NCBI RefSeq assembly: GCF_018350175.1
Contig: NC_058368.1
Coordinates: 54,376,001-54,440,000 of the forward strand
Reading direction: 5' to 3'
DNA: 64,000 nucleotides
Source of the DNA: Felis catus
Taxonomy: Eukaryota
This document shows, piece after piece, positions 1 to 64,000 of this stretch. Under the pieces are notes generated by a model. It was not told where the DNA came from. It saw nothing but the letters and a program-made list of their open reading frames with translations, and did no database searches. Numbering within the stretch: position 1 is the stretch's first letter; every line of letters begins with the position of its first letter. The position numbers were made by a program, and so were the translations under genes.

Positions 1-1625
1 GGTCAGTTGGGATTTAATTTAAAAATTGCTTTACCTCTTCTCTCCTACTGTCCTATTGGGGGTCAAGGACAGGAAATACATGGAACCCAAGGCAATGATG
101 GTACAGGGCACTTTGTGATGTTCATGTGTGGATCCTGACACTAACAATTAAATAGTGATTTGCCTGGACTGTCTATGGTGTGTTTTTCACACACAAATCA
201 GTAGGAGATACAGACGACCTCAGGGTTTATGACTCTGACCATTTATCTTTGGTATTCTTTAACAAGGTGTATGAAAGAGACTTGCTCTGGAGTCTCAATC
301 CCTTACACATGAGAAATTAGGTCTTTGTGTTAGAAATAGACTTAATCCAAGGTGTCTAATTAATAAGAATCTGGTTTTGGTGATAATAGAAGATTTGTTT
401 CTCGGGTGAAGATGAATTCGCATTAAAATAGGTATAGCTGCAGTGTGTTTGTTTTGGATTTCATACTGGTGGTACCAGACAGATCTGAATGGTACAAAAT
501 GGTTGCTTAGATTCTATCCCTTGAGGTGGTTTTAGTTTCGTTTCGTTTCATTTCAATATCTGCTTGTTCCTCATCACTATCTTCACTAACTTATGGGAAC
601 AAAGAGGCAGCTTTGTCAGAAACAATTTATAAGCTTCAGTGTGGCACTTCTCAGAGAACCAATCCCACGATGTGCTCTCAAATAAGCTCTTGTTTATTTC
701 TTTATGAGTTTGGGGGGTTGGGTGAAGAGAAGGTGAAAGAACATAAGTAAAAAAAAATCAAAACTGAAGCCATAGTAATTCTCTTGGCTTGTCTCCAGGA
801 CATCCGGAGATGAGCTTTTTTGTGATGGTCTGTCTTGACTAAGGCCCCCAGTGGATGTTAGGTAGTAAATACTAAGATTTTGGCTGTATCATATGTGTTA
901 ACCACAGCAAGTGAGTTGAATTAGTTAACAAAGAAAGATGAAGGAAAACTCAGATACCTATCGCATGGAAGCTTTTCCATCAGATGAAGGAAAAACTTAA
1001 CTATACTACCACAAAACAAGGACTTATCCTCCATGGAAACATGGAGTCTGTTTTAAGAAGAGTAAGAAGGAAAACTACAGTTAGGAAATAACCTTCACAA
1101 CTCTGTAAGTAAACTAAAAACTATTGCTGAAGTTGTGGATATTGGGAAAAAACTCAGTGAGACACAGAATCATCTTTACACACAGGATTTGATGTAGTGA
1201 TCGAATGACAACCCATATGAAACAACAATAACAACAATAAACTCAGTGGTAAGATGTATTTGTTCTTTAAGTAAAGGAGAAAAGGATGTAGGTAAAAACC
1301 ATGTTGAAATTTATAAATACGACCCATTTAAAGAAGTCAGGAGATCAAAGCAAGGGCAGTCAAGCTTTTCTAATACAAGGATATGGCTTGCATAGAAGAA
1401 TATCTGCCATTAAATTACAACAGTTACCCAGGACCTAAAATTTGAGAAATGAAAAGATTTTAGGGAGAAGTGCAATTTATCCATGTTGCTCCACAGAGGA
1501 TGTGGATAATAGTTTTGGGAAATACAGGTCACAACTGAAAGTTGGGTAGTACAAATTTCCACTTTAAATATCTGTCCTAGGGATTCTCCAGATTGGGAAA
1601 TGTTTGGAAAGAAGATTAACTCAAA

Positions 1626-1819
1626 TAAAAGAAGAAGGAAGGAAGGAAGGAAGGAAGGAAGGAAGGAAGGAAGGGAGGAAGGGAGGGAGGGAAAAGAGAA
1701 AGAATGAGAGAAAAATAAAGAAAAAGAGAAAGAAAAGGAAAGAAAGAAAGGAGGGAGGAGAGGAGAGAAGGGGAGGAGAGGAGAGGAGAGAGGAAGGCAA
1801 AGGGAGGAAGAAAGAAAGA
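1626..1819 (+). repeat. Polypurine low-complexity tract with (GGAA)n/(GGGA)n/(GGAGA)n microsatellites
   Basis: ~190 nt almost entirely A/G; explains spurious ORFs 1410-1862, 1604-1876 and 1616-1825. Confidence 0.95.
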
Positions 1820-3786
1820 GTACAATTAAGATTCCAAACTTGTCTTCGTCCTTCACACCCAAATCACTGGTGCTGAGAGTCGGAAGTCCCTATGTTGCTC
1901 TGAAATTCACCTTAGAAGCACAAATGTGGGTTAATGATTCAAAGTTAAGCCCCTTTTATAACTCATTTATCCTATCATGCTGGTTGCCTTCCATCAAGAG
2001 CCAAAGAAAGTAACCAAAGATGGGTGAAAAACCAGAGGAAATTGAAAGGAAGGGACTCAAAAACTCAAGGAAGAGCTGACGTCATTCTCTCTTTCAAAAC
2101 TGTCATAATGCCAAGTTCAGGTTAAGGGTGAGAAGGAGGGCAGAATAACACAAAAACTTGGCTTTAATTTACCTTGTGAGAAATACAAATAACTTATTAA
2201 GAAGGTAATAGTGGGGCAGAGGTGAGGAGAGAGCCATGCCATGTAGGTGTTGGTAAGAAGAAATAAGGGAATATTTCCTAATAATTCATTATACATGGGT
2301 ACAATTTTAATTAAGCAGAATTATTAGAAACTTTTATTGGATTTACATTTTTATTAAATGTGGCTTTGGTAACCTGCAGGAATATTTTGCATATATTGGC
2401 ATAGATTTTTTGGTAGGATTTCAAAATTACTGTATGTGGCTTTTCATTAGCTACAGGCTTTTAAAGTTCCAAGTTATATTTGAAAACAAAGTAATATTTA
2501 AGGGAATTATTGATTTTTTAAACTGATACTGTGACAAAATAGAATTCCAGAAAAAACGTAAAGTAAAAAATTTTATAAAGTAAAGACAAGGTGAAATACC
2601 TAACAGTGAAAGATTTAAAGAAGTGCAATGAAATCTAATGAATTTTGAGATAAGATTGAGCAAACCTGTGACATATCTTTCCAAAACTCCACCTTACCTT
2701 ATACCTAAATGCAGTCCAGACTGTTCAGATAGAGTTCTTACTCTACTTTCTCAATGTTCTCCAAATCCTTTTCATGTTCGCTCCCAACCATACCTGCATA
2801 TCCCCTAAACCATTATCATACTTTTATCCAACCTACTATTATTCAATGATTTCTACAAGCCAGTCATAATTCCAAATACTCGGTAATTTCCTGGTGAAAC
2901 TTGCGAGGCATAGAGGTAGAGTCTAATGAAATAGAAGCTGCCTTATGAAAACTGACTTATTAAAGCTGGAATATTATTTCGTCAAGATAAAACTGATATC
3001 TTCTGGTGAAGTAGATGGTAGAAATAAACCCTGTTAAAAAAAAAAGTAAAAGAATTAGATGCAGACAAGTTTGGGAATAATACATGGCATATGAATGGGT
3101 AGTATTTGAAGATCCTACTGGTTCTTTTTCATTTTTCATCTTCCTCTACCCTTCTGTAGCATTTTATCTATTGACCAAGGCCTTCTGTGACATGCACTTT
3201 TCCTTGGCTTCCCAGAAGAAACACTCTTCAACATCTTTGAATCCATTTCACCACTCATTCCATAACTCCTTAAATATATGCATTTATGCAAATCCTCTTC
3301 TCTCCCATAATCTCATTCAGCATTAGGATTTAACTAAAACTCCTGTAATTATCAGCAACTCTATTTTACTAGCATCGCAAATGGAAATGGGTGCATTATT
3401 AAATACCTCATTTTGCCAACCCTTTCTATCTCCATTCTTCTATTTATCCAGGCTCAATTTGAGAGCCTTAACTTTTTGCTGTTTGGCTCTCCAAAATTAA
3501 TTAGTTCAATTTTCACATGTTTAAGCATCTTTTAAAGTCTCTTAAAACTTCTCATCTCCAAAACCCAATGCTGGGCTGTCTTATTTGACCTATATTATTT
3601 CCGTATTTTAGGACTGGTTTCCCAACATCAGTTTCTCCCAGTGGCCAACATCTTCCTTTGCAATCCACTGTGTTTGGGCTTTTAAAGTACTTTTATTGAA
3701 GCCTATCTCGTGTCACCTCACTGCTCCCAAACAAACACAATCAGACTTCTTATGCTCCTTACATTCTAAATTAGAATTTTAAATAA

Positions 3787-3991
3787 ATTTTTAATGTTTT
3801 TTATTTTTGAGAAAGAGAGAGCATAAGAGGGGGAATGACAGAGAGCGAGAGGGGGAGACACAGAATCCAAAGCAGGCTCCAGACTCCAAGCTGTCAGCAC
3901 AGAGCCCGACGTGGGCTTGAACCCACGAACCATAAGATCATGACCTGAGTCGAAGTCAGACACTTAATTGACCGAGCCACCCACGTGCCCC
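3787..3991 (-). mobile_element. Can-SINE (feliform SINEC)
   Basis: Reverse complement of GGGGCAC..GGGTGGCTCGGTC head, tRNA-like body, (CT)n and A-rich tail. Confidence 0.93.
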
Positions 3992-4170
3992 GGAATGCAT
4001 TTATTGAGTAAGGAAAATTAGGTATAGCTGAAATAATGCAATTGATAGTATATTTCCAGGCACATAGATTAAAGAGACTGTTGAAGACTCTAGAAAGCAA
4101 ACTGCCACTACTGTGATTTCCATAGAGAAATGTTTTTTAAACTTCAAAAAAAAAATTATTTATGATAAGC

Positions 4171-4395
4171 TTTTTTTTTTTAATTTTTTTTTCAATGTTT
4201 ATTTATTTTTGGGACAGAGAGAGACAGAGCATGAACGGGGGAGGGGCAGAGAGAGAGGGAGACACAGAATCAGAAACAGGCTCCAGGCTCTGAGCCATCA
4301 GCCCAGAGCCTGACGCGGGGCTCGAACTCCCGGACCGCGAGATGGTGACCTGGCTGAAGTCGGACGCTTAACTGACTGCGCCACCCAGGCGCCCC
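4171..4395 (-). mobile_element. Young Can-SINE (SINEC_Fc-type), full length
   Basis: CpG-rich near-consensus body; perfect TSD TATGATAAGCTTTTT at 4161-4175 and 4396-4410; TT/AAAA L1 endonuclease site. Confidence 0.97.
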
Positions 4396-6078
4396 TATGA
4401 TAAGCTTTTTAATACAAATATTCCTAACTTGGATTCCTGACATGCAGCTGAGATACATAAAGGAGGAATTATTTTATTACAGCGGATTCTTTATTAAAAT
4501 AAAAAAACCTCACCAAAGTCTTCTAGAATCAAAAATTTGCTGAGACTATTAAGGATTTTACATGATTTCAAAAATGCTGTTTCCATCAAGCTTGTATTAA
4601 GTACAATATCTTTACCTCATTGTCAGTTTTGTAAGGTTCTAGTATCTATCTTAAATACAATTTTTTGAATTTCTGTGTCTTAGCCCATATTTAGAATTAG
4701 CTCTTTGCATATAAAAATAGACTAAAAAGGCAATTGTACCTTTTAAATCTTTAAAAAGTTTGATCTGACTTTCATTTAAAGTTGTGGCAAAAGTCAGAAT
4801 TAGTTCCCTTTTGGTACAAAGCTCTTACCACTTACCCATTTGTTATTTTTAATTTTTTTGCTTGTTTTCTTTGAGAATATCAGAAATATCAGGCATCATT
4901 TTTGTGAATAATTTTCCAGATGTTGCCCCACTAGTTATTGGTATAAATGCGTTTGCAGGAAAGTTTAATTGGTGCTGTTAATTCAACTCAGGATCCTGTT
5001 TATTTTCCTAATTGCTGCCAGACATTGAACGGGTGGCTAATATATTAGAAACCTCCTGTTTTCCTGAACCTTTGCCTTACCCACTGGCAATTTTGTTAGG
5101 GAGAAAAATCTGCTTTTCATTTATTTTCCCTACCTTGAAAGCACTTGCCTAAGCTCTGGCAACATTGTTTCTGAAGATAGCGCTTGAAAAACTCTCCCCT
5201 CTTGCATCTTTGGGTATGACCATACCACTTCATCCCATTTGTCACAAATGTGTGACTACTATTATTATTGTACGTGCATTATATAACAGCATTATTCTCA
5301 TGACAAAAGAAGTACTTTTGAGCTGAGTAATTTCACATTGTGAGATACTCACTATAAGCTGTGTACCAGGATAACAGAGAAGTAGTGCTGTCAGGGGCAA
5401 AGGGTCAGATGTGTGAAGGGGTCACAGTAACACCGCGGGAGGAGCGCTGGAGTGAGGAAGGCTCATAATGCCCTGTAGGATGGAGGAAACGGGGGAGGTC
5501 AGAGTGGCTCTCCAAAATGCTCCGACTCACAAAATTTAACAGTAAGATTTTTGTTCCATATTTTACTCTATAAATAACTGAGAAACCGTGTAAGAGAAAA
5601 CAACTTTGATACTTTTTTTTTTTTTGGCACATGCTATTTCTTTCTCATCATTTCAATGTTTTCTAATTTTGAAGTGGTCCCTTCAAAGAAAAAAAAAATA
5701 GTTCTCCCTTCTCCCTGCCTCTCACCCACTTTTGCTAGATAAATATCTTCGCCAAATACTTAATATGCCAACAGTGTTTTATTTCAAATACTCAAGATCT
5801 TTTATTGCTGTCTTTTTCATTCAGAAAAGGAAATAACACTGTAATTACCTACTGGGCTACCTGCTTTGTGTCTACCCAGTGAGACTGCACCATAAGTACA
5901 GTGTTTCCTCAGATTTCAGAAAGCTTGTTTCTCATTAGAAGAATTAAAAAAAAAATGATTAACATCACATTTGCTTTCTGCTGATTTCTTGCAATTTTGT
6001 CCTCTGGTCCTTTCCTGTTTTCTGGGACCCAATATACTCTTTCTACCTTTATTGTGAATTGATCAGTCACCTCTCCTT

Positions 6079-6151
6079 CCCAGTTAGTTCCCTTTCTTCT
6101 GACTATGTTAGTCTTCTTCACCCAGTTAGTTCCCTTTCTTCTGAGACTATG
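6079..6151 (+). repeat. Short direct duplication, period 42 bp
   Basis: CCCAGTTAGTTCCCTTTCTTCTGA identical at 6079-6102 and 6121-6144. Confidence 0.9.
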
Positions 6152-6467
6152 ACAATATTGCTCCCTTCTTATCGCTTATCGTGGTTCCGAAGAAAGATGT
6201 CCATTTACTATTGCTAAAAATCCCACAAACCAATCTTCTTTTCTAATATTTCCAGTTCTATGATCTTGGGAAAGTCACTTCGCCTGTATGGCACCTGGCA
6301 TTTTTATTTGTAAAGTCAAGGTTTCAACTATTTGACATCTAGAGTCCATTCTAAGTCTAAAGACCAATCTTTATCCTGTATTACCTGTCTCTTCCTATTT
6401 TTTTATGCACTCATTCTATGAGGCTAATATAATGATACTAACTTCAGTCAGAAATGCTGTCACTTTC

Positions 6468-6670
6468 GGGGTGCCTGGGAGGCTCAGTTGATTAAGGGTC
6501 CCTCTCTTGATTTCAACTCAGGTCATGATCAGGTTGTAAGATCAAGTCCTCCATCAGACTTCATACTCTGTGTGGAACCTGCTTGGGATTCCTTCTCTTC
6601 CTCCCTGTCCCTCCCACCCCCTTTCTTTCTCTTTCTTTCTCACTCTCAAAAACAAATAAACATTAAAAAA
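6468..6670 (+). mobile_element. Can-SINE, older subfamily
   Basis: GGGGTGCCTGGGAGGCTCAGTTG head, CT-rich segment, AAATAAACATTAAAAAA tail. Confidence 0.92.
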
Positions 6671-7729
6671 TAGCTAAATATTTAATGCCTAATTTAACCA
6701 GTGGCTTCTTAAATTAATATAGTGATAATTTATAACCAGCATTTCTTTTAAAAATATTTTTATTTGATATTTTTCTTAGTAAACATTGATTCTTTCACAT
6801 ATAACATTTCTAGCTGATGGAAATGAATAATTTATACTTTCCTAAGTTCCCTTCCCTCCTTTCTTATTTCTAAACTCTTGGTAGAATTCTACCCTTATTT
6901 CAGAAAATAATTTTTTTATAGGCCTCCTGTTTTTATTCATTGTGCTAATTAGATTTTCAGAGCCCTGTATTATTGTGTTATGATTTAATAAAAATATACA
7001 ATCTTTCTCTTAAACACACACACATATTATACAAGTCTTACAGAGACATATTCAGGTTGTGCTTTTATTTTTGCAACAGTAACAATCTTAATATAAAATA
7101 AATCACTTCCTTTCCCCTGCATATGTCAGTCCTTACCACTTGAGTCATTTTCTTCACACCCTTTCACTGTAGAAACAGATGTTATATGCCAACTGGAAGA
7201 AAACGTGCTAGCAGGCTTTGTAGACCACCTGGCTACCTGCACAGGGTTTTGCACTCCCATGGCCGCTTTTTCCACCTTTGTGATTCACTTAGCCTCGTTT
7301 CTTGTTCAGCTCTATAATAATTTCCAGCAGCCAAAGCCAATTGACTTTGTGCAGAGGAATTAAAGAGGGACGTGATGGATTATGTCACAGGACAACGAGC
7401 CATGTTGACCCTTCCCCATTAAACATTTAGTCCGAAGCCTGTTAAATACCTCGTATGTCAGTAGAGTTCCTCAAGGTTAAATATATATTTATAGATGCAA
7501 TTGGAAAATATTGCAAAGGAATAGGGTATCTCTGAAAATACTCTGTGAAATTTGTCTGTGATATATGCCCAACCTAATAAATAGAATCCAGGAAGAGAGC
7601 TGATTTCTACAGCACGGTTGATTGTGCTTTGTCTACACAACACGGACAGGATCCACAGCTTCTCCCTGGCAACATGAAGTTGGAATATGATTTTGTTTTC
7701 CCTCCACAAACACTTTCCTTTACTCATCT

Positions 7730-8010
7730 CTATTTCTATTAGGACATCTTCCCAGTTTCTAAAGCTCAAATCCTTAGGAATATCTGAATTCTTTCTCCTC
7801 TGTTTTCCATGTCCAATTAGTGGCCAGATACCGTGAAATCACTTTCATATCCTTTCTTACATGCATTGCTTTCCTGGAGTATGGTTGAAATACGGCTACT
7901 AATGTTCTAATTAGTAGTTCTCTGTCCAGTTGTGTGCCTATTCAGATACATATTGTACATTGATGCCACAATCTTCTCAAAGTTCAGTGCTGATATCGTT
8001 TTCTTCTTTG
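7730..8010 (+). mobile_element. L2 fragment (old)
   Basis: Resembles L2 3' region (CCCAGTTTCTAAAGCTCAAATCCTTAGGAATATC...CATGTCCAAT). Confidence 0.5.
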
Positions 8011-8019
8011 AGAATTATA

Positions 8020-8232
8020 GTAGCACAGACCAGAGTATCCAGGTGTTTGAGTTCTGACTCCATTATATGTGACTGTAGGCAAGTTACTTCAGCTCTTTGT
8101 GCCTCAGCTTCCCCTACTGCAATATAGGAATAATAACAGTGTTTCTCATAGAGTTTCTTAGGGGTAAATGAGTTGTTAGATTTAGAATACTTGGAGTGGT
8201 GCCTAGAACACACTGAACTTTAGATAAATCTT
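8020..8232 (+). mobile_element. MIR SINE
   Basis: Core GGCAAGTTACTTCAGCTCTTTGTGCCTCAGCTTCCC...GTGCCTAGAACAC. Confidence 0.85.
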
Positions 8233-10227
8233 TTCCAGTATTGTTTAAAAACTATCAATGGGTTCCTATTGGTTTTAGGGCACCTTAATGGGAGAGCCAA
8301 GATTCTGTGAGATCTATTCACATATTGTGCTTCAACATACAGTTTAGCATCTGGATGCGAGGAGGTACTGACTAAAGGTTAACTGTTTTTTAAGATACCT
8401 TTTAAGTGGTGGGTTGGACAATCGATGGAAAGATACAATGCTAATAAATACTTCTTTGGAATAGAGAGAAGAAAAAGCTAACTTGCTTGTTTTTTTTCCC
8501 CCTCTCATTATCTGCATACTATTGATTTTATTAGGAACTCTGTACTTATCATAATTTCACTGAAACATATTTCCAATCGTACATCACGGTTATTTCAAAT
8601 GTTTAGTTTTTTGCCTCTTCAACTGTACTGTGCTACCTTAAAGGGCCTGCACATATCATTGCCAGCAACAAACATACTGTGTAGCGTTATGCGCAGCATA
8701 GAATAAGTGTGCTGAGAAACTCATCACTAAATATTTGAGGAAGTAGCCATCGAAGTCACCTTGCTAATCACTTTTTACATACCTCTTCTAGGAAGTGGTT
8801 TCATGTATATTTCTTTGCAAGATGCAGTGGAGTTGATTGTGAAAGGTACTGAGTAAGGGGACTTATTTTTTTTCTTCCTCAGCAGGCATTAAAGCAAAAT
8901 TTGGGAGTGGGGATAGCATAATGACTATAATTTAAGCTACTGCACTGGTCCTTACGAAGTGTCTGTACATTTAACACTCCATATGGTAATTATAACTTCC
9001 CTAGAATGAGTCACGGTTGTTTATGCTTTCATAAATCAAGCAGCTGCAGCTGAGCAGACAGACTCCATATTAGCACTTCCTCCTAAGACCATGAATGTGC
9101 TTAAAAGATTTTTGCAAATTTCTCTTGAATTCAAGTTGTTTGTTAAAAGTGATAGTTTTATGAGACTGCCACATGGAAAATGTCCTTCATTCTCAGATTT
9201 TCCATTTGTGATATAAATCCACATGTAGTACCATTTTTAGAGAGGCATTAAATCTGATATAATAACCCCCAGCTGAGTTTGATAAAAGGAGACCTTAATT
9301 TACAGGTAAAGTATGGTTATATGAAATGACAGCTAGGGAAGTTATGAGTAAGACTTCGAAAAAAAATACACACTAACTGGTTGATAACTTATTTCCTGCA
9401 TTCAATCTTCTGACTATTCAGGGAAAATCCTCCTATAACAAATGCTAGCTGTCCAAGTACTTTCCTTAGCATAATTACACAGGCTATTTTGAAATTATAT
9501 TGAAATATATGGAATCTAAATATCTTTTATTAAAAATGTTAGATATCTTGAGGTGAATATCTAATAATGATACATACATAGAATATAACTGTGCTATCTT
9601 TGGTGAATTATTTTATACCTCAAGTTCAGTTTTATCAGCATGAAATGAGAATAGCCAATTCCATCATGAATGTTTAGACAAGAGAACTTGGAAAGAGAGG
9701 TAGCTGTGTATATCAGAAAACAAAAATTCCCATTAGGAGTAAAAGAAAGTATGGTCACAAAATTTTAACTCTGAGAGGATGTTTAGTAAATAGGCAATTA
9801 AATGATTTAGAAAATAGTCACCAAAATTGTTTCTTCTTCTCTTTCTTCTTCTCCCTTCCTCCTCCTGCTCCTTCTCTTCCTACTCCTTTTCCTTCATTTA
9901 TTTTAGCTAGAAAGGATATGAAATAATTAACAGAATAATTTCCCCTTATTTTAGATTTGCAAACTGAGAAGCATAGAGGATAAGTGAAATTTCTATGGTC
10001 ATCTTTTGACAAAAGATAAGACTGGGAATTTAAATTAGTTCTCCTGACTTCTTTTCATTGCTTCATTTCAAGACCTGGGGTCTACATTCTAGTATATTGC
10101 AGATGGAATAGATGAGTTCTCTGAGAAATTAATGAGATGGTGATCAGAAAAAATTAATGAAGGCAATGAGTAAAAATGTCAAATCGAATTATATTTTGTT
10201 ACTTCCTTTCTATAAAATAATATTCTA

Positions 10228-10430
10228 GGGGTGCTTGGGTGGCTCTGTTGGTTATGCCTCTGACTTCAGCTCATGATCTCATGGTTTGTGAGTTCGAGCC
10301 CTGCTGGGCTGACAGCTCGGAGCCTGGAGCCTGCTTCAGATTCTGTTTCCCTCTCTCTCTGACCCTCCCCTGCTTGCACTCTGTCTCTCTCTCTCTCAAA
10401 GAGAAACATTAAAAAATAAAAAAAATAATA
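10228..10430 (+). mobile_element. Can-SINE (first of tandem pair)
   Basis: GGGGTGCTTGGGTGGCTC head through A-rich tail. Confidence 0.93.
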
Positions 10431-10655
10431 GGAGAACCTGGGTGACTCAGTTGGTTAAGCATCTGACTTCGGCTCAGGTCATGATCTCATGGTTTGTGAG
10501 TTCAAGTCCCGCGTCAGGCTCTGTGCTGACAGCTCAAAGCCTGGAGCCTGCTTCGGATTCTGTGTCTCTCTCATTCTCTGCCCCTCCCTGTTCATGCTCT
10601 CTCTCTTTCTCTCTCTCAAAAGTAAATAAAAATCCTAAAAAAATTAAAAAAAATT
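10431..10655 (+). mobile_element. Can-SINE (second of tandem pair)
   Basis: GGAGAACCTGGGTGACTCAGTTGGTTAAGC head starting directly in the tail of the previous copy. Confidence 0.93.
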
Positions 10656-11754
10656 AAGCTAATATTCCATTTCTAAGATACATTAACTAGTTTTTATTTG
10701 ATCCATTCTTTTATGCTTTTGTATTTGCAAAATATATTAAAATTATCCAAATGTCCATACCAAGTGCTATGGTAAAAGCAAGTATGATACATTTTGATTG
10801 AATTAAGCATAGCATTTTCATTTCAGATTTTGGTTGTATGTCCTGCTCTGTAGTATTACACACAATTTTGAAACTCAAAAGATATGTCCTGCTTATTCTG
10901 AACATTGATTGAAAAGATAAACTGAATGACCTTTTCAGCATTGATATTCTGAACTGATTATAAAGTAAAAAGGTAAATGAAATAATTGCCTTTGGGAGTG
11001 AATAGTTTTTGAGGAACTACTTTAAGGCAAAAGAGAACTTACTGGAACACTCTCTCCTTTGTACTAAAAGAAGGGTTTCCTGCCTTCACAGCATGAGTCA
11101 CCATCCGGGGTGCTGATGTGGCTTCTCATCAGTTTTCTCTTGCCTCTTCTCAGTCCTGCCACTTAGTATAGATTCTGGGCTTCCCACATCCTCACCAAGA
11201 AGCATATAAAAACTCTCGGGCTGAAGATTATTCTCTCTGATTGAAGGATTGTTTAGTAATCCAGACCGTTTTTGTTATTGCTACTTCAAATCTATTCTTC
11301 TGTTTGTTTTGCCTTGTCCTTTTCCACTTATTTGAAACGTTCTTTCCCCACTGACACTGAAACGACCTTCTTGTCCTACCTTCTGGTTTCCATGTGTATC
11401 TATTTGTTCACGTTATGCCTCCCTTCTGGGCTTCGTTTTCCCTGACCCTCTAGCTGCATGTGTTTATCCATATCTAATTTTGACTCAGATTTGTTATGAA
11501 TAACCCTCCTTGTCTACCTCGACTAAGCTTCTCCAATCCTTGCCTTAAATGCACAACTGGCTGCATTCTATGGTTTAGCAGAAAATTATTAAGTATATTT
11601 TTTCAAGAGATTGAAGAAATTTTCAAAAATATTTTATAATTATAATATACATTACATTATTTGTATATTTTATATTTTGTTATCATAATAGTATATACTG
11701 CAATCATTTTACAATGGCATAAAAATTTAGCAGCTTGTCTTAAAAAACATCAGT

Positions 11755-11990
11755 GATTTATTGAGCATTTATATGTCAGGCACAGCACAGTTTGGTTTTT
11801 TTTTTTTTTACGTATGTTGTTTCTTTCATTCTTTATAATATGACTTGTAGATATCAAGAGCTCAATGTTTTAAAGTAGTATGCTGAAAGTGGGAGAGGCT
11901 AAATTGTTTAGCTTAGTTTTCAGTTATTGAGCAGCGGTTGAGGATTTGGACGCAAGCGCACTGGACTGAAAGTTGTACGTAGTTCCATAA
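11755..11990 (-). mobile_element. MIR SINE (degenerate)
   Basis: ATTTATTGAGCATTTATATGTCAGGCAC start and GAGGATTTGGACGCAAG...CTGACT-like end resemble reverse MIR. Confidence 0.6.
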
Positions 11991-12981
11991 CTATTCATGT
12001 GGGTTTTAGTCTAACCTTACAGGGTAAATTCATAGATCCAGCTATTGTGCCTCATCTGAGACACTGTATTACTGAACTTTGGTATTTTAATGGATCACTG
12101 TATCTTTTGGCCTGATCATTAGGTGGCTGTTAGAACATCTTGTGGACACTATTCATTAATGATGCCATGTGTAGATTAGTCTGCATTCCAAATATTCACT
12201 TGGATGTATTGATACTCAGCTATGTATAAACTGGGCTCTGGCTGTTTTCCATATTGCACTGACAGAACCAGAGCAGATCACTGCTCATTTCTGGATTTGC
12301 TTTTGATCAAGCGTTTTAGGCTGGAGTTTCATAAATTCATGGGTTACTGGTATTCTTTGAATCACCTGAAAAAAATGCATATGTGTGTGTGTATTGTGTG
12401 TGAATTTTTAAATAGATATATTTACCTATAGATATATTCATTTATCTATATAAATATGTATTCATATTAATATATTCTTTTCATTGATATATTCATCCAA
12501 ATCTCAAAGTGGTTTGAGTTCGTAGACTTAGATCCAATAGGCCAATGTTCAAAAATCCACTATTAAGTATAAATCAATTCCATCATTATGTTCTTTAAGT
12601 ATAATCAGACAGCAATGAATTTACTAAAATATAATATTACTTAGTTGCCCTTTTCTTCTTAACATGTGATTATACAATGAACTCTTGAAGTAGTTGACTT
12701 TGGAATATTTATGTGAACGTTAGTCCTCTCACATCAATCCAGGAACCTTGGTTAGAAAGGAAATGAGATTCTGTAACTATAAGAAAGATACCCTTTCTGC
12801 CTCCTGTACAGCTAGACCAGGATGGTGTTCTGTCAGCTCACTTAATCAGGTCCTCCCAGGTATTTATAATAATCTCAGCCTCAGATCTTAGAATGAGCAA
12901 CAGAAATTTCAGAATTTGGTTTGTCAGTAGATGCCAAAGAATATAGAATTATTCTATAGAAAGAGAACACAATATGTTCTA

Positions 12982-13100
12982 TAGAATATATATATATTTG
13001 AATATATATAATATATATAATATATATAATATATAATATATATAATATATATAAATAAATATATATATATAATATATAGAGAGAGACATACATATATATT
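12982..13100. repeat. (TA)n-rich low-complexity tract
   Basis: Degenerate TATA/TATAA repeats. Confidence 0.92.
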
Positions 13101-14344
13101 TGCCCCTTAGTGTAGGGAAGGGAAAGAAGGGAGAGATTAGAGTAGGTAGACGGAGAAAAGAGAAAAGGTGGTCTAAATATTGCAAACAGGCTAATGAACT
13201 TCTATAAATAGAAATTAAATTTTAACTTGTTTACTTTCTTAACAAAAGAATTCAATAATATTAATAACTAATATTATTGGGCTTTTATTTGTATTCCTTC
13301 ATCGTGCTAATGAATGTCCTTAGTAACTACTTAGTACAACTATTTGAGGTGATGTTATCATTTTACAAATATGTGACCAAGATCATAGAGGTAGTAAGAG
13401 GCACAACTCAGTCTAATTCATATTCTTATCCAACTCTTTCTTCATATTCTTCTGTAAATTCCTTCCAGCTTTCCTGACTTGAGTGGCTGTTGTATTGTTC
13501 CAAACACACTACTTCTACTACTACTATTAATACTACTAGTGCTTGTTAGCTTATTTTGGTTAAAACTATGAAAAAAGGTTGAGTTTTCTATTTGTATGGC
13601 CTCCAGTGCAGAGATAAAGAATTCTTTGACAGGTAAAGAAAGAAAAAGGATCTTAGCAGGCAGACATTTGGAGTCAGAAACTTGAAACCAGAGGTGTTCA
13701 AGAAAGTGTAAACTCCTCTGGAATTCTCAGAAACCTTTTCGGGTGCTTGAGAATTTCCACAAGACATGGATCTTTGCGTTAAAAGGGCAGCATGAACGCA
13801 GCTGGTATTTGAGTTACATTTGGAAAGGTCACAACTTGACCTTTGGGAACTCACACTTATCTTTCCTAACAATCTAGTTAATAATCTTTTCTGTATTTAT
13901 TATCTGGCAATTTTACATCAAAATTGCCTGGGTTACAGTTTGAGACATACTATTACTCGTTTCTATGTGTGGTATATTTTTATCTCTAGGTTTGGAAAAG
14001 GTGGCCGTATTCTTAGTTTGCTCAGGATAATCTTGGTTTATGCTTCTTCTCCTAGAAAAATTATGAATAGAGTCCTCCTTTGTATAATTAATTATATGAT
14101 TACCCTATCTTTTAGTGCCATGTATATTTCTTATTATCTTGGAAGGATTCTAATAGCGGTTTATCAGTCTCACCTTCAAATTTTCTAAGGTCACAATGAT
14201 GCAATCTAATTAGATAAAATATATGAACTCATTACTCTTAATACAATTTCTCAGAAATATGACTGTTACGAATCTATAATTGACTGCAAGATATATGTGA
14301 CAGAATTTATCTTCCATACTTCTCTACTAAAGAAAACACTGCAG

Positions 14345-14610
14345 ACTAATGGATAAAGTGAGGGCATTGGAGTCAATGATGCCTGGGTTCATTTCTCAGT
14401 TTCGATAATAATTGTGTGATTTTTCAGAACTTACTTTTGAGCCACTATTCTTTGTCTTTCTATTTCTTTATCCTTAAAACAAAGATCCCAATGAATGAAC
14501 TTCATAAGGTTGTCATAAAGGTTCAATTTGGTACTATATAAAATGATGAGCATTACGCCTCCACTAAGTAGGAACAGGCTTTGATAAATGGTCACTCTAT
14601 TGCTGTTATT
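14345..14610 (+). mobile_element. MIR SINE
   Basis: GGCATTGGAGTCAATGATGCCTGGGTTC...CATAAGGTTGTCATAAAG...ATAAATGG. Confidence 0.7.
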
Positions 14611-15012
14611 TTCGTGCAAGAAATGCTCTTCAATCCCAATCAGGTAATAAGGTGAGTGATGTCTGGCTCAAGAAGAAAATGAACTTCTGAATTTAAATAA
14701 ACTCAACAATTTTATTCACTATTTTTTAAGATACAAAAGTAATTTCATAATCTAAAAAAGTAAGCTCTATCACTGAATAATAAGTGACACATTTGAAAAT
14801 TTCAGAAATATAAACACTTTAAATCTATTCACAAATAAATATTTAACTTTCACCCATAGTCTGATGTTTGTTTAAAAGCAGTTTTTCTTTTTAAAACTCA
14901 TCTGCTTTGAAAGATATTCAGAATTTTGAAAAAAATATTCTCAATTTGTAAATCTCTGCCTCTCATTTGATTCTCAAATTTTCAGATAAATCAAGATACC
15001 TTCATTTTTTTA

Positions 15013-15210
15013 GTTTTTTTTAAATACAATTTTATTGAGGGATAACTTACCTACTATGAATTCATACACTTAATTATACATTTTAATGACTTCTAGTAAA
15101 TTTACCAAGTGGTGCAGTCCTCACCATATCCAGTTTGACAGCATTTTTGTCATCCAATAAGATCCTTCATATCCTTTTACAGTTAATCCCCATTCTCACC
15201 CCAACCCCAG
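15013..15210 (-). mobile_element. L1MB-like 3' UTR fragment
   Basis: T-rich tail then TTTATTGAGGGATAAC...TAGTAAATTTACCAAGTGGTGCAG...CCCCAACCCCAG. Confidence 0.75.
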
Positions 15211-15618
15211 TCAAAATAAGTTTTATTTTATTTTAAATGACCAATCATATTGAAACTTTTTCCTCATTCCTCCCAAGGCCACTCTGAATCAGGAATAGCA
15301 TTAGAGAGGATATGACTCTCTTTCAACAAAAAATGAAGTGAGAATAGATTCACGTCTACAGGAACAGGAAAGAAGGGCTGGCAGGGGAGGTCAGGATGGC
15401 ACCACTTGATTGGAACTCAACAGAGTTGAGTTATGCTACCCCGGGTAGCATAAACCTGAACACTTTCAGTGGAAGTCTGTGCCCCAGTAAATATAGAAGC
15501 CTCACTCTTGTCTCATTATGTTTTGCATATAATATGATTTGTAACATATTTCAAAATTGACCAAGCCTGTAAATTACCATTACTGAGACTGGGAACTTGC
15601 TGATTATTTCAGCATAAT

Positions 15619-16096
15619 TTTATCAGTCAAGAACTTGACAGAAAGCAGTTCTGATTATTCAAATTGAGTGCATTTAATGAAGAAAATCAATTGCATGGAT
15701 GATGTAAGAGTAGACAAAGCTGACTAAAGACAGGAAGGCAGCCCAGAGATTAGCTACTAGAAGCTGCTACCCTTGGAGTGGAGGAGCACTGGGAGAAGAT
15801 GGTATTAACCAAGAAACCAAGGCCATACAATGAAAGCCAGGACTGCACTGAGGCCTGCTTGGTAGAAACTGGAACAGTTAGAGGGCAGGGTAGCTATTGA
15901 GAACTAGAAACAGATGCATCAGAAAGCAAAGGCCAGAGGATAGCCACCATTCCCTCTTTGTCTCTTCCTTAACCTACTGGCTGCTTCTATCAAGAATTCA
16001 GAGGTAAAGAGCACAGAGGAATGTAGTTCCTACAACATAGCAAAACTGGGAAGAGGCAGTAAAAATCTTAAAGCAAATTGGCTGTCGCCTGGCACA
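15619..16096 (-). mobile_element. Old ERVL-type LTR (LTR33/LTR78-like); candidate 3' LTR
   Basis: TATCAGTCAAG start, GGCAGCCCAGAGATTAGC..GAAGCTGCTACCC motif and ...GCAAA...GGCACA end resemble reverse-strand old ERVL LTRs; exact family uncertain. Confidence 0.55.
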
Positions 16097-16859
16097 AAAG
16101 TCTAGGATATTCAGCTGATGGGCTGACTGTATGGGAGAAAGCACATAGAAAGTGTTCATTCCTCACGTCTGAAAGACCCATCCTTCCCTTTGTCAAAATG
16201 AAAGAGCCAGTGCCAGTCCTGTGGCCCACTGAACTTTTTCCCCTTGGTTTTGACAAATTTCTGGAGGAGAAGGGAAGAGGAGTATTGGAATAAGAACGAG
16301 GAAGTTAAATAATGTTTTTACTTCCTTCTGGAGACCAATATCTTTCCCAGCTTTTGTTTCTCTTTTAATCCAATGGTTTTACTAACAATGCCTTAGTGAC
16401 CTAGGAATGCTGATAACTGCTCTTAAGGGAGAAAGGTATCAGAGAACTAGAAAACCAGGGCTTAAAGGGACGTGAGACTGTATCTTGCAGCAGAGACTGT
16501 TGGTTTGAACCCAATTTTATTCAGATTGAAATTGCACATAGTTGGAGGACACATTCAGCTGGGCTGAATGAAAAAGGTGCCTGAAACCTGCCACCATATT
16601 GAGGGACTATTGAGTGTATTCTACATACGAATCTCCAACAGAAAAGAATGAAGCTGGGCTGACTTTCGATGTTCTGCGGTCAAGTCATGCATATTAACAC
16701 AATGTTTTCTTTTCACATCTCTCTCTGCCTGTCCTCTGTAAGAGTTCAGAGATGAAGGCCTAACAGACTGGCCAGTGATGGAATGGATGCTTCAGAGCTA
16801 TTTCAGGAGGGCTACAAGAATCCCCCGGTTTAGTCCTACTACAAATCCATCGTTGATCC

Positions 16860-17700
16860 TGGACGCAGGCTACAGCTGGCAAAGGAAAGGAAATACAGGG
16901 TTCAAAGTAAGGTGAGGAGGCTCATGGCCAAAAAATCCCATATGCAGGGACTACTTATGGCCTACTCTGGCCCATCTGGAAGTTCACTGCTTTTACCCTT
17001 TAGAGTTCCCAAGAGAGCCTGTCTGGAAGGAGAAATACACCCCTATCCCCACTAACAACAGACCCTGCGTGCTGCATGTGGGATATCACTCAGCAGGCAC
17101 AGCTGCACTTGCAGTCTTATATAAACAGCCGAGGCCTTTCCTAAAGCATGAGTTTCAGTCTTTCTTGTGGGGAGCTTTTCTCCTAATTTCAAGTTCCCTG
17201 CACATATATGATCTTCAGAAACTGGGCCAAATGTAAATCATGTTAAAGGGTGAAAAAAGATGGCATTTGGGCCAGGGTCCAGGATATCAGCCACTTGAAT
17301 CCTTCCTTCAACCCACATGGCCCCAAATGCAATGTGCCTGAGAGATATGTGCACAGAGGGCAAGGCCAGACTAGAGCATATTCTTCATCATTACGTGGCT
17401 TTTGCCCCGAATCCCAATGTAATATCACCTCCTCAGGCAGTTACCAAATGGAATTGGCCCCAGACTGGTCTCACCTGTCAAACATGTGGGAGCAGATCCC
17501 ACCACTACTGACTCGGGGCTTAACTTGGCACCAAAAAGTCTCCACCCATTAGGACTGAGGCCAAATGACATTCCCTGACTTTGACAATGACCTATTTTTG
17601 ATGGAAGAAGAAGGATGAGTGAGAAGGAGGCAGGAATTGGTCCCATTTGGTTGGCTGATGTGTAAGGAACAGGACAGGAATGTCAGCTTCCTCTAAGGGG
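16860..17700 (-). mobile_element. Decayed ERV-L pol/integrase remnant
   Basis: Minus strand GGAGGTGATATTACATTGGG (17413-17433) resembles the ERV-L integrase WQVDYIG motif, followed by a YSGxGFA-like region; no intact frame. Confidence 0.5.
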
Positions 17701-17859
17701 CCAAGGTTAAGATGCTGTGTTCATGTTATTTGTGTACCTTTGTTGAAGTAGGAACTCTGCACAGTTTAGCAGAAAACTTTTTGCCTGCATAACATTCCTT
17801 CTCTCTTTTATTACAGTTCTTTAATTTTTCTCACTTATTCTAAATTCATGTTAACCCTA

Positions 17860-17990
17860 CCCCTTAGTGTCCAGATGGACAGATATGTTCTAGACCCAGA
17901 CAATCATAGTATTCCATCCCCTCAGCCACAGCACTATAGAGATGGCAATGGCAATCAACAAAGCCAATGAGTCTACTCTTTGAGATCTTC
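17860..17990. mobile_element. LTR16/MLT1-like LTR fragment
   Basis: CAATCATAGTATTCCATCCCCTCAGCCACAG...GCCAATGAG motif typical of old class III LTRs. Confidence 0.45.
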
Positions 17991-19642
17991 TCTTCTATTA
18001 AATAGCAGAACTACCCACATCTCATTTTCATTCATTAGCTGACTTTGCTCAATATAGCCCAGAGTATTGGTTTGCTGCCATTCATGGTACATCCTTTGGA
18101 AAATGTTCCAGATTATTTTTGTATTCCTTATTATGCCATTAAATTCAATTCTCTTATTGATTCCAGTTTATATGATCTACTCTGTGAACAAAGCATTGGC
18201 ACTGAAGTTAGAGTTGGCAGGGCATCTAATCAACATTTAATAGAATATATGCTAGCGAGATGTTGTATACCCATGGTGAAAGAGTGAGCCTCAAATATGT
18301 GCTTGAAGCCTTTTAGTGAACTGGAACCAAGAACTTCAACTTGTAGGTGCATTAAGTCTCATAACTTTGAGTCCTACGTTGGCAAACTGCTTAAATTGCT
18401 TTCTTGGTCACAAGGGCAAAGTCATGTCAGGAGTGAACTAGTTAACTTAAACTCTGAAAACTTGCTGTTCTGTCCGGGATATTCTGCCTGCCAGGGGCAC
18501 TTGTTGCACTCTGCTCTCTTTGTATGAGTGGTCTTCTTGGCCCTGATCCTGGGCCCTAGCTGTTCCAATAGTTGATCCCTCTAAGAGTCAGGGCTTCCTT
18601 TCACTTTATAGAAAAGCTTCCCCTCCAACTCCCCTAAATTTGCAGTAGGAAATCAGCCCAGGCCATATTATTTGCTCTCTGGTAAACAACATGGAAACTT
18701 GGTGAGCTTTGGGGTTCAGCTAATGCCCTCATACTCCAACCCCTGAAAGATGGGCTGAAGTTCTCTCTTAACTTTCTACAAAGCCTGGATTTATAACAGG
18801 TTAAATAATCAGTTTCTAATATTTCTATTCCCTAGATGCTTTTGGGGGGGATTTTGGACTTCATCAGCTTAGAGAACTAACACAGAAAAGTATATGATTT
18901 TTCCATTCTCCCACATATTTGTTCATATTTTTTAAGGTGTCAACGCAGCCTGGAGCAGCCCCCTCATTGCTGAATAAAGGGGCCCCAAAACTTGCTGTCC
19001 TGTGGACATTTGCATTCTCTATGTACAGCAGTCCTCTAACAATTTAGATTTTATTTTGATACATTATGTCCTATTACCACACATACTGGAGGAACAATAA
19101 CGCTGGAATCACACATTATTTTAGAACTAGTATGATATGCTTGTCCAATATTATCTTTTGTGAAACAAAAATATAAAAAGTTCAGGACAAGTAATTTAAT
19201 ACCTGTGAAAGTTAGCCCTCTGAATTTTTCCATGGGTTTCTCCAGGTAATTTATATCATAACTAGGTAATATTTGCATATTTCTCTTTTCCAGAAAAATC
19301 TGGCCTTTAGGACTCATTCTCTTATCTCAGAGTTTTACTCTTAGGATTGTATAGCATCCTTCAGTTCTTTGATTTGATTATGGGAACCTCTGTCCCTAAG
19401 TTGCCAAATGTTTGAGCCTCTGACCATCTGCCCATTATATGATGACTAGTGACTAGATGATATACCAAAGGAGGAAATGGGCAAGTATTTTAGGCTTTCT
19501 CCACTTAGCACCACCTAAAGCATTTACTGTGATATCACTTCCTGATATTTATTCTCAATTTACTAGAATTGAGCTGTTCCAAACACTTGTGCCTTCCCGT
19601 TGCTTATCTGGATTCTGGAGCTTAACTCAAAATTTCCCTTAG

Positions 19643-19864
<222 letters not shown>

Positions 19865-20741
19865 TAAAACTCAGGGCAAGGCATCTTGGGCATTTTGAAA
19901 CTAGGTGAGTGCACTATGTTTGTTCTTCATGCACACTTAATGGACTGGATTCTTCATCCTGGGGCTTGGAGTGAGCCCTGTGGAGTTGGGGGGAAATGCA
20001 GGGATGAAGACTAAGTGTTATTCAAAGATCCCCCCCATGTCTTGAGGAAATATGTGGGATTATTTGGGTAGAAGTTGGAAAGTTTGTAGAAATCTGAGTG
20101 GAGGTTACATTTGAGCTGAGTCTTTTAAATTTTTTAGCAACAATTTTTCTCAACATATTTAATAAATGCTCCCTATAGAAAATGTGTGTGTGTCGGGGAG
20201 GGGGGGAGCTAAATCTCATTAGGGTGTGTATTTTTTTTCTAAAAAGAAAACCCAATTTCTTGCTTTTATAGCTCAGCTAGCACAAAAGAGGCAATGTGGT
20301 AGTGAAGAAAATTAATGTCAGTGAAAATAATATGCTGAGGTGAGAATGAGTCCAAATTCATTTTATGACTTCAATCTTCACATCTGAATGTAAAGAAAAA
20401 TACACATATTTACTGCTCAGTAGTGTCACATAAGTACTGTACTTTGAATTGTGTATCTAAGATGCAAGATAGAAATATTTTCTGGAATAAGTCACTGTTT
20501 ACTTTTTTATTATTGGGGAACTGACGTAGCTAAAGCAGTTCTTGGAAGAATTTGGCAAGCAGTGCTACCATTTTGTTGATGAAAGAGATTCAGAGAGGCT
20601 GATATATCTTTCCTGTTACACTACTACCATGCAATGTTTGTGATATTCTATTGGTTAATCAAATCTGCAGATTTAGAAATAAAGTGTTAGTCATAGAGAC
20701 AATGGGTCTTAGACTTTGGTTTCCTTTTAAATTTGCTTTTA

Positions 20742-20830
20742 TTCATTCATTATCATTCATTTAACTACTCATTCAAAAATGTTTACTGAGTGCCTCTTAC
20801 ATGGCAGATTATCTGAGACAAATATGCAGA
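20742..20830 (-). mobile_element. L2 3' end
   Basis: ATTCATTCATT...CATTCAAAAATGTTTACTGAGTGCC. Confidence 0.65.
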
Positions 20831-22043
20831 AAATGGTCCTTAAATTTTGAAGATGATAAAACTTTCCTGGGTTACACGATAAAAAAATGCAAACAACCAG
20901 GTTCCAGACTTATTATATTAGACTTTTTAGGGAGAAGATGAGTAAAATCCAGGGTATGCACATGCTTTGCCAGTTGGTTATGGATTTCTATTACATAATA
21001 ACATAACATAATCTGCAGCAGCAGATAAACAAAATTTTTGCTAATATTTGAAATTTCATAAGCCAGCTAGTTTTATCACAACTCTGTAAGATGCTATGCT
21101 ATTTAATTTATTATGATATACAAATTTATGCTACTTTCTACTCTTGGTGAACTCTTTAGCTGATAGCCTTGGTGTGTCAATCAAGCTCTCTAAAAATCTC
21201 AATGCAGGAAGGGAGGAAAACCATGTTACTTGTAATTTACTAAGTATCAAATTTGCATCCAACTAAAAAATACTGTAATTCTTGTGTCCTTAAAACTTCT
21301 TAGGGAAGAACAAACTTCTTATGGAAAAATATTTCAATCCCAAAACAGTTGGCCATGCAAAGGAATCCTAAGTGGTACCTGAAGAATACAAGAGAATTAC
21401 ATAATTTGTGGTCCTAGCTCAGGTCCTTCTTCCAGGAGACCTAGATTTCTCCTCAATATAAGACCTATATGCTATAGGTAGACCTATATACGATAGGTAT
21501 ATAGGTATATAAGACCTATATGGTAACTTATGTTCAGAAACTGGGTCTGAAGCTATGAATTTCCTCTATGGTGACTCAGGCCACTTTTCCACTCACCAGA
21601 CCTAGAGTTTTGTTTTGTTTCGATTTTTATCATATTTTCCAGGATACACTTTATGTATTTTCGCATTTCTTTTATTCTTAGGGTCACAGTGATTAATCAG
21701 CCACAACCACAGGTCCTTCCATATCAGGAACTGTTACTTCTTTCTATTATAGTAATTGTTCTCATCTTATACCTGACGGTTGGTTGCCATATCTGCTCTC
21801 TGCTCCTGTGGGATTCTCTTGTTCCTATTGCAATCTGTGAGCCCAGTCGGTGGCAGCATCTCCCAACTGTCATCTCTAATCTTTGCAGAGGACAGTCACC
21901 ACTGAGCTTTACAAAGAGGCTGACACCCCAAGCCAATGTGTTTCCCAATGTCTTCATGAAGAAAGTCTCCTCCAAATACTCCTGGAGGGATATGGTTGAT
22001 GGTTGCTGAATATGTTGCACATATTTGATCCACCTCAACATTT

Positions 22044-22280
22044 TTTTTGTTTTTTTACAGTTTATTTATTATTATTTATTTTTGAGTGAGAGAGTAAGCA
22101 AGAGCAGGGAAGGGGCAGAGAGAGAGAGAGAGAGAGATTGGGAGAGAGGAAATCTCAAGCAGGCCCTGCATTGCCAGCACAGAGCCTGATGTGGGGCTTA
22201 AACTCACAAACTGTAAGATCATGACCTGAACGGAAACCAAGAGTCCAATGTCCAACTGACTGAGCCACCCAGGTGCCCTG
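22044..22280 (-). mobile_element. Can-SINE inserted in ERV-L gag
   Basis: TSD ACCTCAACATTT at 22032-22043 and 22281-22292. Confidence 0.95.
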
Positions 22281-22565
22281 ACCTCAACATTTCTATTTCT
22301 GAGCCTTTGGATTTTCTCCTGTACAGTATGCCAGGGAAGTTCCATATCTCAGACACACTGAATACAGGCCATTATTGAGACTAGGCTTCAATTAACCAAC
22401 CAAACTGTCACCAATTGCTACTCAAAATTTAGAGTAATTTGTGACTAATTTAAATCTAGAATCACAATGAAATCACCTATGGTTTTATTCAGACAAATCT
22501 AACCTTATGTTCCATCTCATTTGGCTATCATCTTCAGAAATCATTCATGCATATATTCCCCAGAC

Positions 22566-22778
22566 TTTTTAATTTTTATTTATTTTTGAGAGAGAGAGAG
22601 AGAGAGAGCGAGCACAAGTGGGAGAGGGGCAGAGAGAGAGGGAGACACAGAATCGGAAACAGGCTCCAGGCTCTGAGCCATCAGCCCAGAGCCCGACGCG
22701 GGGCTCGAACTCACGGAGCGCGAGATCGTGACCTGGCTGAAGTCGGACGCTTAACCGACTGCGCCACCCAGGCGCCCC
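22566..22778 (-). mobile_element. Can-SINE with young SINEC_Fc 5' half and old-type 3' half
   Basis: Young diagnostics (CGGAAACAGG, GCCATCAGCCC, CTGGCTGAAG, CTGCGCCACC); 3' ~90 nt match the neighbouring copy. Confidence 0.93.
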
Positions 22779-22783
22779 AAGAC

Positions 22784-22991
22784 TTTTTAATTTTTATTTA
22801 TTTTTGAGAGAGAGAGAGAGCGAGCACAAGTGGGAGAGGGGCAGAGAGAGAGGGAGACACAGAATCTGAAGCAGGCTCCAGGCTCTGAGCTGTCAGCACA
22901 GAGCCTGACATGGGGCTCAAACTCACAAACTGTGAGATCATGACCTGAGCCAAAGTAGGATGCTTAACTGACTGAGCCTCCCAGGCGCCCC
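22784..22991 (-). mobile_element. Can-SINE, older CpG-decayed copy
   Basis: Full body; outer TSD TTCCCCAGA(C/T)TTTT at 22556-22569 and 22992-23005. Confidence 0.94.
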
Positions 22992-23714
22992 TTCCCCAGA
23001 TTTTTATTGATATATATTCATGAGGTCTTATAAGCTCTTCAGCACATTCACTATATTTTACTGGATAGTGTATGTACAAAATCCTTTCTCTTGCTCGGAC
23101 ATTCCAGAATCTGAATTTTTAAAAAAATGAACCTGGAGGCAGTGAGGAGTGGTAGAATCTGGATAAGAAGTAAGGATAAGAGGCCTTCTTTGGGGGCACA
23201 ACTGATGAATGTTTTTAATGAAAGAAAAGCAGTTTACCTAGACACGTGAGAAGGTGGCTGCTTCTGGCAAGGGTGGTGTAAAACGGTTTTGGGGGAAAAT
23301 GTTTCTCAGACTTGTCTTTGCCCCGATGTTCTCATTCCAAGAATAAGGGCCGCATTCCTTTTAAACCAGTGCCCATCCTTGGTATGGAAGACTTGGTGAG
23401 TCAGGCATTTAACTAGCTTGTAAATTTGCAAATTACATAATTAGATTTGGGGTTTATCCTTAGCCATCATGCAGACAGAACAATGGCCCTCAAAAATGTT
23501 CATGACCTAATGCCCAGAACTTGTGAATTTGTTACCTTACCTGGCATTAGGACTTTGCAGATGCGACTAATGTGTTTTTGAGATGTAGAGATTACTCAGG
23601 ATTATCAAGACAGGCCCATTGTAATCACAAGAGTCCTTATAAGTGAACGTAGGAAGCATGAAAGTCAAGGTCAGAGTCAGAGAGAGAGATTTGAGATGGG
23701 ACTGGCTAACTTTA

Positions 23715-23829
23715 TTTTTTATTTTATTTTTATTTATTATTTTTTAATGTTTATTTTATTTTTGAGAGACAGAGTGTGATTGGGGGACGGGCTGAGAAAG
23801 AGAATCCAACTGAGGCACCCAGGCGCCCC
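23715..23829 (-). mobile_element. Can-SINE with large internal deletion
   Basis: Tail and CT part joined at AGAATCC/AACTGAGG to the 5' ~22 nt; ~115 nt of body missing. Confidence 0.9.
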
Positions 23830-23860
23830 CTCTTCTTCCTCTTTAAAGTTAGCCAGTCCC

Positions 23861-24080
23861 GGGGTGCCTGGGTGGCTCAGTTAGTTAAGTGTCTGACTTC
23901 GGCTCAGGTCATGATCTCAGTCTGTGAGTTCAAACCCCGCATTGGGCTCTGTGCTGACACCTTGGAGCCTGGAGTCTGCTTCGTATTCTGTGTCTCCCTC
24001 TCTCTCTGCCCCTCCCCTGCTCATGCTCTGTCTCTCTCTGTCGCAAAAATAAATAAAAACATTAAAAAAAATACATAAAT
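23861..24080 (+). mobile_element. Can-SINE, full length
   Basis: GGGGTGCCTGGGTGGCTCAGTTAGTTAAG head through A-rich tail. Confidence 0.95.
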
Positions 24081-24722
24081 AAAGAGGAAGAAGAGGCCAC
24101 TAACCAGAAATGTAGGTGAGCTCTAGAAGCTAGAAAAGAAAGGGGATGTATTCTCCCTGTAGTCTCCAAAAAGAACACAGCCCCGCTGACACACCTTGAT
24201 TTTAGCACAGTCTGACCCATTTCAGACATCTGATCTCCAGATCTGTAAAATAAAAATTGTATGTTGTTTCAAGCTATTAAATTTGTGGCGATTTGTTAGA
24301 AAAGGAAAGGCAAACTAAATACCTTCATGCTTTCCCTGCAGGGATTATTTCCAAGCCATCATAGAAGGCTTTCTGACTCCCTAGAAGTGCCTTGAGTTGG
24401 TGGTTAAAGTCTCTGAGGTTATCACTTTCGTTTTGTCATCTTTGCAGTCCTGTAAGTGAGCTTATCTCCTCTCCCTCACAACCTCTGTCATCACCACTGG
24501 TGTCATTGTGGTCATAAGCATCTGTCAGTTGATTACCAAAAGGCTTCCGTCCACTGGTATTTTATCCCACACCACTGTGGTGACTTCTAAATAATCACAA
24601 TGCCTGCATGACAGAGATTTCTAATGACGCATTTCTGCTGGACAAGGGGGAGGTCTTCCTTGTGTTCACCAAGTAACATCTTTATCCTTTAATCCCATTT
24701 TGAAGCTTTTGTTTCTTCCCTA

Positions 24723-24740
24723 GAACTCCTCCTGATACCA
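24723..24740 (-). promoter_or_regulatory. ERV-L primer-binding site (tRNA-Leu type)
   Basis: Minus strand TGGTATCAGGAG...TTCTAG lies between the LTR-like sequence and gag; resembles ERV-L TGGTACCAGGAGTGGTTCTAG. Confidence 0.7.
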
Positions 24741-24745
24741 AATAC

Positions 24746-25080
24746 TATGCCATTCCAGGGCCTGGCAGAAAAATAGAATGCATTCCAGATGTTTTGAATG
24801 GACTATGTTAAGGGACAAAGCACTGAGAGAATAGAGATATCAGAAAGCTGTGAATGGATGGATAAATAAAGGGACAAGGAGAGAGAAAATAGTCATTGGA
24901 GTTCAAGGAAAGCTGTAAATGTTAAGGATGGCTTGGCTACCAGGGAGCTAGAGATTCTGGACCAATTCTGAGGATGTGGGGATGGAATAAAGTCAGCCTC
25001 TCTATTTTTCCCACCCACTGATCTCCAGGTTGTGCTTCCTGTTGGCCAAATTCAATCAGAATGAAGCTGGCAGTTAGAAC
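24746..25080 (-). mobile_element. Old ERVL-type LTR (LTR78/LTR33-like); 5' LTR of the gag-bearing element
   Basis: Abuts the PBS; CCAGGGCCTGGCAGAAAAATAGA..AGGGACAAGG..GATCTCCAGG..TTGGCCAAATTCAATCAGAA motifs. Confidence 0.6.
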
Positions 25081-25169
25081 TTTATGCTTTAGTCAGTAAT
25101 ACCCAGCATTACTGAAAACTTTAAAAAATGTTCATGAATGACATTTCAAATTAAGAAAATACTCTACCA

Positions 25170-25660
25170 TTTAGAATATTCTAGTATATAGAACTCTAGT
25201 GATAGGAAAAAATCTGAAAAACACCAAAAAGCATAGAGAAGGTAAATTAAAATCATATGCAATTCCATTACTCAGAGAAAATCACTGTTGACATCTTGAG
25301 GTATTTTTTCATTCATTCCCTTCTCTTCTCACATATGTGTATATATGTGAGACATATTTATGGATATGCGTATATAAGAATAAGTGCTACTTCATGAATG
25401 TTTAAATTTAATGTACTCTTTCAGATTTAAAATATTGTTATAACATATATATTAATGGCTATATGTTGTTCTATGATATATACTTCTTCACATACATATA
25501 TATATATACATGCATATAATATATATTTCCTATATCATACATATGTATATAGATGTACAGTTTACTTTGAAAATTTCAATATTATACCTGATGCTGCAGC
25601 AAATTCCCTTGTACATGAATAATTGTGTATATTCTGTTGTTTCCTTAGGGTAAATCCCCA
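25170..25660 (-). mobile_element. Old L1M (ME/MD-like) 3' UTR fragment
   Basis: AATCACTGTTGACATCTTG..ATGCTGCAGCAAATTCCCTTGTACATG..GTTTCCTTAGGGTAAATCC. Confidence 0.55.
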
Positions 25661-27069
25661 CATTTATCTTTCATCTCCCAGTCTCCAAAGCTTTGTGCTC
25701 ATTACTTTCTGGCTTAAAGTAACAGATGTTTTCTTTTATTGCTCTCCCTGACCCCAGTTCTCAAAGCTGCCTTTTCTATTTGCCCCCCAACCTGTGAGCC
25801 TTCCAAGGGCCTCAGGGCCAGTGCCTTCTCTGGGCATGTCATCTCACTGTTTTTCCTGGCCTTTCTCACAGCACCAACCACAGTCTTGCATCCAGTCTGA
25901 TCTAATCTTGTGACCAGTACTGCTCTGGCTTGCCCTGACTGTCCTGTCTCGCACCTTTTCTCAGGAATATTGGTCTCTTTAGAGGTTTTTATACAGCTTC
26001 TGTACTTCAAAGGGGCACAGAAAATTTCCAGAGACAGTGCCAGTAACAAGTGTTTCACATAGAAAAACCAGACCTCCTACCCTCACTTCTTCCGAATCCT
26101 AATTTTCCCTTCCCAAAACTTCCTGCTACTCTATGGTTAAGAGATAAGAGACAAATCTGCCCTGTTTAACATGCAAGAGCGAGATCATAGTCAGATGGGA
26201 AACACGTTTTTTCACCCTCCTTAAACCGTTTTGCTTTCTTGCCAGCAATGTTGAAAGTACAAATCACATTGGGAAAGAAACACAACTATGTGTGTAATTA
26301 CCTAAAAAATTATTCATAGCAGGGCTAATCTTTCAGATGATGAAAGAAATCAAAGATACTAGCAATTCTGTTCTATTCTGGACATTGGCTTTCATTCACT
26401 CAACTTCATTCAAAGCACAGTTGGTCAGCAATTTTTATTGATCTTTCACATAATCGAACATGAGAAGAGTTGTATAATTTCTAGGCTTGGGCAATTAATC
26501 ACCTCCTGCCTGTTCTATGGATGCTGTGGTAGCAGAAAGCTCACTTATATTGATGCTCTTCCTCCCTTAGGACCCACGAGGGGAAGGCACTGTGTGAGGA
26601 GGTTGCCATTGGGAGAGGGAGGACCTGCCCTCAGCACCTGCCCCCCACCCCACCTGGCAGGTGATACAGTGACCTCTGGTGGAGCAGAGAGCCCAAGAGC
26701 CATTATGTTCCATAAGGGACAGCTGGGCTGGAATTGTTGAGGACTTTTATTTGTGAGTTCCTTAAGATGCACATCCTGTGATAAAATTTACATATGCCAC
26801 TGAGGATGTATCTTATTGTATATAGTTATTTCCGGTTTATACAAACACCCCTGACCTCATTCTCTTCTGACTCATGGCAACAGCGTTTTTTATGTGTGGA
26901 GGAACTTGTATATTTATTTTTGAATCATAGCAAATATTATTAATTTTGTTCACCTTTTATACTTCCACTTGCAAAGAGAAAATAGATATTGGCATTGTGA
27001 AGGGTACATATAATTATGGATTTAGATTGACAAGATCAATATAAGCGTGTAAAATACTAAATGACTAAT

Positions 27070-27275
27070 AAACTTACCAATTCCAGTCGCCATTGAAGCT
27101 CTTACTGGATGTGTGAAATCTGGCTGGTTATTCTTTCAGTTTCCTCATTTGTAAAATTAGGATAATAGTCACTTGCCCCAGAGGAGTGCTGTAATTATTC
27201 AAAGAGATAACGCTGTAAAATTCTCAGTTCAGTAGCTGGCACATAGTAATCCTAGATAAATATTATTATTGTTGT
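27070..27275 (+). mobile_element. MIR SINE
   Basis: CAGTTTCCTCATTTGTAAAATTAGGATAATAG..CTGGCACATAGTAA. Confidence 0.8.
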
Positions 27276-27348
27276 TTCTTTTTTATTTTATTTTCACAGT
27301 TATATTGTGGTTAAGCTTGTGCTTGTAAATTTGTGGACCGGTATCTTT

Positions 27349-27577
27349 TTTTTTGTTTTTTAAAAAAATTTTTAACGTTTATTTATTATTTTTGAGACAG
27401 AGAGAGACAGAGCATGAATGGGGGAGGGTCAGAGAGAGGGAGACACAGAATCCGAAACAAGCTCTAGGTTCTGAGCTGTCAGCACAGAGCCCGGCGTGGG
27501 GCTCGAACTCATGGACTGTGAGACCAGGACCTGAGCCGAAGTCGGCCGCTTAACCAACTGAGCCACCCAGGCGTCCC
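27349..27577 (-). mobile_element. Can-SINE
   Basis: Perfect 17-bp TSD TGTGGACCGGTATCTTT at 27332-27348 and 27578-27594. Confidence 0.96.
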
Positions 27578-28309
27578 TGTGGACCGGTATCTTTACCCAC
27601 ACCAGGTTATAAAATCTTTTTTCAATTATGTATTTTGAATATATTCAAGTATATATATTTTTCAATTTATATTTCAATTTTTATGTTTACTTTTTGATTA
27701 GCAAGAATAATAACTAATATAAATTGTTTTAATAGAAGCTTACAGAGTAATTTTATCTCAACCTCAGTACAGCTATATGAACCAGATATTATAAGCTTTA
27801 GTTCCCTTTAATAAGTATAGATGGCTTGACAAGTTCACTCACTTATTCATGCATATATTTTTAAACTTCTATTACTAATGTCATTTGAACTAATTTATGA
27901 GCTTCCCCAACATTACAAGCAAGGAAGTACCAACCCTAATATTCAAACTCTGTTCTTCTGATTCCAAATCCCATACCCTCCATTGCCTGTTGAATAACAT
28001 TTGGGCCACCCCAGAACTTGCCAGCTTTCCTTACTGTGGCCATGTGAAGTAATCTCAATTCATTTACTAATTTTAGGCTAGCTTGTTCATAAACTCTCTC
28101 AGTCAGGTGAGAACCTACCCATTAAAAAGATCTCACAACAGGATTTCACAACTTCCCTAGCTTCTAGGTTTTTATAAAATGCTTCAAACCTCTATGACAA
28201 AATTTATAATTAGATTAAACTAAATCCCTCATGTTTCTGCTTAAGTGAATATGTAGTATGCCAGATAGACAAGACAAATGGGACAGAAAAAGCTGGGATG
28301 CTGAAGTGC

Positions 28310-28600
28310 TATTTTAGTCTGAAGAAAGTGAGAGAGAGCACCATGCAAAAATCTGTAAAAAAGAGCGCCCCCTGTAGACGGAACAGCAAGCACAAATGTT
28401 CTGAGAATGAGGGACAGTGAGAAGAGCGGTGTGTGGGGACAGGAGAGTTCTAGATCAGCGCAGAGTCCAGAGGGAGCAGCAGGTTTTGTGGGGTCTTGGG
28501 ACCATTGGTAGGATTTTGTCCTTCACCGTGAGTTGTGAAGGCTTGGACGGTTTTGGGCTGAGGAGTGCTATGACCCATGTAGGCTTTAAAAGGTGAGAGC
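28310..28600 (-). mobile_element. L2 fragment
   Basis: CCATGCAAAAATCTG..GGAACAGCAAGCACAAA..CCATTGGTAGGATTTTG..GGTTTTGGGCTGAGGAGTG. Confidence 0.75.
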
Positions 28601-29856
28601 CAGGGTGAGAAAGGGAGGCTGCTGCCCACCAAGGGTGACTTTCCCCACGCACTTAATACTTAGTATAGGTCTTATTTTCTAACTGTTGTAGAAAACAAAA
28701 CCAAATAGTTGTACTACCAGAAGCTGGCCTTCTTTATTTTTCAGGAAAGTTATGGGATCAGCTTTTCTGTATTTTACACTTCTCCTGGATCTGTAAAACA
28801 GGACTCTCACCACTCCCTAAGTTAATGGTTCCCTGACTTCTTAAATATTTTCCCCCTTAATACCATTTTCTTGGTCTACTGAAACCATTATTAGAAAAGT
28901 TACATGTATACCTATGTATGCATTATATATACACTTAAAAAGTAAATATATATTTAGTTTTTAAATTAGTATTTATTTTGTACCATGAATACATGATTAT
29001 CTCATGGCTGTAGACAGTGAGGTAATAAGAGAAATTCTCAAGTACTGCAAACATCCAGTTGTAAGCACTTTGAGACTAGGAACCAGATTTACCTGATATT
29101 TCTATTCCTCTGTCTACAGAAAAGCTCTTTGTACAAGAACTCCTTCCAAAATAGCCATGAAAATCCTTTCACTAAATGTGCTAATAAAATCTGATAATAA
29201 TATTGACTCAATTGTATCGAGTGCTTTCCCAGCTCACCATGATTCTCCTTTTTCCAAAAAATTCCTCCAATCCGTATAGACACCCTATCTCACATCACAC
29301 TGCCCCATTATCTTTGGGCAGAACATGGCTTTGGCATCTCTTTATAAATAATTGGATCAGGAGAGAGTACTGAAGGGTTAACAATAATCTCTCCCTAACA
29401 TGTAGAATTAAGACCAAGGCTGGAGGTACAACATGGAAGATCATTATCCACTCACCCTCTAGATGAGAGAAACAAAGAAAGTTAATTCGTTCAGAGGGAA
29501 AATATTACAGCAGATGTCATATAGCAGATATGCAGGGGTAGTGAGGAGGCTGGACACTTTATCGCTTCTTTTTCTAGAAGCTTCAGAGTAATTGACTTAT
29601 TCCAAGAGAATTTTTGTGTCCTTATATTGAATTATCACTTTTTACCTAAGCTAGCTTTGGCTGGTTTCTATTGCCTGTCCTAATCATAATTTTCTATTCC
29701 TCCGGTAGCCCATCTAAATGTTATTTGGTCTAGCAATACTGGTGTAATGGCAGATACAGCATGCAGGATTAAACCAAACTTTACTAAAAGCCAAATATAC
29801 TTAATTTATTATTCCTTTTATTCAAGAGGCAATTTCAAATGTAAAACTGGACAACT

Positions 29857-30219
29857 AATTATAATAATAGTTATTATTATATATTTATAATATATATTTA
29901 TATCATATAAATATATAGTTATATTATATATAATATAATATATTTATATAATATATTTGTATTAAATTTATTATTATAAATTTATAATAAATTATAATAT
30001 AATTTATATATTATATAAATATATATATTTATTATTATATAATATATATATTATATATATATAATATAATATATATATATTATATAATATAATATATATA
30101 TATAAATATATATAATAAATTATATTATATTAAATTTATATAATATATTTATATATTATATAAATAATAGTTATATTATTATATATAATATATTATTAAT
30201 ATAATAATATATTAATATT
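29857..30219. repeat. ~360-bp almost pure A/T low-complexity tract
   Basis: Only a handful of G/C bases among degenerate TA/TAA/TTA repeats. Confidence 0.97.
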
Positions 30220-31272
30220 GGTTAACCCTTTGTCCTTGTGTTCATATAATAAATATACTATTAAAATAAATATTCTGCTCATATGAAAAGCATTTCAAAT
30301 ACTATGCATTTCTTTGAAATAGTTATTTGTATTTAAATGTTGATAAATTTGTTTGAATGTAGGTAAAGAAAACAAAACATGAAAACATCAAAATGTGAAT
30401 TTACAATGAAGTGTTACACGTGGATTAAAGTACAAAATGAAGTAATAATACAGAGTTTTATTTTTTTTACTAGTATGAAATCTTCACTTTCGTGAAGTTT
30501 AAATCAAGACCTAAAAATATTTGGAATTGTAACTAAGTTACAAATAAATGGTCTACTCCTAGAGATCAGGAGTCTAATTGGATTTATTGACTCTCCATGG
30601 AGAGTCATTCTGCGCACATTTGTTCTGTAGTTACAGGGTAACAGGCAGTTTCTGTGTAGGTTTTTGTCTAGACTTATAAAAACTTTCAATAAAGCTATGG
30701 AGACATTCAATTGCTTCCTGTCTCATGGAAAAAGTTGTAGAACCCAAGTCATGTTGCCTGTTATAAAGCAATTTCTGAGTTTGTAGCCTTTCTTTTAGTG
30801 CTTCATCTGAATCAAAGAAAGGAAATCAGGAACGATGATTACTAATGATACAGTGAAAGAATTGTCCAGAAAATGTGTGCTGAATAAGATTTTTATCAAC
30901 TATGAAAGTGAGAAAAGTAATTGTTTTTTGATAAGTAGCTTATTATGGAGCACAGACTATTCATTCATTTTGTGGGAGTGTCTTCATAACTATAAGAAGT
31001 AAAATTTTCATGGTAATAATGCTGAAAACATTTCAATGGGTTTGTTAGTCACTCAAGATATCTGTCCTTTACAATGTTATTATTATAGCTCATTCTGTGA
31101 TACATTTTAAATTAATATATTCTTGGAGTTAAGATAATATTTATACCACTGAAAACTTTAGATTACAGACACAAGACAATTATTTCTGTATTGTAGAAGA
31201 GTTTTCACTTGTTGCACTTCATGATTTTATTTTGCTGGAACAGTTACAATAGTTATAAAATGCTCAACTGTT

Positions 31273-31448
31273 TTTTTAATGTTTTTTAAATTATTTTTGA
31301 GAGAAACAGAGAGGTGGGGAGGGACAGAGATGGAGACAGAGAATCCTAAGCAGGCTCCCTGCTGTCAACACAGAGCCTGAGGCGGGGCTCGAACTCACAT
31401 GTTGAGATCATGACCTGAGCCGAAACCAAGAGTCAGATGCTTCACCGA
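31273..31448 (-). mobile_element. 5'-truncated Can-SINE
   Basis: Lacks the first ~20 nt; imperfect TSD TTATAAAATGCT(C/A)AACT at 31253 and 31449. Confidence 0.92.
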
Positions 31449-33509
31449 TTATAAAATGCTAAACTCTTAATAGTTACTGGGATGGGTTAATATGCTAATT
31501 TTAAAATGCCCAGATGGATGGAGATGAGAGTTTAGAACAGTTGGCTTTGCTTCCTCTTTAATCTCCAATCAAAGCAATGTTGGGAGTGAGGACATAACAG
31601 AGGCTCTGGAAGCTCCTAAACAGGTCTATGTGTAAGGGATGAAAACATAAGGATCTGTTTCAAAGGAGAAAAAAGGTCTCCAATCAGAAGGCTGTGAAAG
31701 TTCATGAGGAATTTTCCGGTTGATAACAAGAGCAGATACAGAATCAGAAAATAAAAATTTTTAATTAGGAAAGCAAAAATAGCACAGCATGCAATATAAA
31801 GTTAATAAAACTGAATTCATCATCAAAATGCTGGATCAAGGAAAGAATTTTTAGCTGGATAGATATAGAAGTGGGAATTGAATATCTTCATTGAGGGTCA
31901 GTTTCCCAAGAGTGCCTAAGGACAAACAAGCAGGATAAATTGTAGGAACCTCAGCACTAGGACAGCTCAGATAGATCACTGTTGCCATCATACAGTGTGT
32001 ATGATGTGTGTAGCCTACACACAGAATTGTGTAGGCTAATCATGTATGTAACTGAGATATGATCATAGTTAAGTCCTTTCTTCTCCTTCTGGCCTGGTGA
32101 GTACAAACAAATTGGCAGGACAATCCCTGTCAATCATAAAAATAAATTCTTTTCTCCCTTGTATTCTAAAAGCTATGAAAAAGTGTATATACTTAATATA
32201 GATGTTAACATAAAACAACTAAAATTCACGAAGTGATTGTTGAAAATACTTCTCAAGTGCCTAATATGTGTAAGGCATTATGCTGGGCATTATATAAGAT
32301 TTAAGGATATCCACTATGTTCCATGATGTAGATGCTCTTGGATAAAACAAACATTTATACAAATAATACAAGGTACTTGATCAGTGTAGAAGTAAAGGCA
32401 ATCAATAGAACAGCTCAAGAAGTTAGCCTCAGAGTTCCAAGAACCCTGTTATCCCACTGAGATCTCCCTTAAAGTGACTGCAACGGCACGTCCATCCCAG
32501 TTCAATTAGCACAGCTTCTGAGCTTGCCACCAGTTTGTCACCCTCAAATTATACCTGCAAAATCAATGGTGTTTGCCTTGTTAGCAGATTCAATCTATTT
32601 GTAACACTTTATTAAAGAACTGAAAGTGGTAGATAATAAATAAGTTTTGACCAAATGGCCCACTCTCTTTATATCGTATATTTGTAACAAAACCACTACT
32701 AGGAGTAATCTTAGAACTTCTGACATTTTGCAACAACATCAGATTACAAAATCCAGAAAGCATGTTTTTTCTCTTTGCAGATTTTTGACATATTTATTTC
32801 TGTGACTCATAACACAATAATGATAAGAAAAGCTTTTCATATGATGCCAACTATTGAAAATTTTAACTCAAAGTATAATACTAAAATCAAAAGTATTGGC
32901 TTATTCATCAGAGTTCATATGCTATTATATAGAAATCAGTTTTTAAATTATCACCACCTATAGGAATTTTCATCCCTATCATATGAACTAATTTGAATAC
33001 CTGTTTTTCTATACAGTATTTTTAAAATAGAAGATTATTTAAAAACAGAAGATTATTATGTAACACCAGCATCACCTTATATAATTTTTTTATTCTTCTT
33101 TAATTTAGAAAAACATAAAGTTAGGTACAAATATTCCTTATGCTTTTAACACTGATATAACTAAAAATTAAAAATTAAGGAAAACAAAACTATAAAAGCA
33201 GAAAGTTAAAACTGCCAACGTTAGTTTGGTATAACTGATGACAGTGTGCTTTATATAAATTGCAGAGTACAGCTGAACGTAATGCTGACTGCTCCAATGC
33301 AGGTATTTTGAATCCAACACACCTAAAAAAGCATGTGATTAGTAATGAGTAACTTGTCATACTCCTTCTTCACATTTCTTTTGAATCTGTGAAACATATT
33401 ACAACGCTCAATGTCATTTCAATATTACTTAGCAAAAATATGCAATTTGTGTTAGGGTTTTGTCTATTATTTTATGGTAGTACCACTTGTCATCAGGTCC
33501 ATAATAAAC

Positions 33510-33750
33510 CAAAAAGCCAGTGCGTGCAATCGAAACCAGAAGTGAGGTTAAGGGGATGCATGATGTCAAAAAAGGACTCCTAAGGAGCAGCTGGTGAGGT
33601 AGACAAGGATCCTGAGAGGATGGTGGTCCAGAGGTAAAGGCTGTTTCAAGAAGGAGGGAGTAAACAGTGGTGCCAAAAACTAATGAGATGTCACCTAAGA
33701 GGATGATGAGGATTAACCATCAAATTTGTAATATGGAGATAATTTAACAA
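33510..33750 (-). mobile_element. L2 fragment
   Basis: AAGGAGCAGCTGGTGAGGTAG..GTTTCAAGAAGGAGGGAGT..ATTTGTAATATGGAG. Confidence 0.65.
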
Positions 33751-33966
33751 ACTCACAGAAACCCAGTTGGATCTTTTGAACCTAAATGACATCTATCATG
33801 AGTGGCATCTGAAGTTTGCTCATGTATTTTTTCAATGTATCTCCTAGCTTCTTTCAAAAGTGTGGGGCCTTTAATCTCTGTTCTCATACTGTCTTTCTGA
33901 TCACTCTTCTCCTTAGAGGAAGGAAACCACGCTTCGCTCTTTTAGACACATCCTCTCCTCTTGCCT

Positions 33967-34171
33967 TTTTTTTTTAAGTTTATTTATTTTGAGAGAGAGA
34001 CAGCACAAGCTGGGTAGGGGCAGAGGGAGAGCGGGAGAGAGAGAATCCCAAGCAGGCTCCACACTGTCAGCACACAGCCCGACAGGTCTTGAACATATGA
34101 ACGGTGGGATCTCGATCTGAGCTGAAACCAAGAGTCCCATGCTTAGCCCACTGAACCACTTAGGCGCCCCC
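33967..34171 (-). mobile_element. Can-SINE
   Basis: T-rich tail, GA-rich segment, AGGCGCCCC head. Confidence 0.93.
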
Positions 34172-34874
34172 GTCTCACCTCTTTTTAACTGCTGTGCTTC
34201 ATTCCTTTGGGACTGCACTGGTTCCCCTCTTTCCAGCCTGAAGTTGTTATTCAGTCCATTTAGCTCCACTGTAGATGATACATGAGGGTAGAAGTGGCAG
34301 AGAGGCCATTCTGGGTCCTGTGTCTGAAGCATGCACAAGACAAAAAGAGTTTTTTCTTCCAACAGAGGTGTCTTCTTAGTGTATTTACTTTTATCACATA
34401 TTCTGTAATGAAAGTGTCTCCATATTTTGTTTTTTGAGCTGCATTACCTTTTTGTATTCCTTTTTGTATCCCTTTTTATATTGCTGCTTTAGTTTGTTCA
34501 AGCTCCTGGATGTGTGATGGTGGTAATTTGATATATTCCAGGAAGATCTGGGAAGAGAAAAACTTCCTCCAGTCACACACAGGCAACATACAAAAACACA
34601 CAAAGCTTAAAACTTAGAATTAAAAAAAAATGTTTTTACATACATTATCCCATTTTATCCTCACCACAGTCCTTTACTATGGATACATCTAAGCATTTTT
34701 AATGTGGAAAATGAGATGAGAATTAACTAAATATAAACTCTTTTCCAGATCTTTGAAAGAGAAGCACAGTTTAAAGCAGATGCAGACAAAAGCCCACATA
34801 TTTAGATATTCACAGATATTTAATATAGATTATGATAGTTTAAATTGTGGTGGACTCTTTAATTTAAAAAAAAT

Positions 34875-35020
34875 GTTACTGGTTTAGTATACAGGATACA
34901 AATGAATAGCCAGATGAAAAAGTATACAGAGTAAGGTACAGAAGGTCTTGAGTTCAAGAGCTTCTATTCCCGTGGAGGGCTGTGCTGCCTCCAGGCAGGT
35001 GGTTTTGTTTGCTTATCCGC
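34875..35020 (-). mobile_element. MER21-like ERVL LTR fragment
   Basis: TTACTGGTTTA..GGATACAAATGAATAGCCAGATGAAAAAG..GAGCTTCTATTCCCGTGGAG. Confidence 0.6.
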
Positions 35021-35169
35021 AGTTTAGTCAAGCTGAGGGGGACATTAAAGTCAGCAGCTTTAATAAAGCCCCTCTAACTCCCACACTAGTGGCCAATAAA
35101 CTGCAGCAAAAGAGCAGGACCTGAGTTGCACTGACAAACACACGGTACTAGTTTCCTGTGTTAGACAAC

Positions 35170-35490
35170 CCTGGCTCTCTCCTGATGATCTCCTCTCTTC
35201 TTACCCTGCATACTTCAGAATTTTCAGTCTCCGCCACTGCTTCAGTTTTCATGAGCACATTGATAACATCTAAATGAGCATCTCCAGCACAGATCTTCCC
35301 ATAAATTTCAGATAATTATTTCATATTGTCATCGGATCTCATATTCAGCATTTTCAAGATCACATTCGTCTCCCATCCACATATTCCTGCTTTTCTCTTC
35401 TGGATTTCAGTGAATATCAAGACTTGTTAGAGCTGGAAGATCAGGGATCATGCTGACACCTCCATCGCTTTCATCCATAAATCTGATCAA
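35170..35490 (+). mobile_element. L2 fragment
   Basis: ATCTCCAGCACAGATCTT..TTTCAGTGAATATCA..CAGGGATCATGCTGACACCTCC. Confidence 0.55.
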
Positions 35491-35622
35491 TACAATGATA
35501 CTCATGGAGGAGATTTTTACTCAAGTCCTCTTATGCATGCTTCTTTGGATGATGGCAAAATGTGTGAAGAAAAGGGCTCCAAGAAGAGTCTAAATAAATA
35601 TGGAATTATGTAATTAAAAAAA

Positions 35623-35787
35623 TTGTTTAATGTTTATTTATTTTTGAGAAAGAGTGTGAGTAGGGGAGGGGCAGAGAGACACACACACTCAGCACAGAGC
35701 CCAACGTGGGGCTTGAACTCACAAACCACGAAATCATTACCTGAGCTGAATTTGGATGCTTAACCAACAGAGCCACTCAGGTGCCCC
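35623..35787 (-). mobile_element. Can-SINE with internal deletion
   Basis: Tail and head present; GAATC..GGCTCC segment missing; degenerate TSD TGGAAT.A.GTAA. Confidence 0.9.
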
Positions 35788-37384
35788 TGGAATAAAGTAA
35801 CTTTTAAATTTATCTGACAGGTAATGATCAGGTGCCTACCTTATGGTAGGAATTGGGCTATGATCTTAACTACTAATTTAATAAGATATACATGTAAAAT
35901 TATACTACCAAGTTAATTTCCAATTCATTCAAGGAATTCAATAAATATGAAATTTTAATTTTAAAATTTAAATAGTCATTATTGTAACATAAGTATTAAT
36001 CAGTTAATATTTAGTTGTGATGTTAAATAGATTTTTTTTTAATCAGACACTGGTAGTAGCCCTTAATATTCACTTAACAGAAGATGTTATTGTTTCTTCA
36101 GAGAGGCAAGTCTGAGCCATCTGTGAATATCTGTTGATTCTGGTCAGCAAAGAGAAAGATAGAAATTCCATTATACAGCTTACCTCACAAAGTGAAGCTG
36201 ACTAAACTAGGCAGAGTTGGGAATGCTGAAAGCACAGTTCCTATATATTAACTAATACAAAGTACAATAATGTTTAATCAGTTGTACGACATAGATGTAT
36301 ATAAGAATGTAATCAAAAAAGAATGCCCATCCATTAAAAACTGGTTGAAACGCCATCTCCATTCGGAAGCTTTTCCCAACCCCATCTGGATTTAATCTCT
36401 TTCCTCCTAGTTATTTATCCTAACTGGTCTGACAATGATTACTTTTTATCATGCTCCATATCCCACACCGGACTGTGTCATTTTTTAAAGTATTCTCCAT
36501 AGCACCCAGAACTGCACCTCTTGTCATGAAAGCATCGAAATACTCCTTTGTAACTGCAAAAAAAAAAAATGCGTAGAAATTTATTTGGTATACACTATTA
36601 CTGTAAATAAGATGATAAAAATTCTTGCTAAAATTTTTCTTTTCATTTAGAAGCACACATTTTGAAGGTATTTCACAAAGATTTCTCAGCTTTTTTTTAC
36701 AGTGAGCTACTAATAGTATGTTTTGTCAATAAATTTTATTTTCTCATTATAGCCTTAATAATTTAACAAATACATAATAAGTGTTGGTATCAACATAATA
36801 TACTTTCTCTAAGATATACACTGATCAATGACAAGTGTAAGTCAAACTAAGCCTGGATATAGTTATGAAAAAGCATGCTTATTATGAATGTCCAGATATC
36901 CCATGTGGACAATGTATACCAGAATTATATCTCAAGAGGTCTCCTAGGTGACATTTGTCAGCTTAATGAAGTTACAAAGGTCCAGGGTATGGCTGTCAGC
37001 TAGGAAAGCTGTAACACAGGTGAAAGATATATTTTCACCATATTATACCATGAACTAAGGACTCAAGAGTGAGATATAATACAGAATTCCAGTAAATTCA
37101 TTTGCATTGACATGCTACAGCCATGGCATCTTCTTTGGATAGGCCTTCTCAGCCTCAGTTTCTCTGATTTTCCCTTAAATAGAAAACATGTTCATTACAT
37201 CTTTAACATCTCAATATTCCATTTGCTAATATTAAACATAGAGAAGTCCGAGCATATACCCAAAGAGTGGTCAAGTTCATATTTCCTTCCTATTATGTAG
37301 ACTTTTTTTTTTGCTTCTCGTGAAATCTTACGTGAGAGTAAAGGATTTTGAGATAAAGTATAGGGAAAGTTAAACTCTTAGAAA

Positions 37385-37748
37385 CGTAGTAGGAAAGTGG
37401 TGTCCAAGACCTGAAGGGTGAAATGGGAGAAATGAAGAATGGTTGGTAAAATGGTAAAAACCTTTAGTTTCTAAGATGGATCAGGTCTAAGGATCTAATG
37501 TATAACATGGTAATTATACTTGATAATTATACATAGTAAATATACTTGCATATTTGAAATTTGTTAAGAGAGTAGAGTTTAAATGTTCTCATCCTCCCCA
37601 CCCCTAAAGATAAATAAGTGAGGTGATGGATGTGTTAATCAAACTGTAGGAATTCTTCCACAACATATATGTATATCAAATCATCATATTATACATTTAA
37701 AATATCTTACAATTTTGTCAGTTATGCCTCAATAAGGCTGAAAAAAAA
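37385..37748 (+). mobile_element. L1MA9-like 3' end
   Basis: GGATCTAATGTATAACATGG..TGAAATTTGTTAAGAGAGTAG..GAGGTGATGGATGTGTTAA..CTCAATAAGGCTGAAAAAAAA. Confidence 0.85.
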
Positions 37749-38005
37749 TCCAAACAGAATGTAGCTTAAAAAATGTGAATAGATAAGTGTAAATGGAATT
37801 ACTTTTCATTTTAAAAATAATTACCTTTTTCTCTCTATTAATAAAGGGGATTTTGTTTATTTAATTTTAATTTATTTAATTAATGTTTAATTTAGTAATG
37901 GGTTACATTACTTTCTCTATTAAGGTATATTGTAATATTAAAAAAATAACTATCTGGACTAATATTTAGCATTCTTGTGTACTTTCTTTAAAAGTAGGAG
38001 GAGGG

Positions 38006-38228
38006 CAGTGTGCCTGGGTGGCTCAGTCTGTTAAGCGTCCAACTTGGGCTCAGGTCATGATCTCACTGTCTGTGAGTTTGAGCCCCACATCTGTTCTGTG
38101 CTGATGGCTCAGAGCCTGAAGCCTGCTTCAGATTCTGTGTTTCCCTCTCTCTCTGCCCCTCCCCAGCTTGCACCCTGTCTGTCTGTCTCTCTCAAATATA
38201 AACATTAAAAAAATTTAAAAAAATAAAT
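38006..38228 (+). mobile_element. Can-SINE (first of tandem pair)
   Basis: TSD AAAAGTAGGAGGAGGG at 37990-38005 and 38229-38244. Confidence 0.94.
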
Positions 38229-38242
38229 AAAAGTAGGAGGAG

Positions 38243-38451
38243 GGGGATGTCTGGGAGGCTCAGTTGGTTAAGTGTCCAACTTCAGCTCAGGTCACAATCT
38301 CAAGGTCTGTGAGTTGGAGCCTCCATCAGGTTCTCTGCTGTCAATGCAGAGCCTGCTTTGGATCCTCTGTCTCCCTCATTCTCTGCCCCTCCCCAGCTTG
38401 CACTCTCTCACCCTCTCTCTCTTCCAAAAATACATAAACGTTAAAAAAAAA
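38243..38451 (+). mobile_element. Can-SINE (second of tandem pair)
   Basis: GGGGATGTCTGGGAGGCTCAGTTGG head; tail to ~38451. Confidence 0.93.
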
Positions 38452-38724
38452 TAGGAGAGATTTACATTGAAAGTTTAGAGTTGGTGCTTCTAACAATCTT
38501 GTATTAATATGGTAATTTTTTATCATTGCTAACTGGGTGTCCATTTATGCCCAGTTCTCATTTTAAACATTAAAATTTTATTTTTGTTTATAAGTGAAAT
38601 GAGAAAATTTAAAAAATGGAAGATTATCACACTGAAATTTCCAGATCCTTTGTGTTGTTAAATGTTTACTTAGTAGGTGCTTCATATTTTTCAATTTTCC
38701 TTTCTGTATTTATGGAATATAATT

Positions 38725-38955
38725 TGGGCTTCAGAGCTCAGTGAACTAGACTTATATCCATATCTCTGCGCTGAAAAGGTCGCTGTCCTTAATAGAGATA
38801 CTTAATTCTTCTGTGTCTCTATTTTCCCACAAGTAGAGTAGGAAAATAACAGCATTCACCTCATTGGGTTATTGTGATATGCAGGGCTGAGATAAAACAT
38901 ATAAGCCATTTGGTACAATACCTGTTATAATAAATAATAAATGATAGTGTTATCA
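38725..38955 (+). mobile_element. MIR SINE
   Basis: CTTAATTCTTCTGTGTCTCTATTTTCC..ACCTCATTGGGTTATTGTGA. Confidence 0.65.
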
Positions 38956-38959
38956 TTTT

Positions 38960-39140
38960 TACATATTTTGCATTTCATTTTTCCTCAGAAAATGAAGTGA
39001 AATGGGTACTGTTATCCCCATTTTACAGATGAGAAAGATGAGAATCAGAGAAATTAAGTAAACTTCTGAATTCTGTGTAAGCCTAGTTCTATCTGGTTGC
39101 AAGATCACTTCTCCCATAGTATATACACCACATTGCCTTA
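38960..39140 (-). mobile_element. MIR SINE
   Basis: TGTTATCCCCATTTTACAGATGAGAAA..AGAGAAATTAAGTAAAC. Confidence 0.8.
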
Positions 39141-39364
39141 AACAGAGTTTGATTCAGCTCTCTTCTTCAAAAATCTTCAAAAATCTCAGCTTCAAAAATC
39201 TGTATGAGCCCTTTGGAGGCCATTGTTATTTATTTTTCAAAGCTAACCTTTAGAGTCTGTCTGAAATAATATTTTTTAAAAATTTTTTGTCAGCTTGTTA
39301 TTTACCTAGCAAATCCCCTAGCTAGGTAATGAAGTGGTTGTGGTCCAGTGGTACGAAAGTATTA

Positions 39365-39540
39365 ATAAGAATAGTTACCATTAATTACGAACTAGAGTGA
39401 GCACTTTGTATTGACTTCTGAAGTTTCCACAACAACCCTATCCATTTTATGGGGGAAGAAATCGAGTTTAAGGAATTTAACCTAAGGTCACACAGCCAGC
39501 AAGTGACTGAGCACAGAATTGCACCAGCTTTAACTGATTG
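39365..39540 (-). mobile_element. MIR SINE
   Basis: CACAACAACCCTATCCATTTTATGGGGGAAGAAATCGAG..AAGGTCACACAGC. Confidence 0.75.
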
Positions 39541-40230
39541 TTGTTTCCTTTCCTGATTACTAAACCAATGATTCTCAAATTTGGGCAACTTGAATCCTTA
39601 CACAAGGAGTAAAATCATGATTTCTGGATAATGGACATAAATCTCTCTGATTTTGCAGTGTTGCCTAGAACACTGGCCTCTACGCATGTGTCACTGAAAA
39701 TCATTGCCAGTGTCTAAGAGGTCAAGACTGCATCAAGGACGTAGACCAAATTTTGTCCGAACTTAGTCTAGTTTCCTCCAATTTAAATTTAGTGGTACAT
39801 GTAGCAGTTCCCATTCTCAGTCATTACAAAAGAAGGAGAACAAAGAAAAGGTGTGAAGGGTGGGGAGGAAGGTGACAAGTAAAAGGAAGGAAATTCAAAA
39901 CTGGATATAACCTCCCCCATTGTCATCCTTTGTCCACCTATTTTCAGTAAAATGTGGTTTTATGAGTGTGCACCTACTTGGATTGTTATATTTCTAGAAT
40001 ATATTTAGATCTGGGATTCATACTGCATAGTTTTTTCCTGGTGAAAGTTGCATCACCTAATTTCTTAGAGTAAAATATCTGTTCTTGCAAATTTGTAAGG
40101 GCATGTTGGCCACTCAGAAACGAATGAGTTTTCTTAGGCAACGAATCCATTCCAGGCTTCAACAGATATGAGTACAAGGACTGCCACATTTACAGAAATT
40201 TATTGAAATAACCCATGTTAAGTGAACCTG

Positions 40231-40612
40231 ATGGAGGCAGAGATTGGAATGGTGGTTGCTAGGAGCTGGGGACAGGGAGACCCGGGGGGTGTTAGTCAAA
40301 GGGTACACAGTTTCAGTTATGTAAATGAATAAGTCCTAAATATCTACTATTCAGTATAGTGCCTATAAGAAACAATACTATATTGCATACTCAAAAATTT
40401 GATAAGTGGGCAAATTTTATATTAAGTGTTCCTATCATACAAAAAAGAAATAATAAAAATGGCAGCAGGAAATTTTCAGAAGCGATGTACATGTTTATGG
40501 CATGGATTATGGTGGTGTTTTCATAAGTATATGCTTATCTTCAAACCCATCAAGTTATATACATTAAATATGTACAGCTTTCTGTATGCCAGTTATGCCT
40601 CAATAAAGTGGG
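40231..40612 (+). mobile_element. L1MB-like 3' end
   Basis: GAATGGTGGTTGCTAGG..GTCAAAGGGTACACAG..TACATTAAATATGTACAGC..CTCAATAAAG. Confidence 0.85.
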
Positions 40613-42198
40613 ATTTTTTTTAATATAGGAATAATCCCAAACACAAATCTCCAAGTCTGGAAATAAGACTTGTTTAGAGTGAGCAGAGACGCACCAGGTA
40701 TTCCTGACACTGCACAGTACAGCAATGCTTGCATGTACAGCTCAAATGTGAGAGCCATTACTTTGAGGGCCCAGGCGAGGCCATGTTTCTCCAGCAGGAA
40801 GTGTATCATGTGTGTGCAGAGGCTCTCTCCCTCTGCAGCCCTGCAGTCCCTCGGCAGTGTCCCTTGCCTTCTCACCCCTGTTCTTCTCACCCCTGGTCTT
40901 CTTCGGTCAGCTTCTAGCCTCAGGCCCTTGCTAGCTTCATTTAACAATCTTGGACACTCACAAGAGGAGATATGAACATGGCAAAGAGGATTATGGGTAG
41001 GGGACAGGTTTAAGAAGGCAAAATTTGAGAGTCAGATTTGGCAACGTGCAGGATGTGTTTCAGATTTTATTAATTTTATTTATTTAACTTTGTTTTTATC
41101 TCAGCACCCATCATCCTCCCATAATGAACTCCAGATGATGTTCTAACAGAGCCGGTGGCCTCTGCAAACAGAGCCAAATCAGTAGAATCTAAAGTCATAT
41201 TATTTATTAATGACTTAATGTTTAAAAAAGGCAGTGCAATTCACTAAAGAGGATTTTTGGTGAGGGATGCTTTAAATGAGATGCTAAATCAGATGCTGTT
41301 GACAGGAGACATTTATTCATTTACGGTGACCCATCTTGACTTTTATTTTTTATTTTTTTATGTATTCCTTGAACTGAGAGTTAGAAAAAAAAGTTACGTA
41401 CATGTTTCAAATTGTCCATATTTGGGTTGGGGATTGTGTTGTAACATTTAACAACAAATTAACAAACTGATTTAACAGTCTGTTAAATTAACAAATTGAT
41501 TTAATTGGCCATGCTTTTTCGTATGTACAGTAAAGATTATGTAAAATACAATCTTACTTTTATGTATGTGCGAGTATGGGGGGTAATTTTTTTCTTAAGA
41601 TTAAAGCACAGTTTAGAATGTTGCCAAAGTAGAACAGTCTGTGTCTAAAGTAAATTCAGAGACTTAAAACCAAGTAATTGGTGAGCAGATTCACTCGACT
41701 TATATAACCAAATATTAGAGCACATTATCTATGTGATTAAGGTGTATGACTTGAAATTAAACCATCAGTTTCAACTTTTGATCCATGATGTTGAAATATG
41801 GTAGGGTAAATTAGACCAGCTAAATATTATTCAACTGTATGTATTATAAACATGTAGATAAATCTATGCTGAAAACATATTTTATACCAAAATATATCAA
41901 CATTTTTATCAAAAGTAAAATATGAATATTCTGTTAGCAGTTGGTTCATATTTACATTTTATTTTCTTACTTCCAGTCTTTACTTCCCCATTTATTAAAC
42001 CATTGAGCAACAGAGAAAGGCCAAGGTTTTTTTCACCTACTGTAGCCCAGATAGGATGTATTGCACGTGTTACTTGAATAAGTTCTCACAGGGACCCTGA
42101 TAGAAAAGTAGTTCTTGCTAATTGTTCGAGGTGAGGGAACTGAAGCACAAGAAGAATGTTTATTCGTATCACTAAGAGGTTTAAGATTTGGAAATAGA

Positions 42199-42411
42199 GG
42201 GACACCTGGGTGGCTCAGTCGGTTGAGCCACCGACTTTGGTCATGATCTCACAGCTCGTGAGTTCGAGTCCCACGTCGGGCTCTGTGCTAACAGCTCAGA
42301 GCCTGGAGCCTGCTTCGGATTCTGTGTCTCCCTCTCTCTCTGCCCCTAACCCACTCACATTCTGTCTCTGTCTCTCTCAAAAATATATAAACAGTAAAAC
42401 AATTTTAAAAA
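42199..42411 (+). mobile_element. Can-SINE
   Basis: TSD ATTTGGAAATAGA at 42186-42198 and 42415-42427. Confidence 0.95.
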
Positions 42412-42577
42412 AATATTTGGAAATAGAAATCAGTGCTATATGAATCCAACAGTCATCTTTTCTACTGGTCCAATATAATTTTCAAAATCTCTTGTCAACA
42501 TTTAGTGCCTTGATTAAAAAAAAAATCTGATGACTCTCAAATCTTTATTGCTATAAAATTCCTTAGCATGGCATTTA

Positions 42578-42708
42578 TTTTTTTAAAGTTTTTATTCAAA
42601 TTACAGTTAACATACAGTATAATACTAGTTTCAGGTATACAGTTTGGTGATTCAACAATGTGGATGGACCTAGAGAATATTATGTTAAGCAAATAAATCA
42701 CTCAGGGA
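42578..42708 (-). mobile_element. Very short carnivore L1 with 5' inversion
   Basis: Minus-strand L1 3' end (42578-42657) plus plus-strand ORF2 C-terminal piece (WMDLENIMLS); TSD TAGCATGGCATTTA at 42564-42577 and 42709-42722. Confidence 0.88.
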
Positions 42709-42835
42709 TAGCATGGCATTTAGTATCCTCCCTAATACAGCTCCCTCCATGGTTTCCTACTTAAGTCTCACTACTTTTCTTTGCTTTTCTTATTATCAAC
42801 TCAATACAGAATTGGCATTTCCTTAACAGGCCCAG

Positions 42836-42866
<31 letters not shown>

Positions 42867-42879
42867 TCCCTCTGTTTAA

Positions 42880-43195
42880 TGGATCACCCTATTCACTTCT
42901 GCTTGGGTTATTTTCTCTCTTACCTGTATTTGTTGAAATCCTATATGGCGTCCAAATCTTAGGATAAATGCCACGTCTTCCACGAAGCTTCTCCTCATCT
43001 TTCTTAGGCAAGCCCTCATAAACCATTGCTTATGTTGGGAACCTGGGCAGTCTCTCCTATGTTATAGTTATTTGTGCCTCTGTTTTATCTCCTTTATCGG
43101 AGTCTCAGAAGGAAGACACTCATCGTTATATTTTCCAACTGTGAAAAGGCAAGGTCTGGCTATGTGGTAGAGGTTCAATAATTATCTCTTGACGA
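42880..43195 (+). mobile_element. L2 3' fragment
   Basis: AAATGCCACGTCTTCCACGAAGCTTCTCC..GGTAGAGGTTCAATAATTATC. Confidence 0.6.
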
Positions 43196-44227
43196 AGTGG
43201 GTTAGAGTGACAGGAAACTAAAGAATAATTTCAATTTTATTCTTTATTAGTGAGGTCCCAATATATGTGGCTGATTCTCATAGAACTTTTTAGAACTGTT
43301 AAAATGAAATTTGCTAACAACAGAATCTCCAAATGTTATCCCCAGGATAGGTTCTGGAATTGTAATATATAAAACCCTCTTGTAAGCTCATGGAAATCAT
43401 TTCAAAATGTCAAAGATTCTGGATTTGAAAACAATGATGATGACATTAATATGGAAAACACACGCAGTAATTAAGGATGCATATGTATGTGTGCATGCAA
43501 TATGTTCAATTTTTTTTATCAGATTGATATCCTTGCTTACTAAAGAATAGAACCCACTTGTGACAGAGAATGTTAAGATAATTTTTCAGTAACACATGCA
43601 TTGCTACAAGTTATAACAGTAAAAAAAAATATTATAAATTAAGGCACCTGGGGGTCATTCATCTCAGCTGGCAATACACCTGAATAAAAAAAGGAGAGCT
43701 GGACTTAATCTCCATGCCTGTCATTTATTTCTTTCACACAAAAAGTATGGGACACAGGTGGCCAGAAGTCAAAGATCATACTCTGCCTGAATGCTTCTTA
43801 AAGCATGGTACATATGTATGGGACCTGCTGGGTGAAATCAAAAAGTCACTAGAATGGGGTTCAATTTTAGTGACCCAGGTCAAAGGCCGTACTGCTTTTG
43901 GTGTTTTACAAATGTTTGACAGATTAAATACCCACCTCCTAGGGATAACAAATAGGCCATGGAACTAAAAGTATTCATAAGCATTAAAGCTTCATTCAGA
44001 ATTCTTCTCATGAAGGATGTAGGTCACATAAAATTAGTAATACGGTTACAATAATTTTTTCCTGTTGTCAAAAAATTATACTCTGGACAATATCCCTGAG
44101 TGTAATTGCAGATCATCCAATATGAAGAGTAGAAAAAAAAAAGAACAGAAGCAGTTTATAGACCTGACCCTCCCTGAAACATAGCATTACCTTTTACATA
44201 TTTTTTCATATTTGCCACATTCTTTTC

Positions 44228-44445
44228 TTTTTTTTAAGTTTTTTAATGTTTATTTATTTTTTACAGAAAGAGAGAGACAGAGTGCCAGGGAGGGAGGGGC
44301 AGAGAGACAGAGACACAGAATCTGAGGCAGGATCCAGGCTCCCAGCTGTCAGAGCAGAGCCCAACGTGGGGCTTGAACCCACGAATGCAAGATCATGACC
44401 TGAGCCGAAATTGGACACTCAACTGACTGAGCCACCCAGACATCA
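44228..44445 (-). mobile_element. Can-SINE
   Basis: Full body, degenerate head; GCCACATT on both flanks. Confidence 0.93.
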
Positions 44446-44897
44446 CAGCCACATTATTGTCTTAGATGCAGTGCCATTTTTCACTAATCTGCTATTCTGC
44501 ATTTTTTATAGTTCAGTATTTCTATAAAATTGATCTGGTATAAAGATATATTTTGACATAATCTGTGTGTATTACTGGAGCAATAATGTACGAAAATGTA
44601 TGTAAAAGTGCTTTACACATAATGCAAAATGCTCTGAAATTAAGACAGTGTGTTTATTTATTGACTGATTGATACCTTAATGATTGATTTTAAACATATT
44701 GGTATCAAATTGGCATAAACTGGAATATTTTACACTTCTGTACATATTATGGTTACTATTAGAAACCATCACCATCATGTAAGAATAACCAATGTTATCA
44801 CTGTATGGAGAATAGCAAATAATTGATTTTTCCAACTGATATCAAAGTTGTAAGGGATCCATTATTCACCACATAATTTTTATCTTATTTGACATTC

Positions 44898-45104
44898 TTT
44901 TTTCTTTAAGTTTATTTATTTTTGAGAGGGAGAGAGAGAGAGAGAGAGAGCATGAGCAGGGGAGGGGCATAGAGAGAGGGACAGAGAATCCCAAGCTAAC
45001 AGCACAGAGCCCAATGCAGGGCTCGAACTCACAAACCGTGAGATCATGACCTGAGCCAAAACCAAGAGTTGTACGTTTAACCAACTGAGCCACCCAGAAG
45101 CCCC
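44898..45104 (-). mobile_element. Can-SINE
   Basis: Imperfect TSD TTA.TT.ACATTCTTT at 44885 and 45105. Confidence 0.94.
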
Positions 45105-45324
45105 TTACTTTACATTCTTTGTGTCATTATTACATCTCTTCTTCAAATTTAAGCAAATATGGAAGATAAAAGTCAGACATTGATCAACATGAAGAATTTT
45201 CTTTATTTTTTAAAAATATTTTCTTATATAGGAAATATAATTCATTTTTTGGCAGCATACTATTAATTGTGAGATTTATGTTTTTTCATGTTTCAGTTAA
45301 ACAGTTTGGAAAAGTTCATGTTCT

Positions 45325-45392
45325 TTTTTTAATGTTTCAAATTTTTATTTAAATTCTAGTTAGTTAACTTATAGTATAATATTAGTTTCAAG
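45325..45392 (-). mobile_element. Carnivore L1 extreme 3' end
   Basis: TTTTATTTAAATTCTAGTTAGTTAAC.TATAGT..ATTAGTTTCAAG. Confidence 0.7.
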
Positions 45393-45545
45393 GCACCATT
45401 TTTATTTAACACAGTTTCTATTCACATTTGAACTCTTTCGGAAAATATGCTTACAAATTAATTTTTTTTGTAATATAACTTCCTCTTCTTAGTGTTCTTT
45501 TACAATTTGAAAACAATAATTTAATTTCCTTTGTGGCTTTTTGTA

Positions 45546-45721
45546 AACCAATGGATTAAATTATTGTTGAGTGAGAATCACCTTGAGGGTTAAAATACTG
45601 ATTGCTGGGCCTTACCCTAGAGTGGGCCTGGCTGGGGTCTAGGAACTGTCATTTCTAACAAATTCCCAAAGGATGTTGAAGCTCTTGGTCTGGAGATCAC
45701 ACTTTGAGAATCACTGATCTA
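45546..45721. mobile_element. MER5A (hAT-Charlie) DNA transposon
   Basis: AGAATCACCT..GATTGCTGGGCC..CATTTCTAACAA..CACACTTTGAGAATCACTGATCTA. Confidence 0.85.
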
Positions 45722-46719
45722 AGCAATGTGCCTTCACAATGTTCACTTCATAAAAAGTGAAAGAATGCTCTTAATAATATGGATATGGTCAAGTATGCCA
45801 ATATTTTATATCTTACAGATTTAATAGTAACACTTTCTTTAGTTCCTACTTTTATCTCGATGTTTTATCAAATAATTTGTCTTTCTTCCTAAGTTATGTC
45901 TCACCATCAACATTATTTTCTTTAATAGTAATTCTTAGAAGATCTAAAAACCATTTTAAAAGAGTTTTTATTAATTAATTTTTTGGCATCCTGTGTGCTA
46001 TCAATATCATTGTTATTGCTTTTTGAATCAGAGATGATGCTGATTCTATTTATACAAGGAAGAAGGTAACTGAAAACTCAAGCCATTCATTTTCTAAATT
46101 AAATTACAGTTTAATTACTGATTGCAAGATTTTACAATGTGTAATTTCCTTTTCATCAGAAGTAGTTCAAGCCACCTCTGCCTCCAGTGCTTTCATTTTA
46201 TATTGGTTATTGTCTGCGTTTTTTCTCAGAAAGCAATGCCTTTGTCACATAGACTTTACAGTAATTCTAGGTTACTCTAATGTTAACATATAATATGGAA
46301 AGTCTTGGAGAAAGTGTGCCCAAACCAATTACTTTTCATATGCACTTTAGCAGGTGAAATATATTGAGCCTACTGTCAATGTCAGATTTGTGTACCGGAA
46401 CTTATTAATGTTGTTCTAGGCAAAGAGATTGGCAGAAGGAAGATGGGGACCTAGAGATCTGGGATGTGAATGAAGCACTTAGCATCATATAAACACAACA
46501 GTGGGTCTTGCTTTTGGTTTGCTAGTGTGGACTTTTATCCCTCATTCTCCCTCTGATTATGTAGTTTTGTTTGACGCTATGTCTGTGTTGATTTCTTTAG
46601 ATAAAGAGACAGAGGAAAATAAGGAATAGTCTTGGTGCCCAAACTTTCTAATTTATAGTAATTAATTCTAATTATCACTATCCTCATTGTAGATGAAACG
46701 TTCTAATTGTTAGCTATTA

Positions 46720-46980
46720 TTTTTTTCTTTTTTTATTTAAATTCCAGCTAAGTAACACACAGTGTAATATCAGTTTCAAGTGTATAATTAAGTGATTCAA
46801 CACTTCATACAACACACAGTGCTCATCACAATTGCCCTCCTTAATCTCCATCACCCATTTAACCCATGCTTTCACCTCCCTTCTGGTTACCATCAGTTTG
46901 TTCTGATGTTAAGAACCTGTTTATTGTTTTTTTCTCTCTTATTTCCCTATGATCATTTGTTTCTTAAATTCCACAATGAG
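46720..46980 (-). mobile_element. Carnivore L1 3' UTR fragment
   Basis: GTGATTCAACACTTCATACAACAC..AGTGCTCATCACAA..TTTCTTAAATTCCACA. Confidence 0.88.
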
Positions 46981-47615
46981 TTTCAATAATTATTCATATA
47001 CATGTACTGATTTGCTAACTTTTAGACTTCTATTTATGCACACATACAAACACCACACACAAGGTTTTCAGTCTTAAAAAAAATCAGAAAGGATTAACAG
47101 CAGGCAAGTAAAGGGATATTGTCAATGTAAAAACACATGCTGATAATGCATTGTCCTTAACTTTGTTATTTAACTACCTCTTGAAAACATAGATGTGACA
47201 TATATTTTTAGATGTTCAGACTGATTTTTATTTTTAACTTATATATATTTGAAAAAATATGTATGTGTGTCTAAATATACATATACATACATACTCCTAT
47301 GTATATCTATATAAATATATACACATATACCTGTATATTACATATACATATATTTGTGTGTGTCCTGAGGGGTAAAGAGAAAGGAGACACTATAGAAAAA
47401 GCATTATGTAAGGGCAAAGATATGACTATGAGAAGTGAAAACAAAACAAATAAAACAAAACAAAAATGGCAGAATCATTGTTTATTCTTATTTTCTTCTG
47501 AAACATGTTATCAAATATATCTAATCACTGTGAGTATATCTTAGCACCCCAGTCTCACTTTCCTCTTCCCATTCAGACTCAGGTATATTCTATCAAAAAT
47601 TGTAGGTAAAGTCCT

Positions 47616-47835
47616 GGGGCGCCTGGGTGGCTCAGTCTGTTAAGCATCTGACTCTTGGTTTCGGCTCAGGTCATGATCTCACGGTTTGTGAGTTCGAGCC
47701 CTGCATTGGGCTCTGTGCTAACAGCACAGAGCCTGCTTGGGATTCTCTGTCTCCCCTCTCTCTCTGCCTCTACCCCACTCGTGTGCCCTCTAAATAAATA
47801 AATAAATAAATAAATAAACTTAAAAAAAATTAAAA
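47616..47835 (+). mobile_element. Can-SINE
   Basis: TSD AAAAA(T/C)TGTAGGTAA(A/G)GTCCT at 47595-47615 and 47836-47856. Confidence 0.96.
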
Positions 47836-48009
47836 AAAAACTGTAGGTAAGGTCCTGCTATAATTTACAACAGAGTATAAAAGAGTCAACTGACATTTCT
47901 TTGAGATTACAAATAAATTTTCCATAAATTAAAAAATTTCATGTTTACTGCTACTATCACAGTGAATTTATTTGCTAACTTCCTCCCTCAAATGATTTAT
48001 ATTTTAAAA

Positions 48010-48033
48010 GTTTTTTTTAATGTTTTCTTTATT

Positions 48034-48067
<34 letters not shown>

Positions 48068-48216
48068 CGAGCAGGGGGAGGGGCAGGCAGAGAGGGAGAC
48101 ACAAAATCTGAAGCAGGCTCCAGGCTCTGAGCCGTCAGCACAGAACCCCACAAACTGCGAGATCATGACTTGAGCCAAAGTTGGATGCTTAGATGACTCA
48201 GCTACTCAGGCGCCCC
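48010..48216 (-). mobile_element. Can-SINE with small internal deletion
   Basis: (GA)n segment, body, AGGCGCCCC head. Confidence 0.93.
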
Positions 48217-48288
48217 AAATGAGCCATTTGGAAAAGTTCTCTAAGTGAAGCAATTCAAAATAGAAATAGGAGTTGTAGTTATGCACAA

Positions 48289-48290
<2 letters not shown>

Positions 48291-48326
<36 letters not shown>
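48291..48326 (+). repeat. (GT)n microsatellite
   Basis: ~18 perfect GT units. Confidence 0.97.
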
Positions 48327-48328
<2 letters not shown>

Positions 48329-48555
48329 ATGTGCTCATGTGTGTTTGAATATGTTGGGAGGTAAACTCTACTGAGAGGAAGTCGGGAAAAGATTGCTTGT
48401 GAGAGAATCTTAGCCTGATGGAAAGCTCCACTCTGGAAATATATGATCATTTTTCATCAATAATGTATATTAATATTTATGTATTTACACTTAACTTGAA
48501 TAGGCTCCATTTTTCATATTATAGTTTATTTCCTTTATGCATGTTGAGTATTTTC

Positions 48556-48771
48556 TTTTTTTAAATTTTTTTAATGTTTATTTTTGAAACAGAGAGAGAC
48601 AGAGCATGAATGGGGGAGGGTCAGAGAGAGAGGGAGACATAGAATCCAAAGCAGGCTCCAGGCTCTGAGCTGTCAGCACAGAGCCCGACGCTGGGCTCGA
48701 ACTCACGGACCGTGAAATCATGACCTGAGCTGAAGTCGGACGCTTAACCGACTGAGCCACCTAGGCGCCCC
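48556..48771 (-). mobile_element. Can-SINE
   Basis: Near-consensus body; AGTATTTTC on both flanks. Confidence 0.95.
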
Positions 48772-49611
48772 AAGTATTTTCCTCCATTAGACTATAAAGC
48801 TTATTATTTTGAAAAAATAATACATCCAGTATTATACATACGGGATCTAGGCAACAAATTTTGACCAACAGAATTATTGTCCCATTTCAATCCTACAGCT
48901 GTATCCTCTAAAGGGGTAGAAAATAGAGTGCAGTGTCAGATATTTAGATATTCTCAGCCAAAAAAATAGATAGAAGCAATAATGTTAATAAATGGAATAT
49001 TTGGCTATATTTACATCATGGAATTTCTCTCTTTCTTCACCCACATTCCTGCTTCCAGACATCCAAGCAGATGGCAACCTTTTTTCAAACCTTGAAAGTT
49101 AATTTTAAAACTGATTTAAAAACAGAGTAATGGTTTTCAGGTTAAATATTTCTAAGAAAAAAATAGGGAATCATTTTTATCTAACTTTTGATACAGTATT
49201 TTTTGATAAGGAGGTTTCCTGCGAATGAATAAAGGAGATTTGGAATTTGATACCCTTTCATAAATCAGCTCTCCAAACATGGGACTCCACTTTTCAAAAT
49301 TCAGCTAAGAAAATAACATCTGCCTAAGTAGGAAGCATGCCAATTATTGGCATTCCTATGTAATATTCTGAAATACCACTCACTGAGGTTTCAGTACCTA
49401 ACTCTTAAGCTACCTTTCATCTTTTTTTCTGTTTTGTGGTTTGTTGTGCAAGACTTCACACTTTAAACAACTGAGAAAAACAGAGAGTTACAATGACACA
49501 ATGCAAGGGCCAAGTTGTGCTCAAAACTTTGAATTAGCCCCCCCTCCCCCCCCCCGCAGTTGCCTGCCTCCAGGTGATTTGTTATCTCCTAAATGCATGT
49601 TACTCTAATCA

Positions 49612-49837
49612 TTATTATTAATTAATTAATTTATCTATTTTGACAGACAGAGAGAACATGAGAGGGGGAGAGAGACACAGAGGGAGAGAGAGAGAGAAAG
49701 AGAGACAGAGAGAATCTTCAGCAGGCTCCATGCTCAGTGTGGAGCCAATGTGGGGCTTAATTCCACCACCCTGGAATCATGACCTGAGCCGAAATCAACA
49801 GTTGGACCCTCAACTGACTGAGCCACCCAGGCACCTC
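49612..49837 (-). mobile_element. Can-SINE, older subfamily
   Basis: GCAGGCTCCATGCTCAG..ATCATGACCTGAGCCGAAATCAA..GAGCCACCCAGGCACC. Confidence 0.92.
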
Positions 49838-50964
49838 CTTAATGCATTCTTAAAAGCCAATTCCCTCCTGTTGCTTGTCAGAAATTGAGAGCCAGTTTAT
49901 TTCAGAAAAAACATGAGTTTATAATACTTTTATTTTTCATCTATAACACAAAGCCAAAGAGAAACGATCTATTTATGAAATATGGAAGTAACCTGGAGCT
50001 AGATGGATATACCCAAAGAGTAAAGGAATTTGCATTTGAGTTGCTGCGTGACATTCAGGACAGAAGCAGACAAGGTGAAGGCAGAGACAATCTGCCGTTG
50101 GTAAAACAGTTGACATCAGAAATTCCCTGCTGTTGGCAGCAAGAAGAGTTCTCCAGCTAAGGTGAAGACACTTTAAATTCTGATTTAATCCTTCTACTTG
50201 TTTTTCCCCCGTGTATTATGGTTCTATAGCTTTGAGTTTTCTGTGAGACCTGGTCCCATGTTGGTGATTACTATTTTCCTTCTAACCAGACAGATTCGGA
50301 TACAAAATCATCTGTTACTTGAAGTAACACGATGGAGACTCTTGCCAGCATGACCGGCAATGCTCATTTATTTTGTTGCCAGTGGTTGCTGTAAAAAAAG
50401 TGTCAGTATACTGCTTAAGTGCACATTTTTATACCAAATGGTGGAATATCTTAATGGCTTAGTGTGCCAAAGGCAAATTCAAATTTCTTTCAAGGATTCT
50501 AGTTATGAATATATTTTAAATTGTTTTCAAATCTAAAATAAAATAATTAGTGATCACAACATGGGACCAGTCTTATTCTCCGTATAAACTTATCAGAGTT
50601 TGACTGAAATCACTTATTGTGTAACATTAAATGTTCGCATTGACTATGATGGGGCAAATTATTGCACGTGAGCAACTAACAAACCACAAGAAAGTAAAAG
50701 ACCATTAATGCTGAAGGGGGAAGATTAAACTGGGTGGTTTAAATTGGGTAGTTCTTGCAGGGGTATGTAAACCCAGAGTGGTACAATGTTCTGTCTCAGT
50801 CTTTGTGCCACAGGTTGTCAGTGACAATTCTGTTGAGCTTCTGAGCACTGTAGGGGCACAACAATATATATCCTTCATGTTGGAAGTGGGGGAAGGTCTT
50901 TCTTGCCTCATCTCACAAGCCTTTGATGTGATTGGCTTTAAATTAATAATTTTATCCATTTCCC

Positions 50965-51180
50965 TGGAAGAGCAGTTTAGCACACGAGCTTTTGGCCTCT
51001 GCTTGAATGGGTCCTCCAGCTCTGCCACATAGTGACTATGCGACTTTGAAACTGTGTCTCCATTTCTGTATCAAAGAATATGTAGCCAAGAAAGGAATTT
51101 ATAGAGTTAAATAGGGATGAAGAGAGGTAAATATAAATGTAAAGTATCTAATACATAGTAAGCACTTACTAAACGTTAAC
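50965..51180 (+). mobile_element. MIR SINE
   Basis: CCAGCTCTGCCAC..CATAGTAAGCACTTACTAAACGTTA. Confidence 0.65.
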
Positions 51181-53191
51181 TTACAGCATGATGAGGCAAA
51201 AGATATTCCACCTATTATTTATCTGTCATCATCATCTATTCGTCATTCATCTACCTTCTGACTTGTTACAAAACACATTCAATGTGGAAAAAGCTATTCT
51301 ACTAAAAGAAAACATGCACATCTTCTGGGAGTTATAGTAGCGTACTCAGGAATTTCAGGCAACCACTTGAATTTGATGTTACCTCTCCTTCACTCTGTCC
51401 TTCATGCTTTAACATGAAGGTCATATAGAAATAGGAATGAATCTTCATGAACTGAGTAAATTACACTTTCCTCTCCCTGTGCAAAGCCTGTAGTTTCCTC
51501 AATGGAGTGAAGTAGGTTTGTTGACCTCCATTATCTGGATTTGTAAGGTATCAAACAAATCATTTCACTAGGTCTGCACTTCTCAATTTGGGGAAGGCTG
51601 ATACAACATGTGATACTAAAGCAGGAAACTAAAATCAGAAAATATAAAAGCAGCCACATTAAAGGGTAGCTTAAGAAAGAGGTACAAGCCAATCAACGTT
51701 GAAGTTAATAAGAAGTGGACAGATCATTCTGCTTGGTAGGACTCATGATTAAACTTCAATTCCACATGGCACTGTGCAACTGGATATAGATGGATGACTT
51801 CAGATATCAAGTGAGGACATAAAATACTGAAAGAAGAAGCAAAATTCCAAAATAACTTTTGTGGTTGTAATGTACTCTTTTATTTTGGAGAATTTTTTCA
51901 TGGTTTGCATATTATTAACAACTCCAGATGGGTGGATTTGCCCAAGAGCCACGCTATAAATCATCATCAGAGTTGGTTGTGATAGTTACTATTAATGCTT
52001 GTGTTCCATACTAAAATGTCTTTTTGTCTGACTTTCTCTTCTTCCTTTGCATTCTACTGATCATCAATCACAAAGGCAGCTTGGCCATTTCTCTCTGTCT
52101 TGCCTCAGTGAACTTCGACTTTCCTTGACCATTAACCCCTCACTGGAATGCACACAGCCTGTACGCCTCTCTGGGCTCCTATTCACCTCTCCCAATGAGC
52201 CTCTCTTCCTGGCACTGAGCTGTAAGGCAATATTTTCCATCTGTTGAATGAAGAGCATGACACATGCAGTTCGATATGGTTTTGGGGCCCACAGCAAACC
52301 AACGATGCACAACTCACTTTTATTCCACAAGCCTGTGGGAGCCCAGAAAGATAAGAGACCTTTCTGCTAGGCTGAACACAGAGCCTGGTATTCAGAAACA
52401 AATATTCCTTCCTGAAACACTCAATATGTTTTATATTCAAGCCAGAAACATTGTGGGTTGGAATAATCTAAGGATAAATCTAATCGGAAGTTATCTTGAA
52501 ATGTGTGAGCAAGCTTCTCTTTCATACACCAGCTGTTTTCTTTCCAAAGAATGTTTACTGGGTGGGGGATTAGCCTGTTTATTATGCAGTAGCAAGAAAG
52601 TTTTGTCTGTTTCAACAGAACCTACAAGGCCTCTCCAAGGAGGAGAGATGAAGAATGGTTCATCATGAGCTCAGAGAAATTTGGGGGGCTCTGAGACTAT
52701 CACATCCTAAATATGGGAAGATTTTTCTTTATATAAAAAGCATTTACAAATGTGTCATGGCTGCTAGTTCTCAATATCAGAATGTTTGTGCCAAATTCTT
52801 AAAATAACATTGCTAAGGGTACAAAATACTTTTTACAAACACTATGTCATGCTATAAAGGGTTTGTGATAATTGCTAATATATATGGTTCCTTAATATAC
52901 ACATTTGGGGAGAAAATTGAGTTTCTAGGTATTCTTAATAGGATCATTACCTTCATTTTTTAAATTTTTTATATTAAATATAATTTATTGTCAAAACGGT
53001 TTCCATACAACACCCAGTGCTCATCCCAACAAGTGCCCGCCTCAATGCCCATCACCCACTTTCCCCTCCCTCCCACCCTCCATCAACCTGTTTATTCTCA
53101 TTATTTAAGAGTCTCTTATGGTTTGCCTCCTTCCCTCTCTGTAACTTCTCCCCCCCCCCCACCTCTCCCCCATGGACTTCTGTTAGGTTTC

Positions 53192-56100
53192 TCAGGATCC
53201 ACATATGAGTGAAAATATATGATATCTGTATTTCTCTGTATGACTTATTTCACTTAGCATAACACTCTCCAGTTCCATTCACATTGCTACAAAAGGCCAG
53301 ATTTCATTCTTCCTCATTGCCAAGTAGTATTCCATTGTATATATAAACCACATCTTCTTTATCCATTCGTCAGTTGATGGACATTTAGGCTCTTTCCATA
53401 ATTTGGCTATTGTTGAAAGTGCTGCTATAAGCATTGGGGTACGATGCCCCTATGCATCAGCACTCCTGTATCCCTTGGACAAATTCCAAGCAGTGCTATT
53501 GCTGGGTCATAGGGTAGATCAATTTTTAATTTTTTGAGGAACCTCCACACTGTTTTCCAGAGCGGCTGCACCAGTTTGCATTCCCACCAACAGTGTAAGA
53601 GGGTTCCCATTTCTCCACATTCTCTCCAGCATCTGTAGTTTCTTGATTTGTTCATTTTAACCACTCTGACCTGCATGAGGTGATATCTCGGTGTGGTTTT
53701 GATTTGTATTTCCCTGATAAGGAGTGACATTGAGTACCTGTTGGCCATCTGGATGTCTTTTTAGAAAAGTGTCTATTCATGTCTTCTGCCCATTTCTTCA
53801 CTGGGTTATTTGTTTTTCAGGTGTGGAGTTTGGTGAGCTCTTTATAGATTTTGGATACTAGTCCTTTGTCTGTCATTTGCAAATATCTTTTCCCATTCCG
53901 TCAGTTGTCTTTTAGTTTTGTTGATTGTTTCCTTTGCAGTGCAGAAGTTTTTATTTTGATGATGTCCTGATAGTTCATTTTTGCTTTTAATTCCCTTGCC
54001 TTTGGAGATGTGTCAAGTAAGAAATTGCTGTGGCTGAGGTCAGAGAGGATTTTTCCTGCTTTCCCCTCTAGGGTTTTGATGGTTTCCTGTCTCACATTCA
54101 GGTCCTTAATCCATTTTGAGTTTATTTTTGTGAATGGTGTAAGAAAGTGGTCTAGTTCCATTCTTCTGCATGCTGCTGTCCAGTTCTCCCAGCACCATCT
54201 GTTAAAGAGACTGTCGTTTTTCCATTGGATATTCTTTCCTGCTTTGTCAAAGATTAGCTGGCCATACTTTTGTGGGTCCAATTCTGGAGTCTCTATTCTA
54301 TTCCATTGGTCTATGTGTCTGTTTTTGTGCCAATACCATGCTGTCTTGATGATTACAGCTTTGTAGTAGAGGCTAAAGTCTGGGATTGTGATACTTCCCG
54401 CTTTGGTTTTCTTCTTCAAAATTACTTTGGTTATTCGGGGCCTTTTGTGGTTCCAAATGAATTTTAGGATTGCTTGTTCTAGCTTCAAGAAGAATGCTGG
54501 TGTAATTTTGATTGGGATTGCATTGAATGTGTAGATTGCTTTGGGTAGTATTGACATTTTAACAATATTTATTCTTCCAATCCATGAGCATGGAATGTTT
54601 TTCCAGTTCTTAGTATCTTCTTCAATTTCCTTCATAAGTTTTCTATAGTTTTCAGCATACAGATCTTTTACATCTTTGGTTAGGTTTATTCCTAGGTATT
54701 TTATGATTCTTGGTGCCATTGTGAATGGGATAAGTTTCTTTATTTCTCTTTCTGTTGCTTCATTATCGGTGTATAAAAATGCAACTGATTTCTGTACATT
54801 AATTTTGTATCCTGCAACTTTGCTGAATTCATGTATCAGTTCTAGCAGACTTTTGGTGGAGTCTATTGGGTTTTCCATGTAGTATCATGTCATCTGCAAA
54901 AAGTGAAGGCTTGACTTCATCTTTGCCAATTTTGATGCCTTTGATTTCCTTTTGTTGTCTGATTGCTGATGCTAGAACTTCCAACACTATGTTAAACAAC
55001 AGCAGTGAGAGTGGACATCCCTGTCGTGTTCCTGATCTCAGGGGGAAAGCTCTCAGTTTTTCCCCACTGAGGATGATATTGGCTGTGGGCTTTTCATAAG
55101 TGGCTTTTATGATCTTTAAGTATGTTCCTTCTATCCAGACTTTCTTGAGGGCTTTTATTAAGAAAGGATGCTGAATTTTGTCAAATGCTTTTTCTGTACT
55201 GATCGACAGGATCATAAGGCTCTTATCTTTTGTATTAATGTGATGTACCACATTGATTGATTTGCAAATATTGAACCAGCCCTGCAGCCCAGGAATAAAT
55301 TCCACTTGATCATGATGAATAAATCTTTTTATATGCTGTAGAATTAAATTTGCTAGTATCTTGTTGAGAATTTTTGCATACATATTCATCAGGGATATTG
55401 GCCTGTAGTTCTCTTTTTTTTTTGCTGGGTCTCTGGTTTGGGAATCAAAGTAATGCTGGCTTCATAGAATGAGTCTGGACGTTTTCCTTCCCTTTCTATT
55501 TTTTGGAACAGTTGAGAAGGATAAGTATTATCTCTGCTTTAAATGTCTGGTAGAATTCCCCAGGGAAGCCATCTGGTCCTGGACTCTTATTTGTTGGGAG
55601 ATTTTTGATAACTGATTCAATTTCTTCACTAGTTATGGGTCTGTTCAAATTTTCTATTTCTTCCCATTTGAGTTTTGGAAGTCTGTGGGTATTTAGGAAT
55701 TTGTCCATTTCTTCCTGGTTGTCCAGTTTGTTGGCATATAATTTTTCATAGTATTCCCTGATAATTGCTTGTATTTCTGAGGGATGGTTGTAATAATTCC
55801 TTTTTCATTCATGATCTTATCTATTTGGGTCCTCTCCCTTTCCTTTTTGAGAAGCCTGGCTAGAGGTTTATCAATTTTGTTTATTTTTTCAAAAACCCAA
55901 CTCTTGGTTTCATTGATCTGCTCTACTGTTTTTTTAGATTCTATATTGTTTATTTCTGCTCTGATCTTTATTATTTCTCTTCTGCTGGATTTGGGGTATC
56001 TTTGCTGTTCTGCGTCTATTTCCTTTAGGTGTTCTGTTAGATTTTGTATTTGGGATTTTTCTTGTCTCTTGAGATAGGCCTGGATTGCAATGTGTTTTCC

Positions 56101-57206
56101 AGGACTGCCTTCACCGCATCCCAAAGTTTTTGGACTGTTGTATATTCATTTTCATTTGTTTCCATATATTTTTTAATTTCTTCTCTAACTGCCTGGTTGA
56201 CCCATTCATTTTTCAGTAGGATTCTCTTTAACCTTCATGCGTTTGGAGTTTTTCCAGAATCTTCTTATGGTTGATTTCAACTTTCATAGCATTGTGATCT
56301 GAAAGTGTGCATGGTATGATCTGAATTCTTTTATACTTATGAAGGACTGTTTTGTGACCCAGTGTGTGATCTATCTTGGAGAATGTTCCATGTGCACTGG
56401 AGAAGAAAGTATATTCTGTTGTTTTGGGATGCAGAGTTTAAGCATATCTGTCAAGTCCATCTGATCCAATATATCATTCAGGGCCCTTGTTTCTTTATTG
56501 ATTCTCTGTCTAAATGATCTATCCATTGTTGTAAATGGGGTATTAAAGTCCCCTGCAATTACCACATTCTTATCAATAAGTTTGCTTATGGTTGTGATTA
56601 TTTTATATATTTGGGTGCTCCGAATTTGGGGCATAGACATTTATAATTGTTAACTCTTCCTGATGGATAGACCCTGTAATTATTATATAATGCCCTTCTT
56701 CATCTCTTGTTACAGCATTTAATTGAAAGTCTAGTTTGTTTGATATAAGTATGGCTACTCCACCTTTCTTTTGACTTCCAGTAACATGATAGATAGTTCT
56801 CCATCCCCTCACTGTCAATCTGAAGGTGTCCTCAGGTCTGAAATGAGTCTCTTGTAGACAGCAAATAGATGGGTCTTGTTTTGTTTTTTAAATTTTTTTG
56901 TGTGTTTTATTTTATTTTTGAGAGAGAGACAGAGTGTGAGTGGGGGAGGGGCAGAGAGAGAGGGAGACACAAAACGTAAAGCAGGCTTCAGGCTTCAAGT
57001 TGTCAGCACAGAGCCTGATGTGGGGCTCGAACTCATGAACTGTGAGATCATGACCTGAGTGGAAGTTGGATGCTTAACTGACTGAGCTACCCAGGCACCA
57101 CGATGGGTGTTTTTTTTATCCATTCTGATACCCTATGTCTTTTGGGTGGAGCATTTAGTCCATTTACATTCATTGTTGTTACTGAAAGATATGGGTTTTG
57201 AGTCAT
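53192..57206 (-). pseudogene. L1 ORF2 (endonuclease/reverse transcriptase), frameshifted and SINE-interrupted
   Basis: MTQNPYLS..NVNGLNAP, NVYAPN and AGDFNTP (EN); [25 protein letters not shown] and IKYLGINL (RT); [13 protein letters not shown] (C-terminal); split over at least 8 ORF fragments. Confidence 0.95.
56880..57101 (-). mobile_element. Can-SINE nested in the L1 ORF2 endonuclease region
   Basis: GATGGGT(C/G)TT duplicated at 56868 and 57102. Confidence 0.95.
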
Positions 57207-57274
57207 TGTGATATCTGTAGGTTTCATGCTTGTAGTGGTGTCTCTGGTACTTTGTGATCCTTGCAACATTTCAC

Positions 57275-58153
57275 TCACAGAGGCCCCCTTAGGATCTCTT
57301 GTAGGGCTGGTTTAGTGGTGATGAATTCCTTCAGTTTTTGTTTGGGAAAACCTTTATCTCTCCTTCTATTCTGAATGACAGACTTGCTGGGGAAAGGATT
57401 CTTGGCTGCATATTTTTCCTGTTCATCACATTGAAGATTTCATGCCATTCCTTTCTGGCCTGCCAAGTTTCAGTAGATAGGTCTGCCACTAGTCTTATGG
57501 GTCTTCCTTGTTAGAGCCCGTTTATCCCTAGCTGCTTTCAGAATTCTCTTTATCCTTGTATTTTGCCAGTTTAACCATGATATGTTGTGCAAATCGATTC
57601 AAGTTATGTCTGAAGGGAGTTCTCTGTGCCTCTTGTATTTCAATGCCTATTTCCTTCCCCAGATCGGGGAAGTTCTCAGCTATGATTTGTTCAGGTACAC
57701 CTTCAGCCTCTTTCTCTCTCTCTTCCTCTTCTGGAATTCCTATGATACAGATATTGTTCCATTTGATTGCATCACTTATTTCTCTAATTCTCCCTGGTAC
57801 TCCTGGATATTTTTATCTCTCTTTTTCTCAGCTTCCTCTTTTTTCATAATTTTATCTTCTAATTCACCTATTCTCCCCTCTGCCTCTTCAATCCGTGCCG
57901 TGGTCGCCTCCATTTTATTTTGCACCTCATTTATAGCATTTTTAATTCATCATGACTATTTTTTAGTCCTTTCATCTCTGTAGCAACAGATTCTCTGCTG
58001 TTCTCTATCCCTTTTTTCAATCCCAGCAATTAATTTTATGACTATTATTCTAAATTCTTGTTCAGTTATATTGCTTAAATAGGTTTTGATCAATTTGTTA
58101 GCTGTCACTACTTCCTAGAATGTCTTTTGAGGAGAATTCTTTCATGACATCAA
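57275..58153 (-). pseudogene. L1 ORF1 remnant (start apparently mutated to TTG; no open frame)
   Basis: Lies upstream of ORF2; minus-strand AAGAATTCTCCTCAAAAG start and ATGCAGCCAAGAATCCTT..CCAGCAAG (MQPRILxPA) C-terminal motif. Confidence 0.85.
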
Positions 58154-58392
58154 TTTGGCTAGTTTTCTGTCCCTTATGTGTTTTAAAAGCTTGTTGTGCA
58201 CTCTGCACCTGCAAGCACTGCTATTTTAAAGGAGGGTCATACACTGTCCAGGGCCTGGCCCTTTAGGAGGTGTTTTTCAGGAGATTGTTACTTGCTCTTT
58301 TATTGTGACTTTGATTATTTTATTACCCTACTCGTAGTGATATTTTGGACCCTCCACCAGGTGTACTTTGATTTGTTTCTTGGAGTAACCCT

Positions 58393-58614
58393 GTGTGCCA
58401 GGGCAAATTTTCTTTACCAAATATTTCCTTGTCTCATCTTCCTGTGATCTGCCTTCTTACCTTTTGAAGTGCCCAGACACCTTCTCCCTTTCCTTAGCTC
58501 AGGATGGTATATAAGGCTCAATTGCTTGCTGTCTTTTTGGAGTCTCATATCTTTGTGGGGCTCCTGTACATAATTACAATGGCTTTTCTACCATTACCTT
58601 GACTGACTATTGTC
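58393..58614 (+). mobile_element. ERV1-type LTR fragment (MER34-like)
   Basis: CCTTAGCTCAGGATGGTATATAAG..GTCTCATATCTTTGTGGGGCTCCTGTAC..AATTA with TATA-like box; partial. Confidence 0.6.
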
Positions 58615-58831
58615 AGGATCATTAGCTTTTAAGTCAAAATAAGAGACACAACCTTGGTAAAGGAAGAAATGTTATTTAATAATATTTACTTGTTCAAACA
58701 ATGTCAATTGCTCTTCAGTGCATCAAAAATCAAATTCTACTTTCTCGTGTGGTTTTCAAGACTCTTTATGACTAGACCTAACCCCACTTTGGTTAAGCAG
58801 TACCACTTACCCATATTAAAACATCCAAACA

Positions 58832-59068
58832 GGGGCGCCTGGGTGGCGCAGTCGGTTAAGCGTCCGGCTTCAGCCAGGTCACGATCTCGCAGTCTGTGAG
58901 TTCGAGCCCCGCGTCAGGCTCTGGGCTGATGGCTCAGAGCCTGGAGCCTGTTTCCGATTCTGTGTCTCCCTCTCTCTCTGCCCCTCCCCCGTTCATGCTC
59001 TGTCTCTCTCTGTTCCAAAAAATAAATAAACGTTGAAAAAAAAAATTAAAAAAACAAACAAAACAAAA
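58832..59068 (+). mobile_element. Young Can-SINE (SINEC_Fc-type), full length
   Basis: CpG-rich, long tail, perfect TSD AAAACATCCAAACA at 58818-58831 and 59069-59082. Confidence 0.97.
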
Positions 59069-59339
59069 AAAACATCCAAACATTCTAGCACTTTTTTCTG
59101 CTGTTCTCTCTGTCTGAAAATCCCTTTTACATCAATTTTACATATTGAAATCCTAACCACATACTGAGGATACTTTTATTAATTTGTCTAAGTCTTCCTC
59201 TTTCATTAATTTTTTTCAAACTTCCCCTCCAGAAAAAAAAAATCACATTTTAACTGTTTTGTGCTCTTAATGGCATTTGTGTGTGTGTGTCTTTTTTTTT
59301 TTTTTGACAGTTCAGTTGGCAACTACATGAAAGCTACCT

Positions 59340-59551
59340 TTATTTAATTTTTTTTTATTTTTTTTGAGACAGAGAGAGACAGAGCATGAACAGGGCAGGG
59401 GCAGAGAGAGAGGGAGACAAAGAATCTGAAGCAGGCTCCAGGCTCTGAGCTGTCAGCTCAGAGCCCGATGAGGGGCTCGAACTCACTGACTGTGAGATCA
59501 TGACCTGAGCTGATGTCGGACGCTTAACTGACTGAGCCACCCAGGCACCCC
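59340..59551 (-). mobile_element. Can-SINE
   Basis: Full body ending in CCAGGCACCCC. Confidence 0.95.
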
Positions 59552-59599
59552 TTTAAAATTTACTTTTTTTATTTTTTTATGAAAGCTACTTTTTATTAT

Positions 59600-59815
59600 A
59601 CAACTGCTTTTAGACTCTGTGCTAGATGTAATATATGTGTTACCTCATTTCATCTGTATGACAATTTTTTGAGGTTAATAATATTATCTCAATTTACAAA
59701 TGAAACAGAGCTCAAGAAAGACTAGGAAGCTTGTTCAAGATTATTCAGTGCTAAGTGGTCAAACTGGAGTTTGAACATGGATATGTCTGATTTCAAAGTC
59801 ACATTTTCTTCTCTG
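59600..59815 (-). mobile_element. MIR SINE
   Basis: TTATCTCAATTTACAAATGAAACAGAGCTCA..GGAGTTTGAAC..GTCTGATTTCAAAG. Confidence 0.75.
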
Positions 59816-60661
59816 CCCCAGTTCTGTGGGTGTTTTTGTGGACATACCAACTGCAAGGCCTAGTCTTAATCTTTCTAGACTCTGTCCAGTTCTGTACTGA
59901 TGTTGCCAATCAATTTTTCTACACTAAATCAAACCTGTAAATTTTGGCCAAGTTTACTGAAAATGGAATCTAAAACTACCATTGGTTTCGTTTAGATATT
60001 TGTCTCAGATTCCACATTTGTTATATATGAAATATAAATTCCGATACATACACACAAAATACCTAGGAATATGAGGTTTATGTGTGCATAGTTTGTGTAT
60101 GGTATAATCCTCTACTGCTTTTCAAGTAACAGACAATTTATTCTTTTAATACCTGTCACTTAACAGTTTCTCTCATTTACTGAATTCTTTATGTTAATTT
60201 TGGTAGCTAAAGCATTGAGCTATGTTTCTTATAGACAAATAAGACTGAGATCTTTCAGACGCTAAATGTAGTCATGTAGAATATTGGGGGAAAGTAACTT
60301 AGAGACAATGCCAACCATGCCCTGTGGACCAAAGACATCTTACAAAATTTTCTCTATTAAAAGTCTATTATCAGCATGTGGTGGCTCCTAGGCATTAAAC
60401 AATTACAATTATGATTTCATGTATGCTTAATACATTTATTTGTCATTGCAAAGTTTAACAAAAATGTGCTTTTGCCAATTTCAGTGGAACAGGATATGTG
60501 TGTATGTATGTGTGTGTTTAAGAAGGAAAGTTATTGAATTAATTGGAGGAAGACCCACATCTTAGTTCCTTTCCACTTAAATTCTAATAAAATTTACATA
60601 GATCATCACAGTTTAGTATCCTTACAAGTATACTTACAAGTCACTTGGCCATAAAATTCTT

Positions 60662-60897
60662 TTTTTTTCTTAATTTTTTAAACATTTTTTTAACGTTTTA
60701 TTTATTTTTGAGACAGAGAGAGACAGAGCGTGAACGGGGGAGGGGCAGAGAGAGAGAGGGAGACACAGAATCGGAAGCAGGCTCCAGGCTCTGAGCCATC
60801 AGCCCAGAGCCCGACGCGGGGCTCGAACTCACAGACCGTGAGATCGTGACCTGAGCTGAAGTCGGACGCTTAACCGACTGAGCCACTCAGGCGCCCC
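60662..60897 (-). mobile_element. Fairly young Can-SINE
   Basis: CpG-rich; TSD GGCCATAAAA(A)TTCTT at 60647 and 60898. Confidence 0.96.
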
Positions 60898-62431
60898 GGC
60901 CATAAAAATTCTTATATGCAAGATGTAATCTATTCCATTAAAATACCTACAGTTATTTTGTGTACACATGCATAATTATTCAAAGAGATAAAATACTATC
61001 CCAGGCTCCAGTCTTTCTTGCTTCTAATGTATCCTTTCTTTCAGTTACAGTGATTTTTCTCAAACACAAATAAGAATTTAACCTGTTCTTCCTCAGAGTT
61101 CTCTCTGCACTCTATGACTTTCATAATAAAGTTTAAACTTGTTGGTTTATCCATCCAATGGTTTTTGACATGATTTCTGCCTATATTAGTGTTAACAACA
61201 CTTTAATTCCCCTCCATATCAAAACAAACATCTTTCTGCTTCTTGAATTCACCATGTTTTGGGGAGGGTCTAGAGATATTTAATGAAGAAGGAGAGCTGT
61301 ACATTGACAAGTAAAGGAAGAGGCAGGTTTAAGTGTGCTGGGTATGAGGAGGAAGGGTTTATTCTAAAAGCAAATGGAATCAGGAACCAGAATCTGGATG
61401 AAGGACAGGTGTTATTGGTCCCTAATGCACAGATCATTCCTAGATCTACAGAGTGAGAAGTTGTCTCAGAAATTGAAGACAGGAAATGAAGAAAGAATAA
61501 AAAGGAGAAAGGAGAAAGGAGAAGGAGAAAAAGAAAGTAAGCTTAACCTAATAGAACTCATCTTTACAATTCCATTCTACATTAACTATATTTCAGAAAA
61601 ATATTTTTCTGTTAGTATTACATCTACCTGACTTTATTATACTTGTGGCTTCTAGGTTATATCCTTAAAGGCATACGAATTGTTTCACATTCAATATTGT
61701 GAAACAAATATTTCTCACTTAATACTCCACAGTTAATAAAAAAAGTCCTGGGCATTTGTACCCTTAATTATTATGATTAAAACATGTATTGCGGCAACAG
61801 AAATTGCTAAATAGTGATTCAGGTCATGGATTTCTTTTTCTGGTAATTATTTAGTGCTGTTGATACAACATAATGGAAATAAATACTGTTTAAAAATATA
61901 GTAATAGATTTCTTTTCCAATGTCATCTTAGCATTACATAGCACCTAAAACTTCCCCAATACATTTACAAAGAGCTTTGAGAGGGAGCAGAAGGAAAAGC
62001 TGATTCTCATTACTCTTTTGAAGTTGAGACTAAAAACAAAAGATAAGAGTCGGAAATTACTTATATCCGAGCCAGCTTCCTATCATCATTAATGAAGTTA
62101 TCTTTATCTCCATGGGTTGTTTATTATTCTGATTTAATATAAAAAAGTTGATGTTTCTGAAAGACACTGTGTTCTTTTGAGGTTAGTAAAAAGCAGATAA
62201 TAAACTACCCGTAAACCCCAAAAAAGGAATGTATAAATCTACGGTGCAGTTTTTATTATGTTTCAGGCTTTTTTTGCTTCTTATGTATTGATCATGAACT
62301 ACATGTTTACATTAAGGTTTTTTTCTAGGCTTTGACATAAATTAATATTTAATTAAAGTAGAAAAGTAGATTCTTTAGAGGAAATTTTTCTTGGAATTAT
62401 AGAATTAAACACAGCACACATTTAACTTTTT

Positions 62432-62672
62432 ATATTTTGTAATATATATAATTTCACATATATATATGTGAATATATACTTATATACATAAATATATACT
62501 TGTAATATAAATATATATAATATTATATATTATATATATATGTATATATATTATGTATGTACATATACATGTACATATATATTTATATAATATGTATATA
62601 TAATATAAATATATATACTTACATATTTACATATATAAGTATATATATTCATATATATAAATATATATATAA
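62432..62672. repeat. (TA)n/(TATG)n-rich low-complexity tract
   Basis: Degenerate alternating purine-pyrimidine repeat. Confidence 0.93.
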
Positions 62673-64000
62673 GATTTCACAAATTTTACCCTTGTAAATA
62701 TCACCAAGTGAGTTATTATTACATATTGGATTATCAGCTAACATTATGATAAAATAGAAAGCTAAAATAAAAGCAGATTTCTTGTCAGCCACACCTGCTT
62801 AACACTCTGTGAGTTACTATGAGAAACATATACAAAGTTGCAATCTGATTGAGAGGCGAAGTTTACATACAGAAAACAAGCAGAGAATGCTATCGCTTGT
62901 GTAAGAGATTGAGCTGAAAGAATTGAGCTGAAAGAAGATGCTAAGCACTAACACTAAGGAAAATTGAACAGTTACCTGATGTTTCTCAGTAAGTGAATAT
63001 GGGGGTTAGAGTCAAATTTTATCATTTTTTTTTTCATTTTCAGTCTTGCCACTACGCCTAATTTTTTTAAAGAACGTAATATAAAGGGTAGTACACATAT
63101 TGTGTGAAGTGTTTCTGGGTGACATCGTGGAGATTTCTTTTCCAAATGTCATTTTAACATTACTTAGAGCTGAAAACTTTCCCCATACATGTACGTAGAG
63201 CCTTGAGAGGGAACAGGAGAAAGAAAAGCTTGTAGGAAAATTTTGAAGTTGGAAATAATTTTTGAGGAAGTAGGAAAGAAAACTGCCTAAGGAAAATCAA
63301 AGATTATTAAGAAGCACTAAATCCCCAGATGAGTGGACAACCACACATTTATGATCAGACAAATCTGTGCATTTGGGAGAATTTCCTGAGAAATGCTCAG
63401 GAGCTGAGGCATGATAATATTAAAATTCTAAGATTAGTAAATCATATTATGTTCATTTCAATCTCCCAGCCTCTTTAAAATTTTTGGTGCTCAGTGATTT
63501 GTTGTTAATATAAAGTGGAAATCCAATTTGTTTTGGATTTGACTTGCCTCTTCTCCAACCACTTAAAATCCCTCCATCCACTTGGAGATTCTCAAGGAGC
63601 ATCATTTTTAACATGGGTCTCTTTCAGTGATTGTTCTGAAGACATCCATCATCACTGTGTATGATGCCCAGTACAAAGAGAACTCTTGAAGAACTCTCAC
63701 ATCCTGATCTCTTCTCTATTCTTGCTTTGGTCTTCTGTTGAGAATGTGCTAAAGAGAAAGTACCTATCAATGTGTTACCAGCGTAAAATAAGATAAGCAA
63801 AGGGGCCTTTTGCTCAGTGAAACCTCTACCAATTGGCATTGTAATAAATAAAAATCTATCCATTTTTAATCCTTTCTACAATTCAAACTCAAAAGGAAAG
63901 GACTAAAAGTAAATGGGACAACTGTTTGTTTTCAGATCTTTCCCCAAGAGCATATTTTACAATGAAACAAAGGATGAGACCCCAGAGTACAGAATGAATC

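Follow-up and report, generated by a model that had tools for sequence, protein, structure and literature searches.

Insertion of two Can-SINEs at a shared target and inversion of the spacer between them

By comparing the short spacer between two head-to-head Can-SINEs with the sequence on either side of the pair, we find two opposite-strand insertions at one TTT/AAA site, with swapped TSDs and a flipped spacer, and this arrangement is supported by the observations below. The pair lies within the window, the whole 64,000-nt stretch of DNA that was analysed, with SINE(−) at 23715–23829 and SINE(+) at 23861–24079 and 31 nt between their heads. The layout reads A – tail – SINE(−) – rc(B) rc(A) – SINE(+) – tail – B, where A and B are the two halves of the target and rc is the reverse complement (Table 1). 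The host sequence may be an old MLT1-type LTR (putatively MLT1D, an ERVL-MaLR solo LTR), and no second copy of it was found within the 64-kb window.

The reverse complement of the spacer (23830–23860, 31 nt) matches the two flanks exactly, its first 17 nt at 23698–23714 and its last 16 nt at 24080–24095, each at a single site in the window. Since the two matches add up to 33 nt and the spacer has 31, they overlap by 2 nt, at its centre. Each outer match runs one base beyond the TTT/AAA centre (23714 and 24080), hence the overlap; the match of half A reaches 23714 and that of half B both 24080 and 24096, leaving unambiguous duplications of 16 nt for A and 15 nt for B. The overlap may be due to AAAT-type tails by chance or to staggered nicks. 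The extra base at each outer match could originate from a SINE tail, and the additional G/C pair 23829/24096 could belong either to the target or to a SINE head. The 22-nt arms adjoining the spacer form an inverted repeat, 91% complementary, and the inverted segment itself is 31 nt long and exact. In 100 block shuffles, no exact inverted 16-mers were found less than 300 nt apart, the low-complexity filter of the shuffle script having kept, in the real window, the left-flank (A) match only and dropped the purine-rich right (B) match. A chance origin of the spacer/flank match is ruled out by this result.

Table 1. Features of the locus, with positions in the window
Feature	Positions	Strand	Basis
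Half A of target, outer TSD copy of left insertion, ends TTT	23698..23713	+	Exact unique match to reverse complement of spacer 23844–23860
A-rich tail of left Can-SINE, T-rich on +	23715..23763	−	Sequence; alignment with 22 other copies
3′ remnant of left SINE (CT-rich), joined to head over ~110-nt deletion	23764..23807	−	Alignment
Left SINE head (22–26 nt), A box with T at diagnostic site	23808..23829	−	Inverted repeat, 22 nt, 91% complementary to 23861–23882
31-nt spacer: two inner TSD copies abutting at TTT/AAA, inverted	23830..23860	−	Reverse-complement match to flanks
Right Can-SINE, full length, A-rich tail, tentatively IIA-like	23861..24079	+	Alignment; diagnostics from PMC4084570
Half B of target, outer TSD copy of right insertion, starts AAA	24081..24095	+	Exact unique match to reverse complement of spacer 23830–23845
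Downstream host sequence	24097..24330	+	Presumptive MLT1-type label

We also scored each SINE for a TSD of its own and for one swapped with its partner. The own-TSD scores of the two SINEs were 3 and 3, compared with swapped-TSD scores of 17 and 17. Among the other SINEs of the window 13/20 have an own TSD with a score of at least 9, and the tail-to-tail control pairs scored 16/7 and 14/6 for own against 4/3 and 4/5 for swapped TSDs. The tail-to-tail SINE pairs at 47616–48216 and 58832–59551 (gaps of 239 and 321 nt) are unflipped, and one member of each keeps its own TSD.

The head-to-head elements are of the same family and in opposite orientation, with TSDs mismatched within and matched across elements, as in retrotransposon-mediated inversion (RRMI), and when the spacer was turned back by script two ordinary direct TSDs were obtained. 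Whichever strand is read, CTTT/AA stands in the middle of the spacer, so that the L1 endonuclease (consensus as in PMC3215922 and PMC11702581) could use the site in either direction; both spacer ends adjoin SINE position 1, as in full-length TPRT 5′ junctions. Both SINEs bear the marks of TPRT (an A-rich tail, a duplication within 7–20 bp and a T-rich/AA site), with two tails and duplications of 16 and 15 nt. From two canonical full-length 5′ junctions it follows that two insertions occurred; twin priming of a single RNA is ruled out by the presence of two heads and two tails. Three claims of the first-pass annotation hold: that the spacer is the exact reverse complement of both flanks joined (17/17 on the left and 16/16 on the right, now with the 2-nt overlap), that two opposite-strand insertions share one TTT/AAA site, and that the spacer is inverted with swapped TSDs, since its re-inversion restores direct ones. 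Both TSD pairs are perfect (33/33), yet the SINEs differ from the window majority by ~6–14%, a slightly surprising combination whichever model is adopted.

Type and age of the two SINEs

The left SINE measures 115 nt and the right 219 nt. At the A-box diagnostic site T is present in both heads and G in 3/23 aligned copies. G at this site marks the youngest felid subtype, IIB (SINEC_Fc1; PMC4084570), and the T in both heads therefore places neither in IIB. The subfamily typing proposed in the first-pass annotation revealed no informative subfamily difference between the 22–24-nt heads, and gives no support to the exchange of heads suggested there. With the positions of PMC4084570 mapped onto our alignment by inference, the right SINE is without the subfamily I insertion near 36, has by eye a T near position 51, and differs at 3/7 positions from the subfamily II motif near 118. 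In the left SINE the regions of the IIA diagnostics (near 36, 51 and 118) are missing. The right SINE is tentatively IIA-like (SINEC_Fc2-like); for IIA, PMC4084570 gives a time span that opens about 35 million years ago and reaches into recent lineages.

CpG sites are kept at 2/14 positions in the right SINE and 1/4 in the left. Non-CpG differences from the window majority number 10/156 on the right and 8/57 on the left. This contrast falls short of significance (Fisher p=0.095) and hints only weakly at a greater age of the left remnant. The heads differ at 3/24 positions, 22% of 153 background pairs being equally close, and the 3′ parts at 8/39, where 40% of the 153 pairs are equally close. 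Arm homogenisation between the two heads was not found when these 3/24 mismatches were set against the 153 background pairs, and since heads and 3′ parts are no closer than background, neither homogenisation nor a common origin is supported. The left SINE retains just 22–26 nt of head, and differences from half to half are mostly CpG decay. Typing of SINE halves by seemingly diagnostic motifs was dropped because these motifs are alternative CpG decays; the apparent subfamily differences of the halves, which would bear on chimerism between the two SINEs, likewise read as CpG decay.

Deletion in the left SINE

Aligned with a single gap, the left SINE is short of 110 nt of body; with two gaps the loss divides into 100+10 nt, and 8 nt of the CT run are missing as well. 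The body loss noted earlier is thus seen, its size being revised from ~115 nt. The deletion junction lies 22–26 nt from the spacer. In intact copies TCGG is common to the A-box end and to the body motif at the two-gap junction, and is subject to CpG decay; the deletion is probably bounded by this 4-nt TCGG-type microhomology, the one-gap alignment being the alternative. The fold-back energy is −79 kcal/mol now, against −179 to −202 kcal/mol with full-length left SINE proxies (5/5). The idea that the deletion relieved a near-palindrome is in keeping with this approximate halving, but the deletion need not have come later: its junction may itself mark one of the two switches that made the flip, and a single two-switch event could then explain flip and deletion together. 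Another SINE with an internal deletion (about 43 nt, with a GT run at the junction) is found at 35633–35787 on the minus strand.

Origin of the inversion

We put at about even the chance that two insertions occurred in sequence and were followed by a later template switch or microhomology-mediated repair. Two felid Can-SINEs would have been inserted successively by L1-driven TPRT, on opposite strands of the same palindromic TTT/AAA site, giving an intermediate (A-tail-SINE(−)-A-B-SINE(+)-tail-B) that would form a ~200-bp imperfect inverted repeat with a 31-bp spacer of two TSDs. During later replication or break repair, the growing strand would jump to the opposite strand, copy the spacer backwards together with the heads on either side of it, and make its return switch via SINE–SINE homology. 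One switch may have taken place at a 4-nt TCGG-type microhomology (SINE positions ~22–25 / ~123–126), which would leave the ~110-nt deletion in the same event; alternatively, the deletion would be a separate event. Order, timing, switch points and head exchange are what we infer under this sequence of events. The differences between the 3′ parts and, weakly, the greater divergence of the left SINE fit separate insertions, and re-use of the same target sites by CanSINEs in felids has been described (PMC4084570). Template switching often leaves homogenised arms (PMC8755829), and the lack of homogenisation between the heads counts against a later switch. The first-pass annotation had proposed recombination or template switching. 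A template switch or microhomology-mediated repair is our preferred reading. A 31-bp segment is too short to make looping recombination at the heads likely, simple looping recombination having been argued to be impossible at such small size (PMC8755829). A crossover far out in the SINE arms is a possible route to the flip.

The same end product is expected from sequential insertions with a later switch and from two main rivals. The flip may have been coupled to the second insertion, a route absent from the first-pass annotation and in our view rather unlikely. Here ORF2p would cut the same site beside the resident SINE, and the reciprocal end, extended on the new cDNA head, would fold back onto the resident SINE at a TCGG-type microhomology. 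Opening and fill-in of the hairpin would follow, with annealing to the cDNA through SINE homology. Both flip and deletion would then date from the insertion, and no double allele with a direct spacer would ever have existed. Three de novo insertions with genomic DNA inverted at the reciprocal end provide a precedent, and the model published for them comprises resection, fold-back at 6–14 bp homology, cleavage, fill-in and joining (PMC11702581 Fig. S9). The break would fall exactly at the spacer, the deletion needs no extra event and, weakly, the left remnant fits as the older element. However, direct fold-back of the TSD end to head position 1 finds no microhomology (0/7 lengths tested), and the route therefore requires the end to be extended briefly on the new cDNA beforehand; a left head formed as an inverted copy of the right head by such direct fold-back is ruled out on the same ground. 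The precedent also stems from cultured cells over-expressing L1 rather than from germline SINEs, and an insertion-coupled flip could occur only once at a locus, while a later switch would have had millions of generations in which to arise. The concerted double insertion offered earlier as an alternative is retained, although we regard it as improbable. Both strands would be nicked at TTT/AAA, each end would prime its own SINE cDNA, and each cDNA would be joined to the second-nick end of the other reaction, with TSDs swapped from birth and a separate deletion. In tumours, synchronous L1 insertions whose second strand is synthesised in trans lead to reciprocal inversions and to exchanged (hetero-)duplications (bioRxiv 10.1101/2024.08.27.596794), and the two SINEs share one site and, by their CpG retention, the same broad age class. 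Yet two RNPs would have to act together at one site, and an exact blunt central re-join and a further deletion would be required. The cases published concern somatic L1 at sites far apart, and in their 3′ parts the two SINEs resemble each other no more than background pairs do.

Public sequencing runs were compared with the locus by word sharing, which we do not count as evidence. At least 0.98 of 195 sampled words are present in 20/24 listed runs, the other 4 being unindexed, and word sharing is blind to spacer orientation; 14 of the 20 are possibly source DNA, and the other 6 come from 4 studies and two organisms (5 + 1). An empty allele alone would lose ~43 words, so these 20 runs probably carry the filled site. 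That the real allele has a direct spacer, flipped by the assembler at the inverted repeat, we consider very improbable. The locus is itself an inverted repeat, and an un-flipped allele would lose just ~5/195 of the orientation-blind words (P(≤4 lost)=0.3–0.5). But the spacer arms are only 22 nt long and 91% alike, with a unique deletion junction beyond the left one, and from this we infer that a ~60-nt read spans the whole ambiguity. In addition, 2 runs, both possibly source DNA, hold 0.99 of the words (P(≤2 lost)=0.06–0.14 if un-flipped).

Relation to known inversions

Swapped TSDs are a marker of post-insertion, retrotransposon-mediated inversion, with deletions in 12/49 events (PMC2603318). 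The locus is a very small, clean case of this known class of retrotransposon-driven inversion, set apart by its shared target site, the inverted segment being the duplicated target itself. As in Alu-RMI (PMC2603318), there is an inverted SINE pair with TSDs matching only across elements and an accompanying deletion. Alu-RMI events have mean sizes of 769–1934 bp; with one target site common to both SINEs, the unique inverted segment here is 31 bp and comprises nothing but the two TSDs. For Alu-RMI a second species served to establish ancestral state and chimerism, both of which are presumptive here.

In size, exact reverse-complement copy and abutting inverted repeats, the locus also resembles human–chimpanzee microinversions, ape events of 17–33 nt between inverted repeats that are attributed to template switching or MMBIR (PMC8755829). 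Their repeats measure 3–75 nt, whereas our arms are retrotransposon heads, and the present event, unlike theirs, includes a deletion and has an ancestral orientation readable from the TSDs alone. The term SINE is absent from the main text of PMC8755829. In yeast, spacer inversion by intermolecular template switching has been described (PMC8604942). L1 reciprocal-end inversions (PMC11702581) share with our locus TPRT hallmarks at both breakpoints and inverted target DNA, and synchronous L1 exchanges (bioRxiv 10.1101/2024.08.27.596794) such hallmarks together with exchanged duplications. The cases in the available text of these two sources, however, are somatic or engineered L1 events, mostly at distant sites, and include no germline shared-site SINE pair. 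Double insertion in Drosophila is treated in PMC5932611, flipped spacers being absent from its available text, and a review of dog retrotransposons (PMC13756887) gave no match for head-to-head or inversion. In the literature searched, which lay mostly outside subscription journals, no paper was found on a shared-site head-to-head pair with an inverted target. A scan of metagenome contigs for the spacer pattern gave no matches, and a look-alike search among the other genomes of the scan gave no windows.

Human head-to-head full-length Alu pairs at 24–36 bp spacing occur in excess (3,464 pairs; PMC3215922). The authors regard this excess as possible evidence of an uncharacterised insertion mechanism and suggest that a nucleosome or the L1 endonuclease docks at the 5′ end of Alu; an analysis of two abutting TSDs or of spacer orientation is absent from the available text. 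Our pair is similar in head-to-head orientation and in spacer length (31 bp), but is formed by felid tRNA-derived SINEs instead of Alu. By analogy, this suggests that the human peak at 24–36 bp may represent a spacer of TSD1 + TSD2 at a TTT/AAA site usable on both strands. It is conceivable, if somewhat doubtful, that the insertion machinery itself flips the target, by second-TPRT fold-back or by two synchronous TPRTs, and does so generally at shared-site pairs. If this were true, head-to-head SINE pairs sharing a palindromic endonuclease site would often be born with an inverted target. The Alu peak would then consist of two abutting TSDs, a large share of its thousands of pairs being flipped without an un-flipped ancestor, and such pairs would preserve, as fossils in the germline, traces of ORF2p-break fold-back or synchronous insertion, processes described elsewhere in tumours and cultured cells (PMC11702581; bioRxiv 10.1101/2024.08.27.596794). 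The share of flipped spacers would rise with element age under later template switching and would be flat from birth under insertion-coupled flipping, which bears on whether the L1 machinery flips DNA in the germline. The locus is probably neutral. The empty target survives in its spacer; no outgroup is needed to read the ancestral orientation, and the locus documents its own history.

Surrounding window

In the window, which is mammalian DNA of felid type, 27 copies or remnants of Can-SINEs were listed from BLAST matches. Of 26 neighbouring SINE pairs, 14 lie less than 1.5 kb apart, 11 of these being direct and 3 inverted, which agrees with the scarcity already known for inverted pairs. One tandem pair (22556–22991, minus strand) comprises a young IIB-type copy and an older copy, which differ at 23/125 of the first aligned columns and are identical over the next 93 except for a 6-nt CT gap. 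A duplication of ~90 nt in place of a normal TSD suggests that the insertion copied or converted the 3′ end of the resident SINE. An L1-like ORF2 remnant in two frames lies at 53904–55461 on the minus strand, and a 210-aa piece of it, the one ORF among 5 scanned to give a match, matches Pfam RVT_1 at 4.4e-30.
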